64,000 nt of DNA from Eremomyces bilateralis CBS 781.70. Taxonomy: Eukaryota. Below, piece by piece: positions 1-64,000 of the stretch. The position numbers and the translations under genes are program-made. The stretch's first letter is position 1; every line of letters begins with the position of its first letter. The notes beneath the pieces are model-generated. The model was not told the origin of the DNA. It did not search any database and was given only the letters and a program-made list of their open reading frames with translations. The stretch is from the NCBI GenBank assembly GCA_010015585.1, contig ML975159.1; one strand, written 5' to 3'.

Positions 1-464
1 TCATCTTCAGAATATTTGTCTAGAGACTCTAGAAACATAGGAGATGAGGAGAAAAGAGAAGAGGAAAGAGATCGCCCGATTGAAATACTCATTCTTTCGG
101 TGCCGCTGGTTCCCCGGTATTACGGTAATATCAAATTTAAACCTTGACGCTCCCTGATGTCAGACTCGAAAATTGTTCGGAGGTCATTCCTCCCCTGCAA
201 TAGGTAATTAGGCTGCAGCCTGTAATACAGCTACCGAGCCACAGCCCGTTGAGAAGCTTGGAACATGAACCTTTGAATCCTCTTGCCTTGCACTGTTGAG
301 GGTAGCACCGTTGCACGCCTTGCAAGTTGCACGCCCTTGCCACCCACTTCAAGCCGCCCACTTCAAGCCTCCGCCTGCATCGATCTGAAATAGATCCAAA
401 TCTAATTAGTAGTCCCTTCGTCATTCCCCACGTTACCGCGGAGTGGCGGCCAATATACCTTCAC

Positions 465-1240
465 ATGTCCAACCCGGAGCTTCCGGAGACGTCATCTCCT
501 ACCCACCCGCAGGACTACACTGCCCCCGACCGAAGTTTCTACACATGGTCCAATTTCTTTAAAGTCTTATTAGCCGGTGCCCCGGAGGAGCGGCAAAAGT
601 ATCTGGCGGTGAGGGATGAGTTGCGGGAGGAAAAAGATTGCAAGCGATGCGAGTCGTTCAGAGATTGGGCGTTCAAGCGGAGTAAGTTTTCCATTGGAAA
701 ACCCATTCGAGGCGCAGTTGTTAACCCACGATTTTCTTCCCAGGTCCTGTCGTCCGCTTTCTCCGCGATGAAATCAACAAGATCGGCCCCGACCTAGGCC
801 CCCAACACGTCCGATGCAAGCGCTGCGTCCATGGCACGAAGGGCAGTACCTCTGGTGGCTTCTCCCCGGACTACGGCATCCTGCTCTGCGCGAACGAGCT
901 GGTGAACAAGAAGCGGCTGGAGGACACGCTCGCACACGAGATGGTGCACGCGTACGACCACGTGCGGTTCAAGACGGACCCGGAGAACCTCCGCCACGCG
1001 GCGTGCATGGAGATCCGGGCGTCGATGCTCTCGGGAGAGTGTCGGTTCATGCGGGAGTTCTTTGGGCGTGGGCAGTATAAGATCACGTCGCAGTTTCAGG
1101 ATTGCGTGAGGAGGAGGGCGACGTTGTCGGTGCGAGCAAGGAGGCATTGTGAGGACGATGTGCAGGCGGCGACGGCGGTGAACCAGGTCTGGGAGAGCTG
1201 TTTTAACGACACGAGACCGTTCGATGAGATATATAGGTGA
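465..1240 (+). CDS. ATP23: Mitochondrial inner membrane metalloprotease ATP23 (peptidase M76); exons 465-681 and 744-1240
   Basis: Splicing GTAAGT(682)..CAG(743) gives ...[14 protein letters not shown]...[36 protein letters not shown]...[17 protein letters not shown]...[10 protein letters not shown]. The HExxH motif and the C-terminal PFDEIYR are typical of Atp23. Confidence 0.95.
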
Positions 1241-1508
1241 TGATGGCGGCTTTGTACGATAGGGTGAAAGATCAGACGGGCATGTTTACGCTACAGACAT
1301 AGCTGATGTCGACTGACACTGTACGATTAGAGATATATACTGCTGTTCAAGCAGGGAACGCCGATGACCAACTAGATGACTCCACTATGATCCCAATGGT
1401 CCGGCCCGTTCATGATATAAGTTGCAAAAGACCCCGAATTCCGCCCGGTCTACTCCAAACGCCCCGATCTATGATATCCCACATGAAGTTCATACAGACT
1501 GGATTCAA

Positions 1509-2816
1509 TCAGTCCAAATCTCGTGCCCTTTCACTGCTCCGCGAATTATTCGACCCTAGACTTCTCTGGTGAGCCCGTTCGCCGGTGACGCAGTGCTTCA
1601 TGATCCAGGGGTGGCGTTCAATCTCCTCGAGTGCAATGCGCTTTTCGGGGTCAAGCACCAGTAGCTGCATAACCGGTTAGCGTTCGTATTCGGGAGTTGA
1701 GCACCGCGGATCTTACCCGTTTGATTAGGTCCCTTGCTTCTGAACTGACGAACCCTGGGATGGTCATCTCGCAACGAACAATTCGCCGTTGCGTCATCAC
1801 ATGGGTGTCTTCGAACGGCGCTTCGCCCACAAGGAACTCGTATGTGAGCACCCCAAGGGCCCAAAGATCGACCTTTTCGCTGTACGTCCGATCCCCTCCA
1901 TTTTTGCTGCGCCCGGAGATCATCTCTGGCGGCAGGTAGTCGAGCGTGCCGCACATTGTGTCTCGCCGGTTGTTGGGCGCATGCACGCTCCATCCAAAAT
2001 CCGAAATTTTAATCTCGCCATACATGCCGACTAGGATGTTCTCCGGTTTAATATCGCGATGCATGACGTGTTTCCTGTGCAGATATTTCAGAGCGCTAGT
2101 CATCTGTGCGATGTACTGCGCCGCGCGCGAGTCTTCAAACCGGCCGGCCTTGCGCAAGTGCTTGTATAGCTCCCCTTTCCCCGCAAACTCGAGGATGAGG
2201 AACACCCGATCCCTGTCGTGAAAGTGGCCGTACAGTCGGAGGATGTTGGGATGCGCAAGGTTGGATTGGATCTCAATCTCGCGCCGCACTTGTTTCTCGA
2301 CCTTGCCTTGTTGCAACTCGGTCTTGTGTAGGACTTTGAGAGCGCATACAAATCCTGACGATTTCTCCCGGGCTAGGTATACTCGTCCGAATTTGCCTTT
2401 CCCCAGAGGCTTTCCGATCTCGAACATGCCTAAACTAAATCGCTTAGGGACACTCGGCTGTTTGTACAGTGGGATCGATGGCGCTGTTAATGAGGCTCGC
2501 TGAAGGTTTTCTGATGATGGTCGTTGGACGATGGTGATGGACGCTCCTGCAGCCGATTTGGCCGATTGAAGCTTCTGGAGGGTAAGCTTCATGCGATTTC
2601 CGGCGTTGTTGGAGGCTCCCAGTCCGGTGATGGACATCGCAGCTGATAAAGAGCCCTAGAGAAGAGATGCTTTAGCCATTGTCCTGATATAGCGGAAAAC
2701 ATTCTGATGCGCTCTACCTTTGGTTTCTGGACGAGCTGTCCATGGCCATTGTATCCCTCATTCTCATCGTGTATCGTGATCTTCTCGAAGCAAGCTTCGA
2801 GGCTTTTCTTATCCAT
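1509..2816 (-). CDS. IPL1: Aurora-family Ser/Thr kinase (Ipl1/Ark1); exons 2816-2718, 2655-1717, 1664-1509
   Basis: Motifs [67 protein letters not shown]. The spliced last exon reads [21 protein letters not shown]. Both introns are canonical GT-AG with branch points. Confidence 0.95.
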
Positions 2817-3283
2817 CTTGCCACGAGTCTCCTTTGTTGTTCGTGTCTGCGACGGAGTTGCTCTGCGTGTTAGGACCTTTTGGGCGGTTTGGAGGGATGT
2901 GACGCCGTTATAGTCCTAGAATCCGGAAGACAGCACGGATCCGGCGACGTCTCTGCGGTTAACTGGGGAATGGAACGATCGTGAGTACAATTTCGCTGGT
3001 CGCAGAGTAAAGATGGATGTGAAAATGAGATGTAGCGAAGCAGGTGTGTGGTGGTAAACATCCGTTGTGCAGAGCAACAACCCCATCCATCACCCTGTCC
3101 CTGTGCACGGACTTGGCCAATGCCTCCAACCTCTGGCAACGAAACTTGATAGTTGACATCAGTGAACTGGAGCTTCAGCTTGGTTTTTGCAATCCCTTCA
3201 AGAATACCTACCTGTGCTACCTGTAAGTTCGCATAAAGATCGACAAATTGTTATCCGAAGACCTCCTTGGCTTGGGTGTAGAA

Positions 3284-4222
3284 ATGGACCATCCTATCAA
3301 ATCCACCACCAACGGCAGCACCTTCAAGTCACCAACAGCTCAATACGCCTCGCCCACGGAAGCATCATCTGCAACGTCGACATGTTCCCGCGATGGTTTT
3401 CGCATCACGACCCGAAAGCTGCCCATTCTCAAATCAGGGCCGATCGAGGACATGACCAATAAGCTTGGCATTGCCCCCCCCGAGATGATCTTTGGAGACA
3501 ACCACGTCACCATCGCTCATCTCAAGTCGGGGTGGCAGATAAGCTTCAACGCGTTCGATGCCTTGGATCGCGTAGACAAGACCGGAGGCTCCATGCTTCA
3601 GGTTGCCTACTCCAAAGAATGGCAGAAGAACCGGGAACGGCACACCGAGGGCATCAAAGAGGTGGTCAAGCCGTTCGACTGGAGTTTCTCGACAGACTAC
3701 AAGGGCACCATTCGGAAGACGGACGCTCAGCATCTCGATGTGAACGCAAGGAACGACGAGAATGAAGCTACGAATACCACATCGGAGCTGGACTTCAAGC
3801 CTACAAATCATGACCTGCCGATGCATCTACTTCGACTTCCAGATCCGATCCTGTTCTTCGACGATGTGATGCTATACGAGGACGAACTTGCAGACAATGG
3901 ACTTTCAATGGTGTCCGTCAAGATTCGCGTCATGCCCGAACGACTACTCCTCCTTTCCCGATTCTTCATGAGGCTCGACGACGTCGTCTTTCGCATCCGA
4001 GACACGCGTGTTTTCGTCGAGTTCAAAACGGGCGAGGTGTTGCGGGAATATCAGGCCTGGGAAGGGAAATTCGAAGATGTCAAGAGCAGGCTCATGATGC
4101 AGCACGGCGGGAGAGAGGCCGAAGTTCTCCAGATCATGCGCGATGCCAATGGCCTGTTGCAAGCCGGCGGCCTCAAAATCGTCGACGAAACCCGCGAACG
4201 ACTAGAACTCCCCGTAGGATGA
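3284..4222 (+). CDS. TIP41: TIP41-like type 2A phosphatase/TOR-pathway regulator; single exon
   Basis: Motifs LGIAPPEMIFGDN, VVKPFDWSFSTDYKGT, DPILFFDDVMLYEDELADNG and KIRVMPERLLLLSRFFMRLDDVVFRIRDTR are TIP41-family signatures. First in-frame ATG is at 3284. Confidence 0.95.
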   Translation: MDHPIKSTTNGSTFKSPTAQYASPTEASSATSTCSRDGFRITTRKLPILKSGPIEDMTNKLGIAPPEMIFGDNHVTIAHLKSGWQISFNAFDALDRVDKTGGSMLQVAYSKEWQKNRERHTEGIKEVVKPFDWSFSTDYKGTIRKTDAQHLDVNARNDENEATNTTSELDFKPTNHDLPMHLLRLPDPILFFDDVMLYEDELADNGLSMVSVKIRVMPERLLLLSRFFMRLDDVVFRIRDTRVFVEFKTGEVLREYQAWEGKFEDVKSRLMMQHGGREAEVLQIMRDANGLLQAGGLKIVDETRERLELPVG

Positions 4223-7200
4223 AATACGTTGGAACGCATGGAGTCAGGTTTAATACGGATTGATGACCGTTCGCGGACACCTAACCCTCCCGAACTCTCC
4301 AACGAATTATCTAGGACACTGCCACGCGAGAAGTGGCGGGAATAGACCGCCGTGCTACCACCGTTGAGACATGGCTGCATCAACACTGCTTACCAGTGGG
4401 ACGATCCGGCGGTATGGAGCACTTTACGACGAACGATTGGCTAGTGCCAAACAATTGTGTAGCAACGCCGCGGACCACAGAGGGTGGGCGTCGCATTTTG
4501 TGCTGTGCGTGCACGTCGGGTGTCGGATGTTCCTCTCCCCCGCCATGCTTGGGGATTTCGTTGGTTCGGACGCCGGATAAATATCGAAAGAGAGACAAGC
4601 AACGGCGGATGATGTGCATGTACGGGAATAATATCGCTGACCAATTCTGAGGTGACGGGAAAATCTTCATGCAGTTCCTTGATTCTTCCGAGTGGTATCA
4701 ACTTGTCGAGCGAAGCTCATTGTCCCAGCCTGGGATTGGAGATGCTTGTCCTCAGGAATCCTGGCCACTCTCGTGTGTCGAAAACGTCCTTAGCGTCAGT
4801 TCTAAGGGAAAAGTCTATGCTGATCGAACTTGTCTATTCGGATGTAATCCTATGTTTCACGCATTAGCGGTGGTATAAATCGCGCAGCGTTCGAGGACAA
4901 TTGGTCCATTAAGAATGGCATATCCTTGAATCACTGCTATACGATCGACTGGACTGGCTCTTGTCTCATATCAACAAGCATATCCAATCATTCTGCCGTA
5001 ATAGATCTTACATACCATTATTGCCGTCCGGTCGCTCCGCATGGAGGGTTATCACCCTTGCCTGTACCCCGCAATCCATGAATCCTCTTGCGAGTCGAAC
5101 ACTCCTTCCAGTCTACCAATCCCCAACTTCACCCCCATCATCCGTCAACTATTACATTGGCATGTCGTCATGTAAAGGACCTGAGGACATCTCTCAAGTT
5201 CCCCTTAACTTTAAAACCAAAGCAAGAACTCCTGGTACACCGGTTTATGGCTCAAAACAATCCTTCATCCGCACCAAGTCCGACTCTGCCTCAGAGGATA
5301 GACATCTCTTAACTCGATCGTCGTTCAAGACCTGTCATGTCTCAGCCATGGTTGGCATTCCTTCGCCAGTGACCACACCAACTACCGTAAGCATCTGTCC
5401 CTTCACGGCTAAATCTCCGATCTTTCGGTTGAAATCGGAAGGCTCCATGTGGCCATAACGGCCAACCAACACCCTGTTCAGTTGAAGATCCAGGATCCTC
5501 CGCTCACTTGCATTGTTGTCATCGATTCCCCGCACTGGGGTATATCCCCACGCCTCGTGGCGCATCCCTTGTCCCCGGATTCGACAGGAGTCATAGAGTG
5601 TCAATTACGTACCACTTGGAGAAGCGTTCGCCTGGGGGAGATCAGGGTTCATCAGCCCGCCGGTTGGTTTCAGTGATTTGTCAAGTATTGACGATCTCAT
5701 TTCCTTACGCACAATAGCCTTTCATCTCTTGCAAGTTGCAACCCACGAACGATTGTGATTCGCCATCAGCGGCACAGACGAATGACGATTTCACGTCCAT
5801 GTCAGTCTCTGATGGCCCGGTCCCGCGTCGCCTTATGGATCTGGGGCTCCGCGCTCAATAAGTTCTAATGACTTCTGGAATATCTCCAACCTAAGCCTAG
5901 TCGCAGTCCACAGATGCCCAACGCCGTCTGTGCGTGTAAACTATGCGGCACAGCATCCTATCAGCATTTTCCGCAATATGTTCGCCAGGTCCGTGGCCTC
6001 AAAGTTGCGGCTCGAGTTGGATGTCGTATCGTCAAAGCGGGACATTGCAATTTCCGCATCTGCAGCGCGACGTGAGTCTCCAGGGCGAGCGGAGGTATCG
6101 ATTATCTTATTTGTCTGGTTGATTGAACTGCAGCACCCAGCGCCGTGGCATGACCAATGGCATTGTGCTGGGCTCCGCTTCATTCCAGGGTTGAAACGGG
6201 TACAGATACCCCCTGCGTCAGAACTCAGAAGCGTGTTTCCAGAAGACGCGTGGAAGCTTGCATTCCACACTTGACACCGCAACCAACGTCTTGGGAGAAA
6301 CCGCGCGTAATATGGCGAGATTGAACTCCTGGGGTCAAATAAGGCGAACCATGTCGTTGTCTCCCCAGTGGAGCAGTTGTACCCCTTTACGCTCCGATAC
6401 ACGACCTTGTTATGTGAAATAAAACGACCTCTCCTTCTTTACCTGGCTTTCGTATCCCGCCCCTCGATTCGGGAGCTACCGGGCTTAGTTTGAACGGACC
6501 AGGCACATTTTCAGTTTTCACATGCCTCGATTGTACAAGACATCTACTCACGCCTGAGACGAAAAAATACCATTATCATAATTCATGCAACATGTGCCTG
6601 CTTCTATGTTTATTTCAGGATGCTCAAGCTCGGCGGGTTCCCGCAATACGGTCTGTCTTCCAGTTCACTGCCTCTGGTGCATCCAATTCCGGTATCCGAT
6701 CCATTGAGGGCGTCTGGGCGACTTCAGGATATCCCATTGTTGTCCCAACCACCACCAAGGACTTTCATATGCAAGAAGCCGACGTAGGTTCTGTCCAAAC
6801 ACGTCCTATTTCCTCCGACATTAGTTCTGAACGAAATCAACCCTGTCTCCGTTCCCATCGCGATCCTCGATCGTTTCGCAATTTTGATTGATGAAGCGCG
6901 ACCTCATGAAGCCAAACCTTGGTGGTGCAATGGCGATGTGTGATGTCAGGGGTCCCCACATGCCGAGGCAATTTCCCCTTTCGGCAGCGGCACTTCAACC
7001 TCATCTCTCCATTTCCCACCAACGTCCTATCAACAATGCAACGGCGTTCGCACTTAAATTAATTTAGCCCACGCATAATCACCTTTGCGAACCCTCCAGC
7101 GATAATATCTGCTCCGATCAGGATGGGTGAGATTGCTTGGGTACACTTCAATGAGGGGTTTGCACGAGTCAGGCTGTTCCTAAGGATTGGGACGCGGCCT

Positions 7201-8040
7201 GATATAGCCCGCCGGTGCCATCCACAAAGGTCAACATCACCGCGTTGGAGGACTGGCAATCTTCACTGACGACATTCTCGTAGCCGCAATATACTAAAAT
7301 GGGTATATTACCGGTCTAGATATTTCTGTGTGCATGAGAGATCGACCATCATTTGTCACTCACAAGGGGTCCGTCTAAATTGGAGGTCACGCCAGTAGAC
7401 GCAGGCTATGGCGAGCGACCGGAATATACCGACGAGATTAGTGGGTATAAAGTCTCCGTATTCTTGACAAGGGCGGTTGTTTTGCGACATTTCGAAGGGC
7501 TCTGGGGTTCGAATATTCCGGGGTTGTCGCCTGTTGACCAAAGGAGTAGATCCCATCTGCACATGATATCAACCTCCATGCTGTGGCTGATACTCCAACG
7601 CTGCTGCGGCTCACTCCTTCCGATGGATCGGTATGAACCGGAAGGTTTCAGCTTTGCACTACATGATATCATTCCCAAAGTGGAGAGTCGAAGCGATTCG
7701 GCTCCGAGGGAAGTCTTGAGAAGTGATTGTGGACTGCTCGTCCAAGTGGTTTGCTCGGTCCGTGGTGTAGAAATATTCACAGGTACATAAGGATGTCGCG
7801 TGCGGCGTACTAGAAGGAAGTATCGCCGAGATTTTTGAATTGACGGCTGCCTGGCGTTCAGTCAAGCGGGACAATATGCAGGTCGCAAATCGGGCGGTTT
7901 GCGCGGGTGTCCAAGCCACAAACAGGCAGAAGTCAAACAACCAAATGAATCCGGCTAAATTGCTCCCAATGGTCAATCCAATTCCTCAACCACGACCTTC
8001 AACTGCAATTGGACCCTTACCGGCTATACTGAAACGGACA

Positions 8041-8649
8041 ATGGAACGACCACGACAACCACCATCCGTGTCACTGGAACTGAAACGATATGATACTTCT
8101 TTGAAAGCGTATCTGGCCACTAAACCGACCATTCATCGACTGGTGGCATCAAACCTAGTCTTCCACAATAACACGCTACTCGTTGTCCAACGCAGCGAAA
8201 ATGATTTCTATGCCGGCCGATGGGAATATCCGGGAGGCTCGGTGGACGACTCGGACAGATCGATCCTCGCGGGGGCCGCGCGGGAACTCTACGAAGAAAC
8301 AGGCCTTCACACGACCGGGTTCGTCCGAGAGGTCGGCGCGGGAATGAACTTCACCACAGGAAAGGGGCCGAAGACGACGAATTGGCTGAAGATGTCGTTT
8401 GAGGTGGATGTTGCTGCGGTGGGCCCAGCGGAGAGTGGCCAAATGGGGATCAGTTCCAGTGGACAGGGGGGGAAATCCAAGGAGCTGGAGCTGCCGGTCC
8501 AATTGGATCCAGTGGAGCACCAGGACTACTGTTGGGTGACAGAAGCGGAGATCAGAGAGCGGAGGGTCGGCGGGATGAGTTTAACGTTCATATCGGAGGA
8601 GGCCCGAGCAACGATGTTAGAAGGTTTCACGCTGAGGAGGGGAGATTGA
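8041..8649 (+). CDS. Nudix hydrolase, substrate unknown
   Basis: Nudix box WEYPGGSVDDSDRSILAGAARELYEETGL, plus LLVVQRS and LDPVEHQDYCWVTE. The start is uncertain because upstream in-frame ATGs exist from about 7876. Confidence 0.85.
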   Translation: MERPRQPPSVSLELKRYDTSLKAYLATKPTIHRLVASNLVFHNNTLLVVQRSENDFYAGRWEYPGGSVDDSDRSILAGAARELYEETGLHTTGFVREVGAGMNFTTGKGPKTTNWLKMSFEVDVAAVGPAESGQMGISSSGQGGKSKELELPVQLDPVEHQDYCWVTEAEIRERRVGGMSLTFISEEARATMLEGFTLRRGD

Positions 8650-11012
8650 GAGGCCAAGCTGGGATGGGATGCATGTGTACATAGACAATAGAACAATGGA
8701 ATTTAGCCCTGCACATATCAGAGTGTCAACATTTTCATAAGACACACCAATTACGCCCGCTGCTTGCGCATGTAAATTCAGTTGCCCTACCGGTGAAATC
8801 CAATTTAGATCCGATGGGATCATCCGCCCTACACTAGTGATCATCGACTGTCATTGCGAATCCGGCCATGGCGAATATTCTGAAAGGCATCATGGTGATT
8901 CGTTATCCCGACCCCTGGAAACGTCCTGCGTTAATGAAGGGTCAGAAGTCGCAACAGCCTGCATGACCGTTTGCCCTGGCAGAAAGATCGCGGGGTAGTG
9001 GCGTTCAGTCTGGGTCTTCACATGGTCAAATCTCAGCATCACCTGATGGAGACCCTGCGTTCAGGTATATCCAAGTGGATACACTGGTCTGCATTCCCCA
9101 CTGCAGACGACGTGTTTTCGCAGGTGTCCAAGGACCGCCCCAGCGCAGGAGGCACCTAGAGTTGTTGATGACGAACCAACAAGGAGGCAGGAATGATGAT
9201 AGGTTATTGCCACCTCATAATTACGGATTTTGCCGCCTAGGAAGAGTCAGGTTTAGTGAGGGCACTGAACTCATTGACACGCCTGAGACTTCCTGTCTAT
9301 GGAGGAGCTCCGGGGTCTACTGTATGATGACAAGCTGCAAGGTGCTCTCGCTTGGCAAGACGGATATTGATGACTAGATGGTCCCTGGGTAATCTAAGAA
9401 CTCGCCTATCGCGGCGCTTGGAGAGCCTCAGAAGATCTTGAGACTTGACCCCGTAGAAACTTCAGGCATTCTTGGCTTGCATGTGCTGGGGATTTGTCAG
9501 GACTTAGGGAAACATGCAGCATGCCAGGCCCAGCCAAATAGGCAGCGGCATGTGAGAGCAAAGAGTGGCCTGCGAGGGACACGAGATGTACAGGACATGG
9601 TGTGGAGTATTATTGACTGACCAGGAACAATTGCCCGAACGGCAAGCAGCATATTGGAATTTGGAAAGCATAGATTAGAGACTCTGATAGGAAAAGCATG
9701 GCATAATATTAGTAGCCAACACGCCGGATAATGAGAGACCCAACGGATACTTGACGGGTCAAGGAAATATTGACGGTTGACGGATGCACCCACACGCGAA
9801 GTTGACGTGGATCAGTTCGCAGCGGACGCCAGTGGAAGCGAAAGGTATCCGACTCGCGAAGCGAGAGGTATCCAGCGACCGGCTCGTGAAGCGACGGGAC
9901 GAGATCAAGATGGATTGACATGACAAGGTTGATCAACAAGCCGGGTGTTGAAGCGTTTCCACATGCAACTAGGCATGTTGCAGAAGCGTAGGAGGGGGTG
10001 GATTGGGGGCAAGAACTGAGAAAGGACGAGAGGGGGACGGAGTCGGGAGCATCATGGACTTTTGGCCGGTGAGGGACCCAATGTACCAGAGAGATTTAGG
10101 TGGATTAAGGGAACTGCCAGAGCACGGGATCATTGGAGGACTGATTACGTATTCATTACAATACCGTATTGTTTCAATTGCTTACACTCCCTACAACCAT
10201 CCTGCTGTGATTCCCTAAAAAGACTCCCTCTCACAAACTCTCAGGTTCGAGGGCTGATATCAGAGCCAGATCAGTCGAAGGGTGTGCTAACTGCTAAAAT
10301 CGCTTGCATGCATCATGAACTACCGGTGTTTAGCTTGCATCATCTAACGGCGCGGTTGAGCACTGAAGCCGGCCAAACTCTTTGTCTTCCTCTCGTACAA
10401 ACCACCCACCAGCCGGCAGCCATACAGACCGGCACACTCATAACTCCCCTCTCTCTCTCTTCTACTTCCCGGCTTCCGTTTCCTCTCTCCCGTCTGGCCG
10501 TCTCCCGTCTCCCGATCTCTCACCTGCAGAAACACGCGGGGTTTACCCCATAATACATACTAAATACTTGATACTGTGACTCTTCCCCCCCTTCCACATC
10601 CAAGCTTCGCGAATTGGACTCCCTTTTGCGGTCGCCCAGATTGTTGGCATTTTAGCCAGATGATCTGAGCAGCGTCGCAGACTTGCAGCCCTACTTCAGG
10701 CAGTTCTATTACACCTCTTCTGTTGGTCTGCTGGACCCATTGCTAAGCCCTTTTTCTCCGCCTCCACCCACCCCCGCTGGTGGTCCCGCACCAAGTGCGC
10801 AACACCCACTGAACCCTCCCCTGGATCTCGATGCGAATCGTCCGCACCCTCCCTTGATCCGCCCACACACTCTTGAGTTCCCTACCTTGTGTGCCCCATG
10901 GTCTTTGTCTATCCATCTCGTCCTGAAAGTCGCTGATTCCCCCTCCCCTACTCCTACTCCTACTCCCGCTCGCGCCGGCGCAGCTTCGTCTTGCCGAAAT
11001 AAATCGAACATC

Positions 11013-14000
11013 ATGACTGAGCAGGCGACGTTCATGGCTCAGGCGAGCGCAGGTTCGGCCTCTGGACCGGGCTCCGCGACATCCGCAGCCCACCCGAGTT
11101 TTAGAAGGTGAGTGATCCGCGTGGAGGGAGATCGTATAGATGCGGTTTTAAGGCCATCGGATTTTCTAACGACGTGGTTGAATGTATGCAGACAACGCGC
11201 TTCAAGAGCTTGCGAGGTATGTACGATCCACTCATGACGCCCTTTGTGGGATGATGCCTCGGTGCCGAGGCCACCGTTGAGAATTGCTTCAACTCGCTGA
11301 ACAATGAACCATCGATTCGCTGACTCTTTTGGCCACTTGAACAGACTTGTCATGCACGAAAAGTAAGTCGCTCCAACCTGATACGTTCCCAAATGACGAC
11401 CTGCCGGATCCTGACCGTCGATTCAGGTGCGATGCGATGCCGCCAGCCTCGGAGTTCCATGCACAAACTGCACCGCCTTTGGCATCGAATGTCGAATACC
11501 GACTCCGAAACGAAAGAAACCTCCGTCGAAAAGAGATGGCGACAGGTACACCAACCCGGAAATCGGGTAGCGGTGGATGCTGACAGAAACAGGGACAGCG
11601 ACCAAACCGACGAACGATCCCCACAAGCCTCAGAATCACCTGGATCACTCGCGCATCGCGACAAAGCGGGCTACAACACCTTGGATGGGACCCCATCGAC
11701 CAAGGTGGACGATGCCTACGCCGCCCAACTTGCCACACACAATGGGACCTACGTCCAATTCATGAAACCGAAATTCGCACGAGCACCGATCAAAGAAGCA
11801 GGCAGGGTCGCATATCTGGGAGAATCGTCGAATTTGACCTTACTAGTGCACGATCGATACGGCTCTACCGATGTCGTTCATTATCCGCTCCCCGACAACG
11901 TGCGAGGCGCGAAAGCCCGAGTCAGCGACTTGGATAACATGGAAGTCGAGATATTGCACCAACGGGGGGCCTTTCTCCTGCCACCTAGGGCGCTATGCGA
12001 CGAACTAGTTGAAGCATACTTCAAATGGGTGGCGCCAGTGGTGCCAGTGATCAACCGGAACAGGTTCATGCGACAATATCGAGATCCCAAAAACCCGCCA
12101 TCATTACTCCTATTGCAAGCTATCCTCCTGGCTGGATCCCGCGTTTGCACAAATTCGCAATTGATGGACTCCAGTGGCTCAACCACTCCAGCGGCAATGA
12201 CATTCTACAAGCGAGCAAAAGCCCTGTACGACGCGAACTACGAGGATGACAGAGTCACTATTGTTCAAGCCGTCATCCTCATGGGATGGTATTGGGAAGG
12301 CCCTGAAGGTGAGTGGGCTGCGTACTCTGATTTTGGGTGTGAATCTGACTGGTAGTAGATGTGACGAAAAATGTCTTCTACTGGAGCCGGGTCGCAATTG
12401 TCGTTGCACAAGGGTCGGGGATGCACCGAAGGTATGACCACGCCCCCTCTTTGCGAAGGACGATTCTCACCCAGCTTTAGCGTCGAAGGAACACAACTCA
12501 CTCGATCCGACAAGCGGCTATGGAAACGAATTTGGTGGACCCTGTTCGCTCGTGATCGGTCGGTTGCCGTTGCGCTGGGAAGGCCAGTTGCCATCAATCC
12601 TGAGGACTCCGACGTCGAGATGATATCGGAAGACGACTTCATCGAGGACGAGCCAGATCGACCCTCCGAATTCGCACCTGATCCAGTTCATGTCCAGTTT
12701 TTCATTCATTACGTCAAACTTTGTGAGATTATGGGTCTTGTCCTTTCTCAGCAGTACTCTGTTGCGTCGAAGTACAGACGGACGAACGCCATCGATCTTA
12801 CGCACAGCGATATGGCTCTTGCCGACTGGCTCCAGCACTGCCCCAAAGAAGTGTACTGGGAGCGGCCGCGGCACCACTTCTGGGCTGGCTTGTTGCACGC
12901 CAATTATTAGTATGGGACTCTTCCATCCTTTCTAGATATCAGCACTAATGTTTCGGTCTAGTACGACGCTCTGCCTGCTACACAGAGCACATATGCCTCC
13001 TGCCGGATCTCCCAAACCGGGCCCGCAGAACGGTTTCCTGGAAGAGAGAGCATATCCATCGAGGAACATTGCGTACGAAGCGGCGGGAATGATCACCTCG
13101 ATCATTGAAAGCTTGCAAGCCCATGACGAATTGAGATATACCCCTGCGTTCATGTGAGTATGACCGATACCATACCTGCCAATCTTTTCTGACTCCTTGA
13201 TAGTGTCTATAGTCTGTTCTCTGCTTTGATTATGCACGTCTACCAAATGAGATCATCAAACAAGTCGGTCGTTTCTGCTACTGAGCAAAGACTTCAAGTT
13301 TGTATGAACGCCCTCAAGGAGGTTTCCAAGGTCTGGCTTGTAGCGAAGATGGTACATACTCTCTTCGAATCCATCCTTGGGAACAAACTCCTCGAGGAAC
13401 GTCTCCAAAAGGCGGCTGGCAAACGACACAAAAAGCAACCGAAGATGAAGGAAGATCCTTCGACGTCGAAGCGGAAATTTCATGACATGGATGTGGGTTT
13501 CAATGGTCCGCCTGCCCCGCAAGTTTCTTACGAGCGCTCGCGCCCACAGACTCCATCCGGTGTCCCAGCGCCACAAGAAGAGCAACCGCAGGCAGCACCG
13601 CAGCAAGCGCAGTCCGGTGCTTCCCAGCAAACGATGCCAACCATCACATCCGCTTCGCCCCATCTGCCACGACAGAACACTGATGCGTTCATGGGCGGAC
13701 CGACGAACTCTCGTGGCGATACGCGTCCTACCACTCCTTTCAACCCCAGCTTCTCATACCCGGGGACCCCACCCGACCTCTTCCTCGTCACGCGCAACTC
13801 GCCGAACATCTCGCACGACGTCTGGCAGAACTTCCAGCCCGACCAGCTCTTCCCCGCCGACACCGTCTCGTTCCCGCAGATCTCGCCGGCCACACAGTCG
13901 ATCGTCGATCCGCAGCTGTCCCGCCAGCAGTCCATCCCGCAGCATATTCAAATGCAACCTGGCGGCAGCCAGATGCCCACTCAGCAGCAGATGCAGAATG

Positions 14001-14300
14001 ACATGCAGATGAACCCCGGGATGACGCCGCACCAGAACGATCCGCAGAGTTGGAACACCCACGTCGATGCGATGAACCAGGGATCGGGGAATGAGGATAC
14101 CTGGAGTAACAGTAGTCGGGGTGGCCCGATTGTGCCTATTGCCTTGAATGTGGAAGACTGGTACGTTATATTTTCCCGCTCAACACTGATCTGAGCATCC
14201 GTGGCTTGTTCTGCCTCTTCTTGAATGATTCTAACCCACATGAAAAAGGTTCCATTTCTTCGGGATTCACGGCGATGCAAATGGCCTGAACGGGTTCTAA
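11013..14300 (+). CDS. farA: Zn(II)2Cys6 fatty-acid/cutinase regulator FarA (CTF1-alpha orthologue); exons 11013-11107, 11192-11216, 11345-11362, 11427-11545, 11593-12308, 12359-12431, 12481-12909, 12962-13153, 13204-14160, 14249-14300
   Basis: Spliced cluster HPSFRRQRASRACETCHARKVRCDAASLGVPCTNCTAFGIECRIPTPKRKK. Conserved blocks FMKPKFARAPIKEAGRVAYLGESSNL, WEGPEDVTKNVFYW, DKRLWKRIWWTLF and the C-terminal LNVEDWFHFFG. All nine introns are GT-AG and keep the frame. Confidence 0.93.
11256..11271. promoter_or_regulatory. Perfect palindrome GCCTCGG-TG-CCGAGGC (two CCGAGG FarA-type motifs) inside farA intron 2
   Basis: Read directly from the sequence. CCTCGG/CCGAGG is the established FarA/FarB/CTF1 core binding motif. 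Function here is inferred. Confidence 0.45.
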
Positions 14301-15644
14301 TGCTTATGCTATCACGGAAAAGCACCATGGTCGTCAAGAAACGGGCCTAATCAGTCGATTTATGTGTACATCGACGAATTCGGCTACGCGAGTCCCGAGG
14401 CCATGGTTCATCGCCACCGGACCACCTCTCGATTGGAATTCATTTCATCCGAGCCGCCGAAGTTGAGATTGCAATCGTGATACAGGACATGCTCATAACC
14501 CAAAAGATGGAAAACGGAAGAATCACGCTATCCTTACTTCCGGTCTGCCGAGACTGAGATTTGTCACCTCCCCCGTGCTCTTCGTTGTCCCCATTCGGAG
14601 CGAACCCTTCACGAACAGCTGGTTCCCGGAATCCCCCAAAAAAATTCTGCTGACAATATTCTCTCGTGGCGAAATATGGAATATGCAATTGATATATATG
14701 CGCTCTTTTTACGGTTTGATATTTGGAAATATCCGCAAGTGAGGTATATGGATTATGGGGTCGCTCATTATGGACAATCTAGTTAATGCTGCACGAGAAA
14801 TGATGGGGGAGTCCACTCGCGTTTCCATGCGGTCATTCCGTTTCATTTTCAAACGATTGCGTTCGACGTTCTTCTGCACAAAATTGCAAGGTTTTCAAAT
14901 GTATGATATATGTACGCTCGGTCCGAGCCAGATGAGAATGCCAATAGTTTCGGTTGGTATCAATATCACCCGATGACCTCCACTGAATATCGTGAAGCGC
15001 TTCAGGGGGTCTCCTTGTCATTTCATTGTTCCACAATGGTTCCGCAGAACCATGTTACATACAAGTCGTTCAGACGGATCGGATCTTGTGCGTGAGAGAT
15101 CGGACAGGAGATATGTGCGAGCTCCAGTTCATGTAACGCCGGCTGCGCTGCCGATCACCCTGGACGTTCCAAATCAATCAGCGGTTCAAGGCTGAGCTGA
15201 ATCTTCCCTCGCTAATCCCTATCGGCGTGATCGCACAACATGGTGACCGTGCTTCGAGGATCGATCAGAATGCCATGGATTAAGATCGCCCCTTTATTCC
15301 TGGTAGCGACCCGAGGCCCGTAGTTCACTCGTAACGCATCTCCCGTTTCCTGACGAAGGGGTGGTCGGTAGATGAAGCGCAGAAGACTGAGTTCGGTATT
15401 GTACAGATGGGCCAGTCGTGAGATCTGCATCGCAGTGCCATGGTGGCTGTTGGATGAAGTAACAGTAGGTCTCATGCTTTGGTGTTTGTGTGGACTTGAA
15501 ACCATCCTCATTGCCGATGTGTTGCGCCCAGCTGACGCACTGTACCAAGTCGGGCAGCTCAAAGGTCGAGTGGCGAATCCATTCGAGGTACTAGATTCCA
15601 TAAAACGGTATTGTTCGAAGGTATCAAACATCGTTTACTGAATA

Positions 15645-18600
15645 TTACAGAGCCCATTCGCTATGGTCGTCGGTAGGAAGCACAAATGGCTCGTCAATGC
15701 GCTTGACGGCCATTTCACTGCACAAAACACTGCGACAAATCAGTACCAGTCCGTTAAATGCAACTGATCGGTGTGACTCACCAAGCACTCGCGACAAGCG
15801 CGTCGAGTTCTTTGATCAGCTTCTCCCGGCTCGCGCCTAGACTCGTCCCTTTACTCACTTCCACCTGTAGTTCTCGGATACGGCGACTGCGACCAATGCC
15901 TGCCTGTTCGACTACCATATTCCCTAGACAATCTCCGTGGAACGCATGCTGGCACGCGAAAACGAAGAACTGCCTGGATAGCAACGGCAGCCTGCAGATA
16001 TAGCATCGCTCCCCGGGTTCAACGATTGCATATCGTTGGTCGAGTGCCTTGATGTCGGTCTTGATGTGCTGAGCAGTCACGGCGCTTTCGTCCATCTCTT
16101 TCTTGAGCTCGTCGATATGCCGGGAATATTCTTCCAGAGCTACACAGATCTCTTCCTTGAAGTCGTCGATGACGACAAAGTCAGGAAACAACGGAATAAG
16201 GTCTTCAATCCGCAGCAGCTCGCAGCGCTTCAGGAACTCGATCGCGGTCTTGACGCCGCTCGACTCGGAGATTACCTTCTTGGCGACGGCGAGCCAGAGT
16301 TTGCGGCGAAGGCCCGGGTTGTTGATGGGTTTATCTGCAATGGAGCTCGCTAGCTCGATGGCGTCATGCTTGAGTGCTAAATCGACCGCTTGGACATACT
16401 GGCCCATTGAGTTGTAGATGTGTACACATGAATGCACTCGTTTGTGCTGAATACAAAGCCGCAGAGCAAAGTCCGCGTCGTAGTTTTGTTCCTGCGCATA
16501 CGATTGTGCTTCAAGGTATGTCAAAAGGGCGGACTCATCTTTCGAAGGATGAGCAGCGTAGATGGATATGAGAGTATTGTGGATCGCGGCGTCAATGGAT
16601 TGACGTTGGTTGATCTCATAGGAGAGGTAGCGGATCGCCTGATTCTGGCTTAACGGGACATCGGCAAGTTTGTTGTAGTTCAGCAGCGCAGGAATGAGCC
16701 GCCTTGCCTCGAGATTGGATTGTCGCATCAGGATATCAACCGTCTCCACTGGCACATTCGCCATGAGCACAGTGCTGTACTTATAGAAGATCTCCGGTTC
16801 GGTTTGCTTTCTTAGGACAGCGAGACTTTCAGCCCATCTTTCCCTTTGAACCCAGTAAGAGAGCACATAGTTGTAGTCATTCACAACCGTAGCAAAGTGC
16901 AGGAGTTCCTCCTCCCTGCCATGGCTGCTGATGATATCATACGTGGTCTTCGGATCTAAATCTGCCTTGTGCCGTAACACAAAGTCTTGAAACTCACGGC
17001 GGATGACGGCAAGCTGATCTTTGCTATCTGCAGTGTTCATACCCTCGGTGAGTTCGGCTTTCGAAGTGATGGCATCATCTAGGGTATTCAACTTTGCCAT
17101 ATAAATCTCGATGAGCCAAGTCGCCAGCATGATTCGCTGCATGGTCGACGTTCGCTTCATCATGGAAAGCTTCGTGGTCAGGTATGCGCGGAGCGCGTCT
17201 TGCTCGCCATTGTCTATGAAAGTCAATGCGACTTGTTCGAAGGGTTTCGAACTTCTCCCGTAGACGGTGGCTGCTTCCAGATATTGGCCTTTCTGTACAA
17301 GATAATCTCCCGATGCGGTCGCCACTGCGTCCTTTTCGGTGGCACTCTTTGCATGTTGCGATGCGGCCTCGAATTGCTGTTGTTTGAGGAGGATTTTCCA
17401 AATATCGCGGCCTTCGTCATTCGCAACGATTTCGAATATAGTTTGCTCAGTGAACAACCAGAACGTGTTCTTGGTGAGATCAGCAACGAGACCCAGTGCC
17501 TTCTCATCTTGCTCCAGAACCGGTTGGTCGTAGACAACCGAGTGGTCGAGCTGGTTAATCGCAACAATTCGCCCCTCCACGAGTTGAAGGATGTGCCACT
17601 GGCTGAGCATCGTCGATGAAATAGTCGGGTAATTGTTCTTTCTGCGGCCACTCGTACCTGGCAGAGGAATCTGGTTTCTTGCAAGTAGTTTTGACTCCGC
17701 GAACACTTTATTGCCAAGACTCCCGATGTCATCTGAAGCGGAGAGCTTGCCGTGCAAGATACCCTGCGAGGAAAGCCAGGCGTATAATCTTTCGTAGCCT
17801 TCTGTTATTGATAAATACATCTCCTGGGGTTGTGGCGATACTGTCAAGGAAGACGGTGCTGTTGAGCTCGCTTGGGCTGCTTCGGACACGGCGGGGTGTT
17901 CGCTATCGAATAGCTTGGAGAAGATGGATCCGCTTCCTTCATGACCATGCCTCCCGGCCTTTCCCACGAAATGAAGAAGTCTATTGGGAGTTGCGACAAG
18001 GACTCTCCTTGTGTCCGCCCTGCCTGGTACCATTTCGGTGAAAAGGCCCGTTACAGGGCCGTCGGGGCATTTATAGACCTGTTTGAGATACTTCTCTTCC
18101 CTGCGATAGAACTCCTGGGATGGCTCGATGTATACTTCATACACATTTCCATCTCCTGATCCAATCAATATTTCCCTGGTCGACGCGGTTGGGTTCGAGG
18201 GACTCCACGCAACACATTCTATTGGGACTCCCTTCAGCCGGGAGAGCACTTTCGGCTGCCGGGATTGTGAATGTAGATAGAAGTTCTCGCTGAGGGAGGT
18301 AGTGATGATCAAGTGGGATGCGGTCGGATCCAGGAACATGAGACGGATGACGCCAATTTCGGAAGCCTTCTTGGGAAGATCAATATCTGGAAGACAGTCA
18401 ATCCTAGGCCCTTCCGCAGTCCAAGTGTTTGCACCTACCGTCAATGTCCTCGGGGCTATCGAGGTCTATCCGCAATATCCTACCAGAAGACAGGGCAAGA
18501 ATGAGGACATTGTCGGCCACCTGTGCGGCGACAAAGTCGGATGAGACATCAAACTGCAACGATACCCGTTCGACATTGAATATTGGAAGACTCGTCTCGG

Positions 18601-18652
18601 AGAGCTCCTGCATGGCGGTTGGATAACTGACTGCGGCAGCGTGGAAGGCCAT
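15645..18652 (-). CDS. VPS18: Vacuolar protein sorting protein Vps18/Pep3 (HOPS/CORVET; DigA); exons 18652-18439, 18386-15782, 15729-15645
   Basis: N-terminal Pep3/Vps18 region (MFLDPTASHLII), clathrin-repeat-like region, LRIEDLIPLFPDFVVIDDFKEEIC, and a C-terminal RING-H2 CYIC...FFVFACQHAFHGDCL...ACVLCSEMAVKRIDEPF completed by splicing. Confidence 0.95.
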
Positions 18653-18940
18653 GTCTATTCGAAGAGGCGGGTGAAGCTCACGATAGCGTGGCTTGTGGAT
18701 AGAGACATATCACAAGTGGCGGTTATTGCATTCGCTAGCTTGTAAAGACATTGATGGCAACAGCTCATCTGGAGCTGTAGTGGAAGGTCGGATAATAGCT
18801 CATCGATGGTCTGGAGCTATTGCTCAGTGAGGAGAGTGAGGTCAGGGTCAGCAGGCATTAAGGCAGCAGTTTAGGCAGCCTCCGCGGTGATTATCGCCTC
18901 ATGTCCTCGTCACCCTGCCTGCGTGTTATGTAAGGCAGAA

Positions 18941-18988
18941 GCAGCGATTAAGGCAGCAATTAGGGCAGCGATTAAGGCATAAATTAAT
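18941..18988. repeat. Four tandem 12-bp units (consensus GCAGCRATTAAG), with further TAAGGCAG-like copies at about 18857-18879 and 18931
   Basis: Units are gcagcgattaag / gcagcaattagg / gcagcgattaag / gcataaattaat, about 300 bp upstream of the VPS18 ATG. Confidence 0.7.
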
Positions 18989-19102
18989 CGCAATACTAAG
19001 TCAGCGTTCGTCCAACTACAGGTGCCATTAGCGCATATATCTCCTCGCTAATCACGTGAGGTGCCACGATATTTCACCGGACGACTTAACGGAAATTGGG
19101 AT

Positions 19103-19134
19103 GATGATCCTTCGATGATCCTTCGATGATCTTC
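19103..19134. repeat. Short tandem repeat, about 3 copies of GATGATCCTTC
   Basis: gatgatccttc gatgatccttc gatgatcttc, read directly. Confidence 0.7.
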
Positions 19135-19941
19135 GATTACCGGGGCGGAATGCAGCCATTGAGATCCAATCAAGTGAATCGTGATAGCCTAGAAAGTGGG
19201 AACATACTACATGTACAGTAAGTCAATGAGACCAACGGTCAGCGCTTAAGTTAACAATAGTAATAGATTCGCTCAATTGCTGATCACTGTTAAGTGGTAA
19301 CACCACCGTCCAACATCAACACTGTTCCAGGCGAACCTGGATTATTGCACTTGTTTCGTCTTCGAAGCATTACCATTTTTTCACTATAAGTAAGAGTATT
19401 ACCGTACTGATGATTGCATTTTGATTTTCGATGCCCGAATTTAATATGTATGGTGTTATTATATCATGGGCTGCGCAACAAGTCTGATTTTAGCAGAGGT
19501 CGAACTTATGCCACATGTGTGTATGTGAGCAGGTGGCACCTCACCATGTGCATGTTCTTCAATCTTCAGAGTTCAGCCCTGGGCCGTGGCCCATCCCGTA
19601 TCCGAGGGTCAGTGTTGAATCCGCGCCTTACGAGATTCAATTATGGTGGGGCAACTTTATATGTGTCAACTGTGTACTGTGTAGCGTGTACGGATACGCC
19701 GTACGGAATACAGTGCAGAGATGACCCGAGGGTGGGGCCAAGCCGCCCAGCTAGGGGCATTGACGGTGCTGCGTACGTAGTACATTCTACCATGGAGACC
19801 TCCCGGCCCCCCCTCCTGGAACTGATCTAGGGGCCGAATCCTTCTCCACAGCCCCCTAAACGCTGACTTCGTGCATCGGTAACTGTTCGATGACGGATAT
19901 GATCAACAGCAACGGTGAGACTCTGGAGAGTGGAAACTCAG

Positions 19942-19983
19942 CCGTGTAACTTTGCACCTCTACCGTGTGACTTTGCGCCCCTA
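19942..19983. repeat. 21-bp direct duplication upstream of the lectin-like gene
   Basis: ccgtgtaactttgcacctcta / ccgtgtgactttgcgccccta. Confidence 0.65.
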
Positions 19984-20106
19984 TATTCTTTCTTCCTCAT
20001 CAAAATATGCATCGAGCAGCAACAGTTCCCACCGTCCCATCGTCTTTCACTGTACGACTGAATTGAGTGAAAACATAATCGATCCCGTTCGCCTTACTTA
20101 GGAGCT

Positions 20107-21257
20107 ATGAGTACGTCCGACGGGTCTCAGACCTTCGACAGTAATACTTGGTATCATCTCACGGAAACTCGTGTCGACGATGACCCGACCGAACAGTTCA
20201 AGTCGTCCTTGCAGATATTAGACGAGGGCGGCCTTCGAGTTTTCCAATGGAAAGTGCTAGGAGACAGCAGCAACCCGCACTTGTGGCAGTTTCAACCTAT
20301 CGACAATATTCCGAATCGATATCAGATCCGCAACGGCAAAACCACTACCCGCCGACAACTGTCGGTATGCTTTAATCCAAATGAGGAAGATAAAAGCAAA
20401 TCACGACCATGTATGGCTGAGTCGGCGAATGTGGATGAGCAAAAATGGGAGTTCATCCCATGGGGCGACGTCATTGGATCGTACAAGATCATAAATGCGA
20501 AGAATGGGAGCGATTACAACGTGGATGTGCATCCCGGAAGTGCGCTTTTTATGTCCAGCGACCTAGACGAATCGGTACCGAGACCAGCGCAGCGATGGCT
20601 GATATCGAGCTACACCACTGTCAATGATGGCATATATTCGACAACAGTCGTAGGGGTAAGTCTCACCATCGTGATGATCTTTTGGATCAGGTTTGACCAG
20701 GAATATAGGGCTCGAAAACCGCATCCTCTTCTCCTGCATCCACAAGTGCCATACCAACCACTACCTCTCCATCGCCCGAATCAACTTCAACCGAGCCGGC
20801 CGCCGAGCCGGCCGCCGAGCCGGCCGCCGAGCCCGCCTCCGAGAGTTCATCTTTGTCAGCAGGCGCAGCAGCTGGTATCGGGGTTGGCGTGGGTCTTGCC
20901 GTGATATTCGTTGTGCTTGGCGCGCTGTTTCTGATATGGCGCAGGCGTGGAAAGAAAAAGGCGGGGGCAGTCGTCGAATTGGAGAGTCCAGCCAACCCGG
21001 AGGCGCCTCCTGCTGAACCAAAGCCCGCCGCCTTCGGGTATTACTCTCCTGGCTCCGACACGGAGAAAAAGACCGCAACTGTGCCGCTGCAGGAGGTGGA
21101 AGGCTCGCAAGTGCAGGAGATGGAGGGATCAAAACCGGATGCCGCGCCCGCGTCCCAACCTCTCTCGCCCGCACCCCAAACTCTCTCGCCCGCATCCCCT
21201 CAACAAACCCCTCAACAAACTGTCTCGTCTGAATCCCCCCAACGTTTCTCAACCTAA
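20107..21257 (+). CDS. Single-pass membrane protein: ricin-B/beta-trefoil-like domain, S/T/P-rich stalk, TM helix and cytoplasmic tail; exons 20107-20655 and 20709-21257
   Basis: Intron GTAAGT(20656)..TAG(20708) joins the two ORFs in frame. Three QxW-type repeats (PHLWQF, EQKWEF, AQRWLI), the first two followed by Y-x-I-x-N. TM segment LSAGAAAGIGVGVGLAVIFVVLGALFLIW is followed by the basic stretch RRRGKKK. Confidence 0.8.
20793..20840 (+). repeat. Coding 12-bp tandem repeat (EPAA x3 + EPAS) in the stalk
   Basis: gagccggccgcc x3 followed by gagcccgcctcc. Confidence 0.8.
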
Positions 21258-21578
21258 ACATTAAGTTTCTCCTTCACACCCCCCCTCTCTCGGGCGCTGT
21301 ACATATACCTTGCCACGCATTTACATCTGGGAGCACGGCATTGCGTGTGGTCCTAGGGATACCCCACGGTTCCATGTGAGGAACACTAGTCAGAATACAC
21401 TGGTAATGGAATTAGGAGCTTCAAGTGGTGTTATAATTGCAGATTTCGGATTGCTTGAAACAGGAGACGCTTTCGCTAAAATGCTACATTCATGCCGGAT
21501 TGTGATCTTTGCACGCCCATTCATTCCCAGGGATATATTTCAAACACATATTCCTCAGACATAACGAATCCAATCATA

Positions 21579-24500
21579 TCAACGTTGGTCTGGAAACCCC
21601 TGGTAACCGTGCAGAATGCCTGTTCCAGAGCCCATTGACCACTCCGGTTCCTGAACCCCCAACTGGCCCGGGTGTTGACCGTTGGTGTGATTAACCTCTT
21701 CATTGTCGTTCTCGTCCTCATCCGCCTGGTAATCGTCCTCCATACTAAGCACTCCCATCGCGTAATGAATCCGAGCAGTCGGGTTGGAGAGAGCGGATTT
21801 TCTATCCAACTTGAGTTTCTCCAATGGATCAATCTCATCTTCTAGAGGCTGCGTTGGATTGCTGGGGGCGTTTGGAGCGCCCGATTGCGAGCCCATTGGG
21901 ATCTCGTTTCCAATAGCGCGTCCGAAATGCGGTATGTGGCTTTGTCCTCCCGCTGAAGATGAACTCTGCTGAGGCGCCTCCCTGCTCTTCTTGTGAGGAA
22001 CAAGCGAAGCCCGAGGCACAACATTGAATCCGCGAGTATCCCGCCGTGTGTAAGGAGGACCACCTCTGAGCGCTGCATTTTCCCACGCACTCTCGCATCC
22101 CATCGCAATGGCTCCCGCACTTTGAAATCCCGTTCGCCTGTGGATCATGAGAACCCGGTCGACGAGCCATTCACGTTGACTGGGATCCATGAATTGGATG
22201 CCAGCGAAGAACAGTGGCACCGTGATCTCATAAATGGCAGCTCCAAGGGACGGGTTGAGCGGTGCGTGGGGGGCGCCGGACAAGTTCGTACTGCCCATTC
22301 CTCCAGCGCTGTCAATAATCCCTGCTGCAACGCGACCGATTTCTTGCGCACGTTGGGCAGTTTGGTGCCCTGAAACTGCGGCAGCCATCATCGCCGCTGG
22401 TGGCATGGTAGGGTGTGATCTTTGGAGGATGAGATGGCACATGTGATAAAGGCCCCATACCACGGCCCTATCAAAGGAGCGGTATTGCATTGCAGGACCG
22501 AAAGGGGTGTGGACTGTAGGGGCGAATTCCGGGGAGAGTGGCTGGAAATTCGGACCCAGCTCCATCTCAAAAACCGTTAGCGCTTTCAGAATGCTGTTCC
22601 ATTCCTCCAGGGCAGCCGCAGTCGCGGCGGGAAGGTCGGCAATATCTCTGGCCTTTTTGGAGCTTGTAGAAGAGCTGTGTGAGGCGTCGGAGCGTGATGA
22701 GGGTGATGAAGGTCCGGCACGGGGAGGACGTGGAATGAACCGAGCTTGTTTGCGGGCATCGTTGTTCTTGTATGCGGAAGGCATATGTCCTCGTGTCACT
22801 GGCGCCATGCCGAAAAATGGAGGAGGCGCCATGCCAGGAGGAGGCCCATTTGGTGGTCCACCCAATCCAGGAGGCCTCGCGCCTGGAGGAGGCCCATTTG
22901 GTGCCCCACCCAATCCAAGGGGCCCTGTGCCTGGAGGCGGCCCGCCCGGTTGACCTTGCGGATGTCTGGTGAAGTTAGGGGACGCGTGAGGGTTCGAAGG
23001 GAGCGGCGGGCCCGTTGGCTGGGTTCTTGGAACTCCACCACGGTCCGGTTGCGACACCTGTGGCCCTGCTCCCGCACCCAGAGAGGCATCACGTCCTGCT
23101 GGGAAAGCATTGGGGTCCACACTTGGTTGATTCTGGCCAGGCCTGCCAGCCATGCCGCTCGGAGGCCCTCCTCGGCCCATCCCAGGGGGCGGGCCGGGAG
23201 TTTTCCATTGGGGTCCGAACGCTTGCAGTTGGCGAGTCTTCCTTGGTCGATCTCGCGCCGCGAAGTCGGAGATGCGCCCAAGGAGCAGGATCAAATGATC
23301 ATGGGTCCCGTATACAGCAGCCTTGCCCAACTTGGCTCGTGGCGGACAGTCCGTCCACTTGTCGTACGACATGAGTAGCGGTTCTCCGCTGATAATGCTT
23401 TGATAAGCATCCTGTCGGCAGTACCACCAAAAGAGGTCTTGGTAGATATCGTAATGATCCAGGTGAAAGCCTTTCTTTGGGTTGGTTCGGCCCTGAGATG
23501 AAGATCCTTCCGGCTCCACCTGCCCAAAATCATCAAAACGGACCTCCCTTCCAACTAAAGTGCTGAGCACGCCTTCGTCAACCTCATTCGGGGCATCTTT
23601 TCTAGGCTGACTATGGAAACTGCTATTGGCCATTAAGTCCGGCATTAGCTGGGTAGACATAGACAACTGTGCGTCGTGGCTCAAGGAAATATGCCAGTCG
23701 GACATTCCCTTGTGGTTCTGTTTCTGGGAAGCCTCTGCTTCACGAGATTTTCTGAGCTGCTTCGTCATGCCCACATAGTCGATCTCTACAATCAGCTTCT
23801 GTGCGCCCTGAATATGCGTGCTCCATCTCATATGTTCTCCCGCCATGACCTCATAGAACCCAAGAAGCAGACTCGCAGCCAGAGTTGTTGCTTGATGCCG
23901 CTTGCTCTCGTCAGATAAACGCTTGTTGATCCGCTTTATGGCGTAGCCATAATGCTTCAGACTTGGCATTTCGCTAGCGCCCTGCAACTTTGCGATATGC
24001 AAGCTACCAAGCGCAAGCATGACTTGAAGCAGCGCCTGGTCATTAATAGCAAGGACCGGTAATGTATACGTCCACAGGTTCTGCTGGCTTCGGGGTATGT
24101 GGACTTCTGAAAACAGGCCACTTGCATTTCCAGGGTTTCGTTCATAAATGCTCAGACTGGGGCCGGTCGCGTGTATGAAATGGGCAAAGATGCGACGAGT
24201 CGCTTCATTCTTGAGCGGATTCGCAGCATACTCCGGATGATAGATGTCGAGGAGATCCGGCGTGAGGAATGCATCGTATCCCCGCGTCGAGAAATCGGAT
24301 ATGCTTTGCTTGTGCAGCGCTATAAGCGAGTTAAAGTCGTGGTTTTGGTTGGACGCAAGTTCCAGGGCAAACGCTTGGTCGTCCTCTGGCTCGACATCGA
24401 AGAAGTCATCGTCGTGAGATTCGACGGCCCCGGCTTCAAGGATGTCCTGAGCGGTAGTTCTCGGGAACCATACAGCTGAGGCCGGATGAACGTCTGTGGC

Positions 24501-25700
24501 GCCGGAAGAGAATGGTATGTTGTAGGATTTCTGGCTTTCCGAGGTCATGGGGGTTGTAGCGGACGTCTGAATGGATCCGTCAACACTGGGCCCGGAATCT
24601 CCGGTAGTTTGCGGCGCCGGCGGGAGATTCTGGAAGGAGCCATCATTAATAGGAGGAGAGATATCGTCGGAATGAGAAGGGGGGATGAGCCTTGTTTGTT
24701 GGCTTGACTGCCAAGCATGGATCGCGTTGAAGGAGTCATGTTCGAGCCCGTGGCCGGATGCGGTTGGCAACGATGGCTGCGCAGAGGATTGAGGATGAGT
24801 GGATGGGTATGATGAAGTCTGGTCTCGGACTTGAGATGGTTGGGATGCCGTGAACGATGGTTGGCTGAGGTAAGGCGGGTTAGGCGCAGACGCAAACTCA
24901 GGTTTTATATCCACAGTAGTTGATGGCCCTGGATGGGAGTCCTGCGGCTGGATAACAAATTGATTTTGATACCCTTGGATACCATCCATCCCAGGGGTCT
25001 GTGGAGGTGCCGTCCAAGACGATGAGAGTTGGGGCGGGGTGAAGTTATTGTTCTGACCGAATTTCGCCACATGCTGCTGATCGCTGGATTGGGTACTCGG
25101 AGGTGCTTGATATTGAGCAGGGAAAGGAAATACGGTGGTTAGACCTGAGGGAGGTGGACCTGGTGCATTTATGAAGATGCCATGAAACGGCTGCTGATGT
25201 GACGAGGAAACAGGCGCGAAACTCGCAGAGAAGGGTTGTACGGTAGGCGGCGCGGGGTTTGACTGGGCATGATTCATAGAGAGGTCTTGAGTGAATCCGT
25301 AACCCCCATAACCGGCTGGGGCGCTTTGCAGAGGGGTCGCTATGGGGGACTGTTGCGAATGTCCCTGGACCTGCGAAGGTTCCGGTCTATACTCGCGCAG
25401 AGCACTTCCTGGCATGCCACCGGTGTGGTATTGAAGCGTATGGATTCCAGTATTACTAGGCCAGTTGTCTATCGGAGGCTTGAATATCACTCGCTGGTTG
25501 TAGCCTTCGCAATGCCGTTTCGACTTGATGCAGTTTCCGCACACCGGCTTCTCTTCGCCGCATTTGATTCGACGTTTCCGACATGTCAGGCAACCTGTCT
25601 TCGTCCGCTTTCTTAACCGGGGATTTGGTGCGTTGGGTCTCGAGGACATGGGCTCGAAGCCCTCCATCTGCGAAGGGACATGCGCCTGGACTTCGGCCAT
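21579..25700 (-). CDS. Large Zn(II)2Cys6 transcription factor with a Fungal_trans_2-type domain (Moc3-like); single exon, about 1373 aa
   Basis: Cluster RKRTKTGCLTCRKRRIKCGEEKPVCGNCIKSKRHCEGYNQRVIFK. Middle blocks FAHFIHATGPSLSIYER, ALGSLHIAKLQ, LLLGFYEV and LFWWYCRQDAYQSIISG. First ATG is at 25700. Confidence 0.9.
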   Translation of the reverse strand: MAEVQAHVPSQMEGFEPMSSRPNAPNPRLRKRTKTGCLTCRKRRIKCGEEKPVCGNCIKSKRHCEGYNQRVIFKPPIDNWPSNTGIHTLQYHTGGMPGSALREYRPEPSQVQGHSQQSPIATPLQSAPAGYGGYGFTQDLSMNHAQSNPAPPTVQPFSASFAPVSSSHQQPFHGIFINAPGPPPSGLTTVFPFPAQYQAPPSTQSSDQQHVAKFGQNNNFTPPQLSSSWTAPPQTPGMDGIQGYQNQFVIQPQDSHPGPSTTVDIKPEFASAPNPPYLSQPSFTASQPSQVRDQTSSYPSTHPQSSAQPSLPTASGHGLEHDSFNAIHAWQSSQQTRLIPPSHSDDISPPINDGSFQNLPPAPQTTGDSGPSVDGSIQTSATTPMTSESQKSYNIPFSSGATDVHPASAVWFPRTTAQDILEAGAVESHDDDFFDVEPEDDQAFALELASNQNHDFNSLIALHKQSISDFSTRGYDAFLTPDLLDIYHPEYAANPLKNEATRRIFAHFIHATGPSLSIYERNPGNASGLFSEVHIPRSQQNLWTYTLPVLAINDQALLQVMLALGSLHIAKLQGASEMPSLKHYGYAIKRINKRLSDESKRHQATTLAASLLLGFYEVMAGEHMRWSTHIQGAQKLIVEIDYVGMTKQLRKSREAEASQKQNHKGMSDWHISLSHDAQLSMSTQLMPDLMANSSFHSQPRKDAPNEVDEGVLSTLVGREVRFDDFGQVEPEGSSSQGRTNPKKGFHLDHYDIYQDLFWWYCRQDAYQSIISGEPLLMSYDKWTDCPPRAKLGKAAVYGTHDHLILLLGRISDFAARDRPRKTRQLQAFGPQWKTPGPPPGMGRGGPPSGMAGRPGQNQPSVDPNAFPAGRDASLGAGAGPQVSQPDRGGVPRTQPTGPPLPSNPHASPNFTRHPQGQPGGPPPGTGPLGLGGAPNGPPPGARPPGLGGPPNGPPPGMAPPPFFGMAPVTRGHMPSAYKNNDARKQARFIPRPPRAGPSSPSSRSDASHSSSTSSKKARDIADLPAATAAALEEWNSILKALTVFEMELGPNFQPLSPEFAPTVHTPFGPAMQYRSFDRAVVWGLYHMCHLILQRSHPTMPPAAMMAAAVSGHQTAQRAQEIGRVAAGIIDSAGGMGSTNLSGAPHAPLNPSLGAAIYEITVPLFFAGIQFMDPSQREWLVDRVLMIHRRTGFQSAGAIAMGCESAWENAALRGGPPYTRRDTRGFNVVPRASLVPHKKSREAPQQSSSSAGGQSHIPHFGRAIGNEIPMGSQSGAPNAPSNPTQPLEDEIDPLEKLKLDRKSALSNPTARIHYAMGVLSMEDDYQADEDENDNEEVNHTNGQHPGQLGVQEPEWSMGSGTGILHGYQGFPDQR
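22834..22943. repeat. 48-bp coding tandem duplication in the Gly/Pro-rich insert of the C6 factor
   Basis: Units start at 22834, 22882 and 22930 (ccWggaggaggcccatttggtg...) and encode GG(A/P)PNGPPPG repeats. Confidence 0.7.
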
Positions 25701-26252
25701 ACTCGTGGGTATGCGATCGCGAGTTCGAGTCCGTTCGTGGAGGGTGAATGCACGGAAGGGATGAGATATCCTGGATTCCTGTCCTTCCACGAGAGGAACG
25801 ATAGCGTCTGATATATTCTCTCAAAGGGCCGTAGGTGTATTAACCTGTCGAATCACTTCATGAGTGTCTGGATGTGCAAGATCATCCAGGCGAGGCAATT
25901 CCTAACGCGACATGGTCGTTGGTGTGGCCAGAACAGCCATTGAAGCTGGTAAGTCCAGGGTTCCTGGAAGACAAAGAAACCACGTCAGTCGCCCTTGAAT
26001 GAACAATGGCGAAGGTAAGTGCAAAAGAAGACAGAGTTATTCGAGCAGGACTTGAGCAAAGAAAATGAGAAAATGAAAGCCATTCAAAGGGGCAATTGTT
26101 GCGAACTGTGAAGGAGACAAGGTTAGGTTAAACCGGGCCGTTCTGCGGGGGGGCAGTCGATACAGATCCGGGTATCGACTCCTGGGTTGCGCTAAGTATT
26201 GTGAGTCAACTGCGCGGGCCTACGGGTGACCAGTGCTGCATATCGGGATACC

Positions 26253-26336
26253 AAGTAGTAAGTTAGTTAACTAAGTTAAGTTAGACTGTTAACTTAGTTA
26301 GTAGTTAGTCAGGTAAGTAATAAGTTTAAACTTAAA
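26253..26336. repeat. AT/TpA-rich low-complexity island of AGTTA/AGTAA units containing a 12-bp inverted repeat
   Basis: Stem taactaagttaa (26268-26279) pairs with ttaacttagtta (26289-26300) around a 9-nt loop. Palindromes ttagttaactaa and aagtttaaactt are also present. Confidence 0.65.
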
Positions 26337-28368
26337 CCGCCACTATATCCGGCTAGGTGCATCTCCGTCCTATGAAATACTGTGTACAGACAAGTGTTGT
26401 CGTATGTACTGTGCACTGCAGGATTATCGCCGACTGCCGCCTCATCGTCCCCGCCCTACCATCAAACGGTGGTCCCCGAAACAGGAAGCACAGAGGAAAC
26501 CAGGACGACACCAAGCGCCAAAAGTCGAGCGCCTCCGACCGGCGACCAACGATCCAGCGTTGGGATCAACGTTGCACGATCCTCAACTGCGATAGACTAC
26601 TGCGGTCCGGCTTACCGTATTGGGTATTAGTTGGGTTGTGGATCGGCGCTATGCACGGCATTTGCCGTGTGTCCCGTATTCAGAAGCGTACTCCGTATTA
26701 AACGTCCATTGAGGTGGAATTGAAAGCCTCCTGCATGAAATGCAAGCGATGTCTCCGAGAGAAGGGTTCAGATATCAGCCATTCAGCCTCCCAGTTCCCA
26801 GATCACCAAGTTGGTAGCTCACTTCATTTGGCACAGACTGCTTGCGGAATGCGGGGACATACGAAATACAGTATGTAATGCTAGAAATCTGGTACGGTAT
26901 GATCGTTGCCAGGGTACGGAAATAACGCGTGGTATGAACCGCTTTCTCCATAATTACCGGCTCAGAATCTCAGATGCCCATTTGTTGCGGGCCTGTCGCA
27001 GTTTTGGTTTGGACTTTTGCAGATGTGGAGTTCCACCAGAAGAACATTTAGCCTGCACTATCAATTCGTCGCAGACTCGCAGTATTACGGATGGCTAATA
27101 TTAATAGAGCCAAGCTTTTGTCGTTCTGCAGGATGAATTTGACACAACGCCCACGAGGCACGAAAGGATCCGGGTTGCTCTGGTAGTGAGCGGGCAGGGG
27201 GTAGACTATAGACCAGAGACAGGAGAACTAGAGGCGTTCCAAGCCGTTGTCTTTGACGCACTCTCAAATCCGATAGAACGGCTTGATAGATACAAGTTCC
27301 GTAAGTCGCATTCATCCTTGCAGCACCACCAAACCCCAATCACCACCCGGAATATGGGTAACTACGTAGCTCGTTCATATTGCCTCCGATGTAATTGGGG
27401 TTTCCATTAGACTTTAGCGCTTTCTGTCCATATCCCCCTTGGCCGTAGTGACAGGTGGCATTTCTACTGACTTGCTCGCGACAATTGTGCCACCGGGTCA
27501 CACCAGGAGTTTCCGCGATTGGGCTGCAAGCCCGACCTAGCACCGTTCCCCAGTTACTGGTTGAATGGTTTGGGATGGTGACGCCCCTCCCGCCGACCTC
27601 GCCAATGAACTCCCATCGGCCACTCCGGACGCTTTTCGGCCAGTTTCCCCTCAATAGCTCTATCCTCACGTTCTCATCCAAATGTTCCCGAGAAACTCCC
27701 CGCAGGCCGTAGGTCTTCCAATTTTCTGTCTTCGCCAGTCGATCAGAGTGGCCGACTAGGATCCAGGGGGGGCCGACACCACTCTAGACCACAATCGAAC
27801 TGACTGAGGGGGCACAGGATGCCAAAATCAGTGTCCACAGTCGTCGAAAATGCAAGATGTGCTTATTGTTCAGTACCTTACGTAAGAAGTTGATTCAACT
27901 GTTGAAATGCGTTTGAGGAAAGTGGGCAACAGGCCAACAGCCGACACTCCAACAGGTCGTTGAGGTTCACCATCCACCTAGGGGGAGCTAGGCCCGCCGC
28001 CGCCAGAGAGGTTCACTTGGAGCCCGTGGAGGCGTCCTACGAACCCTATTTTGACTACACAGTACGCCCCACGTTTCCCGACATGCAGAGTGCTTGCAGT
28101 GGAATTTCAAAACTAGAATCGATGGTTCTCCAGCCCTTTAACGGGCTTTACTCTTTCTACGGGACGGTAAGCTGAGACGCCGGAGAGAAGCCAATGCACA
28201 GAAGAGTCATAATAGTCCTCAGTATCGCAACGAAATGTAACTGCAGAGCTAATGCTGGTGCACTGGTCGGTATTTCCAGGACGGTCCCCCTCCCACGCTG
28301 TAGCTAAGATGGCCGTGATCATGAACGCTAGAATTGGCAGAAAAGCAAAAGATATCCCCCCTGTCCTT

Positions 28369-30860
28369 CTACCATTCTAACGGCTCCTTCTTCACTTCCC
28401 CCCGGTTTGTCTTGGGCACTGGCAGTGCCTCGATCATGGTCGCGCCTCCGATTCCCTTCCTCTTCAAGTACCCCCGTCCATCCAACCACGGATAGTCCCG
28501 AGTTCTCCGCCCCTCGAATCGTTTGATCTGATCCTCCACCTGCATCGTCAATCCGATGTCGTCCAGCCCGTTCACCAAGCAGTGTTTCCGGAAGCTCTCC
28601 ACCTCGAACTGCGCGAGCGCGTTGCCATCCGCGTCCTTGATGACTTGGTTGGGCAGATCGACCTCGATCTCCTTGCCGGCGGACGCCTCCGCAGCGATGC
28701 GAGCGAGGACGACGGCGTCGGGTATCCGGATCGGCAGCATGCCGTTCTTGAAGCAGTTGTTGTAGAAGATGTCGCCGTAGCTCGGGGCGATGACGCATTT
28801 GATGCCGAAGTCGAGGAGAGCCCAAGGCGCGTGTTCTCGACTGCTTCCGCAGCCGAAATTGTCGCCCGTGCACACCAAGATCTTCGAGTTTCGGTACGGC
28901 TCCTTATTGAGGATAAAGTTTGGATTTTCTGCGCCAGTTTTCGGATCATACCGCCAGGCATGGAAGAGAGCGACTGCGAGGCCGGAGCGTTTGATGGTTT
29001 TGAGGAATTGCTTGGGGATGATGGCATCGGTGTCGATATTCGAGATCTCCATTGGGGCGACGATGCCTTTGTGCTGAAGGAACTTAGGCATCCCAGCGGA
29101 CGAGCGCGGTGCGGCGGTTTTGTCCTCCTCGGGGGTCTGGGGGTCGTCGATGATTCGGTCTAGATCACCGTCCGACTCGATGTCCGCCATGTGTGCCGGC
29201 TCGTCCACCTCGACCGTGGCCTTGATCGGAGCAGCCTTAGCGTCGAACCCGGCGATGCTCCGTACATCTGTCAGCTTCCCCGTGAGAGCTGCTGCTGCTG
29301 CCATTGCTGGAGACATCAAATGAGTCCTTCCGCCTGCACCTTGGCGGCCCTCGAAATTTCGGTTTGAGGTGCTCGCACAGCGCTCACCGGGGGAGAGGAT
29401 GTCGGGATTCATGCCCAAGCACATGGAGCATCCTGCCTCCCTCCAGTCGAAGCCAGCGTCGGTGAAGATCTGGTCCAGGCCTTCACCTTCCGCTTGCCGC
29501 TTCACGAGACCCGAGCCGGGAACGATCATGGCGAGCTTCAAATTTGAGGCGATCTTTTTGCCTTTAACGATGGCGGCGGCGGCACGGAGATCTTCAATCC
29601 GAGCATTTGTGCAGGAACCAATGAAGATCTTGTCGAGCGTGATATCCTGTATCGGTGTTCCGGCTGTGAGACCCATGTACTCCAAAGAGCGAATGCACGC
29701 ATTTTTCCGAGACTGATCTTCGAAATCGTCAGGACCTGGCACCACTCCCGTGATGGGCACAACGTCTTGCGGCGAAGTTCCCCATGAGACTGTTGGGATG
29801 ATGTCCGTTGCCTTGATGAAAAGGTCAATATCGTATTTCGCGTCCGGATCCGACTTGAGACTCGTCCAGTACGCAACCGCCTTATTCCATTCGGCACTAT
29901 CCGGCTTCGGAGCCAACGGACGATTTCGGAGGTAGTCAAACGTCGTCTCGTCCGGTGCCACCATCCCCGCGCGAGCACCGCCCTCGATGGACATATTACA
30001 CAAGGACATACGGGCTTCCATACTCAATCCACGTATCGCCGAGCCGCAGAATTCCACTACGCAACCGGTACCACCAGCTGTCCCGATAACTCCGATAACG
30101 TAGAGAATGATGTCCTTGCTCGTCACGCCCGGAGTGAGCTCCCCGTCCACCTGGATTCGCATGTTCTTGCTCCGTCGTGTGATGAGCGTCTGCGTAGCGA
30201 GAACATGCTCGACCTCGCTGGTTCCGATCCCGAAAGCAAGCGAACCGAATGCTCCGTGGGTGGAGGTATGGCTGTCACCGCAGACGACCGTCGTGCCCGG
30301 AAGAGTAAATCCTTGCTCCGGCCCGATGATGTGCACGATCCCTTGCCGCTTGTCTCCGAGACCGAAATAGGTGAGCTCGAAGTCTTTGACATTTTGCTCC
30401 AGGGTGACGGATTGTATTCTCGAGTCGGGCTCGCGGATGAACTCAGCGACGGTCTTGAAGTTTTTTCGGGATGAGGTGGGGACGTTCTGGAAGTTACTGT
30501 TAGCTGCGACCTCGCATCTCGGAGCAATTCACCACGAACATGATCGACTGTCGCCAACGTGCAGTCAGGTCTTCGGACTTTTCTTCCCGCATTTTTTAAG
30601 CCCTCGAATGCTTGCTGTTACTTCGGTTAGCATGCGAGTGTGTGGATTCAGAGACTCGAGCGGCAACGCACGGGAGATGTGACTTCGTGGACCAGATGTC
30701 GGTCTACAGCGCAATTAGCTTGATGGTCGAAATCTAGCGACTGGCGAGGAGAGGACTCACCGATGTAAAGGAGAATTGTGCCATCGTCTTTCTCATTAAC
30801 GATGTGTGCCTCGAACACTTTGTCGTACAGCGTTTGCGGGGGTTTCACAGCGGACGGCAT
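28369..30860 (-). CDS. LEU1: 3-isopropylmalate dehydratase (fungal fused LeuC+LeuD type); exons 30860-30761, 30703-30672, 30614-30540, 30486-28369
   Basis: Spliced TLYDKV...[21 protein letters not shown]...[41 protein letters not shown] and [12 protein letters not shown]; small-subunit motifs [13 protein letters not shown] and [15 protein letters not shown]. Confidence 0.97.
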
Positions 30861-31027
30861 GGTGGTGGAATCAACCTTGTTTCCTTGATTATGATGCGGT
30901 TGTTAGAGTAGCAGTCCTTGTATGACAGTCGGCGTGTAATCCGAACGAGTAAATGGTTCCAAGGAGTCGATATCTTGCAGAGAGCAAAAGCGGAGGTGAT
31001 ATAGGAATTGCAAACCAAAGTTAAGAT

Positions 31028-31037
31028 CCGAGATCGG
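31028..31037. promoter_or_regulatory. Leu3/LeuB-type site CCG-N4-CGG (CCGAGATCGG), about 170 bp upstream of LEU1
   Basis: Matches the CCGN4CGG consensus; flanks extend the symmetry (tCCGagatCGGa). Confidence 0.5.
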
Positions 31038-31374
31038 AGAGGTGGGGGATTCGGCTATGGAGCATCATGCTACACACTCGGTGGCGTCAACCAATAAGAG
31101 AAGATGCAAAGGTCATAGTGCTGATCTATTAAATCCATGCATCCATCGGCTTGTCCGCGATCGTAAGATGGTTTGGATTTGTTAACAACCACCGTGATTG
31201 GCCATTGGGGAGTTCGTTGCGTCTACTGCGGTCTACAAAGGCACTTCATCATTGATAATGCTAAGTATAGTAAGTATTACTGTGTAATTGTAGTAATAGT
31301 GACTTACCGTACCTATACTGCGGGATCGGACTAGATTCGGGAGATGGCTACAGCCCAGACTAAATAGTAGACGA

Positions 31375-31384
31375 CCGATACCGG
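31375..31384. promoter_or_regulatory. Second Leu3/LeuB-type site CCG-N4-CGG (CCGATACCGG), about 515 bp upstream of LEU1
   Basis: gaCCGatacCGGtc, with extended inverted symmetry. Confidence 0.5.
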
Positions 31385-31733
31385 TCTTATTCGCCCCCCT
31401 CGCGCTACGGTACGAGTATCAAAATACAGTTTATACCACTTCAATCTATCGCATTGCATAATCGATGGATTTGAGACCAATTCAGCTAATCCATTGAACC
31501 CAACAGTATGTTTCTCTCCGTAGAGAGCCCCGAAATGAGCGATGTCGGCCGCAACATCTATCCTCCCCGCAGAGTGCGGAGTGCGGAGTGCTCGACCTTC
31601 AAGATAGCTAGGTTACGCAATCAACGGAGTCCCTAAACCGGAACTGGAAGCTATGAAGGAGACTCCGGGATCAAATGGTGGAGGATACGACCTAAGCGGC
31701 ATCTCAAGGGATCCAGTCCCCTGACTGCTGACA

Positions 31734-34333
31734 TCACGGATTGACCAACCGCTCGATGCCCACTCTCTTTCTCCTTTCTTCGTTACGACTCATGCCTCCA
31801 TGTGATCGTCGTGCGTTTAAGGCGCTGGTATCACCCATCTCCCCCTCCTTGGCTCTTTGGGGATGTCTATCATCCCCTAGGGCCGGCGAGATGTCTCCGG
31901 GTGACAGTATCAGAGGTGGGATGTCTATATTGGGTACGCGGGACCATGAAACCAGAATCGCCTCTGCGGAAGCGGAGTCAAGATGAACGGATGGAGGCCC
32001 AAGGCCCAGCCATCCACTTGTGTCCAGACATGTGTCGACTGTCAAAGCTGCAGACGACATGGCGGATGCCGATCGGCGGCGCGATTTAAATGCAGAACTC
32101 GTGTTATATATCCCCCCTGGCGCCGAAAGCGGCGGAGCAGTGGGAGGTACACCTGAAGGACCTGGGAGGCCTGATTCCTCTGCTGCTCTTCGGATCAATT
32201 CAGCGAGCGACTCGGCCATCTGATGGGTTGATGACATTTCATGCAGCATAGATGTTGCGAATGAGATTATCTCGTCTCTCTCTTCTGAATGGCGTTGAAA
32301 TGGTAAATCATGCGACTGATGGGAGTTGGCCCAGTCGGACGCCTGGTATTCGAATGCTGCGAATGCACCCTCTGTGAGTATGCAGCACCAGTACGCTAGA
32401 ATGACATGCATATGTCTGCTGCTGTAGAGATTCTGGAACAATTCCAGTGTTCGTCGACCATCCCGTGTCATAGATTTGATTTGGGCTACTATAGACCCGG
32501 ATGTATCACGTCGGTGGAGGCCCTCGGAGTGTGAGAGGAGGGGTCTCAGGAGTAGTACGACCGACCCAACGTAAGAGACTCTGAACGCGAGCAGCTCGGG
32601 TAGCTGTTCCTGTGCCGCCAGCTGGGGTCGAGGAGCAGAATAAAGCTGCTCGATGTTCCCACGGGACTGGTCAAGCTTCTCTGCCAGGCGCATGAATTGG
32701 CGGGCTCGGGCTTCTGCACCAAGATTATGTTCGCAGGGAGCATACCAGTATTCCGAGATGGACCCTGAAGTTTCCTGGAGTTTTTGTAGCATCGACGTAT
32801 CTTTCCCCAAGGCAGTTCGACCAATCCTGGCAGTATTGGAGTCGTAAGGAAAACGATAAGGCCACCAATAGTCAGGTTCATTCTCGATCCACCGCAGATC
32901 TTCCATTTCTGCAGTTGAATAACCAGAAGTCCAAGTGAACAGTGGCGGGGAATATGTAACGGCACCGAGCATCCTGGTCGTTGCGCCTATGCGAGAAGCT
33001 ACGGCCCTCTGTTGTCTATCAAGGCGACTTGGACCGGCTGAAGAAGAGGTGCCGACGCGCAATTTTGCGACAAGCTCCATAGCACACTGAAGGAAGCTCT
33101 TTCCCCTCCGAAGGCTTGCATTGCTCTTTTCGTACAATGCAAGCAACACGTATGCCGTAGAGTGGGACAGCATAAGGGCAGCGCAGGCCTCGAAAGGTGC
33201 ATCGAGTTCACGCAACGCATGCTCGGCGAAGTAGATGCCCACTCCGGCGAACTCGGCTGAGTCGGTGGCACTGCCTCTAGGTCTGGACCGGCTTCTTGCA
33301 CCGCCTCGCACGTCTCTCTGGGGATCACTGAGCATAAGGCTGCCCAGTGCACAAGCTGCGGAAGTTAGTGCGGTCGAGCTGAACCTTTTGCCGTCGGGAT
33401 GGCCCATCGAGTTCTTGTTTGATATTGGAAATGCCGAGTTAGGTACAATAGGACTGATGGGACCCCACCAGGTGCAATACAGCGAGAGTAAGTGGTCTAT
33501 TAGTTCCACTGATGCTCCATTTCCACCTCTAGGCTGGTCGTCTATATTGAGGGTGAAGCTTGTGGTAGACGCCATACTCGGTAGTGACGGAACTGAGCGT
33601 TGCGATGCGAATGTTGGAAGGCTTGGCATGCCCGGAAAACTTAGAGTCGAAGAAGGCAACAAGGTAGTGCCTGTGGAGTTTGGATACGGAGTATACACCT
33701 GCGTCGGGCCGAGGTCAAGCATCTGAACAGACGAGGAGCGTTGCTGAGTACTATTCTGGGGTGGCAAAGTCGGTATAGGGGGGCTCGAAAAGGTTGGCCT
33801 GGTATCCTCTACGGAATCACTCTGATCCCTAGGTTCTGTAGGCGCCAGACCGAGGATCTGCTCCGTGCGGTGCACACAGTTAATCAGACTTGTCTGCGGT
33901 TGTCGATTCGAGGGCGCCTCTGCGGTTGCAAGTGAAGATGTACCTTGGTCTTTTGATCCTAGCTCATTTAAACGTGCCATGAGGTCTTGATTTTGAGCCT
34001 CCAACTGTCTGATCTTTCGAACCATTTCTTCTTTGACAGTTTTGACGTGGACTTCGTAATGGCAGGATATCTCAATTCTTCTCGAAGCGCACCGAGTGCA
34101 AGGATTTGGGTCATTTCCATCACACTTTTAGGGTGGTCAGCGAACTCCACACAAAGTGCCTGAAAAGGGCGGCAGGCGTTAAGAGAGCAAAAGTTGCAGG
34201 GAAATAAATGTAAGGGCCTCGAAAGGTCGCGTACCTTTGCTCTCGCTTTCTTGCAGTTTGTACAGGCGTTAGGGGAAACATGGGCTGGAGTCTTCCTCTT
34301 TCGGGACTTGCTCTCTGATCCGTCAGAGGCCAT
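31734..34333 (-). CDS. Zn(II)2Cys6 transcription factor (NirA-like architecture); exons 34333-34235 and 34124-31734
   Basis: Spliced cluster NACTNCKKARAK|CDGNDPNPCTRCASRRIEISCHYEVHVKTVKEEMVRKIRQLE, followed by a coiled coil. Middle homology-like region LIDHLLSLYCTW...FSSTALTSAACALGS. Intron GTACGC..AAG. Confidence 0.88.
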
Positions 34334-37300
34334 GATGCCGACCTTCCTGTTCACAGAGTTGACATATAGTGCAAGTTGATATGCGCTGAAATCAGCGGCG
34401 CCACACATTCCTTCTTTTATCTGTTGAGGAAGGCAAGAATCGATATTAGCTCTTTTGGAAAATAGCAAAGCGGGAAGAGACTTGTGGGATTAGATATTTG
34501 AATATGAAATCTGCTAAGTGTCATGCTCGATGTGAAAAGCATGGCAAACGATAAGCAAGGGGTATAGTTTCTTCGCAAAGGAGATTCGAGTCGATTTTGA
34601 GGTTTTAGCTGTTGAACAGAATATCTGTCTCGTGTGCCGGTATAAAGAGTATGTGTTGTGATCGCCAGTACACTACTTCGGGCCCTTTACATCATCAGCT
34701 GTTAAGACTAGAAAAGATAGAGTAGAACAAGGGAATAAAAATGTATTGTTCAAGGAAGGGTTTACTGTACGTTGGGCAAATGCTCCAAGTTCTCGACAGA
34801 ACAATAGCAACCACTCGCCAAAGCTTAACGACAATGCTACTTACCGCGTCAGCGAGAAAGACGACCCACAGCTTCCCAGTAAGGATTGATCTTCCGCAAG
34901 ACTCCCATCAGAATAGCTTTGGGTCACGTCCGATTTTCTATACTCCCCGGCAGGACAATGGATACTCATGCAACAGTGCATAGTACATGGGCAACTTAGG
35001 ACAATGCCAGAGACAATGGGAAACGCTAAACAAAAATAAGCTTCTGTATCCGATTCATCGATCGCACGAGCGGAGAATACCCTTACCGTGTTAGCTTTCT
35101 GATCCATATTGATGTCGGTGAAGTCGTGATACGATGTCAACAAAGCGTTCGCATATGTTGGGAAGCTAAGATGGAAAGCTAGGGAAGGCAAAAAAGGCCG
35201 CGGTCTTGACGTAATTTGGATCCTCGGGACTTAAGGGAGTAGTAGGTTTTGGAGTCCTAATTGGAGGAAGATAGCCAAACAACGATGCATCTAGATCGGC
35301 GTGACCGGAGGCATGAGCGGTCAACACTCAATCAGGGAGTTCTTTGTCAGTTGCCAACAACCACGCGGAAGAGGGTTTCGTCTGGATCGGTGCTCGCTAC
35401 GGCAAAGTCTTAGATGTTTAAGCGAACCACATACGACGTTGGAGATGATTGCCACGCCATTTTCCATAACAGAAACGCCTTGGACAGCAATTGGGGGTAG
35501 GCATAGTGCTCAGTGCCCAACTCGAGCCTAGACTCCAATTTCAAGGTCTGGAATGATAATCCCGAAGGCCCGAACAAATCATACAGCCCCTTTCCCATCG
35601 GCAGCCTGCTCATACAGGACGGCGGACATAAAGATCCAGGGCTTTCGATCAAACTTGCCATCGCGGCATGCGTCATTGTGGAGGGTGGACGATGCAGATC
35701 ATGAACAGGGTGGAGGCGGGACAGGATGTGTCGTCCTGGGTAACTGGGTTCCTGGTGAAGCAGCAGCAGGTCCTTTGTCAAAATCGCATGTATCAGGAAA
35801 CCGTGTACCTCGTCGGGCAAGGAAAATTCATGTCGTTCTCATGTGAATTTACTCTCCTTGGGACACGGTATATCGTGCAGTCGCTTCTTAAACGGCCATT
35901 GTGGTTGTTCTGTAGAGGAAAAAAGGTTCCACGACACATGAATTTGTCAATTTGAAGTTGGACTTTCCCAGTTGTCAGCAAGGATGCTCGGCCCCCGGGC
36001 TAACGATGAAAGGATAAGCATGCACGACGCGACGCGACTCCTGGCTGGTACCATTGACTGGCCTGCAGATCAACGGAAGTCTCTCCTATTCTATGCCGAC
36101 CAATTATCAGCAGTGGAATTCACCAACCTAATGCCCCGATGCGAACGATAGGACAACCATTGTTGTTAATGTTATAGAGTAAAACCGCCCAAATGGTAGT
36201 TTCGAATACATCAGTCCTAGAAGATCCTATCCTTGTGGCGCCGAATGCGTCATGGTGGTATTATGGCTCCGCTACCTTGTCGGATTTGATAGAGAGGCAT
36301 CAGGAAGAACTCGAAAATAAGAGGTGACTGGACACTTGGGCCCAGGACTTTAATCGCGATTATTGACGTATCATAATGAAATACTAATACCTGTAAAGAG
36401 CCTACCGGTAGGAATCTCCGGAGGCTGGTCCAACCTTTCCAGTTTCGACTATTAATTAATTAAGACCAGGGACAACAAAGGATGATCTCTAAAGTCTAGC
36501 CTGGTCCTTCAAGCTGACCGACCAGATCCTTGAGATAGGGCTGACGCCTCCGATCCGATCCAAAATGAAACAAAGCACTCATTATTATGTAGGTAAGTAG
36601 GCTAACTCACCAGCTCTTGATTCCTCGCTCCCAACTCAAAGTACTCACACCTCGAGCAACCTCCATCGGCAAGCGTACAGCATGCATGCATATGCATCCT
36701 GCACCGCTTCAAGGAAGCCAAACCGCTAGAGCTCAGCGGCACTGTGACTGGAACCGAGAAAGGCCATACGATGCGACGAATGTGCTCTGAGTTTTAAGTG
36801 GTAAGGTATCCATGCTTTTCACGAGCGGGAAGCCCTATATCCTCGGGGTGTCGTGCATCTTGCATACATTGAAGCCACCTTCTCCTATGCCGGAGGAACT
36901 TCCATGGGGTCCTACTCGCGGACTGCATGCGAGTTCATGATCACTACACCGGCAACGTGCAATAATGCAGCCCATCGGGGGCCTTGACATTGGACAAAGT
37001 CATTTTGCGGTCATTGTATGAAATATGGTATTACAAAGGTGTTGAGGAGTGTTTCACAGCAGTGGACTGATGCTGACGTGGTGTGCTAATAGTTGCATTG
37101 TTACTTCCGTACTCCATATGGAAATATTGGTTGAGCGGCGTATGACTTCGTTTGAATTCATAGATGGTTGCATTCTCGCTTCGGCGTGTGTCGCGCGTGT
37201 TGACGATTCTGAATGAATAAATGAACAGTATCGGGATATATAGTAAAGAGCTGGGTGTTTATGATTCCAAAATAGTCAAAAGAACTGTAGGTATCCGTGC

Positions 37301-37768
37301 TAAGGTACTTTACTTTACCTCACTGGAAACGACCGCCTGAGGAGAATGCGCCCTCTCCAGCTAGGACATCCAAGGTTTCTGCCTAGTACTAGTTAAGTTC
37401 ATCAACAAGATCTCTGACGGAGTCATCATTGTACACAGATCAATGATATTTGGCGTCGAGTATAGGAATTAATAGGGAACGCAATGGAAGAAGGATAATG
37501 AGGTCATCGTGCAGTATATGGCTAAACCCAAAACGGTTAGACTATGTCATTATAATTCAGGTACTCTCAATTCAGGTACATATTATTATCTCCTGTGTAC
37601 GTAGGCTGATAGCCAAAGCGACAAGTAATCATGGAGGAAATGGCTCCGAGACATATTCTTCGCTTCACCATGTCTTTTATACTTTCCCGGTACTTCCTCG
37701 CTCTCACGCACCGCTGATTCAATCGAAATGGTACATTGGTGACGAACATTGGTAACCTCCAAGCAGTC

Positions 37769-39683
37769 ATGGCACAACCGTACGTGAACAATTCACAGTG
37801 GCAAGAAAGTACCAGATATGGATCTTCATCTGACATGATTTCGCCCATTAGGGATATCAAAGGATCGTACCTACACTGGGACTCGATCAGTCCGGAGGCG
37901 GAACGCCTGCATCAAGAGAGCATCGACGTGAAGCGTAATACTCCCCACTGCTGTCATAATGGCTAATCGGTGTCACAGTACCTTATCAGAATATGGCCGT
38001 CTATCCGAGATCGGAAGGCAGACTCTCAGACTTGGGGTGATGAGGTAGGCTATACCCCGAACGCACCCATCAGCAATCTAACCACCAAGCCAGGTGGAGT
38101 CTCAGCTTGTGAAATTTGACGCCCCCGCTCGCGAAGTGCATCTGTCATTAAAACAAGATGAAGTGCTCGCGAAAGTCGGCAACAGAGATGATGTTGGGTT
38201 ATTCCAGCCCGAGTACGGGAGGTATATGGTTGAATCCACGCCAACGATACCCTATGGGAGCTCTCCTTCCGCACTCACTAAAGTGGAAAATAACCTCAGG
38301 ACCCGTCGCAAGACGATTCAGTCGTATTTGGGTGATGACGAAGCGCTGCTGACACTGTCATTATTCCCCTTGTTGCATCTGAAAGAGCTGAGGAAAGCGA
38401 TTCGGGCACCCCTGGATCGAAATGACAGTGAGGTTTACACTGAAGTCACTGCAAGTGGCAAATACGTTGCAGGACGCATAAATATCAAGGCCAGGCGCAA
38501 CAAACCGGTCGATATAGAAGTACCTGTTTTCCAAGACACGCACACATCGAAAAGCACCAAAATCTTGCTCGAAGATACCATCTTCGGTGCCGGAGGCTGC
38601 GGTCTGCAGGCGACCTTCCAAACGGAGACTCTCGAAGACGCTCAATTTCTACACGATCAACTTGCCGTAATCGGACCAATCATGTTAGCGTTGACTGCAT
38701 CGACGCCGATATACAAGGGAACTCTTGCCGACACGGACGCACGCTGGGATCAAGTCGCAGGAGCGGTCGACGACCGCCAGGTGCACGAAGCGTCAGGGCA
38801 TGGCTACCATAAACTCAAGAGCCGCTGGTCACTCTGTCCGATGTATCTCGGTCCCTTGGACCCTTTGGACGGAATCGACCACTATCTGGACCCGCATACG
38901 GAACAACAGAACCGTCAGATCCGGGATCTGCTGGTCTCTGAGGGGATGGATCCGGTCATGGCCAGTTACTTCGCCACCCTCCATGCTCGAGACCCGCTTT
39001 ATCTCCACAGTCAAGACCACACCGTCGACAGCGTCACGCCCGAGGACGTGCACCGCAGCATTTGCGCGAGCGTCTGGAGCCACGTGCGACTGAAGGTCCC
39101 AGAGCCGGAAGAAGAGCAAGGGTGGCGGGTCGAATTCCGCCCCATGGAAGTGCAACCATGTGATTTTGAGAATGCGGCCATGTTGGTCTTCTTGAGCTTG
39201 CTGAAGCAGGCCTTGGGGTGGGATCGCAGCAGCAGTTCGCGTCAGACGGCGCGGCAGTGGTACATCCCGCTGACCGCCGTGGAAGAAAACATGTCGCGAG
39301 CGCACTCGAACAACGCGGTCCTCACGGAGAAGTTCTGGTGGCCGACGAGAGGACCGAGTCCGGGGAAAATAGAGCTGACAGTGGACGAGATCATCAACGG
39401 GACGAGCGAGGGAAGCGATGGTCTGATCCCCCTTGTAGAATCCTACCTGAACCACGTTCGTCTGGATGATAGCATTCCCGAGGCGGACTCCAAGTCGCAC
39501 ATGGAGCAGGTTCAGAAGTACATCGACTTTGTACGACGGCGTGCCAGGGGCGAAGTGCCGACTCCGGCGCAGTGGATCCGGGGAATGGTGTCGAAGCACC
39601 GAGATTACAAGCAGGACTCGATGATTTCGCAAAGCGTGTGCTATGATCTTATGAGGGCATTCCAGGAGCGGGGGAGGGGGTAA
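37769..39683 (+). CDS. Divergent glutamate-cysteine ligase (GCS/Gsh1-family catalytic subunit)-like protein; exons 37769 (or 37835)-37927, 37979-38044, 38094-39683
   Basis: Spliced ...LHWDSI...YLIRIW...TWGDE|VE; FQPEYGRYMVESTP; LALTASTPIYKGTLADTDARW...AVDDR; RDPL; GWRVEFRPMEVQ..DFENAA; RRARGEVPTPAQWIR..V..H.DYKQDS. The first donor (GTGAAG) is weak. Confidence 0.88.
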
Positions 39684-39973
39684 CGACTGTTGAATAGATA
39701 TATATATCCTCGTACACATTCTTAATATTGGTATACACCGTTTCTTCCCTGGAGATAATTCAGTCTTGTAAGTCAAGGTTGGGCTCCCTCGTGAGCAGGA
39801 ACATGAGGATGCGATGGAAGGTCTCGCAAACGAGAACCAAATAGCAATCAGTTGAGGATCCACTCCAGTGTTTGAATGCATCCATAAATATCGTGTTGAG
39901 AATCGTAGCTATTTGGACACTGGTTCAGTGTCCCAGGGATTGCTGTTGGAGGACGCCAGTCCATGCCAAAACA

Positions 39974-41573
39974 TTAACGCCTCTTGTTATTGAGAATGGC
40001 GCGGATCTTCGGGAATTCCAGAGGAAGTTTGAGCCTCGCCATTCGATGCGTCGACGCGTCCGCTTTGCTTTTGATTCCCCATTTCTTGTACTCGTTTTCC
40101 GGCACGCTCTTGACCTTGCAACCGATTTCACGGAAGTATTGGGTCATGCTACGCGAAGCGTTAGTGATGAATCACGAGTTCCTGGAGCCGAACTTACTCT
40201 TGGTTCTCCAAATGCAGATCATTTCGAATATCAAATGTGTCCGTGTCGAATTCATCTATGATCAGAGTAAGGGCTGCTATATGGGTGATGAGCAGATCCA
40301 AGTGCCATCGAGAGACGTCCCTGCTGGAAAGTTAGCGTCTGTGAATGATGCAATTCCCACGGCAGACACGGGATAGGAACCCACCCTCGATCTTCGGAGA
40401 ATTTCCTCTTCGACTTTTCAATCAGGTCCTCGCTACCATCGGACAGACTCGAAAGAAGGTCTTCTTTCTTCGGCCACCGCTTCATTCTCTTCCCCTTCTC
40501 CTGAATTTTCTGATAGACTTCGACCAGGAAAAGCAGATATCGCAGGCACTTCAATCGCTTGATATCTCCACCATCAACCAACTCCTTGAGTCGACGGGCC
40601 ACGTATTGGCTGCCGAGCTGGACGTCGTTGCCCGCTTCGATTGCTTCGATCCACGGCTGCACAGTAACATAACTCATAAGCTCCTGGCCAATGACTGACT
40701 CAGGGGTGTAGACCATGTCGGCTGTTTCAGCGTTGAGATTGGCGTCAGGTCGTGGTTTGGCCGCATCAATTTCCAATTGCAATGTCTCTCGCGACGTTGC
40801 GGCGGCATCGGTTTTCGGCATGGCAGCGAGCATAGCCTTCACCAACGGATCGTCGCGATCGAGTTCGGCCTTCGGGCCACCGAGAACCGTGCCTTGCGCA
40901 AGCGCATTGGAGGCTTGCGCTTGAAGATGTTTCTTGGTTTTTACCGTTCCGAACTCCATTCCCAACTCTCGTCGCAACTCGAAAGCCTGGAAACCATTAA
41001 AAACAGGAAAAGGCCAGGGTCCAACGCGCCTCACCTTATGGAATGATTTCCCGTCAGCATTTTCTGACTCAGCTGGCGCCGGCTTTTCTCTCAAGGAGCC
41101 TCGCACAATGAGCTTCCGCGCCGGAACGATCTTCAAGGTGTTGTCGTTTGAATCATATACGCCGACGTAGTGGGTCAAATCTTTGCCTATGGTGTCGTCC
41201 ACATCTGCCGTTGCCGTGTAATCAATCCGCGGGTGCTGCGAAGATTGTAGGAGAAGGTCATGTCCTCGAGATTCAGCGGGCTGTCCTCTTCGTCGTGATC
41301 GTCGTTCGCGCTTGTATGGCTGGAACGCAAGCTTGGGATTCAAGGCGATTCCGGCGGATTCGGCTGGTAATATGTAAGTACGAGTCCGGCCATGGGCACC
41401 AAAGTATATATCTCCGTACCGATAACGGGGCAAACAATGTCTGCATCTTCGTATTGAACCTTCAACTTCCCGCTTTCGCGTTTGTCCTGGAGCGACACTC
41501 TTTTACTCGGATTGCTTCCTGTGTCACTCGTCCTTTTGCGCTTCTTGGCCGGGGCTTGTGAGGATGAATTCAT
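39974..41573 (-). CDS. RPA49: RNA polymerase I subunit A49 (RPA49/PAF53); exons 41573-41420, 41363-41035, 40986-40385, 40323-40198, 40148-39974
   Basis: LLLQSSQHPRIDYTA, HYVGVYD, LGMEFGTVKTKK, KPRPDANLNA...VY; spliced C-terminus WHLDLLITHIAALTLIIDEFDTDTFDIRNDL...QYFREIGCKV...ARLKLPLEFPK. Confidence 0.9.
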
Positions 41574-42045
41574 GATCAGTGTAAATACCAGCTTTCCCGC
41601 TCCAAGATATCTCAAATTGAGGTCTGCAGAATTCCGTGGCTCGCTGGATTCACGACTCTAAAGAGTTGTGCCAAATATTTTCAATTCGAGGAACGAAATC
41701 TTGGCGCTCAGGGTGCGGGAACGTGGCGGTGCATGTGGAATTGGATGTGAATTGTGGCGGTGCAATGACGTCGAACTAAGGAAGGCGCGACTGAACGTCT
41801 ACTGTGGTGATCAGATCCAGTGGAACAACTTAAACTTGGATATTTACCAAGATTTCTTCCCATTTGCAGGTTCATGTCTCTCGTTTCTCGTTGAAATTGA
41901 AGCGTTGGAGATGGTTCCTACCGAGTGCCTTGTCTAGAGTCCCTTCTTTTCCGTCTTGCACTACTGTGTACTACGTTCGATTGTACAATCTCTATCCTTC
42001 TGGTTCACCAGATATAATTCTACGCATTCAGTCAGTACCTGGACC

Positions 42046-42831
42046 ATGGCGAGCATCGTGAGCGGCCTACAAGGGCTACTTGGTGGCTTTCAAGAGAAAG
42101 CTATGGCGGTTGTAGACGCCCTACTGCCGCCCCAAAAGAGGACCGAACTTTTTGATAAGATCAAGTCGTTCACTGCCGAGAATCCCAAGATTGCGGTACG
42201 TATTCTTATTCATAGCCACCCGGCTCGCCATTGGTGCTGACAGTACTCTTAGGTATTCCTACTCGCGAACGTTGCTTTAAGCGGACCGCCTCTCTTCCTC
42301 TTCGCCGTCTTCACCCTCTCCGTCTTCGTATTTACCCTCATATTCGCCTTACTCGTAGCCGTTCTCGTCGCCCTTCTCTTCACGGCGTTCATGCTCGTAG
42401 TTGCCTTGGTATTTATCCTACCGACTGTGTTCATCACGACAATGGGAGCTTCTTTCCTGTTCCTATGGGGCTTGGGCGGCTACTATATCTTCAAGTGGTT
42501 CAACGAGGGGGCATCGCCAGCGCCATTAGGAGCGGCGCTCGGCGACAAGCTCAACACGCTGATGGGAGGGCGGCTGGATTTCCTCATGAAAAATGCCCGC
42601 GCCGCATCGAAGCCGAATGGGAAGACTGAGAACGGATCTGCGGACGAGAAATCAGGGCTCCTGAGCGATAATTCGAACAAGGCATCAAATGGTGGTGTTA
42701 CCGACGCAGCGGATGTGAAAAAAGGACCCCCGAAACTCAACAAAACCGCAAACGTCGATGGGGTGTCGAAGAAGACTGCCGGAGCTACCGATACCGTGAA
42801 AGGGGTAACTGGTGGAGTGACGTCAGGGTGA
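42046..42831 (+). CDS. Promethin/LDAF1-like lipid-droplet membrane protein; exons 42046-42195 and 42253-42831
   Basis: Intron GTACGT..TAG gives ...FTAENPKIA|VFLLANVALSGPPLFLFAVF... then an uninterrupted hydrophobic stretch of about 80 aa ending FLFLWGLGGYYIFKW. This architecture is typical of fungal promethin-family proteins. Confidence 0.75.
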
Positions 42832-44239
42832 ACGTAATGTCTGCGTGTCCTGTCCGGATGATTTGGAGTTGCGTACAGGTTTCCTTATCAGACAACACGT
42901 ACGAGACAAGGTGCGTGGTTTCGACTTGATTTCAGATGAATTGCGAGCGTGTTATTGTGCAACTACACGATGAAATTCACCGGCATGGAGTTTGGCGATC
43001 TCGGCATGATTGGCCATATGCGCATGCAACAATGTTGCTGTTATGCGTATCCCGATTCGTTTAAAAGCGGATTCTTGAATGACAATGCAATGTTGATAGC
43101 GACACTTGGTGCCATGGTCCAGAATCCGGTGCATGAGCCCATCCAGTCCACCCGCCTGGAACAAATAATGCCAGACAATACGGATCTACCCCCTATTCGC
43201 ATCCGATGACTGAGTTGACGCTGTAAGTAAAGCCGATTTAACACTTCTGAACTGGAAGTCCTCCACACGAATTGCCCATCCACACATCACCCCGCACTCA
43301 GGGTCGCTGGATTCGGATAGACGCACACCTGCCGTCGAGGGTAGCACTGAGCCTCCGCAGTTGGTCCCAATGCAGGTCCCCGGTAAATCCCAGGTCTGAA
43401 GGGGTTTGGACGGGGGGTGGTCGGGAAGAAAGGCTACGGTACTAAACGGATGGAGTCGAAATACCGATGTAGATGAGCTAGATGCCTTCGAGCAGGCACT
43501 GACTATGTATACTTATTAGCTATAGTTATTAATACAACTCCTGCTTAGGCATGGACAAAGGAGGAGGGGATAGGGGAGAGGGAGAACTGAAGCTATGGTT
43601 GATGAGGGGACACTGACAGGCTTAGGAACAACCTTCACAGATCGCGTTGAGATTTTAAAGACACCAATGGATATTCATGATCGTGGATAGTATCCCGTGC
43701 TTCCTGCACAATTACAGGAATTTACCTGAAGGACATCTAGGTCTTTGAGTTGCACTATGGATAACGCTGCTGGGGTGTGATTGTTTATACTAATCGAAAG
43801 TTTCTATTATACCATAGTCAAAGACAATCAAAAACATTCTGGAAGATGGAAACGGAGATGGAGTTGAATGTAACATTGCCTAGGATCGGGAAGATATGCA
43901 AGCTCCCACCGCCTGGTGGTAAAAATCTAGGTGAGTGCTTGCAGCGACTGGAAATTCAGTCGCAGGTAGTAGGATAGACGCGACTCCCATTCTGATATCA
44001 AAGAACGAGCAAAAGCTTTCATTTATATATCTTCTAGCCACGTGCCCTCTCTGCTGTTGTGATAATTACCTGAGGAATAATAACAGAATTGAGGTGTGGC
44101 GGGCAGAGAACTGAGCGCTCGGGTCGATATTGGATATATCGTGAGTGTTCTCGCACTATCCTTTCTCTTCCACCAAAATCGATCACAACCCCTTCTTTGT
44201 TCTTTCATCACAACGTACAATGATCAAAGGATAACTGAA

Positions 44240-46010
44240 ATGGGCTCGTTTATCAGTTCCCTTATGCCTTCTGGTAGCGAGACAACTTCTGTCCAACACG
44301 GGAAGATGGCGCGTTCCCCGACTGCGCTAGGTCCTGATGGCGGACTCCGCGATCTCGTCCATGAGCTCGCGAATCTTTCTGAGACCGCTTTCTGGGAGAC
44401 TCTGAAGAAGGCTTATGCTCTTCGAAAGATGAGAAGCCAGGGCCGGGACAGTGATGACGAAGACATCGCTGATCGTCTCAAGCTAGAAGATGCATCTTTG
44501 CTCATTAACAAAGCAACCACCCCTATTGTCGCACGAACTCGACCCCGGAAAGCAAGTGAAGCAGGATCTGTCACTCCCTCTCGCTATGTATCTGCGGGGC
44601 TCAGGATGAGGGTCAGCCAGGCCGGGAGGTCTCTTTCGGAGTGCAAGGACAATCGAATTATCGCATCTTCTAACACAGTCGAGCGCGGGCACGATACCGA
44701 GAACCGAGCCATTCCACTCGCTCAGGACCCAGTCAAAGGCGATGACAAGAGCACTGCGAAGGAAATAGGTAAGAAAAATAATACTCATCGTCTTGTTAGG
44801 TCGTGCGCTTATATACCTTACAGCCCCGAAACAAGCCAAGACAGCCTCCACCGCAGACTGCGTTGAACAGCCAAGCTACTTCAAAGTTAACATCGATGAG
44901 ACCAAGGATGTTCAGTTCGCAAAGGAAGCTATCAAGGAAGAAGTGAAGATCCCCGCGCCCAAGTCGGCCGCCGAGAATTCTGTCGACACCGTCAAGGAGG
45001 AAGTGAAGATCCCCGCACCGAAGTCCACCACCGGGTCTTCTCTTGACAAAAGCAGTGAAATGGGAGTCCGCAAGGGGTCTCTACCTCAGAAGAGTTCTCT
45101 CTCTGAACCGACTGGGATCGTCGAGCCATACGAACCAAGCACCCCTAACACCGCGACGCAACTGGTCAAGAAGAGTGAGTGGATTGCGCCGTACGCTTCA
45201 CGGTCGCCCAGTGACTAATATTTGTTAGGGTCTGCGGAACTTACAACAGTCAAGACCGTGAAGCGATTCATCCAGTACTCGAGGACGGAGCTTCTTGTAA
45301 TCGGTGCAGCCATGGTCCTCCGTGACCGTGAACGTGCAGCCAAGGCCATCATTTGTGCCCGTGAAGATGGACTTACAAAGAAGACTCGGGCTGCATCGTC
45401 GTCAGCAATTGAATTCGCCTCTAACCGAGAAAGCGCAGTGGTTCGGACTCACGACGTGCCGGCAAAACCTCTCGATACGCCTCTGCCGAACATTGTGACG
45501 TCAACACCTGTCATCCAGGAACGAAAGGAGAACAAGCCTGCCGACAAGCAGGAGGCGAAGGTTAGCAAGGAAACCATGCCCATCGACAAGGAGGTAAAGG
45601 CTGGCAAGGAGACCATGCCTATCGACAAGCAGGAGGTAGAGGTTCGCCATGAGACAATGCCTATCGACAAAGTGGAGATCCACAAGGAGACCGTGCCTAT
45701 CGACAAGCAGGAGACGAAGGTTGGCAAGGAGATTATGCCTATCGACAAGCAAGAGGTGGAGGCTAGCAAGGAGAACATGCCTTTGTCCAAGCAAGAGCTA
45801 GAGGTTAGGAAGCCGGAAGATCAAGGTGCCACTAGTCCTGATCGTGGCCCTTTCAATCCTAAAGCTAAACCGTTCACCCCAGGTACTAGTAGGCAACCGT
45901 CCTCAGGCACCGCGCAGAAGACCATCTACTCTCCGGATGCATTCGACGCCTTCGAAAAGTACGTGACCCGCAACCACTCAGAGACCCCTGAGCCAGCGAG
46001 CAGCAAGTGA
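44240..46010 (+). CDS. Hypothetical low-complexity protein with internal tandem repeats; exons 44240-44768, 44824-45174, 45229-46010
   Basis: Two canonical introns (GTAAGA..CAG; GTGAGT..CTAAT..TAG) join three consecutive ORFs in frame. The internal repeats preserve the frame. No family recognised. Confidence 0.7.
45537..45812 (+). repeat. Coding minisatellite, about 7 copies of a 36-42-bp unit (PIDKQEV(E/K)VxKETM)
   Basis: Recurrent cctatcgacaagcaggag...aaggagaccatg; length variants differ by whole codons. A separate 60-bp-period duplication (KEEVKIPAPKS x2) lies at 44931-45035. Confidence 0.85.
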
Positions 46011-47819
46011 TGCATCCAAGGAGACATGAGACCGGGGGACTTCTGGGGCTGTTGAAAAAAGGTGTTGGGTGAATAGAGAGGAATTATTGGTCTTTGCTAG
46101 ACGACATGGTGAGAAATGACCTGTGAAGGTAAACGTTGACAAACAGGAGAACAAAACGCAGGTACTCTATACAACAAATTGATTGGTTCTTCTCAACGGC
46201 CGACATAGGACTGGCTGAAAATGATAAACGATGCTCTTACTTACCGTACGTACTCCCGGATGGGAACTTTCGAAATCGCATGCCGGCTTCGAGAAGTCAC
46301 CTCATTTGTCGTCATAGGAACCGCCATCCCCGTCTCGTAACGAAAACGGAAAAAACATGTTGATTGGCAAACGATCAACGCTTTATCTGTCCTCACGACA
46401 GCAGAATTTCACCCCAGGAATTCGGCCCGTGTGTCGCCCTGTAAAAGCCTGAGTGTTTCGGAGCTCTTGAGAGTGAGGCAGTTTTATCAACGCCCGATTT
46501 TTTTTGACGTGTCGAATGAATAGTCGTCAACGGTTTCAAAATGTTGTGGAGAGTCAATCCAAAGAGCCCAATATATGAACCATTCTTCCCAATCAGAGAT
46601 AAGCACGTCAGCCGATCAAGGATCAGAAGGGAGAATTCCTAGTCGGGTCAGCATTCTTGAGGGGTATCGTGTGCTTTCGTGGGCAAAAAGCACACGAGAC
46701 AACGAGGCTAATGCATGATGCTGGCTGCGAGTTTTCACACCCGAGGCGAACTAATTATCACGCCTGGATACAAAGAACTGCGTACTCCTTAGAGTCGCAC
46801 AGAATTCTTGCGAGATGCAAGGGAGGAAATGGTCTGCTTTCCATGCTCAGTACCAGTGTCGGTAGTGTCACCATATAATTTGATGCGTTGTGCCATGGAT
46901 TTAGAAGCGGCTGCATTGGATGCATGGGAATTCTGCCAACGAAGTCCGAAAGCCCTCCCCTTGCTTGAGTAACAGACAGAAAGGCGAGGCGCCCAACCGC
47001 CCTGTGAGACTCGAGTGAAGTTACCGTAGCCTTGCCTGTCCTCTCCGTTGTACAACAGAACCTTACCTCTTGCATGTATTGCGGTCCCGATCGGACATAC
47101 ATAGAGAGCCTCATGCTCATCAAAACGGAATTTCCCCCCTTTGTGCCTAAAATCCCAAACTTCGATCGGTCGAGTTCGCCAAACTGATGGACTAGCCCCT
47201 CTTCGAGAAACTTGACGTGTTTTATTATTAAGTTATTATTACTCCGATAGGTGACGAGAAAGTCAGGGCTGGGTGGCGTTTCAGTTGGCCAATCGGAACT
47301 TAAGCAGACAACCGCTTGGCGAGAACTCAGCCTCAACATCCAACATATTCGCTTCAAGGGCTGCCTTCATTTTTGTTATGACCAACCTCTGACTGATGTG
47401 AATGGACTCATGAAGTCCTCTTCGAAGTTCACCAGTCTCTCCACAACTTTACACATTGATACCCAAACGCAACTCAGGAGGCACGCGGATCGTCTGGGCC
47501 ATATATCGACGGAAGTCCGCATACACCCCACGCCACCGGCGGCAGGGTGGACTCCGAACAAATTTTCTGGGACCTAAGGATGCCCGCAGCTGCACTACAC
47601 GTTACGCGTCCGATCCCAAGACGCACGCGGCCAGTTTAGGACGACGACCTTCCAGACGAATAGACGTCCGACAAACCGATCTCAATTCGAGATCCTCATC
47701 CATCAATAGGATCAGGCATATGGAGCGGAGACATAGACCTTGCTGCATGTCTCAAGACTTGACGGTGACGGTTATCTCCTTGAAACACTCAATACACAGC
47801 ACCCGATCACGGGTCAAAG

Positions 47820-50800
47820 ATGTGGGATAGGACGCTGAACTCATTCAACAAAGGTTACCATTGGTTAAAAAAAGAGGAGGAGGGTGCACGGGAGCAGAAT
47901 GGGACGAGACATGGCTTGGGAGAGGATAGAGAGGCGAACGATGGGCAAGAGCTAGCGAGACGGAGAGCACAATCTAACGTCATCCCAATGCTTCCGAAAG
48001 CCTTCACCTTCAAGAGACAGAACTCGGAGATGCGAGACCGGTTGATGCCACACGAACCGTCCCCTGCAGAGCGAAGGGCACATTCGACAGACAGACGAGT
48101 TATACCAGGCCATAATCACGACATATCACCACCTCCCCTACCCCCTTACGCATCCGCTCCACACATCATACCGGCTCCAGAAACGACTTCACACTTGGTC
48201 CTTGACGACACCGAGGTGTCACCGAATGCGAACCAGACTGACAATCAGTATGCGGAGGACGACCAGTCTATATCATTAGGCTCTATACATCAAGCGTTGG
48301 AATCCGTAGCGGACAGTCTGGAAGACCCGGTTTTCCAAGCCGAGCTGGAGCTACGATGGATCTTGAACCTTAGCATGCATTTCCGTGACATGTCCGACCG
48401 CGAGAAGTTTTTCATCACATATGCGGCGGAGCCCAACCGCTGGCTACGGGTTACGGTCTCCCTGGACTACCGAAATCTCGATTCCTTACCCAACGATTCG
48501 CTTGAGGCGGACCTCAAATCATTGCATTACCAACGGGACAAGTCCGCCAGGATCTATGAAGCCGTAAGAGACAGCCTGAGTGATATCAAATGGTACGACA
48601 CGGTGACGAATCTCAAGCTGCAAACCCAAGATGGCAGGCTCCATGTGCACGTCACAGAAGATGTCTACGAGAATATCCAGTATCCCGCAGCCTCGGTCAT
48701 CGGGCATCTCGAATGTCCTCATATCCCCGAGAGTGATGTCGAGTTCGATAGCCATATTAGTGGGTTTGTGTATCGGGTTCGGGTTAACGGCTACCCATCT
48801 CACAATGATGCCTCCATTTCGCCGCCAGTGGACAACTTGTTCATTAAGAAAGAGATCCCAGGACCGGATGCGGTAGAAGAGTTCCTCTACGAGATCAACG
48901 CGCTGGCTTCGCTTAGGCATTCGCACCATGTCGTCCACTTCGACGGTATCATTGTTTCCCATGACTCTCAATCTCCTAATGCCGATTCCGCGCCAGCCGA
49001 GACTCCTAAAATCAAGGGACTTCTTCTTCGGTACGCTTCTAAGGGTGCTCTGATCGACATTCTCTATGACAACCGCATCATTCCTTCTCCGACCCAAGCC
49101 CACCATCCGTCTCCCACCTCGACCGGTGCGCTGGCGGATATGGATGGGACTTTGTTGCCTCTTGATCTTCGGCTCCGCTGGGCCTACCAAATTCTGGTTG
49201 GTTTACAGGACATTCACGCAGCCGGATTCGTTCAGGGAGATTTTACTTTGAGCAATATCGTACTCGATTCGGAGAACAATGCGCGGATCATCGACATCAA
49301 TCGACGAGGATGCCCCGTAGGCTGGGAACCACCTGAGCTAGCTTCGATCATCAAGTCCGGTGGACGCGTCGCCATGTACATTGGCGTCAAGAGCGACTTG
49401 TTCCAGGCGGGAATGGTCCTCTGGGGTCTCGGTGAAGGCTGGGATGAGCCCGAGCGAGTAGAGCGCCCGCTCACTGACAGGTGGGGATGCAAGGGCGGTG
49501 ATGCTCCTGGATGGTTCCGGGACCTCACAGCTATGTGTCTAAGCGAGAGACCGCATGATCGTCTCCCTGCAGAAGAGCTGGTTCGAAGATTTGAACAGCA
49601 CTGGAGCCCACCTTCCGTCGTCGACCCCCAGGCCGGATCCGAGGCAGTGCTTCTTGGATCCAGATCCAAATCTCTCAGCATCGACGAGTGTGAGTGGCCT
49701 TCCGAAATGAAAAAGGAATCCCCGAGCAAAAGTCCTGCAAGAAGCCCGAGTCCCCATCGACCGGAGAAGGAGTACATTGACCCAAGTCTGGCGATTAGTC
49801 TAGATGACATTCGTGTATTCAACGAGGAGAAGGCGCGACGCGGAATCCCCTATGAACGCCTTCCTAGCGAGCCTGAGATTGAACCTGATCAACAATACCC
49901 GAATGCCCCAATGGATCCCCACGAAAGAAGCCGCTGGATTGAGAGTCCTCCCGATGTTCAGCCATGCCAGCCACATGGACTTCAAGCCGTCGGTTCAGAC
50001 AACAAACCTAAATTGGATTTGGAGGGCATCCAAGACTTAACGTGTGGTTTGCATCTGCCGCACGTGGACGACCCTCTCCCCTCAGAATTTGACAATGATT
50101 TCCTGGCGCCTCATAGCGCCCCTCCACCCACTCTCACTACTGGAACTGGCACCGAGGCAGAAACGAGTCCTGAGCGGAGTCCTGAAGTCAACCATATAGA
50201 CTATTCTCCGAACGATGGGGATAACGAAACGTTGAATCTTGACGATTCGATCATGACGCCTCGACGGGAGACCCGTGGGAAACGGAAGGAGGTCGGCAAT
50301 GACCCCGACCGAGATCGAGACCGCGAGCACTCCGAACGCTGGGAAACGATCTATGTGGACGGAAACCAGCGATTGGTGTCACGCGGAAGTGGCATCATGG
50401 CCGCCAAAGAATCGCAGCACGACATCCCACTTGGTCTCGCTGGATCGCCGAGGAACCGCCCAGTCGCGATCGAGGAGCAGGATGAATCCGTGACTCCCCC
50501 GGGGCTTATTCCACCAGCCGATCTGTCGAACCACGGCTCGCGGCCAGGCAGTCACCCCAGCTCGCCTGGAAATCTGCGGCCATCTCTTCCAGAGCGGAGG
50601 GCGACGTTCCAGGAACGAATGGCACAGTTAAACCTGCGGGATGCCAAGGGGTTGGAGGGATGGGAGAATCAGATGATGAGGAGGGAGGATGTCGGTGGCA
50701 TGAGCCTTTTTGGCCCACCACCTCATAAAGACTCCGGATTTGAGGACGACGGTGGTGGTGGTGGTGGTGGTGGTGGCGCTGTGGGAGGTGGACGTGGAGT

Positions 50801-50861
50801 GGTTTCCGGTGGTCTCGATGGCCGGTCAGAGCAACCAAATGGTGCGGAACTATCTGCATGA
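47820..50861 (+). CDS. Fungal protein kinase-like protein with atypical catalytic motifs and a long disordered C-terminus
   Basis: 1013-aa ORF with LFIKKE, EEFLYEINAL, FVQGDFTLSNIV, ARIIDINRRG, GWEPPE and KSDLFQAGMVLW; pre-kinase block RWILNLSMHFRDMSDREKFFITY. An upstream exon is possible (acceptor-like CAG at 47797-47799). Confidence 0.85.
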   Translation: MWDRTLNSFNKGYHWLKKEEEGAREQNGTRHGLGEDREANDGQELARRRAQSNVIPMLPKAFTFKRQNSEMRDRLMPHEPSPAERRAHSTDRRVIPGHNHDISPPPLPPYASAPHIIPAPETTSHLVLDDTEVSPNANQTDNQYAEDDQSISLGSIHQALESVADSLEDPVFQAELELRWILNLSMHFRDMSDREKFFITYAAEPNRWLRVTVSLDYRNLDSLPNDSLEADLKSLHYQRDKSARIYEAVRDSLSDIKWYDTVTNLKLQTQDGRLHVHVTEDVYENIQYPAASVIGHLECPHIPESDVEFDSHISGFVYRVRVNGYPSHNDASISPPVDNLFIKKEIPGPDAVEEFLYEINALASLRHSHHVVHFDGIIVSHDSQSPNADSAPAETPKIKGLLLRYASKGALIDILYDNRIIPSPTQAHHPSPTSTGALADMDGTLLPLDLRLRWAYQILVGLQDIHAAGFVQGDFTLSNIVLDSENNARIIDINRRGCPVGWEPPELASIIKSGGRVAMYIGVKSDLFQAGMVLWGLGEGWDEPERVERPLTDRWGCKGGDAPGWFRDLTAMCLSERPHDRLPAEELVRRFEQHWSPPSVVDPQAGSEAVLLGSRSKSLSIDECEWPSEMKKESPSKSPARSPSPHRPEKEYIDPSLAISLDDIRVFNEEKARRGIPYERLPSEPEIEPDQQYPNAPMDPHERSRWIESPPDVQPCQPHGLQAVGSDNKPKLDLEGIQDLTCGLHLPHVDDPLPSEFDNDFLAPHSAPPPTLTTGTGTEAETSPERSPEVNHIDYSPNDGDNETLNLDDSIMTPRRETRGKRKEVGNDPDRDRDREHSERWETIYVDGNQRLVSRGSGIMAAKESQHDIPLGLAGSPRNRPVAIEEQDESVTPPGLIPPADLSNHGSRPGSHPSSPGNLRPSLPERRATFQERMAQLNLRDAKGLEGWENQMMRREDVGGMSLFGPPPHKDSGFEDDGGGGGGGGGAVGGGRGVVSGGLDGRSEQPNGAELSA
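50751..50774 (+). repeat. (GGT)8 coding microsatellite (poly-Gly)
   Basis: Read directly from the sequence. Confidence 0.85.
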
Positions 50862-51642
50862 AGAGCCATGCGTTGTGCTCGATTGTAGCACTGGCATTTA
50901 AATGCGACGGAATTGATCTCGGGATATTATGGGGTTCGATCAAGCGAGGCGAGCGGCGCAGTTGTCAATATAGCATTCAGTTGGACAGCGCATTTGATGG
51001 AGATTGGCGCGATGCGTAATGGTCTGTCTGCTTTTCTGTAAAATAGAAGTAAATGGATTCAGGATCCAGCTTGACTACCGTACGATTCTCATGGCCCTAT
51101 TGACAACTTAACCGCAGTGATTTACTCACTCATGTGGCGACAATCGCGCAGTTATCGGTCAGATACAATCCGTTATCCACCCCCTATCTGCCAAGACTTT
51201 CTCGCTTCGCCTGGCTTCATTTCTAACCCTGGCTGTATCCAGCATCCTCCATCTCTGCTCCTTGATCCTGTTCGTTGGATTCATGGCCTCAGCCATGATT
51301 TGATTCATTGTTTGTGTTAACAATTCCCAGCAAGAGCAGAAAATCCACGTGAGATAGGATTCCACATGTCCAAACGATGAAATGTTTGTTTTGCAATGGG
51401 GACGCGTCAAGCCATCATCACAGCACATTCACCTCGCTCTCTTCTTCTCATTGCCTCACAACAATATAGAACCTCTTTCAAGGGCATTATTCAATGGGAT
51501 TGGGCAATGTAAACCATTGCTTTATTTACATGGAGGAAGTTGATGTGGTTTCTCCCCTCTACTCGTCCCGTGCTTGAACTTTGTCCTCCGACAGTGTACC
51601 AAACTATCATTCTGAGAATCCGAGTCTATAGTCCCCTACAGG

Positions 51643-53136
51643 ATGTCGACACCCCATCCAAGCTCCCAGTCTGTGCCGTCTTCATTATCACGTAAGATGA
51701 TCTTTCCAATCAGGAAGGGGCTTGAGCTAATTCGGACCAGATCGCCTTGCGAGTGTTTCGGTCCTGGAGGCGCTCCAAACGGAGTCCCTTGCCACTACAC
51801 CTCTATCAACGCAGCTACGTAGCCTGGACATTCGTCTCCATGATGGGAAGGACCCTCAATATTCTAGCGATGTGAGGAGCGGAGGCTTGCCGCGCAGGCA
51901 GATAGCTGAGTTGTACGGACCTCCCGGCTCCGGAAAGACGGAGTTCTGGTAAGTATACTACGCAACACAGTTGACAGTTCCTGACCATTCGACAGTATTC
52001 AGCTCGCAGCAAACGCTGTCTGTAATGGAGGGAATGTTCTTTGGATTGGTGCGAGACTATATCCGAGTCCCTTTTGGCATGATATCTAACATTTACTGCT
52101 ATCAGATTGCAGCACGAAGCTATTTCGTCCTCGTTTCGACCAAGTCCTAGCAGCTGTGAATCCAAAGGCTTCTACAAGTTTCCCAGGCCAGATGAAAGAG
52201 CGAGGGGCCGGACTTCGCCATCTAGCGACGCCGTCGCTTGCGCATCTTCTTAGCATTATCAAACGCCCTCCTTCACAATTGGGTCTGGAGAAGAAGAGTC
52301 TCATGATACTCGAGTCGCTATCTACAGTTGTGGACCTAGCATATCAGCGCCTCACTAAGGAGCAGGAGAAGGAAAAGAAGAAGGATGGGGCTTGGCGAGG
52401 AAGCCGGAAATACGCTGTGCTCAATGACGTCGCATCTTCACTCAGCAAAATCGCTGCTATTCATAATATTGCCATCGTCATCACAAATCAAACCATAACG
52501 CGTATTACGGGAGGTGGTCGAGCTCTGCTCTGTCCATCAATATCAGGACCGGAATGGGAGAACTGCATATCGACGAAGATGGTAGTGTTTAGAGACTGGG
52601 GTCGTAAAAGAGCCACCTCACAGGGCAATGGTGAAGATGAAAAAGTTGGCGGTGTGCATGTCATTGGACTTTTGAAAGCCCGTGGAGAGAGATTGGACCA
52701 AAACGGCCGTTTTGGTGCTGTAATTCCGTTCGTCATTCACGAGGTGGGCCCCCTCCCTTTGCTGCGAATCCGAAGATCAAAACTAAGTGTACAACAGCAT
52801 GGAATTGAAGAAGTCGACTTACAACCATCTGCCATGCCACTGGCTATGCCGCTTTCGCCAACGAGGCCATCCACAAGAGTTCTGGCGGACGTGATACCCG
52901 ACTCGGAGGATGAGCTTGGATCGGACGGAGATTTCGATTGGTTCGAAGAGGCGGACTTTGCAATGGTTACTGACGAACCGAGTGAGCAGGAGAAGGATGC
53001 TAGCCAGGAAGATCGCGGAGAGGGCAGGAAAGAACAAGCCGGCTTCGCAATGTTGGCTGGCGAACCAAGTGGGCAGGAGAAGGATGTCGGTCAGGGGGAT
53101 AACGGAGAGGGTATGGAAGAAGAAGCGGTGACCTGA
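51643..53136 (+). CDS. RAD55: RecA/Rad51 paralogue, Rad55/Rhp55-like; exons 51643-51691, 51741-51948, 51996-52048, 52106-52743, 52798-53136
   Basis: Spliced GGLPRRQIAELYGPPGSGKTEFCIQLAANAV...VLWIDCST (Walker A); LMILESLS (Walker B-like); LSKIAAIHNIAIVITNQ; ALLCPSISGPEWE. The exact paralogue identity is less certain than the family. Confidence 0.8.
52945..53127 (+). repeat. 87-bp coding tandem duplication in the acidic tail of the RAD55-like protein
   Basis: EEADFAMVTDEPSEQEKDASQEDRGEGRK / EQAGFAMLAGEPSGQEKDVGQGDNGEGME. Confidence 0.8.
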
Positions 53137-56100
53137 GTCGAGAGAGCAATCCAGCTGGAGCCAGTTGAAGGCGCGATACTGGCTGGGAATCTATGTATCC
53201 TTCAGCAGAGGCGCTGATCTAGATCATTAGTATCAATGGCCTAGGCCCAAAGCCTCACCCCACGACATCCATGATCGACAATGTCGTCCCGTCACAGTAC
53301 TACTCTCATGCTGTCGTACGGAGGAGCATCCTTACCCGACACAACCCGTTGCGAAACGCCATCTCGCACAAACCAAGTATCCCATGCTGCAATGTCTGGA
53401 TATTCATGACACTCTTCAAAATATGACAGGTCAACTGGAGCATGTCGTGATCTCCAGCCAAACGCCCCATACCCCACACCCCCGCGCTACCCCGCGCTTG
53501 CAGTCAAGATCCTCGTTCACCTCCGGAACTTCGTCCCAGAATTCCGTCCCTTGTGTCCATTATGAGTCCCAGAGAATTGGGAGCGGATTTGTGTCTATGT
53601 CTTCCTTGAAGCCTGCTAACTTGAGATTCGGTGTACTGTGAGTTGTCACAACGTTTGCACAACGAGGCGGGGAAGATTCGGGATTCCCCACGGATGAACC
53701 TTCTCATGGAGAGTAATGGAGTGCGCGAGCGGCCTCCGAAATCTTAGCGGAAAGGTTTGTTATTTGGGGGTATTAAGCCGAAGTTCGTTTGATGCGGTTG
53801 GAAGTTGTATATTTTCTCATGCACAATCCTCAATGTTGAGGACTCAACAGCCATTGTTGTACACCGATATTTGGAAGACCGGAAGTTATTGAAGCACAGT
53901 ATGTAACAGGTATGTGGCTTCCCAGATTGCTTGAATCTACGACTGACCAGGTATTGCAGTCCTCAATGGTTCGATAAACGATTCATAGAAACATGCCTTG
54001 CGCAAACTACCGAGGATATATTCCACCGAGAGTGATATATCACCATTGTTCCCACTCCTCCCAGTCTACGATATTGGATTACGATTGCCTTGCACAAAAG
54101 TATGCAGGTTTACCGTAAATGAGACGAACCACTTCCGGCCAGGAGCCCTGTCCGCCTCGCTTTCGGCCCCAGAACCGAATAGATGAAGCGGGAGACCTTG
54201 GCAGCTGTCCCAGGAAACCAAAGCGTTGAGGATTCTCTTCCTTGCTCGATCGAAATCAGTACTAATTATACCGGTCATGAATTAAAGGTTCCTGGTCGTT
54301 CTTCCGCAACGAGATTACTCATACTCGATGCACCGAGGCCAATTCCAACCCGTCATGAATTGACTGGCCTGCGACACCATCAATGGATTACGTTAAATCA
54401 CATCATCAGCTGGCTACAACGATGTTTCCTGCTTTGTCACTCCCCAAGCTAGGATCATGAGCCGGATAATGAGTGCGGACACTGTGAACGACTGACTGCG
54501 GAATACTTCGTAACAGAACTCATACACAAAAACCATGAGGCAAGTCCATAACCTCATTTATTTTTCAAGTTTCCAAGTATATTTGGTCAAAAACCAAACA
54601 CTGCATAATTATATCTCAAATGGCTCATATCTGAGTTTCAAATGAGTCCTTCCATCCCAACAACCTCCTCTCACGTCGGTCCGAATCTGTTTTATAGGAC
54701 CGCGCGAGATTATGAAATGATGATGCCAAAGCATCCACGTAACGCTTTAATCAACCGACCCCTGAGTCTTCTAGAAAGACCAAGGGTAACGAACGAGTCT
54801 GTCTCTCACCACCGCGGTCCTTGACCGAACCTCGACCAGGACCGTCCACTCCCATGTAAATACCCCGTCGACGACCGCACCCCAACATCCGAAGCCCCAG
54901 CCCTCCCCTCCGCAAGCACCCCGCGCATGAGCCCCAACAACCGGGGCCCCGGATCCGCGTCGTAGATTGCCCTATATTGATACTCATATACCTTATCGCA
55001 CGCCCCGTCTGGGCCCACTCATACCACCGCAACGCCTCCCTTGAGTCCCTTCCCTCTCTGCCTATTCGTAACCGGCTCGACTGCTAAATTTGGGACCAGC
55101 GCAACAGATGCCCATTTTGGGCGTCTGAAGAAGACCCGCGTGTCTGGAATTGAGTGTAGCGTGACGAATCCATCGTGCCGTTGGATTTCCGCGGATGGGC
55201 TTCGATGGTGATGAAACCGAGGCTTCTTGTTTCAGAAAGACGACATACGGTCATTTTGCCACAGTCGGTAAGTTGCAGGTCCATAGGCCAAGAGCTGGTT
55301 GTCTGTCTAGCGGCATGTAGAGATGGTCTTTCGGCGTATCCGCTTTCTTGAGTAGACTACATGTGGCGATTCTAATAGGCAGCTATCGTACGGTAATGAG
55401 AAAGGTCGAGCGTTCCTGAAAAATCTCTTGCTGTTGTGGACAGATGTCTACGTTGGTGCGAAGCCATTCACCGAAATATGCCAAGTTCAAGACGAGACGA
55501 TCCCTAAGCTCTCCATTCAGGCTCCGCTGGCCGTAGTGCATTCCATATCGACGATCATGCCGTGGCTCAATAACTGCAGTAGGATAGGTTACCAAACTGA
55601 AGTTCCCCAGATTGAAAATGAATGGAGGACTGGAAGAGATTGAAATCCTGCCTCAGGCATCAGTGCTACATGTCGATCATCAATTTGAGTCCTCCGCTGG
55701 CATGCGCGAAGGCATGTGATATCAATTCATCTTAACGACAATGTATGACGACAGCGGTCTCCTGTGCCAAGTGGAGAAGTGTTTACGGCTTGGATGGTTC
55801 GTATTCCTGTGCTCCGCGCGTCTCTGGGACGTGTCGAAGTGTCGGATATCAGGATACAGTATTAACCGCGACAATCAGGGGCTGGCACATTATACGAAGT
55901 AGTCCACTTCAGATGAAATTCAATTCTAGACAATGCCGTCATCTCTCAGTTCTCATGATCCATCTCAAAGCACGGGAACGTGAACGCGGCATCACCGGCG
56001 TACAGATCAAATATCGACGTTGCGTCGCTCAATCCTATTAGGCCTCGCCATGGTGGCCGAAAATCTATTCTGAACAAACACGTCGTATGCAAAGTACATG

Positions 56101-56474
56101 TATGAAGAAGAAAAAGGTAGAGAAATCCGAGACGCACAAAGCACCGGAAAAGTATGATTGGAGATGTGTATGTTGTTGTAGCCCGAAACATTCCCGCCGG
56201 AAAGCGGGAACCACGGAGTGATCATGTTGATGATTGATAAAGCGTGAGGGAAGAAGAGAAGATAAGAAAAACAAGATCATAGCCATCGCTGGGCTTCCAA
56301 AAAACAATATCGGTCTATTTCAAGGGGGTTGTGATGCGTTCCATTCATGTCCGTTCCGAACCCAGTCAACCTTTCGCTTCATGCCCATCGATAAGAAAAA
56401 CCCATTCGAGAGAAAAAGGATAACAATGAAATCCTCCTTCTCCTACGTTTCGTTTACCCCCTACTGTCGTGATC

Positions 56475-57824
56475 TCACTCCCGGTCGCCTCCCAAAAACC
56501 CATTTCCTAACCCTTGGATGTTGGGTAATGGCAATTTCCTCTGACTGCCTTCCGATCGCCCGATGATCTCGCTGATCGACATGCCTATGGTGCCACTTTC
56601 CCGCGGCACGTATGGACTCGGACCCTCGGCGTTCGGCTCCAGCGGTGCTAGCGCAGGCGGCGGCATCATCGCGGGTTGTCCGAGGCTGTTGAATCCGGGG
56701 ATCAAGTGGTCTCGATTGAACGCCGGCTGCGATGGAGACGTGCTGCTCGGATGGAGGTGCGAAGGATTAGACCCGGGAGGATGTTGGTGCTGGAGGGAGA
56801 GGTGGCGGATGGTCGGCAGTGTGAGCGCTTCGTTCGGAGGGAAGTTGTAGTGGTAGTTTGGACGCAGGCGGGGTGAGTGGGCGGGCGTGGCGAGCGGAGT
56901 GTGGTCGGGGGTCGGAGATGTCGAGGAGTGAGAGAAAGAGGGGGATGGAGGGGCGGTGGAGTAAGGAGACGACGGGCGAGATCGCTTGCTTCGGTGCGCA
57001 TAGGGGTCGAGTGTGGGGAATGGATGGGGATCGTACTCATGCGAGTGCGACCGGGACATCGGCTGTGAGGATGGGGCGGTCGAAGGGTGTTGACTTGAGT
57101 GCGAGCTGTATGCGTACTGTGCAAGAGAGGTCGGACGAGAGGAAGAGGAGAGTGAGTAGAGGGAAGTCGAGCTGGATGGGCCGCTTGAGAGGAAGTTGTA
57201 TGGACGGTTCGAGGCGCTTGACCCTGCATTGGTTCTTCCATCCCGTTCTACTTGCGAAGCAGCAGTTGCAAGCATGTTGATGTCGAGATGTCGTTGCATA
57301 GAATTCGGGCTGTTCCCTTGGCTCTGCGATCCGTGAGGCCGGTTGAGATGGGAGAAGCCAGCGGCATTGGATGCATACGATGCGAAGGAGTGCGGAGGAG
57401 AGACGTCGGGAGATGCGATGTTCGACGGTGGAGCGGAACGAGAGATCGTTTTCGGCGGAGGCGGCATCATGCGTGGGATTCCATTCGCATCCATCCCCGA
57501 GTTTTGAGCCGCGGCAGCGACAGCAGCAGCGGCGGCATGTTGTTTGTTCCCTCTCCGGGAGTTGGGGTTGTTGTGAATTCTCGAGTGACGAGTCAATTCG
57601 TCGGAGCGGGAAAAGCGTTTCAAGCAACCCGGATACTGGCATGCATGAGGTTTTTCGCCGGTATGTGTCCGGATATGACGAGTCTGGTGCTCCAGACGGT
57701 GAAAAGCCTTGTCACACAGGGGACATTTGTATGGTCGAGGTAAATCCTGTCTAGGTTCCTCCATGGTTTGGGACGATTTTGGTTGCAGCATTGAATATAT
57801 CAGACTGATGTTCGATGCTGCCAT
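56475..57824 (-). CDS. creA: Carbon catabolite repressor CreA/Cre1 (two C2H2 fingers); intact ORF from the internal ATG at 57824
   Basis: [67 protein letters not shown], an Ala-rich tract, [56 protein letters not shown], and [20 protein letters not shown]. Confidence 0.97.
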
Positions 57825-58041
57825 AGGTTGTTGGATGGTGGAGGAGGATGTGGAGGATGGAGATGTAGATGTTGGGGAAGCACTCGGGGGAGAGGCGGAA
57901 ATAATATCCAAAAAACCTCTCGGCACTGGAGCCGGCGATGATGATTCGCGGCCCACGGCTTGCTGGGGTTCGGAAGAGATGGCCGAATGTGGGTTGAGAA
58001 AGATTTCGAAAGGCGGCGGGCAAATTCGATGATGCTTGCAT
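57825..58041 (-). other. creA: Conserved CreA N-terminal segment interrupted by a +1 frameshift (or an overlapping uORF, 58041-57751)
   Basis: tcacATGCAA at 58041 reads [14 protein letters not shown]. Removing one T from the TTT run (57999-58001) continues as [12 protein letters not shown]... into the CreA frame. Confidence 0.65.
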
Positions 58042-58258
58042 GTGAAAAATGAAAGCCACAGAAAGCGTGTTCCTGAGTTTTGACGCTGCCTGGGCCCTGT
58101 GGAGTGCGGACACTGGAGTGTGGTGGCGGAAATGATGTCGGAGCCGGATGTGGGAAAGGTCCGTGTAAACCACCAAGGCCAAGCTGTCCACTTTGTCCAC
58201 TTTCCAGATGATAAGGCGGAAGGGAGTGGTACTCTGTGGTAGAGATATCGACGGCCTG

Positions 58259-58920
58259 CTGGGGAGAAACACTACAGTGGACACGATGGAAAATCCTTTT
58301 CTGGTTTCTGAACAGTGCGAGAACCGACAGGAGAGTGGAATGCGAAAATGGGAGAGGATTGAAAGGGATGTAACGAGAAGAGGGAAATGGAATCGGACGA
58401 AGACGGGGGGGTACAGCAATCAATAAGTAGGACAACGTCAAGGCCGGATGTATGCCGTTCCCCAGGCGCTCCCTCAATCCGATTGTCAGACGAGGCAACT
58501 TTGGCGTACGGAGATTCCGGTGTCAAGTCAATTACCTTCTGGGGCTCCAGAGTCTGGGCAGAGGGAGAGTGGGTGACAACCGACAACTGACAACTGACAA
58601 GCCGCCCACTGTACAGGGCAGGATCAGAGGGTGGGATTGGGGATTGCGGGTGTGCGGGAAAGCTGCTGCCCCCGGCCTGAGGTGGCTATCCGGAAAAAGA
58701 AACCCAGTAATATTAATGGTTTAATACATCATCAAACGATTCTGAGTCGCCGAGGGGGCGAGGCGTTTGGGGTGTGCTGGACGTGCTGGATCTGCTGGAC
58801 TCCCCGCGAACCAGACCTGCGTGGGCAGCAATGAGACAGGGCCAGGGGGGAGACTGGCTGTGAGCCGCGGATCGTAGGCAGGGGACTCGGCTGAGGGGGG
58901 AAAGATGGGGTTTTCCGGGG
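58259..58920. promoter_or_regulatory. creA leader/proximal promoter with several SYGGRG (CreA-type) sites
   Basis: Sites at 58259, 58539, 58545, 58670, 58802 and 58915. AT-rich TATA-like patch at about 58708-58726. Confidence 0.4.
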
Positions 58921-61900
58921 ATTTCTGTTGAATCCAACCAAGGGCATTTAGAAAGGCCGAAATCTTCGGTAAGGGGATCCTCAGTGCATATCGGTACGGA
59001 GCTGACCTGACTTCTTAAGATACATCCGGCTATTTGCTCCTAGCCTCCTACGCTTCCTCCTGGCAAAATGGAACGTGGGGAATGCTGAATGCATCGCTTA
59101 ACCGCCCTGGCGATAGATACCGTTTGCCCCGAAAAGGCCAATTCTGAAGACACTGAACCTCAACTTCCTCAAGACCGCAAGGCTGACTGGACGAAAAGAA
59201 AAGGGATGAAACATTGCTCCTCACTGCTTTTTCCCTGTCGTGGAAGTCACTGGTCTGGGTTTTCCGTTCAATCTCCTGTCGTATCTGGTCGTATCGTATC
59301 TGGTCGTTCTCATTCGATTGCGGAACACTCCATGAAGCAGCGAAGAGTGTCAGACCAATCGTTCGTGCCATCCGGGAACTGCAGGGAGATCCTCTAGGCT
59401 GGAGGAGCGGGATCACCACATACTCGATGGGGGATGAGCTGCAAGGAATGAAGCAATCTAATTAATATTATTCTAAAAGCAGTACCGGATGCAAGGCATC
59501 GTATGTATTAAAGATATCATTTCGCTTCACCGTGATTCGACTGTATAGACCCCCCCCAACCATTCATTATTGCTACATATCACGGCTTGATTCTTGATGA
59601 AGGCAGCATCTGAAGCTCAACAATTCGGTATATTACAGCCAAGCCAAGACTCCTCCGTACTTCCGTCCCCCGTGCCTCACCAGTCTCCCACCGCAAGCGG
59701 CAAGCCACATCAGGCGCCATCAAATATCAACCCAAATGTACGGTGAGATCAGAGATGTGATCCGCCATCCCTGCATTGAGCGGGTTTGTAGAGGCTAGAG
59801 TGGAAGTGGATGGGGATGTGGGGGCGCCACGCCTCATCGCTCCGGTTTAATAAGGGGAACCCGAATTTTCACCCCGATTTTGCTCCGAAGGTGAAAATCC
59901 TCGTCTCTGCTGCGTCAGCATCGCATCCATGTGTCGCCTCACTGGAAGTCGGGTACAGGCCCTCCCGTCGTCGAGATACGTCGGTAGATCCCTAAGTTAG
60001 TCATATCGGTCGAGATATCCTGCAACGCACATCTGTCTGGTGCAGCTCAACGTACAGGTATCTGATATCATGCATCTATTTCCCGGTGATCGACACCTGT
60101 CCTTTAATGTCATCGATAAAGGATGTGTTCTCAGTTTGACAGATTGTCAACCGATTTTCGATCTGATCGCAAAAGCACGCCACATCGACAGGCTCCTCCT
60201 CGGCCTTGGTCTGGTTCCTCATCTTTGGTTCTGAAATCTGAATACATTGACGAGCCAATGCGCTGGATGAGTCTGTCCCACTTTTCCCAGCCAGCCGCAA
60301 CAGCTGTCCATGAATCTGACACCGGGGAAAGCTCTTGGACCGTTGTCCGTTGGAAATGGAGACGGGAACTGGCGTTCGCCGATGGATTCTGTCGCCATAA
60401 GAGGGGCCAGGGTCGCCCGATATGAAGTGTGGTCGTGTGTATGGCGAGACGATGATGTGATTTTCGGGCTGAATTGGTGGTATTTTGCTGTTCCGCGGTT
60501 AGTGATGGCCGATGCGAGACTGAATCGGCCGACTGGGACAAGGGCTATTTGCTCACCCCATCATCCATGGCCTCGATTTTAATCCTTGCTGGTATTCTTT
60601 TGCTGTAGTAAATGATTCAACGGTTTCCATTTCGTGATCCAGCACGTTTCCGATCGCGATTCCTGATGTGAATTATCCACGCTGAACTCCATGATGGGAT
60701 ACCCCAAGCCGTTTGATACTGCCGAAGACATTCCCACAATCGATCCTCCTACATAATCGTCCTACACTGCAGGCTGACTCCCAGATTGTCAGCAGCAACC
60801 GCCGTCCAGGGGTGCATCCAACATCCGGACCAGTACTACCATTCGCAAGGCTGAGCGGCTGATGATGCAGCCAGTAGCAAGTCCGGGGCCCCAGAAGAAT
60901 TCCGTTTTTCGCGCCAGCGCCCGCTACCTACCTTATCTAGATTCTAGACTAGAAATGCGGAGCGCGCAGCGGAAAAAAAGGGCCTGAACCGAAGAATACC
61001 GTTTCCCGTCCGATAAGCGCTTGGTTTGAATTAGCCGGAAACATCCAGGACGGGAATAACCAGCAGCCTAGGGATTATAGATAACGTTTGGTTGCATTTC
61101 TTGCCCTGTACGGAGTACGAGGACCTGGATAGCATGGTCAAATTGGGTGGCAAATTCGAACCGGTACGGCCAAATTCGGTTGCTCACTGGCATGGTTGCA
61201 TTCTGGTTTCAAACAGATTGCTGACCTGGAGTCGACTGGCGATCATTTCGAGAACATCGCTGGGGAATTCCCCGCATTTGTGACTGCCTGAAAACGACAT
61301 CAAACTGAAGTGCAGGTGAACCAGATGCTCATAGCCTCAAACTGGTTGGCAAAGATAAGACGTCCACTGTTGTCTCTCCACCTGATGGTTTATCATATGA
61401 AGACCCCACACGCCCTTACTTGATGTCCTTTCCATTGCCACTCTCTGTCCACACGTCAACAGGTTTGGTCCTCCAGCTGCGGCCTCCGAGCAATGGAGCA
61501 TGCCAATGGCAGTTTCTATATCCAATCCGATTACAATACTGGGTTTTGCTTTCATCAAATCCACGACGGAGTGACTCCTGTCGCGAAGCTGACAGACGTC
61601 TCCACAATCCACCAGGGCTTCCTTTTGAAATTCGTCATAATAGACATGAAGGACGGCCGCTATTCGATAGACCAAAGAGATGTTGATATTTCAATGACCC
61701 AGGCACGGACGAATGGTCCCTAGTCAAATTCCTTGACTATTGTTGATATTAGATGTTGAAAGGGAGAACGGGTTCCCTGATGCGGAGCAATAGGATGTCG
61801 TGTACGGAGTAACAACCGTATTCAGCCGCTGAGTCTACCCGTCTGGTTCCTTCGCTGGGTATTACGAATCATCTCCTTAATTGTCATATCCGTTTTAGTT

Positions 61901-64000
61901 TATAATCTTCAAGTTGCACCTGTCTTCCAGATATGGTGAACCCCTTTCCCCGCACTTTTATCTTAAAGTTTATGTACACCCCGACTTCCCCGAGCCATTG
62001 GTCTTGCACGTGCATGTGCCTTGTCGTGATACCACAAAGTCAAATCCCACCTAATCCTCCCTATCCAACTTCCCTCCAATCTCCGATCGGTGCTCGACGC
62101 TCGTTCTGCGTACTGCCGATGAAGTCCGCTTAAAACAAAGTACCGATCATACCCAGCGAGGCTAACATTCCTTCGCTGTCTGACCCTTCGGACACAGTCC
62201 GATAGGTGGACAGTTACAAAGTTGAACAAGGCAAGACCTGACTGTATTCATGAATGGGGGGGGTGGCGTGGGGGGTCGTTACCCCAACAAATTCCCAACC
62301 CCAGCTCCAAATCTCTCCAGTAGTCACTGGTCACCACAGTCAGCCCAGATTCGGCTGGGCCGGTGGGGAAAGGCAGGCGACCCCCACAAATTCGGGGCAA
62401 GAGCGGGCCTTTCCCCGTGACTAGCAACTAAATCGGACTGGTTGGGCTGTCATGACTGCCTGGGGCATCAATCAGTTTTATACTTTTATCCACGTCGGTT
62501 GGCTTCAGTGTGTCCCATCACTCATTCCCATCAGGATCTTTCTCCTGCAGTGTCCAGTTCTCGTTGAGTCCGATATGTGTTCTTGTCGTCATTGTTACAT
62601 TGGGCACAGCATGATGCGACAGAATTTCGTCGCGGAAACAACCGAATATCACCAAGCATCAGGAAATTAGCAAGCAATAATAGGCCAGGGGTGACTGTCT
62701 GCAACGAGCTAGTCTGGATATCTGCAACAAATCAGCAACTGGATTAGACATGATAGGAAGGTAACACGTCCAACTGGCGAGCATGCTTCCTTCTTACAAC
62801 GACGATGATGACGCTATTTCCGTATGGCGGTAATTGATGGTGTTATACAATCTAACATTTTGGTTGAGGATCCAAACTCCCAATCCATTTGGCTTGCAGA
62901 AGTCTTGCATAAGGGCAAGAACCCACCCTCATCTCCGGATCCCGATATGAGGACATCCAAAACCTGATGTTGAGAATTGAGATGCAGCGCGGGAAAACAC
63001 ATGTCCGATCGCCCCGTTCCGCATCCCCTTTTAGTGTGGAACGCAGTGCAGGGAGGAGTCGTGGGGTATATAGTGCTGACGACTGGAAACGCAGTTGCAT
63101 CGCGATATGGCATCAATGCAATGTGATCAGGTGCTAAACAGATCATTGGAACTATAATGACACCGCAGCTGCGGTTGAGAAATTGTGTCCAATATCTGCA
63201 TCGAAAGGGATGGCCAGCTTGACCATTCCTTAGTCGCGCCGCTCCGTGATAGCTGTTCTGGGGCTTGGGGGTGTGCATAAACTGCATATTCCCGCTGACC
63301 GACACTTTGCTTCTCCAGATTATCGGGTTGCTAACATGGAGTGGCGCAGGGATTACGATTCGATTACGTCCTAATCTGGAGAAACCGTCAGGGCTGGGGA
63401 CGGGATCGGATGGTTATCGAAATTGATCTATCCCGTCACAAGAACTGTGTTCGCGCTGCTCCTTTGCCGCTCTGAACTGGCGTCGCCGATATATCGAAAA
63501 TAGGAGTGATAGGTCTCAAGAGTCAAGAGACTCTCTGCATGTGTAGTGAACGATCAACTTGTAGAATAAGACGGATAACTACCTATTGGCGAGACGGCTT
63601 GGAAAATCATTTCCCGGCTCTAAGCGTATGGCGATCATACAATTCTACTGTGCTATGCCTGTTTAGCAGGCAGCAGTCTAGGGCGCTCCAGAAATAATTC
63701 CCTATTGTTCTCGATCGGAAACTTGTATACGCTCTATTTGGATTTTGGATGATCCTCGACAAGATAACCTGGCATCACAGAGCGGCTAAAGAGTTAGGTT
63801 ACGTCCTCTCTCTGGGGAAAGTGTGGGGTGAGCCAAGATTAAATGGGCTCATGTAGTAATGGCATCTTACCAGATCATCGATGCCTAATGTCTATTCTTA
63901 CGGTACGCAGTATCTACAATCGTGCCGATATTCAACACGTATGAGCACTTTCCACTACCATTCTCTCTTCTCCATTTGCCTATGAGTCGCTCAACCTCAA

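Follow-up and report, generated by a model that had tools for sequence, protein, structure and literature searches.

A divergent second member of the glutamate-cysteine ligase family in Eremomyces bilateralis, with its catalytic residues kept and a candidate new acceptor

Glutamate-cysteine ligase (GCL), the housekeeping enzyme of glutathione synthesis, is usually regarded as being encoded by a single gene copy. Its superfold is found also in the bacterial carboxylate-amine ligases YbdK/GCS2, in the glutamine-synthetase-like 1-naphthylamine gamma-glutamylase (8x6z) and in the Pup ligase PafA (4bjr), which are precedents for a fold re-aimed at new amines, but they belong to families different from that of the gene described here (6-13% identity) and are not useful as relatives of it. 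The closest described system is yeast Gsh1 (PDB 3ig5, 3ig8, 3lvv and 3lvw), whose residue contacts are given in Table 3 and the text of PMC5613772: the glutamates E50, E52, E96, E103 and E470 bind Mg2+, Glu96 and Glu103 being also in contact with the acceptor amine, Tyr362 hydrogen-bonds the alpha-carboxylate of glutamate, Trp445 holds the carboxylate of the acceptor, and Lys451 contacts the phosphate of ADP.

The gene under study lies on the plus strand of a 64,000-nucleotide stretch of DNA (the window) from the ascomycete Eremomyces bilateralis CBS 781.70, at positions 37769-39683. A preliminary description, made from the letters alone, had proposed it as a neofunctionalised GCL paralogue which may join glutamate to an amine other than cysteine. 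The limits given there were exact, 37769 being the start codon and 39683 the stop codon. When the four exons (Table 1) were joined by script, a product of 580 amino acids was obtained which was identical to a deposited "GCS-domain-containing protein" (P0001); the protein search returned the same entry as a 100% identical match for the large exon. All three introns are of the GT..AG type, and a CTAAC branch site is present in intron 3.

The RNA evidence comes from one public run, available as contigs only, which contained 83% of the sampled words of 37400-39900. Five spliced joints were recovered from its contigs over 36000-41800, four of them in the A49 gene on the minus strand and one corresponding to intron 1 of the window gene; since the run has spliced joints it contains RNA, and the window gene is transcribed and spliced on the plus strand. 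A 3399-nt contig begins exactly at the start of exon 3, spans exon 4 completely, reaches into the A49 gene and retains intron 3, in which case the frame would stop at 38117-38119, with truncation after about 60 codons; the contigs carry no information on the expression level or on the share of mRNA with intron 3 spliced. The contig that begins upstream of the start codon hints at the site of the transcript start.

Table 1. Features of the gene and its neighbours, with positions in the window and, where available, residue numbers in P0001
Feature	Position	Strand	Residue	Observation
Zn2Cys6 transcription factor	21579-25820	minus		neighbour in the window
LeuC/LeuD-type isopropylmalate dehydratase (Leu1-type)	28369-30528	minus		neighbour in the window
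Probable 5' UTR	37636..37768	+		RNA contig starts at 37636 after sequencing-adapter letters; one contig, weak hint
Exon 1 (MAQP...)	37769..37779	+		spliced product equals P0001; junction 37779>37852 in RNA contig
Intron 1, 72 nt, GTACGT..TAG	37780..37851	+		spliced in RNA: GT..AG joint, one contig, depth 32.4
Exon 2 (DIKGSYLHW...ESID)	37852..37927	+		spliced product equals P0001
Intron 2, 51 nt, GTGAAG..CAG	37928..37978	+		from the spliced product; large RNA contig starts exactly at 37979
Exon 3 (YLIRIW...TWGDE)	37979..38044	+		Asp50 and Glu51 (yeast Asp49, Glu50); spliced product, alignment
Intron 3, 49 nt, GTAGGC..CTAAC..CAG	38045..38093	+		retained in the sole RNA contig shown across it
Exon 4, 529 codons and stop	38094..39683	+		contains the Pfam GCS domain; ORF, Pfam, spliced product
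WGDEVE		+	48	interrupted by intron 3
PEYGRYMVE	38208..38234	+	90	Glu91, Glu98 (yeast Glu96, Glu103)
SGKY			172	
ILLEDTIFGAGGCGLQ	38562..38609	+	208	Gln223 kept; canonical Met (yeast position 262) to Ala; canonical Cys (yeast position 266) to Gly
DARW			266	
KSRW	38817..38828	+	293	Trp296 in place of yeast Tyr362
VHRSICASVWS	39048..39080	+	370	counterpart of HFENLQSTNWQ; Trp379 (yeast Trp445) kept, its neighbours replaced
RLKVPE	39087..39104	+		Lys385 (yeast Lys451) kept
GWRVEFR	39120..39140	+	394	Glu398, Arg400 (yeast Glu470, Arg472) kept
RNA polymerase I subunit A49	from 40252	minus		convergent neighbour
Promethin-like protein, weak kinase match, unknown proteins				neighbours in the window

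Membership of P0001 in the GCS family was evident from several sides. It matched the Pfam GCS profile PF03074 over profile positions 2-370 of 372 (E 4.3e-100, 336 bits, the cut-off being 25), and the only solved relative found by sequence was yeast Gsh1 (3ig5, E 7.7e-53); by these sequence comparisons the similarity to the family is far beyond chance. The AlphaFold2 model, based on a 54-sequence alignment, reached a mean pLDDT of 92.4 and a pTM of 0.94, and its top Foldseek match in the PDB was again 3ig5 (TMq 0.83, E 1.1e-37, 27% identity), followed by YbdK (1r8g, TMq 0.47) and then by plant and bacterial GCLs, all with TMq below 0.5. P0001 thus has the Pfam profile, the predicted yeast Gsh1 fold and the Mg2+/ADP residues by which the family is recognised, and it has the residues for the gamma-carboxylate in common with the yeast enzyme; it differs from the latter in its low identity in the structural alignment, in the replacement of Tyr362 by Trp and of the flanks of Trp445, and in the loss of HxRF.

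E. bilateralis also encodes a canonical Gsh1, found in the protein search (P0169, 668 amino acids, 79% identical to the canonical P0075 of Rhizodiscina), which lies on a 1.59-Mb contig, whereas P0001 is encoded on a different contig of 0.74 Mb. The window gene is therefore not the only GCL gene of the genome; a sole GCL gene would, according to the preliminary description, have refuted its proposal. With P0001 outside the canonical clade the idea of a second paralogue was borne out. Compared to P0169, P0001 is about 88 residues shorter: judging from the position offsets in the alignment three loop segments are missing, together some 80-90 residues of loops. The canonical motifs which the preliminary description had used for comparison (IYMDAMAFGMGSCCLQ, HVRF, KSRY, HFENLQSTNWQ and MGLL) could all be located in P0169, and the N-terminal MGLL was indeed absent from P0001, which has MAQPDIKGSYLHW where the canonical enzyme has MGLLALGTPLEW. 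Every motif quoted for P0001 itself was likewise present when the residue positions were checked.

The window gene is best explained not as the glutathione enzyme of E. bilateralis but as its second copy, from a paralogue family of Pezizomycotina which is old, evolves fast and has been retained patchily. The identity of P0001 is 44-48% to some dozen proteins, mostly metagenomic, and to P0006 of Rhizodiscina lignyota, but only 32-36% to the canonical Gsh1 enzymes of Pezizomycotina, which are 76-86% identical among themselves. With a profile of the clade 14 clusters scored 714-937 bits, P0013 of Coniosporium apollinis 525 bits, and the canonical enzymes 478 bits at most; including P0197 of Trichodelitschia bisporula the core clade comprises 15 clusters, three of which originate from named genomes. 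P0197 belonged to the alignment behind the profile but was absent from the clusters it listed, perhaps owing to a word prefilter. A search of 1.84 billion cluster representatives revealed further divergent copies in Patellaria atrata, Cladophialophora yegresii, Aspergillus oleicola, A. ambiguus, Cyphellophora europaea and an Aspergillus section Nigri group including An08g01270. An extra and a canonical copy occur together in at least eight named species (E. bilateralis, R. lignyota, T. bisporula, P. atrata, C. yegresii, A. luchuensis, A. costaricaensis and A. tubingensis); for the remaining species no canonical copy was among the 120 matches listed.

In order to place these proteins a tree was calculated from 37 rows and 610 columns (IQ-TREE, LG+C20 PMSF), rooted on Cyanophora, Norrisiella and Endostelium, with the yeasts left out. 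The core paralogue clade with P0001 (9 rows, support 100/99) is nested in an extra-copy family of 20 rows (99/98), and this family is the sister (100/98) of the canonical Pezizomycotina Gsh1 clade (9 rows, 100/99), with Puccinia, Tulasnella, a chytrid and two animals outside. P0001 is accordingly not an orthologue of bona fide Gsh1/GCLC, since it belongs to the separate 20-row clade and the orthologue of the species is P0169. The end branch of P0001 measures 1.08 compared with 0.24 for P0169, and as several paralogue rows are long, long-branch effects are possible on the deeper grouping. The topology fits one old duplication in Pezizomycotina, which would have been followed by wide loss and fast evolution. 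The 20-row family further contains C. apollinis P0013, P. atrata P0227, C. yegresii P0222, Coleophoma P0104, A. oleicola P0216 and the section Nigri An08g01270 group P0203. Its Dothideomycete, Chaetothyriales and Leotiomycete members have the Tyr-to-Trp change, CGLQ and LHDQ in common with P0001, but these wider extra copies retain more of the canonical acceptor motif (e.g. NHFDSFSSSVWP) and the Arg of HxRF; the core clade is set apart from them by an additional stem of 0.93 substitutions per site. In a literature search that had most subscription journals outside its reach, we found nothing on fungal extra GCS copies, on An08g01270 or on the E. bilateralis gene.

The residues were compared in an alignment which comprised 13 proteins of the core clade and 7 of the wider family, together with 76 canonical Pezizomycotina sequences and 26 representatives of other eukaryotes. 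In yeast numbering P0001 has kept D49, E50, E52, E96, E103, Q268, the Arg of DxRW, W445, K451, E470 and R472. PMC5613772 (Table 3 and text) assigns to these residues the binding of three Mg2+, of ADP, of glutamate and, in the cysteinyl moiety, of both amine and carboxylate. The Mg2+-binding glutamates correspond to the clade-conserved E51, E53, E91, E98 and E398 of P0001, and the catalytic residues are invariant in all 13 core sequences despite a mean column identity of only 54%. The picture is different for the rest of the protein. Among 158 near-universal positions (conserved in at least 95% of the 76 canonical Pezizomycotina and at least 80% of the 26 others) P0001 keeps 113 and has changed 45, whereas P0169 keeps 155 and has changed 3; 154 are kept in Puccinia, 149 in the chytrid, 151 in the spider and 155 in Cyanophora. 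In the core clade 153 of these positions could be evaluated, of which 98 are kept, 37 are variable and 18 are fixed to a different residue, and 8 of the 18 fall within a 19-column stretch around W445 (H421-P439 in P0169 numbering).

The changes form two layers. Those fixed or nearly so in the core clade and common to most of the wider family are Tyr362 to Trp, Cys266 to Gly, and Tyr to His in (M/L)YDQL; at the position of Tyr362, which is Tyr in 100% of the 76 canonical Pezizomycotina and in 85% of the 26 others, Trp stands in 13 of 13 core and in 6 of the 7 wider-family proteins aligned. Specific to the core clade are the loss of the His and Arg of HxRF, His to Tyr and Phe to His in HFAHLF, one Arg to Gln, and the block HFENLQSTNWQ, which has become V-H-(R/K)-S-I-C-A-S-V-W-S. 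Of the motif HFENxQSTNWQ, P0001 has kept the Trp, but H, F, E, N, Q, S, T and N ahead of it are all replaced (VHRSICASVW).

From these observations the gene is best read as coding for an active ligase which still forms an acyl phosphate and whose acceptor site has been rebuilt. Because all residues for Mg2+, the ADP phosphate and the gamma-carboxylate are kept, formation of the acyl phosphate, most likely a gamma-glutamyl one, should persist in P0001. The nucleophile would no longer be cysteine, since the motif around the Trp which holds the acceptor carboxylate is rebuilt and its new form is conserved across the clade; as this Trp itself is kept, a carboxylate is probably still present on the acceptor, which could for instance be a different amino acid. 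In that case the enzyme would make some gamma-glutamyl dipeptide or amide, but not gamma-Glu-Cys. Such a drift of the acceptor within the GCL family is chemically easy, considering that valine too can be joined to glutamate by yeast Gsh1 (PMC6508711). Taken as a whole, the proposal of a structurally intact, expressed, ATP- and Mg2+-dependent carboxylate-amine ligase of the GCS family with an acceptor changed from cysteine is in our judgement evenly poised.

The foremost alternative, which we regard as unlikely but worth serious attention, is a second gamma-glutamylcysteine ligase isozyme regulated differently from the first, for example escaping glutathione feedback or produced under specific stresses, in which the rebuilt pocket would tune inhibition and not specificity. 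It agrees with the retention of the catalytic residues and of the acceptor-carboxylate Trp and with the predicted Gsh1 fold, and glutathione inhibits GCL by lodging in its substrate sites, for which PMC5613772 cites the 3LVW complex, so that pocket changes could act on feedback. Furthermore, some of the flagged changes are present in real or possibly sole GCLs. In the characterised gamma-GCS of Leishmania, Asn stands at the position of yeast Cys264 and Ala at that of Cys266 (PMC5613772), hence the change of CCLQ to CGLQ is not diagnostic; four Tulasnella proteins have Trp at Tyr362 and Val at Asn444 with the rest of the motif kept, and as these may be the only GCL of that fungus, both changes would in that case be compatible with the synthesis of gamma-Glu-Cys. 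Against an isozyme stand the 45 changed near-universal positions, compared with 3-9 in the enzymes of a rust fungus, a chytrid, a spider and a glaucophyte, and the almost complete replacement of HFENLQSTNWQ. Additionally, most relatives lack the gene, and at two metagenome loci it has decayed, which would be unexpected, if still conceivable, for a useful glutathione isozyme.

The decay was seen among four metagenome loci found to carry relatives. One of them (L001) is intact to the end of its contig; L003, whose DNA is 87% identical to that of L001, is disrupted by two in-frame stops and a frameshift and reads WGNE for WGDE; L002 has one in-frame stop, and L004 is a weak 27% match. Repeat-induced point mutation (RIP), a fungal process mutating duplicated DNA, was considered as the cause of the stops in L003 and rejected, as the 55 C>T and 43 G>A differences from L001 show no CpA bias. 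Upstream of the relatives at two metagenome loci an Atf1-like bZIP gene and a SUR7 gene are situated, and no synteny was detected between these two loci and the window beyond the gene itself. Membership in a gene cluster was likewise rejected, because neither the window nor these two loci show a biosynthetic cluster or a conserved neighbourhood. The neighbouring aconitase-family gene was examined as a possible homoaconitase, which would have been a link to alpha-aminoadipate, and this too was rejected, the gene being of the LeuC/LeuD isopropylmalate dehydratase type. Rare, lacking in most relatives and decayed in some of them, and outside any recognisable cluster, the window gene counts as accessory.

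It is also conceivable, though improbable in our view, that the acyl donor and not the acceptor alone has changed, with a glutamate analogue or a peptide-bound glutamate taking the place of free L-glutamate. The nearly family-wide exchange of the alpha-carboxylate-binding Tyr362 for Trp would agree with it, as would the Met equivalent to Leishmania Met322, a residue assigned to the glutamate pocket in PMC5613772, which is Ala or Pro in the extra copies; the same Tyr-to-Trp exchange recurs in extra GCLC-like copies of the mussel Mytilus and in a protein of the amoebozoan Endostelium. Nevertheless the other glutamate contacts (E52, Q268, the Arg of DxRW and R472) are kept, and a hydrogen bond can be donated by Trp as well. 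A remnant adrift since the duplication, decaying or without catalysis, for which the very long branch of P0001, the disrupted relatives L003 and L002 and the retention of intron 3 in the RNA contig could be quoted, is very improbable, given the intact spliced reading frame of 580 codons, the catalytic residues invariant across a clade of such low column identity, the 18 changed positions with the same new residue clade-wide, the high-confidence fold and the splicing of intron 1 in RNA, and the earlier opinion that the gene is not a pseudogene is upheld by this evidence.

The ligase with a rebuilt acceptor site may also be seen in a wider frame. The recurrent Tyr-to-Trp exchange may be a mark of convergence, or simply a change that is tolerated. 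As a tentative proposal, to which we lean rather less than to a changed acceptor in P0001, the protein would be the founding member of a Pezizomycotina-wide, GCL-derived ligase family making a gamma-glutamyl metabolite yet to be assigned, with the exchange of Tyr362 for Trp as a convergent signature of the substrate switch.

The E. bilateralis protein is a good test case for these ideas, being short and confidently predicted, with its catalytic residues kept and P0169 as a control from the same genome. If the reading of a changed acceptor is true, the family would serve as a natural experiment showing how the GCL fold specifies its acceptor. Fungi contain many gamma-glutamyl compounds whose origin is now credited to side reactions of Gsh1 or of transpeptidases, and for one of these the family would then be a dedicated enzymatic source.

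The third intron of the GCS-like gene has good signals (GT..CTAAC..AG) and the conserved WGDEVE motif arises only once it is removed; it is nevertheless kept in the sole RNA contig shown to span it. No intron is present at this site in the relatives of the gene carried by the metagenome loci L001 and L003. The L001 relative is intact and shares 87% DNA identity with that of L003, which contains two in-frame stops and a frameshift and reads WGNE where WGDE is expected, and the relative at a third locus, L002, has one in-frame stop. RIP-like mutation bias was looked for in the differences between L003 and L001, and none was found.

On its 3' side the GCS-like gene (+) meets the RNA polymerase I A49 gene (-) tail to tail, and the two 3' ends are so near each other that a single RNA contig runs across both. 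The region upstream of the GCS-like gene holds a series of long open frames (797, 173, 129 and 142 aa), which had no Pfam match at E <= 0.001 and probably represent a single large unknown gene.

Coordinates of the features in the window and at the metagenome locus L003
Feature	Position	Strand	Evidence
Open frames upstream of the GCS-like gene	31734-35838	-	
Intron 3 of the GCS-like gene (49 nt)	38045-38093	+	
Convergent 3' ends, GCS-like and A49 genes	39683-40250	+/-	
A49 gene, further small intron	40149-40197	-	RNA contigs
A49 gene, further small intron	40320-40383	-	RNA contigs
Disrupted relative of the GCS-like gene	L003:10141-11750		

Among the matches listed, many canonical glutamate-cysteine ligases, from lichen-forming and other fungi (e.g. 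P0015, P0019, P0028, P0034, P0051), are deposited as 'Zn finger-containing GTPase-Activating Protein for ARF'. Gcs1 is the ARF GAP of yeast and gcs1 is also a symbol for the ligase; apparently the two symbols were confused and the name was spread by annotation pipelines. In several Pleosporales the canonical GCS is deposited as a protein of about 1130-1155 aa with an additional GATA zinc finger (PF00320; P0125, P0126, P0135, P0161, P0178), which is either a true fusion or two adjacent genes joined in one gene model.

A Trp in place of the Tyr362 of yeast occurs independently in divergent GCLC-like proteins of unrelated eukaryotes, namely Mytilus (P0213 and P0371, encoded in tandem on one contig), Tulasnella (P0198, P0344, P0381, P0402) and Endostelium (P0223).
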